Of a stretch of 28,131 nt of DNA, positions 1-28,131 are shown piece after piece. Position 1 is the stretch's first letter. Every line of letters begins with the position of its first letter. The stretch covers positions 1 to 28,131 of the forward strand of contig JANNWY010000008.1 in the NCBI GenBank assembly GCA_031409335.1, written 5' to 3'. This stretch comes from Chthoniobacteraceae bacterium (GTDB lineage: Bacteria > Verrucomicrobiota > Verrucomicrobiia > Chthoniobacterales > Chthoniobacteraceae). A model generated the notes under the pieces. It saw nothing but the letters and a program-made list of their open reading frames with translations. It ran no database searches and was not told the DNA's origin. The translations under genes were made by a program, and so were the position numbers.

Positions 1-729
1 CGGCAGCCACGGCGGCATGGTGAGCGCGGCGGGGTCCACGTCGTTCGGCGCGGAATTCTTGTCCTTGGGATTGGTGAGCTTGCTCTGCACATGCTTCCAC
101 CACGGCGCGTGCGTGTCGCCGGGATTGCACCAGAAGAACCAAGGCTTGTCCCCGGCACCTTTGATGACCGCGTCGAGGTCGTCGTCTTTCACGAACACAT
201 CGTAGGGAAAATTCCGCGCCGGCTGGACGTGGAGCTTGCCCGAGAGCGCGCAATAGATGCCGCCCGCCTTGAGCCGTTGCACCAGCGTGGGAATGTCCTC
301 GTGCATGCCCGGCACGGCGAGGTTCGTCGGGTCGTTCTCCTTCGTCAGCGGATTGGGCAATGGAATCCATTTCTCCGGCTCACCGAACTTCGTGCTTCGG
401 TTGTGGACATTGCGCCAGATGCCATTCGCGTGCGGCAGCAGGCCGCTGTAAATCGCCGCCTTGCTCGGCGAGCACACGGTCTGCCCGCAGAAAGCGCGGG
501 TGAAGTTGACGCTCTGCGCCGCGAGCCGGTCGAGGTTCGGCGTCTTCAGCCCGGTGATGTGCGCGTTCGGTTCCCGCGCAGCGCGCTCGCTCGTGTAGTG
601 GCCGAGGTCTTCGACGTAGATAAACAGGACGTTCCGTGGCTTGGCGGAAACCCCCTGCCCGCACGCGCCCGCTGTGAGGAGTACGACGAGCGAAAGGGTG
701 AAGCACAAGCGAATGAGGATGCCGGACAT
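1..729 (-). CDS. Sulfatase-family (S1) protein, partial; 3' end runs off the window
   Basis: Not in the ORF track; translated by hand. Signal-like start MSGILIRLCFTLSLVVLLTAGACG, then KPRNVLFIYVEDLG, KTPNLDRLAAQSVNFTRAFCGQTVCSPSKAAIYSGL, SGKLH and DTHAPW. The frame is also open upstream to ATGs at 954/969. Confidence 0.88.
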   Translation of the reverse strand, partial: MSGILIRLCFTLSLVVLLTAGACGQGVSAKPRNVLFIYVEDLGHYTSERAAREPNAHITGLKTPNLDRLAAQSVNFTRAFCGQTVCSPSKAAIYSGLLPHANGIWRNVHNRSTKFGEPEKWIPLPNPLTKENDPTNLAVPGMHEDIPTLVQRLKAGGIYCALSGKLHVQPARNFPYDVFVKDDDLDAVIKGAGDKPWFFWCNPGDTHAPWWKHVQSKLTNPKDKNSAPNDVDPAALTMPPWLP

Positions 730-1014
730 GCTGGGTGATGGGTATGGGTTTGAGGCTTCTTCCTGCTGCTTTGGAGCGTTGTTCTTCTTCGGCGTTTTCG
801 CAGCCTCTGCGCGGCTGCCGGTCATATCCGTATTTTCGGCGCGGCCTTTGGTGCTATTCGGGCGAAACGGCGGCGCATACCTTGGCGCACGCTGTCCGAC
901 AGCGGAGAGCAAAGCCAGGACCGCGACCGCGGGCTGTTTGCGGAGAGTTTGCATAGTTGGTCTGCGCATAGACAACTTCAACAGCGCCACCGCCGCTTTT
1001 TGAGACAGCGGGCG

Positions 1015-2463
1015 CTATTTCCTCGCCGACGGCTGCACCCACGCGGGATTTGCGGCGGGGATGATGGCTCCGGTTTCTTTGAGATAGGCATCAAGCTGCG
1101 CACTCAATGCCACCACCTTCTCTGGCTGCTGCGCGGCGAGGTTTTTCGTTTCGCCGAGGTCGGCGGCGAGGTCGTAAAGTTCGTGGTCGAGGCCGGGCTG
1201 ACCGTTCGCAGCATAGCGGCGGATGAGCTTCCAGTTCCCTTCCCGGACGGCGCTGCCCGCATTCGCTCCGTGCGGGAAATGAAACGCAATATTTTTTCGC
1301 GCCACCGGCTGGCTGCGCAGTGCGGGGGCAAAGCTATAGCCGTCCTGCGGCTGGCCCGCGGGCTTGGGCAGGCTGAAGATTTCACAAAAGGTGGGGAACC
1401 AATCCGTCGTCGCCACGAGGGCTTCGTTCGTCGTGCCCGGCACGATGTTTTCCGGCCATGAAATGAGCATCGGCACGCGGATGCCGCCTTCGTAGAGCGT
1501 GGCTTTGCCATCGCGCAGCGGCGCGTTGCTCGTCGTCGGCGTGGTGTGATACTCGGGCAGCATGTATTGCTTGTTGGGCTGGATGTAGCCGCCGTTGTCG
1601 GAGAGGAAAATGATGATGGTGTTGTTGAGTTGCCCGCTTTCCTCCAGTGCCTGCACCAGCGTGCCCACAGCGTTGTCGAGGCTCTGCACCATGCCGGCAT
1701 AGACGGCGTTGCGCTGCGGATTCTTCGGGTCTGCCTTCGCCCGAAAGTGGTCCACCTGCGCTGGCGTGGCCTGCCACGGGCTGTGGACCTGAAATGCCCA
1801 GTAAGTCATGAAAAACGGGCGGTCACGTTTTTGCCGGATGTAGGCAGCCGCTTCCGCGGCGAGAAGGTCTTCAAGATTGTCACCGGGCTTGCCTTTGTCC
1901 TTCCACACTTTGAACGGAAAAAAGAATCCCTCCGGCAGCGGCCCCGGCGCATTGGTGTGTGGCACGTCGATGTCGTAGCCTTGCTGGAGCGGCGAATACG
2001 GCTCGGGTCCGAGATGCCACTTGCCGAAGTGCGCAGTGGCATAGCCGTTGGCACGGAGAGCCTCTGGCAGTGTGGTGAACTCCGTCTTCAGCCGCGTGAC
2101 CGGCACCGCGCCGAGCAGTGGTTCCTTGGCCGGAGCCTTCTCCATGCGGCCCGGCTCCAGCACCACGTGGGGCTCATGGCAGTGCGGCTGCGTGATGCCT
2201 GTGCGTGCCGGGTCCAGCCCGGTGAGCAGCGCGGAACGGGTGGGCGAGCACAACGGCTGACCGTAGGCATTGGTGAACTTCATGCCACGGGCCGCGAGCC
2301 GGTCCAGATGAGGCGTCTCGTGAAAGGTCGAGCCATAGCACGCAAGGTCGCGCCAGCCAAGGTCGTCGGCGAGGATGAAGAGCACATTCGGTTGCTCGGC
2401 TGCGGACACCAGTCGGGTGAGAGCGAAGGCCAGAAGAGAAAGAAGAGAACGTCGAAGCATCAT
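1015..2463 (-). CDS. Arylsulfatase-like sulfatase (S1), secreted
   Basis: Signal peptide MMLRRSLLSLLAFAL; motifs PNVLFILADDLG, LCSPTRSALLTG (CxPxR), GKWHLG, VHSP, FLSDNGG, GKATLYEGGIRVP and ELYDLAADLGE. Confidence 0.96.
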   Translation of the reverse strand: MMLRRSLLSLLAFALTRLVSAAEQPNVLFILADDLGWRDLACYGSTFHETPHLDRLAARGMKFTNAYGQPLCSPTRSALLTGLDPARTGITQPHCHEPHVVLEPGRMEKAPAKEPLLGAVPVTRLKTEFTTLPEALRANGYATAHFGKWHLGPEPYSPLQQGYDIDVPHTNAPGPLPEGFFFPFKVWKDKGKPGDNLEDLLAAEAAAYIRQKRDRPFFMTYWAFQVHSPWQATPAQVDHFRAKADPKNPQRNAVYAGMVQSLDNAVGTLVQALEESGQLNNTIIIFLSDNGGYIQPNKQYMLPEYHTTPTTSNAPLRDGKATLYEGGIRVPMLISWPENIVPGTTNEALVATTDWFPTFCEIFSLPKPAGQPQDGYSFAPALRSQPVARKNIAFHFPHGANAGSAVREGNWKLIRRYAANGQPGLDHELYDLAADLGETKNLAAQQPEKVVALSAQLDAYLKETGAIIPAANPAWVQPSARK

Positions 2464-2486
2464 TTGAATTCCATGTGGCGCACCCA

Positions 2487-3101
2487 TCAAGGCAGCTCCG
2501 TAACGAGTCTGTAGAACAACCGGGGTGGCGGCGGGGTGGGTAATTGCACTGGCTGCGTGGTGGCGCTAGACGCCGACCATGACAGCGCAACCAGAGTGCC
2601 GGCGGGCACGCGGCTTTGCGCGAGCGTCTGCACTTTGGCGGGTGCCAGCGTGTGGTCGAAAATGCGGAACTCATCGAGTAGTCCGTTGAACCCCTGCCCG
2701 ATGCCGCTGCTGGGTCCGGCGACGGCTGTGGCGCCGACGACAAAGAAGCTGTCCGCAGTGTTCATCGTGTCGGTCGGGGCCGTGCCAGTGTTCACCAACG
2801 CGGCGAGTTCCACACCATCGAGATAGACCTTCCCGCCGGAAAACGTGGAGGCATTGCCCGTGTCCGGCGTGACTTGAAAAGCCTCGCCAAACGCACCTGG
2901 CTGCCCAGGGATGATGCCGGTGCCGCCGTCCGCTCCAGCGGGAGTGAGATGTTTGGCCCCGGCCACGATCTGATCTCCCGCTCCCTTCGGGCCGATGATG
3001 TCCGCATTGTCGAAAGTCCAGCGGTGGATCAAGTCCGCGCGCACCGCTCCGACACTGAGCCATCCGAAGAACGCAACCAACCGCAGCCTGGAGGAAATCA
3101 T
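2487..3101 (-). CDS. Secreted LamG/concanavalin A-like domain protein, apparently internally deleted (possible pseudogene)
   Basis: Signal peptide MISSRLRLVAFFGWLSVGAVRA; LamG hallmarks DLIHRWTFD, KVYLDGVE and FNGLLDEFRIFDHTL; ends RLFYRLVTELP. The central LamG strands seem to be missing. Confidence 0.7.
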   Translation of the reverse strand: MISSRLRLVAFFGWLSVGAVRADLIHRWTFDNADIIGPKGAGDQIVAGAKHLTPAGADGGTGIIPGQPGAFGEAFQVTPDTGNASTFSGGKVYLDGVELAALVNTGTAPTDTMNTADSFFVVGATAVAGPSSGIGQGFNGLLDEFRIFDHTLAPAKVQTLAQSRVPAGTLVALSWSASSATTQPVQLPTPPPPRLFYRLVTELP

Positions 3102-3151
3102 ACGAGCGCGGTAACAACGGAGCGGGTGCGCTGCAGTGATTTTTTTGGAAG

Positions 3152-3164
3152 GATGAATTTCATC
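3152..3164. promoter_or_regulatory. Perfect inverted repeat, candidate operator
   Basis: GATGAA-T-TTCATC in an AT-rich stretch ~50 bp upstream of the ATG at 3101. Confidence 0.3.
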
Positions 3165-3257
3165 GTGGAAATCATTCGGGGTCAAATTGGAGGAATGCAT
3201 CCGAACGATGCGGGCAAAGGCTGCCAGCGGCAAGTCCCCCATTTGTGCGACAGCGCA

Positions 3258-3293
3258 GTGGCGCAGGCGACTCGCCTGTCCCCCTGCGCGCTA
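3258..3293. repeat. Degenerate REP-like palindrome
   Basis: GTGGCGCAGGCGACTCGCCTG resembles GTGGCACAGGCATCCTGCCTG at 27880; internal CAGGCG/CGCCTG stem. Confidence 0.5.
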
Positions 3294-3609
3294 TCCGCTT
3301 TGGTTGCGGTTTTTCATTGGTCAGGCCCGCACGAAGGCGTGCGGCACGGCCTGCGCGTGGCGAAGACCGAGGTCGTCAGCCTGACGATGTTCGACGGCCC
3401 GCTGACGGTGGCGTGAAGGCCCTCGTCGCCGCCAGGATACAAACGTCCAGACGGGCTGCGATGAATCTGCTTTCGGTGCGCCTTTGTGGAAACGGGCCAC
3501 AGTTGGATTCGTCTCGGGGAGTGAGGTCAGGTTGGCTCCATCACCGTCGCTATCGAATATTTTCACGACCCCACTTTCCTCCCTTGAGATCGATGCAGGG
3601 ACGGTAATC

Positions 3610-4584
3610 TCAGATCAGCGTAGCCCCGCCCGACTCAGGTGGGGGTTTTACACCTTTGCCCAATGCCGCGTCTGCGCTCGTGAGGTTTCGCAGGCAGATC
3701 AAGGCATCGGGATCTTTGGGACCAAACGCCTTTTTGAGGAGGTCGTATGCACGCTGATAGTGCGTCTTGGCCTTACCGTAATCTCGCATCGCGAAATACA
3801 GGGTTCCCAGATTGTTCAAGAACGGAGCCATCTCCGGACTCTTCGGACCGAACCCTTTCTCCACCATTGCGATGGCACGCGAATACAACCCTTCCGCCTT
3901 TTCGAAGTTCCCCATCTCCTGGTTGAGTCTGGCGAGCTCTTCGATGCACTTGGCGTTCTGGATAAACTTGGGGCCGTAAGCGGCTTCGTAGATGGTGAGC
4001 GCTTTCTGCAAAAGGGTCTCTGCCTCTTTGAATTTGTGCATCCCAGTATAGACGATACCAAGCCGCTCGAACGTACGGGCTCTTGCGATATGCTTTTCGC
4101 CCCACTCCTTTTGGGCTTCTACAACCCGCAGGAGGACGGCCTCCGCTCTTGGATACTCAGCCGCCTTTTCGTAGTTGTCCGCGAGTTCCCCCAGGGCCTC
4201 CAGCGTGTGAATGTTCTTCGGCCCCAACAACTGCTCCCGGATTTCCACAGCGCGAAGATAGAACGGCTCGGCCTCTCCATATTGCCCAATCCGGGTGTGG
4301 CACAAAGCCAGATTCCGGAGGCTCGTTGCCGTACCCTCGTGCCGGACCCCGAATGTTGCCGTGTAATGTTCAACCGTCTTTTTGGCCAGTTCCATGGCTT
4401 CAGTATAGCGATGGAGGTGGATGAGCTGGGAGACCCGGTCATTTAACTCTGCTTCGAGGGGAACCTGCCTTTCCAATGGCCAGGCTGAACACACGTGGAA
4501 AACTGCCGCGATGATCGCCAGCACTTTCACAACTCTCCTGAATAGATGCCCTCGTGTCTTGGGCAAAACGAATAGAGGTTTCAT
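3610..4584 (-). CDS. Tetratricopeptide repeat protein (kinesin-light-chain-like ~42-aa TPRs) with N-terminal signal/TM segment
   Basis: Repeats such as ATSLRNLALCHTRIGQYGEAEPFYLRAVEIREQLLGP and APFLNNLGTLYFAMRDYGKAKTHYQRAYDLLKKAFGP; visibly more AT-rich than the flanks. Confidence 0.9.
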   Translation of the reverse strand: MKPLFVLPKTRGHLFRRVVKVLAIIAAVFHVCSAWPLERQVPLEAELNDRVSQLIHLHRYTEAMELAKKTVEHYTATFGVRHEGTATSLRNLALCHTRIGQYGEAEPFYLRAVEIREQLLGPKNIHTLEALGELADNYEKAAEYPRAEAVLLRVVEAQKEWGEKHIARARTFERLGIVYTGMHKFKEAETLLQKALTIYEAAYGPKFIQNAKCIEELARLNQEMGNFEKAEGLYSRAIAMVEKGFGPKSPEMAPFLNNLGTLYFAMRDYGKAKTHYQRAYDLLKKAFGPKDPDALICLRNLTSADAALGKGVKPPPESGGATLI

Positions 4585-4642
4585 TCTGATGTTTCTCCGT
4601 CAGCTATCCTTCCCTTCCACATCTCCTGGGTCCAGTCCGAAA

Positions 4643-5030
4643 AGGTGGAGGGTCAGACACTCGGCTACTTCGCCGCTTTCTTCGCCGTCCAGTCCCGCGA
4701 CTGATCGTTACCGTCGCGATCCTTCGACTCGATCTTCCCCGTGATGGCGCCCGCAGTCAGCTTCCCGCTGTAATTGGAAGTCATCTTCGTTCCGTTGAAC
4801 TCCCGCGTCACTGAGAACGTCACGTCCGCGACCTTCACAGCGCCCTCCGAGATTTCCGTCTCCCGCGCGGCTCCGCCGTCACGGCCTGGCGAACTCAGCT
4901 TTCCCGCCAGTTTCTCGCCGTCCTGCGTCAAGGTCAGGGTCATCGTCCTTTCCGCCGCGCCATTTCGGCCGGGTGATGTCCACGTCCAGGTTCCCGTGGC
5001 GGAAGCCGCGGAAGCCGCCTTGTCCTCAGC
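4643..5030. repeat. Direct repeat copy 1 (pairs with ~10559-10937)
   Basis: Manual alignment of 4665-5005 vs 10581-10921 gives about 23 mismatches in 341 bp with no gaps; similarity extends ~20 bp past the stop. Confidence 0.95.
4665..5030 (-). pseudogene. 5'-degenerate copy of the small secreted protein gene at 10581-11015
   Basis: Mature part intact (ATGTWTWTSPGRNG to RDWTAKKAAK), but there is an in-frame TGA near 5090 and no start or signal peptide; 9-bp tandem duplication GCGGAAGCC at ~4999-5016. Confidence 0.75.
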
Positions 5031-5303
5031 GCCAGCAATCGAAGCCGGTGAACGCGAGTTGGTAGCGAAGGGCTCATCGTGCGGATTTCAATGCGATCCT
5101 GTCGCAAGCGCGTTGTCCGTCAATTCCGCGGATCGATGACCGGTCCCGGGTCAGGTCAATGATCAACCGATCAATCGCGACTGGGTCACAGCCGCGTGAA
5201 TGTATTCGCTGTCCACCGCCTGTCGGGCGGATCAAAATCCCTAGCGATCCAATCAATCAGGCTTTAAGTCCTCAGAGCAATCCTCCCCAAAATATCCAAA
5301 AAC

Positions 5304-7736
5304 ATGTCACGTACCATTCGTGCCGCTCGGCACATCCCCGTTTTTCTTCTCGGACTACTTGCCTTAATCCTGCCGCCTGCGGCCTCGGCTCAACTGGCTC
5401 CCACTCCGCTGGTCGCTCACGGTGACGCTTGGAAATACCGCAAGGGAACGAGTGAACCTCCCGCAAACTGGGGCACGGTTTCGGACGCGTCCCTCGACGC
5501 GAGCTGGCTCACCGGGCCTGGGGGTTTTGGTTACGGGGATGGCGATGATGCGACGACGCTGGGTGATATGATGATGACCACCATCCCCCCGGTTCCCGGC
5601 TACGGCACGCTTTACATCCGCGCCGCTTTCGCCGTCACGGCGGCAATGGACGCCGCCCGCCACTTGCGTCTCACGGTGGACTATGACGATGGCTGCACCG
5701 TTTATCTCGACGGTGTGGAGGTTTTCCGTTCGTCGAACGTTCCGGGTGTCCCCGGAAGCATTTACCCCTTTGATCAGCAGACCCTCACGGCCAACCACGA
5801 GGCGTCCGCCGGGGCAGGGGGCAATCCGCCATTGGTGATCGATCTCGGGCCGCTCTCCACTCACTTCGGAGTGGGCACTCACGTCCTCGCCGTGCAGGGA
5901 ATCAATGGCGGACTCAACAGCGGCGACTTCTCGCTCATTGTCGATCTCGCTCTCGTCGATGGCCCGCCTCCACCGTCGGACATCACTTGGACGATTGCCG
6001 ACAGCCCCGTCATTCTGACGAGCAACTTCACCATCAACGATGGAGGGAAGCTCACGATTGAGGCCGGGGTGGAAGTAGTCTTGTCATCGGGCGTTTCGAT
6101 CCGGGCGACCAACGGCAGCCACATCGAAATCGCCGGGACGGCGGCGGCTCCCGTCATCCTGCGCCGGGCAGCGGCGGCGGAATGGGGCGAGGTGTCCGCC
6201 ACCGGCGCTGGAGGGACGGTGACCATCCGCCACGCCGACATCTCCGGCGGGATCGTGCGCTTCCTGGCAGGGGTGACCGGCTTGATGGAGGATACGAAGA
6301 TCCATGATTCCACCGCCTCCAAAATCGTGTACAGCCTGGACGCGGTCTCTGTCATCATGCGCCGGTGCCATGTGTTCAACTACGCCGAGACGAACTTCGT
6401 GACTACCCTCACGGTCCTTGAGCGTTGCCTTTTCGAGGCGCCGACGGCGGATGCGGTGGACTTCGACGGTGCTCCGCCGGGGTCCGTCATCCGGCAATGC
6501 ACGTTTCGCAACGGCCCCTCCGGCACCAATACGGATGCGGTGGACACCGGCCCCTCTCCCATCAACGGGGCTCCCTGCATCGACGTGGTCATCGAGGACT
6601 GCATCATGTACAATTTCAGCGACAAGGGCGTCTCCGTCGGCGATGCGCCCGACGACACGGTGAACCTCATCGTCAGGAACTGCCTGATCTTCAACGTGGC
6701 CAGAGGAGTGCAGGTCAAGGCGGACTCCGTTGCCCATGTGACGGACTGCACCATCGTGGATTCGCAGATCGGTCTGCACGGATTCGAGAAGGTCGCCGGC
6801 ACCGGCGGGGGAATCATCACCGGCTGCTTCAACAACATTCTCTCCGGCAATGTCACTCCCATCGACACGGAAACTGACACCGTGATCGAAATTCAGTATT
6901 CCGATATCCACGGCGCGAATTGGCCGGGCACCGGCAATCTGAATGCCAATCCCCTCTTCCGTGATCCTGCCAACCGCGACTACCGCTTGCTCCCCGGCTC
7001 TCCCTGCATCGGCACCGGACAATTTGGTGACAATATGGGCGTTCAGTTCCCAGTCGGCGGATTGCCCGACGTGCCGGCGAATCTGCAGGTCGTGTCATTT
7101 GACGGGAGCCAGGCGACACTCTCCTGGACCGATCCCGACAACAAAGAGTCCGAGTTTATCATCGAGCGATCGACCGACGGAGTCGCCTGGGCCGCCGCGG
7201 GCACCGCCCCCGCCAATGCCACCGGGGCCACCATGACCGGGCTGGCGTCAAATCCCTCATGGTCCTTCCGTGTGCGCGGAGCCAATTTCATCGCCGCCGG
7301 TTTCAACTCCGAACCCGCCCTCACCGGCACGGTTCCCATCGATACCGATCACGACGGGATGCCGGACGACTTTGAAAACATGTTCCCCGGACTCAACGCC
7401 AATGATCCCGCCGATGCCGCGCTGGATCTCGACTCCGACGGCACCAGCAACCTTGAGGAATTCCTCGCGGGGACTGCTCCCGATGATTCCAAGAGCGTCT
7501 TCCGTATTGATTCGGTGACCCGCATTCCGTCTGGTGAGATTCATCTCCAGTTCGAAGCCAAACCGAACAAAGCCTACTCGGTGATGTATTCCGAGACGCT
7601 CGAACCCGGCTCCTGGCAGAAGCTTCAAGATGTCGCGGCCGCACCCTTGCTGCGACCTGCCGTGGTAGTTACGGATACGGCTTCCCCCGCAACCGCGCGT
7701 CGCTTTTACCAGCTCGTGACACCCCCATTGCCGTGA
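5304..7736 (+). CDS. Secreted modular protein: N-terminal beta-sandwich (galactose-binding-like), right-handed parallel beta-helix, FN3, TSP3-like Ca-binding repeats, C-terminal RFY module
   Basis: Signal peptide; WKYRKG, GFGYGDGDD and YDDGCTVYLDGVEV; beta-helix repeats (IRQCTFRN, IEDCIMYN, VRNCLIFN); DYRLLPGSPCIGTG cap; FN3 (PANLQV, LSWTD, FIIERS, FRVRGAN); DTDHDGMPD and DSDGTSNLEEFLAGT. Confidence 0.88.
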   Translation: MSRTIRAARHIPVFLLGLLALILPPAASAQLAPTPLVAHGDAWKYRKGTSEPPANWGTVSDASLDASWLTGPGGFGYGDGDDATTLGDMMMTTIPPVPGYGTLYIRAAFAVTAAMDAARHLRLTVDYDDGCTVYLDGVEVFRSSNVPGVPGSIYPFDQQTLTANHEASAGAGGNPPLVIDLGPLSTHFGVGTHVLAVQGINGGLNSGDFSLIVDLALVDGPPPPSDITWTIADSPVILTSNFTINDGGKLTIEAGVEVVLSSGVSIRATNGSHIEIAGTAAAPVILRRAAAAEWGEVSATGAGGTVTIRHADISGGIVRFLAGVTGLMEDTKIHDSTASKIVYSLDAVSVIMRRCHVFNYAETNFVTTLTVLERCLFEAPTADAVDFDGAPPGSVIRQCTFRNGPSGTNTDAVDTGPSPINGAPCIDVVIEDCIMYNFSDKGVSVGDAPDDTVNLIVRNCLIFNVARGVQVKADSVAHVTDCTIVDSQIGLHGFEKVAGTGGGIITGCFNNILSGNVTPIDTETDTVIEIQYSDIHGANWPGTGNLNANPLFRDPANRDYRLLPGSPCIGTGQFGDNMGVQFPVGGLPDVPANLQVVSFDGSQATLSWTDPDNKESEFIIERSTDGVAWAAAGTAPANATGATMTGLASNPSWSFRVRGANFIAAGFNSEPALTGTVPIDTDHDGMPDDFENMFPGLNANDPADAALDLDSDGTSNLEEFLAGTAPDDSKSVFRIDSVTRIPSGEIHLQFEAKPNKAYSVMYSETLEPGSWQKLQDVAAAPLLRPAVVVTDTASPATARRFYQLVTPPLP

Positions 7737-7823
7737 TCTGGCGAGTAGCCATCGCCCCCCCGGTAGTCCACTGCGCAGTTGGACAGTCGGGGAAGGCCGT
7801 GTTACGCCATCCGCCTCTGCATT

Positions 7824-10409
7824 ATGATTCGCTCCCTCCTCCCCCCACTACTGCTGCTCGCATTCTTTTTTCAGACCGCCGTCGCGGTGCCGCTGGTCAC
7901 TTTCAGCGATACCTGGCACTACCGCAAAGGCACCAGCGCGCCCCAGGCCGACTGGAAAACGGCCCCCGATGTCTCGCTCGACGGCACATGGCTCACCGGC
8001 GCGGGCTGGATCGGCTACGGCGACGGCTCGGGCGCAACCGCGGCGGGCACGACGCTGAGCGACATGCGCATGACGACCACGCCTGTGAATGCTGGCTATC
8101 GCACTTTTTACATCCGCAAAACATTTACCATCCCGGCAGGCACGCCGGCGACGGATGAAGTGGTGCTCGATACGGATTTCGACGACGGCTTCATCGCGTG
8201 GATGAGCGGGACGTTTGTGGACAGCCAGAACTGCCCCGGTTCTCCCGCCGAGCCTGCTTTCGTCCCGGTCGGCACGATGAGCAGTCACGAGTGCTCCTTT
8301 GGCAACGGCACGCAGTCGCCGGTGCGCAGCACGGTGCTCGGCACGGTGGGCGCGAACTTTCCGCCGGGCACCTATGTGCTCGCCGCGATGTGTCTGAACG
8401 AGAACCTCGGCTCCAGCGATGCCGTGTTAAAGATGAGCCTCTCGACGCGCGCGGTCGCGCCGCCGCTCACGCAGCACTGGACGCTCGCGCAGAGTCCCAT
8501 CGTGCTCACTGCCACTTTCAACGTGGCGGCGAACGATGAGCTGATCATCGATCCCGGCGTGGAAGTACGCTGCCACTCCGCGAGCGACGCAATTACCTGC
8601 TCAGGGAAAATCACAGCCATCGGCACGCAGGCGCAGCCCATCCGGTTCGTTCGCGCGAGCGCGGGCAGCGCGTGGCGGCGGATTGTCATCTCCGGCACGC
8701 AAGAGAGCGTTTTCAAATGGTGCGACTTTGACGGCGCGAACACCTCCGGCACCATCCGCGGGAGTGGCACCGTCAGCGTCAGCCCATCGGTGCATTTGGA
8801 AAATTGCCGCTGGCTGAACACTGACGTGCAGATGGTCGATCTGACCTACACGTCGTGCCGGCTCATCAACTGCGAGTTCGACTCCATCGGCGCGCAGGAG
8901 CTGATCCATTTCTCAAACATGCCCGCCAACGGCCACGCGCTCATCCAGGGCTGCCGCTTCGGCCTGCCCGGCGTGCCGCCCACCAGCGGCTACAATGACA
9001 TCGTTGACTTCACCGGCGGCAACCGTCCCGGCCCCATCGCGCAATTCATCGGCAACATCTTCCTCGCCAGCGTGGACGACTGCTTCGACATGGACGGCAC
9101 CGATGCGCACATCGAGGGGAATATTTTCCTCAACGTGCAAAAGGACGCCAACCGCTCCAGCAGCAGCAATCCCATCACCACCGGCGCGGACGGCGGTAAC
9201 CGCAGCGAACTCGTGATTTGCCGCAACGTCTTTTACAACACCGAGCATGTCTTCATGGAAAAGGACAACGGGACCGGGCTGCTGCAAAACAACACCATTG
9301 TCAAACTGGTGACGAATCCGTTCAGCGACAACACTCACCCGGGCGGCAACGAAGCCAGCGGCATCATCATGTTCGGCGAGCCCTGGCGCCTGACATTCCC
9401 CTACGGTGACGGCGCGATTTTCGACGGCAACATTGCCACGGAAATAGACGCGGCAATTACCGACCCATGGCCGGTCCTGCCAGGCGCGTCTGCGGAGGCC
9501 GGCTTCTTTTTCCCGCGGCGGAAGAACTGCATCCAGCGATTTCTGCAAACCGGCGCGGGGAACACCGGCAACATTTATGCTGACCCGCTGCTCGTCTCCA
9601 CCAGCGGAGTGGATCACACAAACATCTTCGCGAAATTCGCGCTCCAGCCCGGCAGCCCGTGCATCGGCACGGGGCCGAACGGCATCGACATGGGCGCCAT
9701 CGTGCCGTCCGGCGCGAGCCTCAGCGGCCAGCCTACGGGAACGACCGCGGCCACCGGCGGGACCATCACCGTCGCCGGCCCCGGCATCTGGGCGTATCAG
9801 TGGCGGCTCGACGGCGGCGCGTGGAGCGCGGAGGTCAGCCTCGTCCCCGCCGCGATCTGGGCCGGCCAGCCGTTCACGGGCACCATGCTCGACAATCCCA
9901 CACCCATCGTGCTGAGCGGCCTCGCCGACGGCAGCCACACGCTCGAGGTGCGCGGAAAAAACAGCGCCGCGTTCTGGCAGGATACACCGTATGCCACCGC
10001 CACATGGACCGTCTTCCTCGACACCGACAACGACCAACTGCCCGACGCATGGGAAACCGCGAACGGCCTCAATCCAAACGATCCTGCCGACGCTGCGCTC
10101 GACGCCGACGGCGACGGGCAGAGCAACGCGCAGGAATACACCGCAGGCACCAACCCGCAGGACCCGAACAGCCGCTTCATCGCCACCGCCACAACCACGC
10201 CCACGCCCGGCGAATACACGATCACTTTCAACGCCGCCGCCGGAAAGAGCTACACCGTGCGCTACAAAGACGACCTCACCGCCGCGACGTGGACAGTGCT
10301 CCAGCAATTCGCCACACAGCCTGCCAGCGGCATTCTCAGCGCGCTCGACACTCCGCCCGATGGCACAACGAAACGCTTCTACCAAGTCGTCACCCCGCAG
10401 CAGCCGTAG
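7824..10409 (+). CDS. Secreted modular beta-helix protein, paralog of 5304-7736, with an Ig-like domain instead of FN3
   Basis: Signal peptide MIRSLLPPLLLLAFFFQTAVA; WHYRKG, IGYGDG and FDDGFIAW; beta-helix repeats; ALQPGSPCIGTG; YQWRLDGGAW and GLADGSHTLEVRG; DTDNDQLPD; ends KRFYQVVTPQQP. Confidence 0.88.
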   Translation: MIRSLLPPLLLLAFFFQTAVAVPLVTFSDTWHYRKGTSAPQADWKTAPDVSLDGTWLTGAGWIGYGDGSGATAAGTTLSDMRMTTTPVNAGYRTFYIRKTFTIPAGTPATDEVVLDTDFDDGFIAWMSGTFVDSQNCPGSPAEPAFVPVGTMSSHECSFGNGTQSPVRSTVLGTVGANFPPGTYVLAAMCLNENLGSSDAVLKMSLSTRAVAPPLTQHWTLAQSPIVLTATFNVAANDELIIDPGVEVRCHSASDAITCSGKITAIGTQAQPIRFVRASAGSAWRRIVISGTQESVFKWCDFDGANTSGTIRGSGTVSVSPSVHLENCRWLNTDVQMVDLTYTSCRLINCEFDSIGAQELIHFSNMPANGHALIQGCRFGLPGVPPTSGYNDIVDFTGGNRPGPIAQFIGNIFLASVDDCFDMDGTDAHIEGNIFLNVQKDANRSSSSNPITTGADGGNRSELVICRNVFYNTEHVFMEKDNGTGLLQNNTIVKLVTNPFSDNTHPGGNEASGIIMFGEPWRLTFPYGDGAIFDGNIATEIDAAITDPWPVLPGASAEAGFFFPRRKNCIQRFLQTGAGNTGNIYADPLLVSTSGVDHTNIFAKFALQPGSPCIGTGPNGIDMGAIVPSGASLSGQPTGTTAATGGTITVAGPGIWAYQWRLDGGAWSAEVSLVPAAIWAGQPFTGTMLDNPTPIVLSGLADGSHTLEVRGKNSAAFWQDTPYATATWTVFLDTDNDQLPDAWETANGLNPNDPADAALDADGDGQSNAQEYTAGTNPQDPNSRFIATATTTPTPGEYTITFNAAAGKSYTVRYKDDLTAATWTVLQQFATQPASGILSALDTPPDGTTKRFYQVVTPQQP

Positions 10410-10558
10410 CGGCTGCCGCGGGCGCAGGCGGCGGGATTCGCTCGTGGGTGTGGAACAGGCGCGGATCGGCGCGTGCGAACCGGCAGGCGGACTGGCTTTC
10501 CCGATTTCCGAAGGAATCGCTAGTGAATTTGGGTTTGCGTCCCGGCGCGCACACGAAG

Positions 10559-10937
10559 AGGTGGCGGGTCAGACCTTCGGCTACTTCGCCGCTTTCTTCG
10601 CCGACCAGTCCCGCGACTGATCGTTACCGTCACGATCCTTCGACTCGATCTTCCCTGTGATGGCGTCCGCAGTGAGCTTCCCGTTGTATTTGGAAATCAT
10701 CTTCGTGCCGTTGTACTCCCGCGTCACTGAGAACGTGACGTCCGCGCCTTTGACCGAGCCTTCCGCGATTTCCGTCACCCGCGCCTCTCCGCCGTCACGG
10801 CCCGGCGAACTCAGCTTTCCCGTCAGTTTCTCGCCGTCCTGCGTCAAGGTCAGGGTCATCGTCCTTTCCGCCGCGCCATTTCGGCCGGGTGATGTCCACG
10901 TCCAGGTTCCCGTGGCGGAAGGCGCCTTGTCGTCAGC
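10559..10937. repeat. Direct repeat copy 2
   Basis: Matches 4643-5030 at an offset of 5916 bp. Confidence 0.95.
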
Positions 10938-11015
10938 GGCAGCCGTGGTGAAGCCGCCCAGCGCAAGAACCGCGCAGAAGGCCACTTTAGTTAGAATTGC
11001 GAATTGATGATGCAT
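10581..11015 (-). CDS. Small secreted beta-rich hypothetical protein (144 aa)
   Basis: Signal peptide MHHQFAILTKVAFCAVLALGGFTTAAA; alternating-pattern strands GTWTWT, TLTLTQDGEKLTGKL and VTFSVTRE; a conserved second copy lies in the window. Confidence 0.88.
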   Translation of the reverse strand: MHHQFAILTKVAFCAVLALGGFTTAAADDKAPSATGTWTWTSPGRNGAAERTMTLTLTQDGEKLTGKLSSPGRDGGEARVTEIAEGSVKGADVTFSVTREYNGTKMISKYNGKLTADAITGKIESKDRDGNDQSRDWSAKKAAK

Positions 11016-11096
11016 GGTGTGTTTGTCGGTTGGTTGTTGGTGCTGGGAAATGGCGTCACCTGCGGCGGACTAGCTCGTCTGGCGATGGAGGCTGAC

Positions 11097-11918
11097 CTAA
11101 TGGGTCATCACGTACACAATGATATTGATGCCGAGCGGGTAGGCTTTGGGTTCTGAGAACTCGGTGAAGTAGTAGGGATCGGTGGCTTCCTCCTCCCAGC
11201 CATCGCCGAGGTCGGTGTTGTGGCAGATGAGCATCATCAGGCGGCCTTTGTCGTCGGTGATGCCACGATAGTGCGGAGTCTGCCCATCCTCGGTTTCCCA
11301 GGTGATGCCGGTGCCGCGGTAGCGCATCGCATGGCCGACGTTGGGAATTTGCGGCTTCTCCTTCAGATCATAGACGCAGTGGAAGATGGGATGCTCCAAA
11401 GGCAGTTCCACGGGTTCACGGTCCGGGAAGACACGCTTGATGACTTCGTCGTAAAAGTGCTCCCACGGCACTTCGCCCCAGAAATCGTCCACCATCAGGA
11501 AGCCTCCGCCGAGCAGGTAGCGGCGGAGCGTTTTCACCTCCTCGTCACTCATGACGATGGCAGGCACCCCGCTCATAAACGCGAAGGGATAGCGGAAGAG
11601 TTCCTTGTCGGTGAGATCAATCACCTTGCCGTTGGGATCCACCTTCATCGAAGTCATCTGGTGAAGGCGCCAGGAAAAGTTGACATCCGCATCCGGGTAA
11701 TCCGTCCACCAGGCGTAGCTACTGCGATCACGGCTGGACCGATACTTAATGCGCACGAAGGTGAAACAATCCTTGGCGAAGCGCGGAGCCAGTTCCCATT
11801 CGGGCACGTTGCCGCGATCGAAAGCGGGTTGCCCTCGCCTCGAAAACTGGCTCTTGGCCAGCGGCACCATTAAGCCTGCGGCGGCAAGCATCAGCACTAA
11901 GAATAGCCTTCGGTTCAT
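11097..11918 (-). CDS. DUF4159 domain-containing secreted protein
   Basis: Signal MNRRLFLVLMLAAAG; motifs FTFVRIKY, WWTDYPDAD, LRRYLLGGGFLMVDDFWG, HPIFHCVYD, HNTDLGDGWE and GINIIVYVMTH. Confidence 0.9.
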   Translation of the reverse strand: MNRRLFLVLMLAAAGLMVPLAKSQFSRRGQPAFDRGNVPEWELAPRFAKDCFTFVRIKYRSSRDRSSYAWWTDYPDADVNFSWRLHQMTSMKVDPNGKVIDLTDKELFRYPFAFMSGVPAIVMSDEEVKTLRRYLLGGGFLMVDDFWGEVPWEHFYDEVIKRVFPDREPVELPLEHPIFHCVYDLKEKPQIPNVGHAMRYRGTGITWETEDGQTPHYRGITDDKGRLMMLICHNTDLGDGWEEEATDPYYFTEFSEPKAYPLGINIIVYVMTH

Positions 11919-12075
11919 GGTCGGTGCGTGATTGCGGCAGCAGTTGTGGTTCGGTCGTTCCTTGATGCGCTCTGTCAGTCGCAGATTCTTGGTGCCAAAG
12001 TTGCAGCCGGTCGAGAACGAACTCGGCGTGGCAGTGAAGCGGCCTGGTGCTAACGAAATCTGTGCTGCGTGGAAA

Positions 12076-14130
12076 TCAGTTCGCCGCGTTGACCAGTTTC
12101 TCGATGGCGGCGGCGCGCTCGGCGTCATTGTTAAAGACGATGACGGGGCGAGGGGCGATCAGTTTGATGAGCGCTGCGAGGTCGCCGTATTTCACCGCGC
12201 CGGGCAGGAGATTCAGATCGCGCCAGTCGGTGATTTTCATGAACGGGCTCTCCGCGGCTTCGATCACGAGACCGTCGATGGCATCCCCGGCGAGCGCGGC
12301 GGCAGCAGCAGCGATGGGGCCGGTGCGCCCGTTGCCGACGAGGACGATTTTGGTCTCCCTGCCGGCGGACTGCCGCGTTTGCGCGAGGAAGGTCAGCACA
12401 TCATGCACGCGCTGCGCGAAGAGCGCGTCGTTGTAGCCGAGCGAGTATGCGGGGGCTTCGCGCGGATTCTTGACGAGCCGTTGCGCGGTGATTTCCTTGT
12501 CCTCGGGCTTCGCCGATCCCTGTCCGAAAAGATTGATGGCGGCGATCTGCGTGCCGGCGTCGAGGAGTGATCGCAAGGCGTCGATTGGTTTGTTGGCAAA
12601 CAGGGCCGCGGGTGCGCCGCGATCGTTCAGCCATACGACGATGCGCTGCCGCGGACTGGCGGGCGTGAGCTGGATGAATGGGACCGCTTCCCCGCGCGCC
12701 GTGTCGCGAATGGCAGGCACGGAAAGCGCGTAGCCCGCGATCCGCCCCGGCGGCAATTCCTCGCGCGTGAGTTTTGCCTCTGGCTCATACCCGCGCCCGA
12801 TCAATACGCGCCACGCCGGCTTCACGATCTCCGGTTTTGCCGCGATCTGCTTTTTGGAATCCTCGTCCCACCAGCGCAGCAGCTTTTTCTCAAACTCCAC
12901 GCCGCCCTCGGGCGCGGGATGGGCGGCGTCCCAGACGGTGAGTTGTTCGCGCGAGAGCAGCTTGTACTCGCGCTCGACGATCGGCTCGGGCAGGCCGAGG
13001 GCGAAGTGTTTGTTGAACCACGAATAGATGTGCTCGCGCGTCGGCGAGTTGTAGTTGTGGCCGAACTGGAGCATCGGCCAGAGCGCCACGTTTTCCGGCG
13101 CGTCCATCAGTTTGTAGAGCTGTTGCAGTTCGGGGAAACCCTTCGTCTCCATCTCCTTCGTCCAGTCATCCGCGGCAGTCATCGCGAGTGGCTTCGGCGC
13201 GAAGAGCGCGGCGATTTCCACGTTGCCCGTGCCGACGCGTAAAAGACTCGCGTTTTCACAAGTGCAGCCACCCTGCATCGCGGTCGAGACCATGACGCAC
13301 GGGATGGCGACAGTGATGCGCGGGTCGATGGCCGCGGCGATGAAGGTCTGCGTGCCGCCGCCGCTCGCGCCGGTCATGCCGATGCGCTTCGCGTCCACGT
13401 CGGCGAGCGAGGTGAGAAAATCGATTGCGCGAATCGAATTCCACGTCTGCAAACCCATCACGCTCTGGAGCCGCAACTCCGCCTGCGCGCTGAACAGTCC
13501 CCAGCCATCCGGCGCGCTCGCTTCCGGGCGTTGCTTTTTGAAGCCATGCGCGAGCGCCATGCTGATCTGCTGCGAGTCGCTGTTGCCGAGCATGTCGTAC
13601 ATGAACGCGACGCAACCCATCCGCGCGAGGCCCACGCAGAGCGATTGGAAAATGCTGCGCCCGCTTTCCGGCAGCCGTTCGCCGCCGGATTCGATTTCCT
13701 TTTTCATCTCCGCATCGCCGCGGATCGCAAAGCGCGCATCCTCCCAATGCCCGTGCGCGCAAAGCACCGCCGGGTAAGGCCCAGCCTTGCCGCGCGGACG
13801 GTAGAGATTTCCCGTGACGAAAAATCCGGGCATCGACTCGAAGAACACTTTCTCGACCGTGTAGTCATCCATCTCGATGCGTCCGTGGACGACGGCGTGC
13901 AGCGGCGTCTTCGTGGGCTCGGGAAAAAGTCCCTGCGAAACGAGGATGCGTTTGCGCACTTCCTCCGCGCGCGTCTCCCACTCGGCGCGCGTGGCGGGGA
14001 CTTTGAAGGGGAAGTAACCGTCGAGGTCTTTGAGCGGGCCGAGGCGGATGTCGCCGGGCGGGGCGGCGTCCTGCGCGAAAGCGGAAGTCAGCAGGACGGC
14101 GGCGACGATGGGGAAGAGGAGTTTCGTCAT
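12076..14130 (-). CDS. Secreted alpha/beta-hydrolase (acetylxylan-esterase-like) with a degenerate second hydrolase domain
   Basis: Signal peptide MTKLLFPIVAAVLLTSAFA; YTVEKVFFES, VTGNLYRP and CAHGHW; nucleophile elbow GMTGASGGGTQT; GGCTCEN; FGHNY. The second half has LVGNGRTG with no Ser. Confidence 0.85.
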   Translation of the reverse strand: MTKLLFPIVAAVLLTSAFAQDAAPPGDIRLGPLKDLDGYFPFKVPATRAEWETRAEEVRKRILVSQGLFPEPTKTPLHAVVHGRIEMDDYTVEKVFFESMPGFFVTGNLYRPRGKAGPYPAVLCAHGHWEDARFAIRGDAEMKKEIESGGERLPESGRSIFQSLCVGLARMGCVAFMYDMLGNSDSQQISMALAHGFKKQRPEASAPDGWGLFSAQAELRLQSVMGLQTWNSIRAIDFLTSLADVDAKRIGMTGASGGGTQTFIAAAIDPRITVAIPCVMVSTAMQGGCTCENASLLRVGTGNVEIAALFAPKPLAMTAADDWTKEMETKGFPELQQLYKLMDAPENVALWPMLQFGHNYNSPTREHIYSWFNKHFALGLPEPIVEREYKLLSREQLTVWDAAHPAPEGGVEFEKKLLRWWDEDSKKQIAAKPEIVKPAWRVLIGRGYEPEAKLTREELPPGRIAGYALSVPAIRDTARGEAVPFIQLTPASPRQRIVVWLNDRGAPAALFANKPIDALRSLLDAGTQIAAINLFGQGSAKPEDKEITAQRLVKNPREAPAYSLGYNDALFAQRVHDVLTFLAQTRQSAGRETKIVLVGNGRTGPIAAAAAALAGDAIDGLVIEAAESPFMKITDWRDLNLLPGAVKYGDLAALIKLIAPRPVIVFNNDAERAAAIEKLVNAAN

Positions 14131-14243
14131 GGCGCGATGACATCCGCGCCGCTTGAAAATGACAAGCCCGGCTCGCCGCCCATTCGCGACGGCGTCCTTC
14201 CCGCTTGCGATCATCACGGCGGGCTGATTTGTTGCGGAAGACA

Positions 14244-15350
14244 ATGAGCACCGAAGCCGCCCGCCCGATGGTCGAACTCCGCGAAGTGACGAAGCGATTC
14301 GGCAGTTTCGTCGCCACGCAGGATGTGAATCTGGACATCAAGGCGGGCGAGTTTCTCACCCTCCTCGGACCGTCGGGCTGCGGGAAGACGACGCTGTTGC
14401 GGATGATCTCCGGTTTTGAAACGCCGACCCAAGGCAGCGTGTGGCTGGATGGCGTGGACGTGACGCACGTGCCGCCGTACCGGCGCAATGTGAATCAGGT
14501 GTTTCAAAGTTACGCGCTCTTCCCGCACCTCACCGTGGAGGATAACATCGCGTTCGGTTTGAAAATGAACAAGACGCCCAAGGAGCAGATAGCCGATCGC
14601 GTGAAGCGTGGGATCGATCTGGTGTCGCTCGGCGGGTTTGAAAAGCGCAAGCCGAGTGAGCTTTCGGGCGGGCAGCGGCAGCGCGTGGCGCTGGCACGGG
14701 CAATCGTTTGCGAGCCAAAGGTGCTGCTGCTCGATGAGCCGCTCTCGGCGCTGGATGCGAAGCTGCGGCACAAAATGCAGATCGAGCTGAAGCGGCTCCA
14801 GCAAAAGCTCGGCATCACATTTGTCTTCGTGACGCACGATCAGGAGGAGGCGCTGACGATGAGCGACCGGATCGCCGTGGTGAACAAGGGCCGCATCGAA
14901 CAGCTCGGCGGCGTGAACGATATTTACCACCGCCCGCGGACGACGTTCGTCGCAAATTTCATCGGTGAGGCGAACATCCTCCCGGCCACGGTGCAATCGC
15001 GCGAGGGCGAACTCGTGATGGTTTTGCTCGACGGAAAACTGCCGCTCGTGATCGACGACGACGGCATCGCGCCGGACGCGGAATCGCTGCTGATTTCGAT
15101 CCGCCCGGAAAAAATTCACCTGCAAAAAACGCCGATCGTCGGCGAGAAGCGGGACAACATTTTTGAAGCGACGATCAGCGAGGAAATTTTCAAAGGCGCG
15201 ACGGATGACCTGACGATTTCGACCAATGACGGGCTCGAACTGACGGTGTGCGCCGCCAACGAAAGCGCGCATGAGGAGAATTTCGGCAAGGGCGACAAGG
15301 TATATTGTCGGCTGCACCCAAACGATGTCGTGGTCGTGCAGGAAGAGTAG
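14244..15350 (+). CDS. potA: Spermidine/putrescine-type ABC transporter ATP-binding subunit
   Basis: Walker A GPSGCGKT, VFQSYALFPHL, LSGGQRQRVALARA, LLLDEPLSALD, VTHDQEEALTMSDRI and a C-terminal TOBE-like region. Confidence 0.88.
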   Translation: MSTEAARPMVELREVTKRFGSFVATQDVNLDIKAGEFLTLLGPSGCGKTTLLRMISGFETPTQGSVWLDGVDVTHVPPYRRNVNQVFQSYALFPHLTVEDNIAFGLKMNKTPKEQIADRVKRGIDLVSLGGFEKRKPSELSGGQRQRVALARAIVCEPKVLLLDEPLSALDAKLRHKMQIELKRLQQKLGITFVFVTHDQEEALTMSDRIAVVNKGRIEQLGGVNDIYHRPRTTFVANFIGEANILPATVQSREGELVMVLLDGKLPLVIDDDGIAPDAESLLISIRPEKIHLQKTPIVGEKRDNIFEATISEEIFKGATDDLTISTNDGLELTVCAANESAHEENFGKGDKVYCRLHPNDVVVVQEE

Positions 15351-15352
15351 AG

Positions 15353-15445
15353 AATTTCAGATGTCGGATTTCAGATTTCAGATTGAATGTTCGACGCTGC
15401 ACGAGTTTCCAATTTGAAATCTGAAATCCAAAATCTGAAATCCCA
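15353..15445. repeat. Inverted pair of 7-bp tandem repeat arrays
   Basis: Left arm ATTTCAG ATGTCGG ATTTCAG ATTTCAG ATT; right arm AATTTGA AATCTGA AATCCAA AATCTGA AATCCCA. The arms are imperfect reverse complements. Confidence 0.85.
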
Positions 15446-15894
15446 TGTCTGAGCAAAACATTTGGACGGGAACGTCCTCCCAAGTAAAAAATTTCTGGCT
15501 CTTCGTCGCGTGCCTGCTCGTGATCCCGATTCCGTGGGCGATCTGGGCGTGGCTGAAGACGAAGAATCGCATCTACACGCTGACGAGCGAGCGGCTGATG
15601 ATTCGCAGCGGCGTATTCAATATTGCTACCGAAACGCTCGAGCTTTACCGCGTTCGCGACCTTCAGATTTTGGAACCATTCTGGCTGCGGCTGTGGGGAT
15701 TGAAGAATCTGCACCTCATCACCACCGACTCGACCACGCCGCAATTGATCCTCGATTACATCCCCGCCGCGCTCGATCTCGGGGCCAAGTTTCGCCAGCA
15801 GATCGAACTCAGCCGCCAGAAAAAAGGCGTGCGCGAGTTTGGCATCGAACTCGATCGCGGCGGCGACAACGTCGGTGACGCGCAGATTTCCTGA
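15445..15894 (+). CDS. Bacterial PH-domain (bPH_2-like) membrane protein
   Basis: N-terminal TM segment followed by YTLTSERLMIRSGVFNIATETLELYRVRDL and LHLITTDSTTP. Confidence 0.82.
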   Translation: MSEQNIWTGTSSQVKNFWLFVACLLVIPIPWAIWAWLKTKNRIYTLTSERLMIRSGVFNIATETLELYRVRDLQILEPFWLRLWGLKNLHLITTDSTTPQLILDYIPAALDLGAKFRQQIELSRQKKGVREFGIELDRGGDNVGDAQIS

Positions 15895-15896
15895 AA

Positions 15897-17726
15897 ATGA
15901 AACCATACTTTTTCGACAAAGACGAACCAGATGGCGGTGGAATCCCAACCCGCGATCAAGTCGCGATTGGCGATACGTGGAACCTCACGCACTTGTATCC
16001 CACGCCCGAAGCGTGGAGCGCGGATTTTGCCGCCTTGCAGGGGCGCTACGAGGGTGTCGTGCAGTTTCGCGGGCGCGTCGGCGATTCCGCGCAGACGCTG
16101 CGCGAGGTGATGGAATTCGACAAGGCGCTCAGCCTCCAGATCGAGCGGCTGTATCATTTCGCTTCGCTAAAAAGCGCCGAGGACAGCTCCGATGCCGCAA
16201 ATCTCGCGCGGGAGGCGCAGATGCAGAATCTGCTGACGCTGATCGGAGAGGCGTCGTCATTCGTCACGCCGGAACTCCAGTCCATCGACGACGGGAAATT
16301 CGATGCCTTTCTCGCTGATCCCGTGTTGTCTGAGTGGGTGATCTCGCTGCGGAAAATGCGCCGCCTCAAGCCGCACACATTGAGCGCCGCGGAGGAGCGG
16401 CTCATGGCCCTCGCGCACAGCGCGCTCAGCGGACACGACGAGACGTTTTCGCAGCTCACGAATGTGGACATGCAGTTCGGCAAACTTGCCGACGAAGAGG
16501 GCGTCGAGCGCGAGTTGAGCCAGAGCAGTTTTTCCTCGTTCCTCGTCAAACGCGATCCCGGCCTGCGCGCGCGCGCCTTCAAACAATTCTACGCCGAGTT
16601 CGACGCGCACAAATTCACCGTCGCCTCCACGCTCGCCAACTCGGTGAAAGCCGATGTGTTCAATGCGCGCGCGCGCAATTACCCCAGCGCCCTCGAAGCC
16701 GCGCTCTTCGGCGACGACGTGCCGGTGAGTGTTTACGACAATCTCATCGCCAGCGTCCGCGCGAATCTCGCGCCGCTTTTCCGCTACTACGAACTGCGCA
16801 AACGCGTCCTGAAGCTGGACGAAATCCATCACTACGACACCTATGTTCCGATGGTCGTGAGCATCGACGTGAATACTTCGTGGGAAGAAGCGGTCGCTAA
16901 AGTCATCCGCGCGCTCGCGCCGCTCGGCGACGAATATTGCCGCACGCTTTCCGATGGGCTGAGTTCGGCCCGGTGGTGCGATCGTTACGAAAGCAAAGGC
17001 AAGCGCAGCGGAGCCTTTAGTTCGTCGAGCTACGGCAATCCGCCTTACATCCTGATGAACTACAAGGCCGACGTGTTCAGCGACGTTTACACGCTCGCGC
17101 ATGAGGCCGGACACTCGATGCACACTTGGTACGCACAGCGTTCCCAGCGTTTTCAGGAATATAACTACCCTATCTTCCTGGCCGAAGTCGCCAGCACTTT
17201 TAATGAAGAGTTACTCACGCATCACCTGTTAGCCGAGACCCAGGAACCGGCGATGCGCGCCTATCTCATCAATCGCCAGCTCGATGACATCCGCGGCACG
17301 GTCTATCGGCAGACGATGTTCGCTGAGTTTGAAAAAATCATCCACACGATGGAGGAAGCCGGCGAGCCGCTCACGCTCGACACCTTCCGCCAGGCTTATC
17401 GCGGATTGCTCGATGTTTACTTCGGACCCGGCTTCGTCATCGACACGGAGCTGGAGCTGGAATGTTTCCGCATCCCGCATTTTTACAGCGCCTTCTACGT
17501 TTACAAATACTCCACCGGCCTCAGCGCCGCGGTTGCGCTTTCCGAGCAGGTTTTGAAAACCGGCGACGCCCGGCGTTACCTCGGTTTCCTGGAAAGTGGC
17601 GCCTCGAAATATCCGATTCCGACTTTGCGAGACGCCGGCGTGGACATGTCCAGCCCCGCGCCGGTCGAGGCGACGCTGCGCATTTTCGCCGAGCGCGTGG
17701 ACGAGCTGGAGCAATTGCTGGGCTGA
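15897..17726 (+). CDS. pepF: Oligoendopeptidase F (M3B)
   Basis: TWNLTHLY, GKRSGAFSS, PYILMNY, zinc motif TLAHEAGHSMH, AEVASTFNE, RQTMFAEFE and RIPHFYSAFYVYKY. Confidence 0.96.
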   Translation: MKPYFFDKDEPDGGGIPTRDQVAIGDTWNLTHLYPTPEAWSADFAALQGRYEGVVQFRGRVGDSAQTLREVMEFDKALSLQIERLYHFASLKSAEDSSDAANLAREAQMQNLLTLIGEASSFVTPELQSIDDGKFDAFLADPVLSEWVISLRKMRRLKPHTLSAAEERLMALAHSALSGHDETFSQLTNVDMQFGKLADEEGVERELSQSSFSSFLVKRDPGLRARAFKQFYAEFDAHKFTVASTLANSVKADVFNARARNYPSALEAALFGDDVPVSVYDNLIASVRANLAPLFRYYELRKRVLKLDEIHHYDTYVPMVVSIDVNTSWEEAVAKVIRALAPLGDEYCRTLSDGLSSARWCDRYESKGKRSGAFSSSSYGNPPYILMNYKADVFSDVYTLAHEAGHSMHTWYAQRSQRFQEYNYPIFLAEVASTFNEELLTHHLLAETQEPAMRAYLINRQLDDIRGTVYRQTMFAEFEKIIHTMEEAGEPLTLDTFRQAYRGLLDVYFGPGFVIDTELELECFRIPHFYSAFYVYKYSTGLSAAVALSEQVLKTGDARRYLGFLESGASKYPIPTLRDAGVDMSSPAPVEATLRIFAERVDELEQLLG

Positions 17727-18199
17727 TGCTGGAAGGCCACGAAAAGACGCTTCTCGCCGCGCAGGGATACACCGAACTCGGCATGTTCGACGACGGCCTC
17801 GCCGAACTCGACACGCTCCCCGACAAAGCGCGGCGCGACCCGACCGCCATCGAGCTGCGCCTCGGGATTTTGATGCAGGCGCGTCGCTGGAAAAACGCGC
17901 TCACCGTCAGCCGCCAGCTCACCCGCGCCGTGCCGGACAAAAACATCGGCTACATCCACACCGCCTTTTGCCTGCACGAACTCGGCAAAACCACCGAAGC
18001 CCGCACCGTCCTGCTCACCGGCCCGGCCACGCTCCACTCCGAGCCCACCTATCACTACAATCTCGCGTGTTACGAATGCCACCTCGGCAACATGGAACTC
18101 GCCCGCGTCCACCTCGACCGCAGCTTCCAGCTCGACAAAAAATTCCGGGACTTCGCGAAGACGGATCCCGATCTTCAGGCGCTGCGGGAGAAGATATAA
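17726..18199 (+). CDS. Small TPR-like protein
   Basis: TGATG coupling to the pepF stop; AAQGYTELGM, AFCLHELGKTTEAR, HYNLACYECHLG and AKTDPDLQAL. Confidence 0.85.
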   Translation: MLEGHEKTLLAAQGYTELGMFDDGLAELDTLPDKARRDPTAIELRLGILMQARRWKNALTVSRQLTRAVPDKNIGYIHTAFCLHELGKTTEARTVLLTGPATLHSEPTYHYNLACYECHLGNMELARVHLDRSFQLDKKFRDFAKTDPDLQALREKI

Positions 18200-18420
18200 C
18201 GGAAAAATCGGGAGGGTTCCTTGGCGTTTCGGGTTTCGTGACTTCCGGGTCAGCCTTTTCCCTGGCAGTGATGCGCCACTTACAAATCCCCCGCGCCGGA
18301 CGATCGTGGCCAAGCGCGGTGTGCGGTCGCTGGGAATAGCGTTTTGACCCAACCGCCAGCGGACTTTTACGAGGTCGCGGGCCAATCCCCCGCTCAATTT
18401 GGGACGCTGGGACGCCGCGC

Positions 18421-19416
18421 TCAACTCTCCACTTTTCCCGCCCCGCGCTGATCCGCGAACAACTCCCGGATGACCTCCTCGACAGGGGGCTCCTGCACGC
18501 TGATGTCGGTGACATTACAATTCGTCAGCAGCGCGAGGCACGTCTCGGAAACGTTGGGACGCGGCACTTTGAGACGCACGGTTTGCGGACTGCGTTCGAG
18601 CGTTTCGCCGAAGGCTGCGAAGTCGGCGGCCGTGGCTTCCGCGAAGACGAGGTCGAGGATTTTGTGCGTGGCAAAGCGGTCGATGATGTCGCTCAGCGGG
18701 CCATCGAAAAAAATGCGGCCCTGGTCGATGATGATGACGCGCTGGCAAAGCTCCTCAATGTCCTGCATGTAGTGGCTCGTGAGCATCGTCACGATGCGGT
18801 TTTCGGAATTGTACTTCCGCAAAAACTCGCGGACTTTTTTCTGCGAAGTCACGTCGAGGCCGATCGTCGGTTCATCGAGAAAAAGGACGCGCGGCGAATG
18901 CAGCAGCGCGGCAATCAGCTCCATCTTCATGCGCTCGCCGAGCGAGAGTTCGCGCACCATCGTGTCGAGCTTGTCCTTCACATCGAGCAGCACCGTGAGT
19001 TCCTCCACGATCTCGCGGAAACGCGCGGGCGCGATACCGTAGATTGCGCGGTTGAGTTCGAGGGATTCGCGCGCGGGCAGATCCCACCAGAGCGCGTTCT
19101 TCTGGCCCATCAGCAGCGAGAATTGCCGCTTCATTTCATCCTTCCGCTCCCACGGCGTGAAGCCCAGCACGCGGGCCGTGCCGTGCGTGGGATTCAGCAG
19201 GCCGGAGAGCATTTTCAGCACGGTGGTTTTTCCCGCGCCGTTCGGCCCGAGGAAGCCGACGAACTCACCTTCCTCGATCGAAAATGTGACGTCGTCCGCC
19301 GCGCGCACCTCCTGATATTCGCGATGCCCAAGCCCCTTGATCGCACCCCAAAGTCCCGGCGCTTTTTTGTAAGTGCGATAGACTTTGGTGAGGCCGTGGC
19401 ATTCGATAGTGCTCAT
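18421..19416 (-). CDS. ABC-2 type exporter ATP-binding protein
   Basis: GPNGAGKTT, GQKNALWWDLP, LSLGERMKMEL, FLDEPTIGLD and TSHYMQDIE. Confidence 0.93.
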   Translation of the reverse strand: MSTIECHGLTKVYRTYKKAPGLWGAIKGLGHREYQEVRAADDVTFSIEEGEFVGFLGPNGAGKTTVLKMLSGLLNPTHGTARVLGFTPWERKDEMKRQFSLLMGQKNALWWDLPARESLELNRAIYGIAPARFREIVEELTVLLDVKDKLDTMVRELSLGERMKMELIAALLHSPRVLFLDEPTIGLDVTSQKKVREFLRKYNSENRIVTMLTSHYMQDIEELCQRVIIIDQGRIFFDGPLSDIIDRFATHKILDLVFAEATAADFAAFGETLERSPQTVRLKVPRPNVSETCLALLTNCNVTDISVQEPPVEEVIRELFADQRGAGKVES

Positions 19417-19545
19417 GAAGGCGCGGACATTGCACGAACTCCTGCGAGCGGGCAAACCCCGCAATGTCAGCATTTCCAGGCGTGAAATGCGGGTCTGCCA
19501 TTCAGCTTGATGATCTTCAGTTTCCTCCCGCAATCATCCACTGGC

Positions 19546-19800
19546 ATGACTGACCCGAGTCTCTCTTCGTTCATCTGGTCCGTCGCCGATTTGCTGCGTG
19601 GCGACTGGAAGTAGTCCGCACACGGTAAGGTCATCCCGCGTTCACCGTGCTCGCGGAGAAGGCGCTGCGCGAAAAGGCCCGGCTGAATCCCGAGCCGCCA
19701 CTGCTGTGGAAATCCGGCCAGCAACTCAGCAACACCGCGCCGCTCGACCTGAAAAAGCTCATGGCCGACCACGATCACATCGGCAAGAACCTGCGCGCCT
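19546..19800 (+). pseudogene. hsdM: Type I restriction-modification M subunit, N-terminal remnant
   Basis: MTDPSLSSFIWSVADLLRGDWK*SAHGKVI, a frameshift, then FTVLAEKALREKARLNPEPPLLWKSGQQLSNTAPLDLKKLMADHDHIGKNLRA. This matches the HsdM N-terminus (FIWSVADLLRG, GKVILPFTVL). TAG at 19612-19614. Confidence 0.85.
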
Positions 19801-19849
19801 CGCGCGCGCTGGCATTGCCAATCGGCCCGATCTCGATGGCGAATTGGTA

Positions 19850-20863
19850 TTAGCCGGCAGCGATTGCTGAAGGTTCGACGAGGGTGGCGCTGACTTGGTG
19901 GTTGAATCCGACGACCGTCACGAGCGCGCTTTCGCCGGTCATGGCGGCGGCGATGGTTTGCTGGAGGGCGCTCGCGCCGGGGGATTCGCCGAGCGATTTT
20001 TTGGGGGTGAAGACGGGGACGTTTGGAAAATGCGGTGCGAGGGCGCTGGCTTCGGCGCGGTCGATGAAGGTGCCGTTCGCGCTGCAAATCACGCGCTCGA
20101 TTTTCGCGTCTGCGAAATGCGCGAGCACGGACGCGAGCGCTGCGGCGGCGTCGCGCTGGTGGAAAAACGGCGCGCCGGGATGCGTCGTGAATTTCCAGCG
20201 GCCTTCGCGTTTCAGGACGACGGCGGCGGCACCTTCCGCGAGCGGGGTGCAGGCGAGCCGCCAGCCACGGTAGGCTTCGCAGAGGATCCAGTCGCACTCT
20301 TCCGCGCCGACGACCACGACTTGATCGACTTCGCTCGTTTCCAAAAGCTCCCCGGCGAAGTGCAGCGCGGACATTCCCACGGAGGCATCGCCGACGAGGG
20401 TGTAGCTCGCGCCGTCGATGCCGAGCAGCGCGGCGAGGTGGCTGGCGGGGGCGTTGTACACGGTTTCCGGGAAGAGCAGGGGACTCGCGGTGTGCGCGCC
20501 TTGTTTCACGATATGGTCGTAAAACTTGCGCGTGTACATCACCACGCCGTCGCTGATGGCGAAGACGACGGCGGTGTTTGCGGCGGTTTCGGGCGTCATC
20601 GCGAGGCCGGCGTTTTCCAGCGCGGCGAGGCCGGCGGCGACGGCGATTGTGCCGACGTGGCTGGAGCGGCGCAGACGCGGATTGCGCGCGAGATGGGCGA
20701 TGGCTTCGGGTGGCGTGGTGAAGATCGGATAAAGGCGACCGCTTTCGGGATTGGTGAGCGTTTTCGTTTCGGGGACGATGCCATCGCGGATTTGCGCCCA
20801 CACTTTTTCCAAATCGGTGCCGAGCGGCGTGACCCAGCCCATGCCAGCGATGCCAACGCTCAT
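19850..20863 (-). CDS. Catalytically degenerate beta-ketoacyl synthase (chain-length-factor-like)
   Basis: GIAGMGWVTPLG, SPLLFPETVYNAPAS, SANGT and KKSLGESPGAS; the Cys position reads GDAS and the His positions are replaced; ATGA overlap with the upstream KS. Confidence 0.85.
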   Translation of the reverse strand: MSVGIAGMGWVTPLGTDLEKVWAQIRDGIVPETKTLTNPESGRLYPIFTTPPEAIAHLARNPRLRRSSHVGTIAVAAGLAALENAGLAMTPETAANTAVVFAISDGVVMYTRKFYDHIVKQGAHTASPLLFPETVYNAPASHLAALLGIDGASYTLVGDASVGMSALHFAGELLETSEVDQVVVVGAEECDWILCEAYRGWRLACTPLAEGAAAVVLKREGRWKFTTHPGAPFFHQRDAAAALASVLAHFADAKIERVICSANGTFIDRAEASALAPHFPNVPVFTPKKSLGESPGASALQQTIAAAMTGESALVTVVGFNHQVSATLVEPSAIAAG

Positions 20864-22065
20864 GGCGCGGCCTCCAGGATGATGCTCGCGTTGGTGCCGC
20901 CGAAGCCGAATGAATTGGAAAGCACGCAGCGGACGCGGGCGTCGCGGGCGGTGTTGGCGACGATGTTCAAAGCCCATGCGGGATCGGCTTCGGTGTAATT
21001 GATATTGGGCGGGAGAAATTGTCCGCGCAGGGCGAGGATGCAAAACGCGGCTTCGATCGCGCCCGCTGCGCCGAGCGAATGGCCCATCATGGATTTCGTG
21101 GAACTGACCGGGACGCGGTCGCCGAAAATCTGGGCGATGGCGGTGCCTTCGGTGGCGTCGTTGAACGCGGTCGCGGTGCCGTGGGCGTTGATGTAATCGA
21201 CTTCCGCGGGCGCGCGGCGGGCGTCGGCGAGGGCGCGTTCCATCGCCTGCCGCGGGCCGATGCCGCTCGGGTGCGGTTGGGTGAGGTGATGGTTGTCGGT
21301 GGAGATGCCGTAGCCTGTGACTTCGGCGAGGATTTGCGCGCCGCGCTGTTTGGCGGATTCCATTTCCTCCAGAGCGAAAAGGGCCGCGCCTTCGCCGAGC
21401 ACGAGGCCGGTGCGGTTTCGATCAAATGGGCGAATCTTGTCGGCGGTCGAAGCCTGGAGCGCATCGAATCCGACGAAGACCAGCTCGGAAAGCGCATCGT
21501 ATCCGCCGCAGAGGATGCGCTGGTATTTTCCCGCACGCACGAGGCGGAAAGCGTGGCCGATCGCGTTCGTGCCGGAGGCGCAGGCGTTGGCAATGATCTG
21601 GCTCGGCGCGCTCCAGCGGCGATCGCTCGTGGCGTCGAGCACGGCCTTTTGCGGCATGTAATTTGCCAGCCAAAACGCCGCCTCGCGCGGGCGGCGTTGC
21701 GCGATCAGCGCGCGGTGAAATTGTTCCCCAAAACTCATCCCGCCGCTCGTCGTGCCAATGACCATCAGCTCCGGTGCAAACGCCGGATCGCCTGCCGCCA
21801 GCTCCCGAGCCGCAGCGATCATCATCTCGCTCGCCGGATGCAGCCGCCTTCCAATCCGCGATCCAAAATCCGCAATCCGCAATCCAATCTGCCCTGCTGT
21901 TTTCGCCCGCGTCTTGGAAACATCGAACGCCGTGACCGGCGAAACACAGTCACGTCCGGCGCGGAGTGACGCCGCGTTTTCCGCCGCACCCGAGCCAAGC
22001 GGGCTGACCACTCCGAGGGCCGTCACGGCGACGCGGCGCGGTTGGAAAACTTCGGTGGTCGGCAT
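20860..22065 (-). CDS. Beta-ketoacyl-ACP synthase II family protein (FabF-like KS)
   Basis: RRVAVTALGVVSPLG, NACASG (Cys), RPFDRNRTGLVLGEGA, YINAHGTAT (His), STKSMMGHSLGAAG (His) and SNSFGFGGTNA. Confidence 0.93.
   Translation of the reverse strand: MPTTEVFQPRRVAVTALGVVSPLGSGAAENAASLRAGRDCVSPVTAFDVSKTRAKTAGQIGLRIADFGSRIGRRLHPASEMMIAAARELAAGDPAFAPELMVIGTTSGGMSFGEQFHRALIAQRRPREAAFWLANYMPQKAVLDATSDRRWSAPSQIIANACASGTNAIGHAFRLVRAGKYQRILCGGYDALSELVFVGFDALQASTADKIRPFDRNRTGLVLGEGAALFALEEMESAKQRGAQILAEVTGYGISTDNHHLTQPHPSGIGPRQAMERALADARRAPAEVDYINAHGTATAFNDATEGTAIAQIFGDRVPVSSTKSMMGHSLGAAGAIEAAFCILALRGQFLPPNINYTEADPAWALNIVANTARDARVRCVLSNSFGFGGTNASIILEAAP
21853..21885. repeat. 7-bp tandem repeat inside the KS gene
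   Basis: AATCCGC GATCCAA AATCCGC AATCCGC AATCC; encodes GLRIADFGSRI on the minus strand. Confidence 0.8.
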
Positions 22066-22154
22066 GAGGCGCAGGTGTTTCGACGAGCGCGCCGGAATCC
22101 GCAACCGGCATTTCTGTTTGTTGCGCGGCGGCGTTCCCGCATAAGGACAGGCGA

Positions 22155-22613
22155 ATGAAAGACCTCTCCGATGTCGCACCGCCGAAGCAGCGCCAGATGG
22201 TGCGCAAGCGGTTCCTGTGGTTCCTCGCCGGGGCGGGCGTGAATTATTTACTCATCTCGACGCCGCTGAAATATCTCCGGGCGCATACCGAATTGCCGCT
22301 GTGGGTGGTGGTGCCGTGCAGCCTGGCGGTGAGCGCGACGTTCTTTTTTCTGTGGAATTATTTCATCAATTTCCGCACCGACTCGCGGAAGCGCGACGCT
22401 CTGCGGCGTTACCTGATGGCCGTCGTTTTTATGTGGATGATGTCATCGGGGCTGCTCCTCATTCTAAAACATTTCGACGCGCGGATGGCGTTCAGCCTGG
22501 GGAAATTCCCGCTCGATCTGGACATCGTGGCGACCCAGTTTTTCCTGAGCTGGCTGAAGTTTTTCCTCTATCACAAGTGGGTTTTCCCGCTGCCAAAAAG
22601 CCCGGCGGCATAG
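22155..22613 (+). CDS. GtrA-like four-TM membrane protein
   Basis: RFLWFLAGAGVNY, FFLWNYFINFR, RRYL and KFFLYHKWVF pattern with four hydrophobic segments. Confidence 0.75.
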   Translation: MKDLSDVAPPKQRQMVRKRFLWFLAGAGVNYLLISTPLKYLRAHTELPLWVVVPCSLAVSATFFFLWNYFINFRTDSRKRDALRRYLMAVVFMWMMSSGLLLILKHFDARMAFSLGKFPLDLDIVATQFFLSWLKFFLYHKWVFPLPKSPAA

Positions 22614-22659
22614 CAGGCGCGGCAGGGTGGGCCTGCTTCGTGCTAAATCCGGGGTCATT

Positions 22660-23205
22660 ATGCTTACGTGGCCTGCCATTATTCTTATCGCGTTGGGACT
22701 GTTGCTGATCGTGGTCGGCGCCATTTGGGCGATCGTTGTTGCTTTCAAGCGCAGCGTTTTGTGGGGGCTTTGCTATCTGTTCGTTCCGTTTGCCGCGCTC
22801 GTGTTTCTGTTTGTGGCGTGGGCCGATGTGAAACGCGCTTTTTTCGTGAACGTCATTGGCGTTTTGATGCTGGCCGCGGTGCTGCTGCTGCCGAATCAGG
22901 GCGGGCTTGCATTGACGAAACTGATCCCGCTGGAACTCAATCAGTTGGCGCCGTCGCTGGCAGTGGCGGTGCCAGATGCGCTGATCCAGGTGTCCAATGC
23001 GGACCGCATGGCGGAACTGGCCACACGCGAGCAATCGCTGCGCGCCCGGAAAGCGGCGCTCGATCTGAAGGACGAGGCGGGTGCCCGCGCGCTGACCGAG
23101 GAGATTCTCAAATACAATGCGGATCTGAAGGCCGTGACCGACGAACAGGAGGCTGCCCGCACCAAGGCCGCGCCGGTGCTCGGTTACAATCCGGCTCCGA
23201 AGTGA
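22660..23205 (+). CDS. Hypothetical membrane protein (3 TM plus C-terminal coiled coil)
   Basis: IVVAFKRSVLWGLCYLFVPFAALVFLFVAW followed by a helical ELATREQSLRARKAAL to YNADLKA stretch. Confidence 0.75.
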   Translation: MLTWPAIILIALGLLLIVVGAIWAIVVAFKRSVLWGLCYLFVPFAALVFLFVAWADVKRAFFVNVIGVLMLAAVLLLPNQGGLALTKLIPLELNQLAPSLAVAVPDALIQVSNADRMAELATREQSLRARKAALDLKDEAGARALTEEILKYNADLKAVTDEQEAARTKAAPVLGYNPAPK

Positions 23206-23320
23206 TTATCCGGTTGTCTATTGGGACGAATCCGGGAATCTTCGCGGCGGTGTCCCAAGTTTTTCTTCGCCCGGTCCGCGGTGACCTCGAACCCTCAAGC
23301 GCAATGCCGCTGCTGCCTGC

Positions 23321-24853
23321 GTGCCCGCGTTTCTCCAGCCTGTGAAATCCACCGCCGCCAAGAAGCCCGAGGTCTCGCCCCCGAAGCACTACGTTCTCGA
23401 TACGAACGTGCTCATTCACGATCCGCAGGCGATGTTTCAGTTTGAGGACAATGTCGTCTGGATTCCCGTGGAAGTGCTCGAGGAGCTGGATCGTTTCAAA
23501 TCCGAATCGACGACGCGCGGGGCGAATGCGCGCGAGGTGCATCGGAAGTTGAGCGAGCGGTTTAAGACGACGGAGCAGATGAAAGTCGGGGTGAAGCTGG
23601 AAAATGGCGGGCACCTTCAGGTGTGCGTGAATCCGAACATTCAGTTCGACAGCAAGGGGAACATGCAGCTCCTCCACGAATCCGCCCGCGCCGCGCTGGT
23701 GCGGACGATTTTCAGCGACCTGGCGCTGACCGACAATCGCATCCTCGCCAGCGCCGCGTACCTCGCGGACACGCGCTCGCCGCACACGATCCTGGTGACG
23801 AAGGACATCAACATGATGCTGAAGGCGCGGACGCTCGGGATCGAGGCGCAGGATTACCGGACGGATCGCGTGGAAGACAGCGACATCCGGCGCACGCAGC
23901 GGCGCAGCGGGCAGGAGGACTATGAGGCGATGGATATTCCGGGGCATACGTTGCAGGCGTTTGCGAGTCAGGAGCGGATCACGCTGACGGGCGGGCGCGC
24001 GTTTTTGCCGAATCAATATGTGCTGCTGCGCAATGAGGAGGAGCCGTCGCATGGCGTGCCCGCGCGGCATATCGCGAATGGGGAATTTCAGAGGCTGCAT
24101 CACGACCGGATCAATATCCGCGGTGGACGGAGTTTTACGGCGGCGAATCTGGGGCAGCACTTCTTACTGGATGCGCTGTTCGATCCTGATCTGACGCTGG
24201 TGACGGTGTATGGAAAAGCGGGCACGGGGAAGACGCTGCTGAGCGTGGGCGCGGCGCTAGAGCAGGTGCAGTGCGGGGAGTATGAGAAGATGCTCATCAC
24301 CCGCGTCATCATGCCGACCGGGAAGGACATCGGATTTTTGCCGGGAAAGATGGAAGAGAAGATGCAGCCGTGGGTGCAGCCCGCGTACGATGCGCTGGAG
24401 CAATTGCTCGCGAGGCCGCGGAAGCCGGAGAAATTTGAGCAGAAAAAACAGAGCGCGCGGAAGCACTACAGCCACTCGGCATCCGCCGAAGTCGCGCCGC
24501 AGAATGGCAAGACCGCGCGACCCTACGAGGCGCTGCTCCAGTCCGGGATGCTGGAGGTCGAGGCGATCGCGCATATCCGCGGACGGTCGCTGCCGCGCGC
24601 GATTTTCATCGTGGATGAAGCGCAGCAGCTCACGCCCCACGAGGCAAAGACGCTGGTGACGCGGATGGGGAAGGGGAGCAAGATCATCCTCATCGGCGAC
24701 CTGGCGCAGATCGACAATCCCTACGTCGATGCGCACACCAACGGCCTCGTTTTCACGCGCAATAAGATGCAGGGGCAGCCCTTCATGGCGCACGTGAATC
24801 TTTTCAAAGGTGAACGCAGTGAGATGGCCGAGGTCGCGGCGAATTTGATGTAA
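23321..24853 (+). CDS. phoH: PIN-PhoH (PhoH2-type) protein
   Basis: PIN motifs YVLDTNVLIHDP, VLEELD, DNRIL and LVTKD; PhoH motifs GKAGTGKT, IGFLPG, IRGRSL, VDEAQQLT, TRMG and GDLAQID. The GTG start is uncertain. Confidence 0.92.
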   Translation: MPAFLQPVKSTAAKKPEVSPPKHYVLDTNVLIHDPQAMFQFEDNVVWIPVEVLEELDRFKSESTTRGANAREVHRKLSERFKTTEQMKVGVKLENGGHLQVCVNPNIQFDSKGNMQLLHESARAALVRTIFSDLALTDNRILASAAYLADTRSPHTILVTKDINMMLKARTLGIEAQDYRTDRVEDSDIRRTQRRSGQEDYEAMDIPGHTLQAFASQERITLTGGRAFLPNQYVLLRNEEEPSHGVPARHIANGEFQRLHHDRINIRGGRSFTAANLGQHFLLDALFDPDLTLVTVYGKAGTGKTLLSVGAALEQVQCGEYEKMLITRVIMPTGKDIGFLPGKMEEKMQPWVQPAYDALEQLLARPRKPEKFEQKKQSARKHYSHSASAEVAPQNGKTARPYEALLQSGMLEVEAIAHIRGRSLPRAIFIVDEAQQLTPHEAKTLVTRMGKGSKIILIGDLAQIDNPYVDAHTNGLVFTRNKMQGQPFMAHVNLFKGERSEMAEVAANLM

Positions 24854-24854
24854 T

Positions 24855-25343
24855 TCAGCGCACCAGCGCGGCGACGAGGAACCACGCGACCATCAGCACG
24901 GCGACCGCGAGCTTTCCCACCATCCCCGCCGTCGTCCCGAGCAGCGTGCCCCAGGTGGATTTCCCCGCTGGGAGCAATTCCTTCCCGCCGAGCATCTCCC
25001 CAAGCAGCACGCCGATCATCGGCCCGAGGAAAAGCCCAAGCGGGAAAAAGAACACGCCCACGATCGCGCCGAGGATGCCGCCGATCGCGCCCCAGCGCGT
25101 CGCGCCAAACCACTTCGCGCCGAGCGAGCCGCACACGATATCCAGTAGGAAACTCACGACCGTCAACACGCCCAGCCCGGCGATCGTCCACCAGCCGACG
25201 CTGTGCGCCTCGCCGAGCATGAAGTGATGCAGGATCGCCGCGCCGAGGATGATCGTCGTCCCCGGCAGCAGCGGCACGACGGTGCCGATCACGCCGACGA
25301 GCATCAGGAAAAGGGTGAGCGTCCACCAGAGCGTCGAGGTCAT
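24855..25343 (-). CDS. DUF456 family membrane protein
   Basis: GVIGTVVPLLPG, GAKWFGATRWGAIGGILGAIVG, GPMIGVLLGE and GTLLG. Confidence 0.88.
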   Translation of the reverse strand: MTSTLWWTLTLFLMLVGVIGTVVPLLPGTTIILGAAILHHFMLGEAHSVGWWTIAGLGVLTVVSFLLDIVCGSLGAKWFGATRWGAIGGILGAIVGVFFFPLGLFLGPMIGVLLGEMLGGKELLPAGKSTWGTLLGTTAGMVGKLAVAVLMVAWFLVAALVR

Positions 25344-25464
25344 GGTGAAAGTGATGATTTGCGCGCGGGTGGAGCGCAAGGTTTTCCGCCGCAGTGAGGC
25401 GATGTGCATGGGGCGGGCACTTCGGCCTTGCAAAATCATCGATCCCATTTACCCAAATGCACCC

Positions 25465-25845
25465 ATGCCGCTCGCCCGCATCCTCATCGCCGCGCTGCTT
25501 TTTCTCGCATGGATGCCCGCGACGAGTTCCTGCCTGTTGGTGGCGGCATTTCCGGGAGATTTTTCGGATTGCTGCCGGGAAGAAAGCGGGGAGGAAAGTT
25601 CGGCGTGCGATCAATGCGTGACGCTGGAGAATGGCTTTCAGCTTTCGCAACTCCAGCAGTTCACGGTGGCTACTCCTGAGTTCGTGGAAAGTGCGTGGTT
25701 GAGCGGGATTCTGCGCACGATGACGCGCGAGGCTTGCGAAGTGCCGCATTGCCCGGCGAGGGAAGCCCCGCCGCCGATAGAACGGCTCTGGACGTTTGTG
25801 GCCCGCACGGCGCTCCCGGTGCGCGGGCCTTCGCTCGCAGCTTAA
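25465..25845 (+). CDS. Cys-rich leader protein upstream of the metal efflux operon (DUF2946/CzcI-like architecture)
   Basis: N-terminal hydrophobic segment, then C, CC, CDQC and CEVPHC, and a Pro/Arg-rich C-terminus WTFVARTALPVRGPSLAA. Confidence 0.75.
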   Translation: MPLARILIAALLFLAWMPATSSCLLVAAFPGDFSDCCREESGEESSACDQCVTLENGFQLSQLQQFTVATPEFVESAWLSGILRTMTREACEVPHCPAREAPPPIERLWTFVARTALPVRGPSLAA

Positions 25846-25908
25846 ACAGCCGCCCGCCCGGGTTGGCTGTCTCGCCCTCGCGGCGCGCTTTCGCGCGTCC
25901 GCGGCTGT
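25846..25908 (+). promoter_or_regulatory. Alternative RNA hairpins in the leader-czcC spacer
   Basis: ACAGCCGC (25846-53) can pair with GGCTGT (25865-70) or GCGGCTGT (25901-08). The latter overlaps the hairpin CGCGG-CGCGC-tttc-GCGCG-t-CCGCG (25879-25903). Confidence 0.45.
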
Positions 25909-25932
25909 CCCCATTTTGTCCTCATCCTTTCC

Positions 25933-27165
25933 ATGAAATTCCTACTCATCCTTTTCCTCCTCCTGCCGCTCGCGCCGCTCGGTGCCGCCGAAGCGGTGCG
26001 GCTCGACGCGCTCGTCGCGCAGGCGCTCGCGGAGAATCCCGAACTCAAATTTTACGAAGCCGAGATCGACGCGGCGAAGGGCGGGCGGCGCGCGGCGGGC
26101 GCTTGGGCGAATCCCGACGTCTCCGGCGAAGTCGGGCGCAAGCGGGTGCGCGGCGATGTCTCCGCCGAAGGCACGGCGTGGGCGGTGTCGGTGCAGCAGA
26201 GCTTTGAATGGCCGGGGCGCGTGTCATTGCGCAAGGCGATCGCGGATCGGCAGGTGCAATTTGCCGAGGCGGGGCTGGGGCAATTCCGCGCGGCGCTCGC
26301 GGCGCAGGTCCGGCACAAGGGCTACGCGCTTTTTGCCGCGCAGCGGCGCGAGACGGCGGCGGGCGAAATCGCGGCGCGCGGCGAGGAACTGGTCGCCACC
26401 ATCGTGCAACGCGAGCCAGCGGGCGTGGCACCGCTGGTGGAGATGCGCGCGATCGAGGCGGCGGTCATCACGCAACGCCGGGCGGCGAGCGAAGCGGCGC
26501 ACGAAGCGCTGGAGGCGTTGTTTGAACTAAACCAATTGCGCGGGCGGCCCATCGGCGAGCGCTTGCTCATCCTCGAAAGCGCGTCGAATTTCCTCGAGCT
26601 GCCTGCGGTCGAGGAACTGATCCGCCGGGCGGCGGCGGGGAATTTTGAATTGCGGCAACGCGGGATCGAACTCGCGCAGCAGGGCTTCAAAGTGCGGCTC
26701 AGCGAAAACGAAGCGTGGCCGGGCATCACGCTGGGTTCGCAATTCTCGACGGAGAAGGCGGGCGAAAAGGAAACGGTCGCGGGCGTGTCGATCTCGCTGC
26801 CGCTGCCGCTGTGGAATCGCAACGCGGGCAACATCGCGGCGGCGAAGGCGCGCGAGTTGCAGGCGCAGACTTCACTCCGGCTCATGCAGCGCGACATCGA
26901 GCGGAAGCTGCGCACGCACGCTGCGGATTACGCGCTGCATCGAAAGGAAATGGCGCGTTGGAATCCGAAAGTCGCAGAGCAACTGCGCGAAGCGGCGACG
27001 CTCGCCGACCGGCATTACCGGCTCGGGGCGGTGCCGCTCGCCACTTACCTCGAAGTGCAATCGAGCTACCTCGAAGCCCTCGAAGCCATCTACGCGACGC
27101 AAGCCGACGCGCTCAACGCGCTCGCCGAAATCGAACTGCTCACCGGAACCAAACTCATCCAATGA
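25933..27165 (+). CDS. czcC: TolC-family outer membrane efflux protein (CzcC-like)
   Basis: Signal peptide; ALAENPEL, WANPDVS, VQQSFEWPGR, VSISLPLPLWNRNAGNI and YRLGAVPLATYLEVQ. Confidence 0.88.
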   Translation: MKFLLILFLLLPLAPLGAAEAVRLDALVAQALAENPELKFYEAEIDAAKGGRRAAGAWANPDVSGEVGRKRVRGDVSAEGTAWAVSVQQSFEWPGRVSLRKAIADRQVQFAEAGLGQFRAALAAQVRHKGYALFAAQRRETAAGEIAARGEELVATIVQREPAGVAPLVEMRAIEAAVITQRRAASEAAHEALEALFELNQLRGRPIGERLLILESASNFLELPAVEELIRRAAAGNFELRQRGIELAQQGFKVRLSENEAWPGITLGSQFSTEKAGEKETVAGVSISLPLPLWNRNAGNIAAAKARELQAQTSLRLMQRDIERKLRTHAADYALHRKEMARWNPKVAEQLREAATLADRHYRLGAVPLATYLEVQSSYLEALEAIYATQADALNALAEIELLTGTKLIQ

Positions 27166-27851
27166 AAACGCTCATCCTCGGCGCCATCGCCCTTCTCACC
27201 GCCCTCACGTTCAGCGGCTGCGGCCCCGCCGACGCCAAGATGCAGGAACAGCCGCCGGAGAATGGCGCGCAGTTCAAAAAGAACACGGGGCTTTCGCTCA
27301 CCGACACGATGAAGAAAGCCATCGCGCTCCAAGTCGCGGAGGTCGGCGAGGAGAAAGTCGCACCGTCCTTCACCGTCGCGCTTTCGGCAGCGGCGAATGA
27401 AATCACCGGCTGGCTCACGGCGGAACAGGCCGCGCTTGTGAAGCCGGGGATGGAGGTCGAACTGCGCGGCAAAGCACCCGGCGTGGTGAAACGAATCGAG
27501 AAATCGCCGTATCAATCGGTGGGGGATTTCGAGGTCGCCGTAGAAACCTCCGCGGCGATGGAAACGGGTGAGCGCATCCTCGCCACCTTTCGCGCCCCTG
27601 CTGGCGAGGCCGTGGCTTCCGTGCCGCGCTCGGCATTGCTCAAGACGGCGGAGGGCAATTTCGTCTATGCGGTGAACGGCGAATACTACGTGCGGACTCC
27701 GGTGAAAGTCGGCGCGATGGGCGACGCACACGCGGAAATCACCGACGGCCTTTACGCGGGCGATCAAATCGTCACGTCGCCCGTGATGTCGCTGTGGCTC
27801 GCGGAACTCCAAGTCCTGCGCGGCGGCAAAGCCTGCACCTGCGGCCTCTGA
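27162..27851 (+). CDS. Short RND periplasmic adaptor (CzcB-like) lipoprotein
   Basis: ATGA overlap with czcC; lipobox FSGC; VPRSALL, FVY, PVKVG and EITDGLYAGDQIVT; 229 aa; ends KACTCGL. Confidence 0.85.
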   Translation: MKTLILGAIALLTALTFSGCGPADAKMQEQPPENGAQFKKNTGLSLTDTMKKAIALQVAEVGEEKVAPSFTVALSAAANEITGWLTAEQAALVKPGMEVELRGKAPGVVKRIEKSPYQSVGDFEVAVETSAAMETGERILATFRAPAGEAVASVPRSALLKTAEGNFVYAVNGEYYVRTPVKVGAMGDAHAEITDGLYAGDQIVTSPVMSLWLAELQVLRGGKACTCGL

Positions 27852-27879
27852 TATGCTGCACCGCCTGCTCGACAACAAA

Positions 27880-27970
27880 GTGGCACAGGCATCCTGCCTG
27901 TGGGGCCAGCGGGCATCCTGCCCGCAGCGGCTACACAACACACGCAATGCAGGCGGGACGCCTGTGCCAC
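27880..27970. repeat. REP/BIME-like palindromic element
   Basis: GTGGCACAGGCATCCTGCCTG (27880-27900) and inverted CAGGCGGGACGCCTGTGCCAC (27950-27970) match at 19/21; internal third unit GCGGGCATCCTGCCCGC (27909-27925). Confidence 0.85.
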
Positions 27971-27974
27971 ACTG

Positions 27975-28131
27975 ATGCCGCACCGACTCATCGAACTCGT
28001 GATGCGGCAACGCGCCGCCGTGCTGCTTGCGACCGTGCTGCTCATCGGCGTCGGCGGGTGGGCGGCGCTGCGGCTACCGATTGACGCCGTGCCGGACATC
28101 ACGAATCCGCAGGTGCAAATCAACACCGCCG
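27975..28131 (+). CDS. czcA: CusA/CzcA family heavy-metal RND permease, partial (N-terminus only)
   Basis: Not in the ORF track; reads MPHRLIELVMRQRAAVLLATVLLIGVGGWAALRLPIDAVPDITNPQVQINTA, containing the HME-RND signature LPIDAVPDIT. Confidence 0.92.
   Translation, partial: MPHRLIELVMRQRAAVLLATVLLIGVGGWAALRLPIDAVPDITNPQVQINTA

Follow-up and report, generated by a model that had tools for sequence, protein, structure and literature searches.

The window, by which we mean the whole 28,131-nucleotide stretch of DNA analyzed here, ends within a czcCBA operon that is headed by a small leader gene. The leader open reading frame (ORF; 25465..25845, with this and all following coordinates on the plus strand) encodes 126 amino acids according to the ORF list with translations, and it has 97 homologues. 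An 87-nt spacer (25846-25932) separates it from a gene for a czcC-like outer membrane factor (25933..27165; OEP, PF02321, E 1.7e-35). Next come a short CzcB-like periplasmic adaptor (27162..27851; TIGR01730 at E 2e-13 and TIGR00999 at E 1e-9, neither reaching its cut-off) and the start of a CusA/CzcA-family RND permease (27975..28131; PF00873; TIGR00914 at E 1e-11), of which the first 52 codons are present before the contig end cuts the gene. The first-pass annotation had described an 87-nt spacer followed by czcC, and we confirmed this arrangement with the czcC start at 25933.

Upstream of the leader is a divergent DUF456 gene. A promoter-like -35 hexamer, TTGCAA (25428..25433), lies 37 nt 5' of the leader start, which would imply a very short 5' untranslated region. 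The pattern YTTG[AC] was found 30-42 nt 5' of an in-frame leader start at 72 of 100 related loci, compared with 14 of 358 control positions, and a consensus scan for a full sigma-70 site upstream of the leader found none. No transcription regulator family was seen among the eight upstream neighbors obtained from long loci, four of which matched unrelated Pfam families and four of which had no match, a sample too small to generalize from.

Homology searches with the leader protein returned 14 and then 97 homologues, as well as 675 cluster representatives at E<=0.001. The named family records come from Chthoniobacteraceae and other Verrucomicrobiota MAGs. The window's own taxonomic family has matches in 78 of its 151 genomes; among 401 genomes sampled from its phylum, 32 had a match, and 28 of those 32 belong to one other family, here called f10. 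The leader ORF is real and conserved, and the protein has no match in Pfam or NCBIfam. Residues 1-22 (25465..25530) form a predicted export signal, based on a hydropathy of 2.0-2.5 and an AF2 helix at residues 2-20, so that the product is predicted to be a small exported protein. AlphaFold modeled four helices that do not pack into a compact fold (pTM 0.25, low confidence), and a PDB fold search with this low-confidence model gave no match.

Beyond the signal lie five cysteines that constitute a putative metal site (25531..25617): C23, C36, C37, C48, and C51 are kept in 89, 81, 89, 91, and 92 of 98 proteins, respectively. In all 84 of the 98 proteins that have the CxxC pair, its distance to the Arg of the C-terminal motif is 65-72 residues, with a mode of 69. 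The first-pass annotation had listed a hydrophobic N terminus, the clusters CC (36-37), CDQC (48-51), and CEVPHC (91-96), and an LPVRGPS ending three residues (LAA) before the stop, all of which are present as described, and it had proposed the clusters as metal ligands. Conservation upholds that proposal for CC and CDQC. We rejected CEVPHC as a ligand cluster, as C91 is kept in 1 and H95 and C96 in 2 of 98 proteins.

To place the leader in its gene context, we fetched 137 loci, which gave 116 distinct leader loci, one of them without the motif, and assigned classes by a sorting rule of our own. Cys-type RGPS leaders (34 loci) had an OEP gene next in 31 cases, His-type RGP[SA] leaders (27 loci) in 25, and f10-type RAPx leaders (39 loci) in all 39, making a CzcC-type gene the next gene at 95 of these 100 loci. 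Leaders of a HAPP type (15 loci) mostly precede exported proteins of about 90 aa. Sequence identity clusters at the C-terminal 11 residues and a single upstream Trp, and the body alternates between Cys-rich and His-rich versions that share one tail. Both versions occur in the window's genome, where a His-rich paralogue with the same tail heads a second czcCBA operon. Such matched versions on one tail in one genome make a testable set for metal specificity.

Against circularity, we also carried out a survey that began from czcC and covered 46 loci, 45 of them with enough upstream DNA. An RGPS leader preceded czcC in 24 (the window included), a leader with the tail I[DE][HYV]PPQ[LV]x in 10, and one ending in [LF][RL][IV]-stop in 8; the remaining 3 had none. 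One PPQL leader precedes a CzcC that is 73% identical to that of the window, which indicates that different tails occupy the same slot. Because the window's czcA is cut at the contig end, its metal class is not readable from the sequence. The motif GA[IVL]DFG, which we take to be of the CzcA type, is present in the RND partners of at least 13 related loci, and the metal sensed is probably a divalent one (Zn/Co/Cd/Ni).

The C terminus of the window's protein reads ALPVRGPSLAA and then stop, with the putative arrest motif ALPVRGPS at 25810..25833. A check proposed with the original annotation, conservation of R[AG]P[SP] and of its distance to the stop, came out clearly: each of the 98 proteins carries R[GA]P[SA] at a distance of 2-4 residues from the stop (88 RGPS, 8 RAPS, and 2 RGPA), with P118, R120, and P122 invariant. 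Among the best 150 of the 675 representatives, 81 end in RAPS and 43 in RGPS, and 10 lack the motif. A profile stripped of the tail matched 133 of 133 further proteins, themselves first found with the full profile, and 122 of these end in R[GA]P. This result and the survey that began from czcC argue that the tail's conservation is not a search artefact. Preceding the motif are a Pro patch (residues 102-104) and W109 (25768..25791), which is 11 residues before the motif Arg. Trp occupies exactly this position (W-11) at 82 of 100 loci, presumably about at the ribosome tunnel constriction, and PP was found within 7-30 aa at 30 of 30 Cys-type loci.

The tail resembles those of the arrest peptides ApcA, ApdA, and ApdP, which likewise carry an R-[AG]-P core near the C terminus of a small secretory uORF (PMC7897499, PMC10987492, and PMC12992588); those peptides differ in that they monitor Sec/YidC. 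The leader family shares with the RAP class the invariant Arg, a small second residue, the Pro, and a permissive A-site residue near the uORF C terminus. By the geometry of ApcA/ApdP-type peptides, Pro122 (25828-30) would occupy the P site and Ser123 the A site. In every one of the 219 motif-bearing proteins (of 231), R[GA]P was followed by S, A, T, D, G, or C, against a background of 41%, and that residue was Ser in 205 of the 219, which are related proteins and not independent. All of these residues belong to the set permissive in ApcA, which includes Ser (PMC7897499). RAPS is natural and functional in ApcA and keeps wild-type arrest, which counts for arrest here, and changing Ala to Gly at position 2 abolishes ApcA arrest. 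ApdA and ApdP need Pro at position 4.

We also compared motif counts in the 1957 long ORFs of the genome. RAPP is depleted (5 observed versus 20.4 expected), and neither RGPS (11 versus 9.8) nor RAPS (19 versus 15.1) is, a feature in which the tail departs from the RAP class. The undepleted RGPS, together with the effect of Gly at position 2 in ApcA, counts against arrest. The arrest codons are skewed toward GGG/GGT and CCT, and a coding-region hairpin over them, hp0 (25800..25829), is more stable than synonymous recodings at 29 of the 34 Cys-type loci and 23 of the 27 His-type loci, with a register that varies between subgroups. In the literature searched, which excluded most subscription papers, we found no paper on stalling at RGPS and none on this leader family. 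In the passages covered, PMC10987492 has RGPS and RAPS only as query motifs from the ApcA cluster, and the main text of PMC12992588 does not contain them.

Three published leaders offer the closest comparisons. CutF of Rhodobacter capsulatus stalls in Cu and switches on the detoxifier CutO, and OEP (CusC/CzcC/SilC) genes are found next to CutF-like leaders more often than any others (PMC9973294). Positive logic linked to exporters is therefore already known, and the "opposite metal logic" that the earlier annotation had inferred is not a novelty. Like CutF, the window's leader is a small ORF with a Sec signal (here judged by hydropathy), a Cys metal motif, and a Pro-containing tail, placed first in a metal-detoxification operon and followed by a spacer of under 100 nt with a stem-loop (PMC9973294 and 10.1101/2025.02.05.636593). 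Unlike CutF, it has about 69 residues instead of 45 between the Cys motif and the tail, its czcC has no Shine-Dalgarno (SD) site, and its hairpins leave the start uncovered (same sources). CruR of Bordetella pertussis (PMC9426467) shares the CxxC, but CruR has a RAPP tail, absent from all 98 proteins, a CxxC-to-motif distance of 45, a C>G bubble inside the leader, and a TonB importer gene downstream rather than an exporter. CzcI of Cupriavidus metallidurans is likewise a small ORF right before czcCBA and a suggested metal-sensing regulator (10.1101/2022.11.11.516240); PMC9973294 also notes its position before czcCBA. According to 10.1101/2022.11.11.516240, CzcI lacks a C-terminal Pro motif.

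With respect to the rules for CutF-like proteins in Ozturk 2023, the window's protein is shorter than 150 aa (126), has an N-terminal signal (by hydropathy), and has a gene on the same strand within 1000 nt (across the 87-nt spacer). It has no PP within its last 15 residues, and only 32 of the 150 best representatives do. The filter of PMC9973294 would thus drop most leaders with an RGPS or RAPS tail, although some family members may already be in that paper's list of CutF-like proteins; its main text does not contain the string "Verrucomicrob". The DUF2946 profile (PF11162) matched none of 128 members at E<=0.1, nor the window's protein, nor any protein of the genome. Because the leader does not match the DUF2946 profile, has neither RAPP nor a spacing of 45 residues, fails the PP filter, and lacks a stem-loop that hides an SD, we do not file it as a member of CutF or CruR, even though by analogy the family likely works as those leaders do.

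The comparative evidence supports part of the proposal of the first-pass annotation, an exported, cis-acting leader that bears metal ligands and an arrest-like tail at the head of czcCBA. The leader is very likely regulatory, and we consider it quite probable that it acts in cis as an arrest leader. The explanation that we prefer, at a probability of roughly 0.6, is that metal bound outside the membrane would prolong the arrest and raise czcCBA expression, as has been reported for CutF. The Cys cluster would be exported while the ribosome pauses at RGP|S, with Pro in the P site and Ser in the A site, and a bound metal would extend the pause and turn on the pump genes. With about 70 residues between CxxC and the P site, the Cys set should lie beyond the tunnel and translocon, given lengths from the literature. 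The CutF precedent, in which metal prolongs stalling and a detoxifier is turned on, counts for this explanation, and the spacing of about 69 residues, compared with 45 in CruR and CutF, counts against it.

An improbable alternative is that there is no metal-gated arrest, and that the leader is an exported metal-binding accessory acting in trans, or a secretion or disulfide monitor, with hairpins that only stabilize the RNA. The literature we found offers no case of RGPS stalling, RGPS is not avoided in the proteome, and CzcI manages without a Pro motif (10.1101/2022.11.11.516240). The cysteines could also form disulfides, as proposed for CutF. Such a protein would not be expected to hold its identity at W-11 and the C-terminal 11 residues, with a body that is Cys-rich in some members and His-rich in others, or to lack a predicted compact fold. 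It is also at odds with the leader's place at the head of the operon, where it has a promoter-like element of its own, and with the other small exported ORFs that fill the same slot with fixed tails of their own.

For the folding tests of the spacer RNA we kept 30 Cys-type, 23 His-type, and 38 f10 loci, having excluded loci with an unclear czcC start or a spacer outside 70-150 nt, along with three mis-picked starts. Two hairpins dominate the predicted fold in the window: hairpin 1, immediately 3' of the stop codon (25846..25870; P 0.97), and hairpin 2 (25879..25903; P 0.96). Across 53 sequences, 85% of hairpin 1 cells are paired, and 54 cells are changed on both sides, compared with 13.6 in shuffled alignments (0 of 500 shuffles, which ignore kinship); slid controls were far lower. 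The first 37 nt from the stop beat 95% of shuffled folds at 30 of the 34 Cys-type loci, at all 27 His-type loci, and at 16 of the 39 f10 loci. Hairpin 1 is the best-supported RNA element at the locus and, with the tail and the Cys set, one of the features that exceed chance expectation. Support for hairpin 2 is weaker: 26 Cys-type spacers gave 11 cells changed on both sides versus 4.6 in shuffles, with a percentage paired that is not above shuffles (53 of 500), and 24 mostly His-type spacers were 89% paired. The hairpins end about 30 nt upstream of the czcC AUG. A comparison with Rfam gave no match for the spacer RNA (best E 2.1, with every hit well short of its gathering score).

The first-pass annotation had proposed a switch in which 25846-53 alternates between 25865-70 and 25901-08, remodels hairpin 2, and so controls czcC. 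The pairings themselves exist (25846-51 with 25865-70, eight perfect pairs between 25846-53 and 25901-08, and 25879-25903). The 8-bp helix 25846-53/25901-08 lies only 2.7 kcal/mol above the ground ensemble of the window (P about 0.03), and in a 26-sequence alignment its paired cells slightly exceed shuffles (9 of 500). In that alignment 53% of cells are paired, versus 51.5% in a slid control, and one central pair is broken in 24 of 26 sequences. Among 30 Cys-type loci, the window was the only one at which the helix was better than shuffled downstream sequence; the same held at none of 23 His-type loci and at 6 of 38 f10 loci. Neither fold reaches the start codon, and no SD exists that could be hidden. 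We therefore rejected it as a conserved switch and regard it as a minor fold (~3%) peculiar to the window, which makes control of czcC by this route very improbable. The covariation check that had been suggested for the spacer thus favored hairpin 1 and left the alternative helix at control level.

At 21 of 30 Cys-type loci, hairpin 1 begins +18 to +21 from the predicted P-site codon; the corresponding range is +17 to +20 at 17 of 23 His-type loci, and at f10 loci the hairpin often begins at +14 to +16, the footprint edge. Given the sizes of ribosome footprints, hairpin 1 lies beyond a stalled ribosome and within reach of a terminating one. A stalled ribosome would thus stop short of the hairpin, and a terminating one would open it. 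The original annotation had a stalled ribosome sit next to the first pairing arm, which is right as to position, but the ribosome would not melt that arm. We rejected an intrinsic terminator: a plus-strand scan found none, and hairpin 1 mostly lacks a U-tract, with at least 5 U in the 8 nt behind it at 8 of 91 loci (1 of 30 Cys-type, 2 of 23 His-type, and 5 of 38 f10).

This geometry fits a CruR-type leader with inverted wiring, in which default stalling would keep hairpin 1 as a pause or Rho-linked attenuation signal, and metal-relieved run-through to the stop codon would melt it and let transcription continue into czcCBA. The same arrangement would assign a role to the best-supported RNA element. 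CruR itself uses metal-relieved arrest and Rho (PMC9426467), and the window's genome has two Rho-like genes, each matching just under the family cut-off. The scarcity of U-tracts speaks against such wiring, as does the f10 hairpin at the footprint edge. A C>G bubble for Rho loading, which CruR has within its leader, was not seen within this one; the bubble present sits at least 70 nt 3' of the predicted stall site. Masking the 5' arm of hairpin 1 hardly altered predicted openness of the start region (0.77 versus 0.74). We regard inverted wiring as unlikely.

The czcC start lies in a G-poor, C/U-rich unstructured stretch without an SD site (25909..25975), and at Cys-type loci positions -20..-1 have a C content of 0.41 and a G content of 0.09. 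An SD-like duplex precedes czcC at 0 of 91 loci, compared with 12% of the 1957 long ORFs of this genome, in a scan with an anti-SD motif not taken from this genome, whose assembly yielded no 16S 3' end. We therefore rejected an anti-SD switch, and that of CutF cannot apply here as published. The Verrucomicrobiota concerned are largely SD-free.

Under the preferred reading, metal-prolonged arrest, the output could tentatively be a start that is freed without an SD. In the leader without ribosomes, hairpins 1 and 2 would draw the G-rich 3' coding part toward the C/U-rich region around the czcC start so that the two pair, and Rho polarity, invited by the C-rich stretch left untranslated, could then act as an amplifier. 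Two ribosomes, one stalled and the next queued behind, would cover the G-rich part and so leave the czcC start free. In folding predictions, masking the leader end raised start openness from 0.62 to 0.77 at Cys-type loci (n=30), from 0.68 to 0.83 at His-type loci (n=23), and from 0.64 to 0.88 in the window, where the gain was small with another 5' boundary (0.79 to 0.85). A specific, co-evolved pairing between leader and czcC start was not supported, as specificity controls were negative or marginal: native values fell below recoded ones at 17 of 30 loci, cognate versus non-cognate pairing gave p=0.90, and a narrower window gave p=0.056 (Cys) and 0.43 (His). The f10 loci had a cognate advantage in all four windows tested, which may reflect shared base composition.

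What is new here is the RGPS/RAPS tail, the Cys- and His-rich bodies on one tail, and the other conserved tails in the same slot. Nascent-peptide metal sensing has so far been worked out for two copper leaders, CruR and CutF, and in the literature found there is no worked-out mechanism for leaders before RND metal pumps, the commonest context. A tail that lacks PP would widen the arrest code, and the missing SD in the spacer calls for a different output. Surveys based on RAPP or PP likely undercount such leaders; a 2025 survey of RAP-class peptides extracted only RAPP and RGPP. More broadly, and as a doubtful extension, metal efflux in these Verrucomicrobiota might be controlled by modular nascent-peptide sensors with swappable bodies and tails (RGPS/RAPS, I[DE]xPPQL, and L[RL]I-stop) that are read out by a covarying hairpin instead of SD unmasking. 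The hairpin would then distinguish ribosomes arriving at the stop codon from ribosomes stalled five codons earlier. If true, this would add a new class of arrest motif and, for RND metal pumps, a new mechanism of output.

Two weak leads touch on DUF2946. In the ESM Atlas, one neighbor cluster carries 23% DUF2946, and one PPQL-type leader scored 23.3 bits against PF11162, for which the cut-off is 23.7.

The leader has a His-rich paralogue in the same genome (L128:383-799, on contig C171), which carries the tail TALPVRGPS and two hairpins, both as found at the leader in the window. It is followed by a second czcCBA, then by a gene for a His-rich membrane protein and another of MFS-like type; these labels come from inspection of the translations. 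Cys-rich relatives of the leader with the tail L.S[HN]APP, positioned three residues from the stop, were found at loci L129, L130, L104, L107-L117, and L137, the first two of which lie on contigs C101 and C195 of the window's own genome. The genes downstream of these HAPP-type leaders mostly encode exported proteins of about 90 aa, behind spacers of 160 to 195 nt. We consider the HAPP-type tails candidate arrest sequences.

Comparison of loci starting from czcC identified 10 czcC homologues without an RGPS leader (L157, L160, L165, and L177-L183), at which a small exported Cys/His ORF takes its place, ending in I[DE][HYV]PPQ[LV]x-stop (for example, L157:862-1266, plus strand, ahead of the czcC homologue). 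Each has its own hairpin-rich spacer. The RGPS-family profile gives weak scores for some of these ORFs. The one at L177 falls slightly below the cut-off for DUF2946, the family of the CruR copper leader. Another eight czcC homologues (L164, L166, and L168-L173) are preceded by a His-bearing ORF with the tail [LF][RL][IV]-stop, most commonly LRI-TGA, with long hairpins 3' of the ORF. A Pfam scan of three of these ORFs gave no match; all eight are candidate leaders acting by termination arrest.

Upstream of the leader in the window are a nearby PIN-PhoH fusion gene (23321-24853, plus strand) and an adjoining DUF456 membrane protein gene (24855-25343, minus strand). We saw no sign that either is linked to the leader, because the upstream neighbors differ among the related loci compared.

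The host organism looks largely free of Shine-Dalgarno sites, since among 1957 long ORFs of its genome, whose start positions are approximate, only 12% have a Shine-Dalgarno-like duplex and G is not enriched at -12 to -7. The genome also has two Rho-like genes.

Between czcB and czcA, in the stretch 27853-27980, lies a REP/MITE-like inverted repeat with 31-nt arms that are 81% complementary; the arm motif occurs in 8 copies across the genome. The czcA start is present twice, flanking the repeat (MLHRLLD.. at 27853 and MPHRLIE.. at 27975); in relatives, czcB is directly followed by czcA. The adaptor (27162-27851) is only 229 aa long, with KACTCGL at its C-terminus, and its scores against adaptor models stay under the cut-off. 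Comparably short adaptors occur at related loci too.
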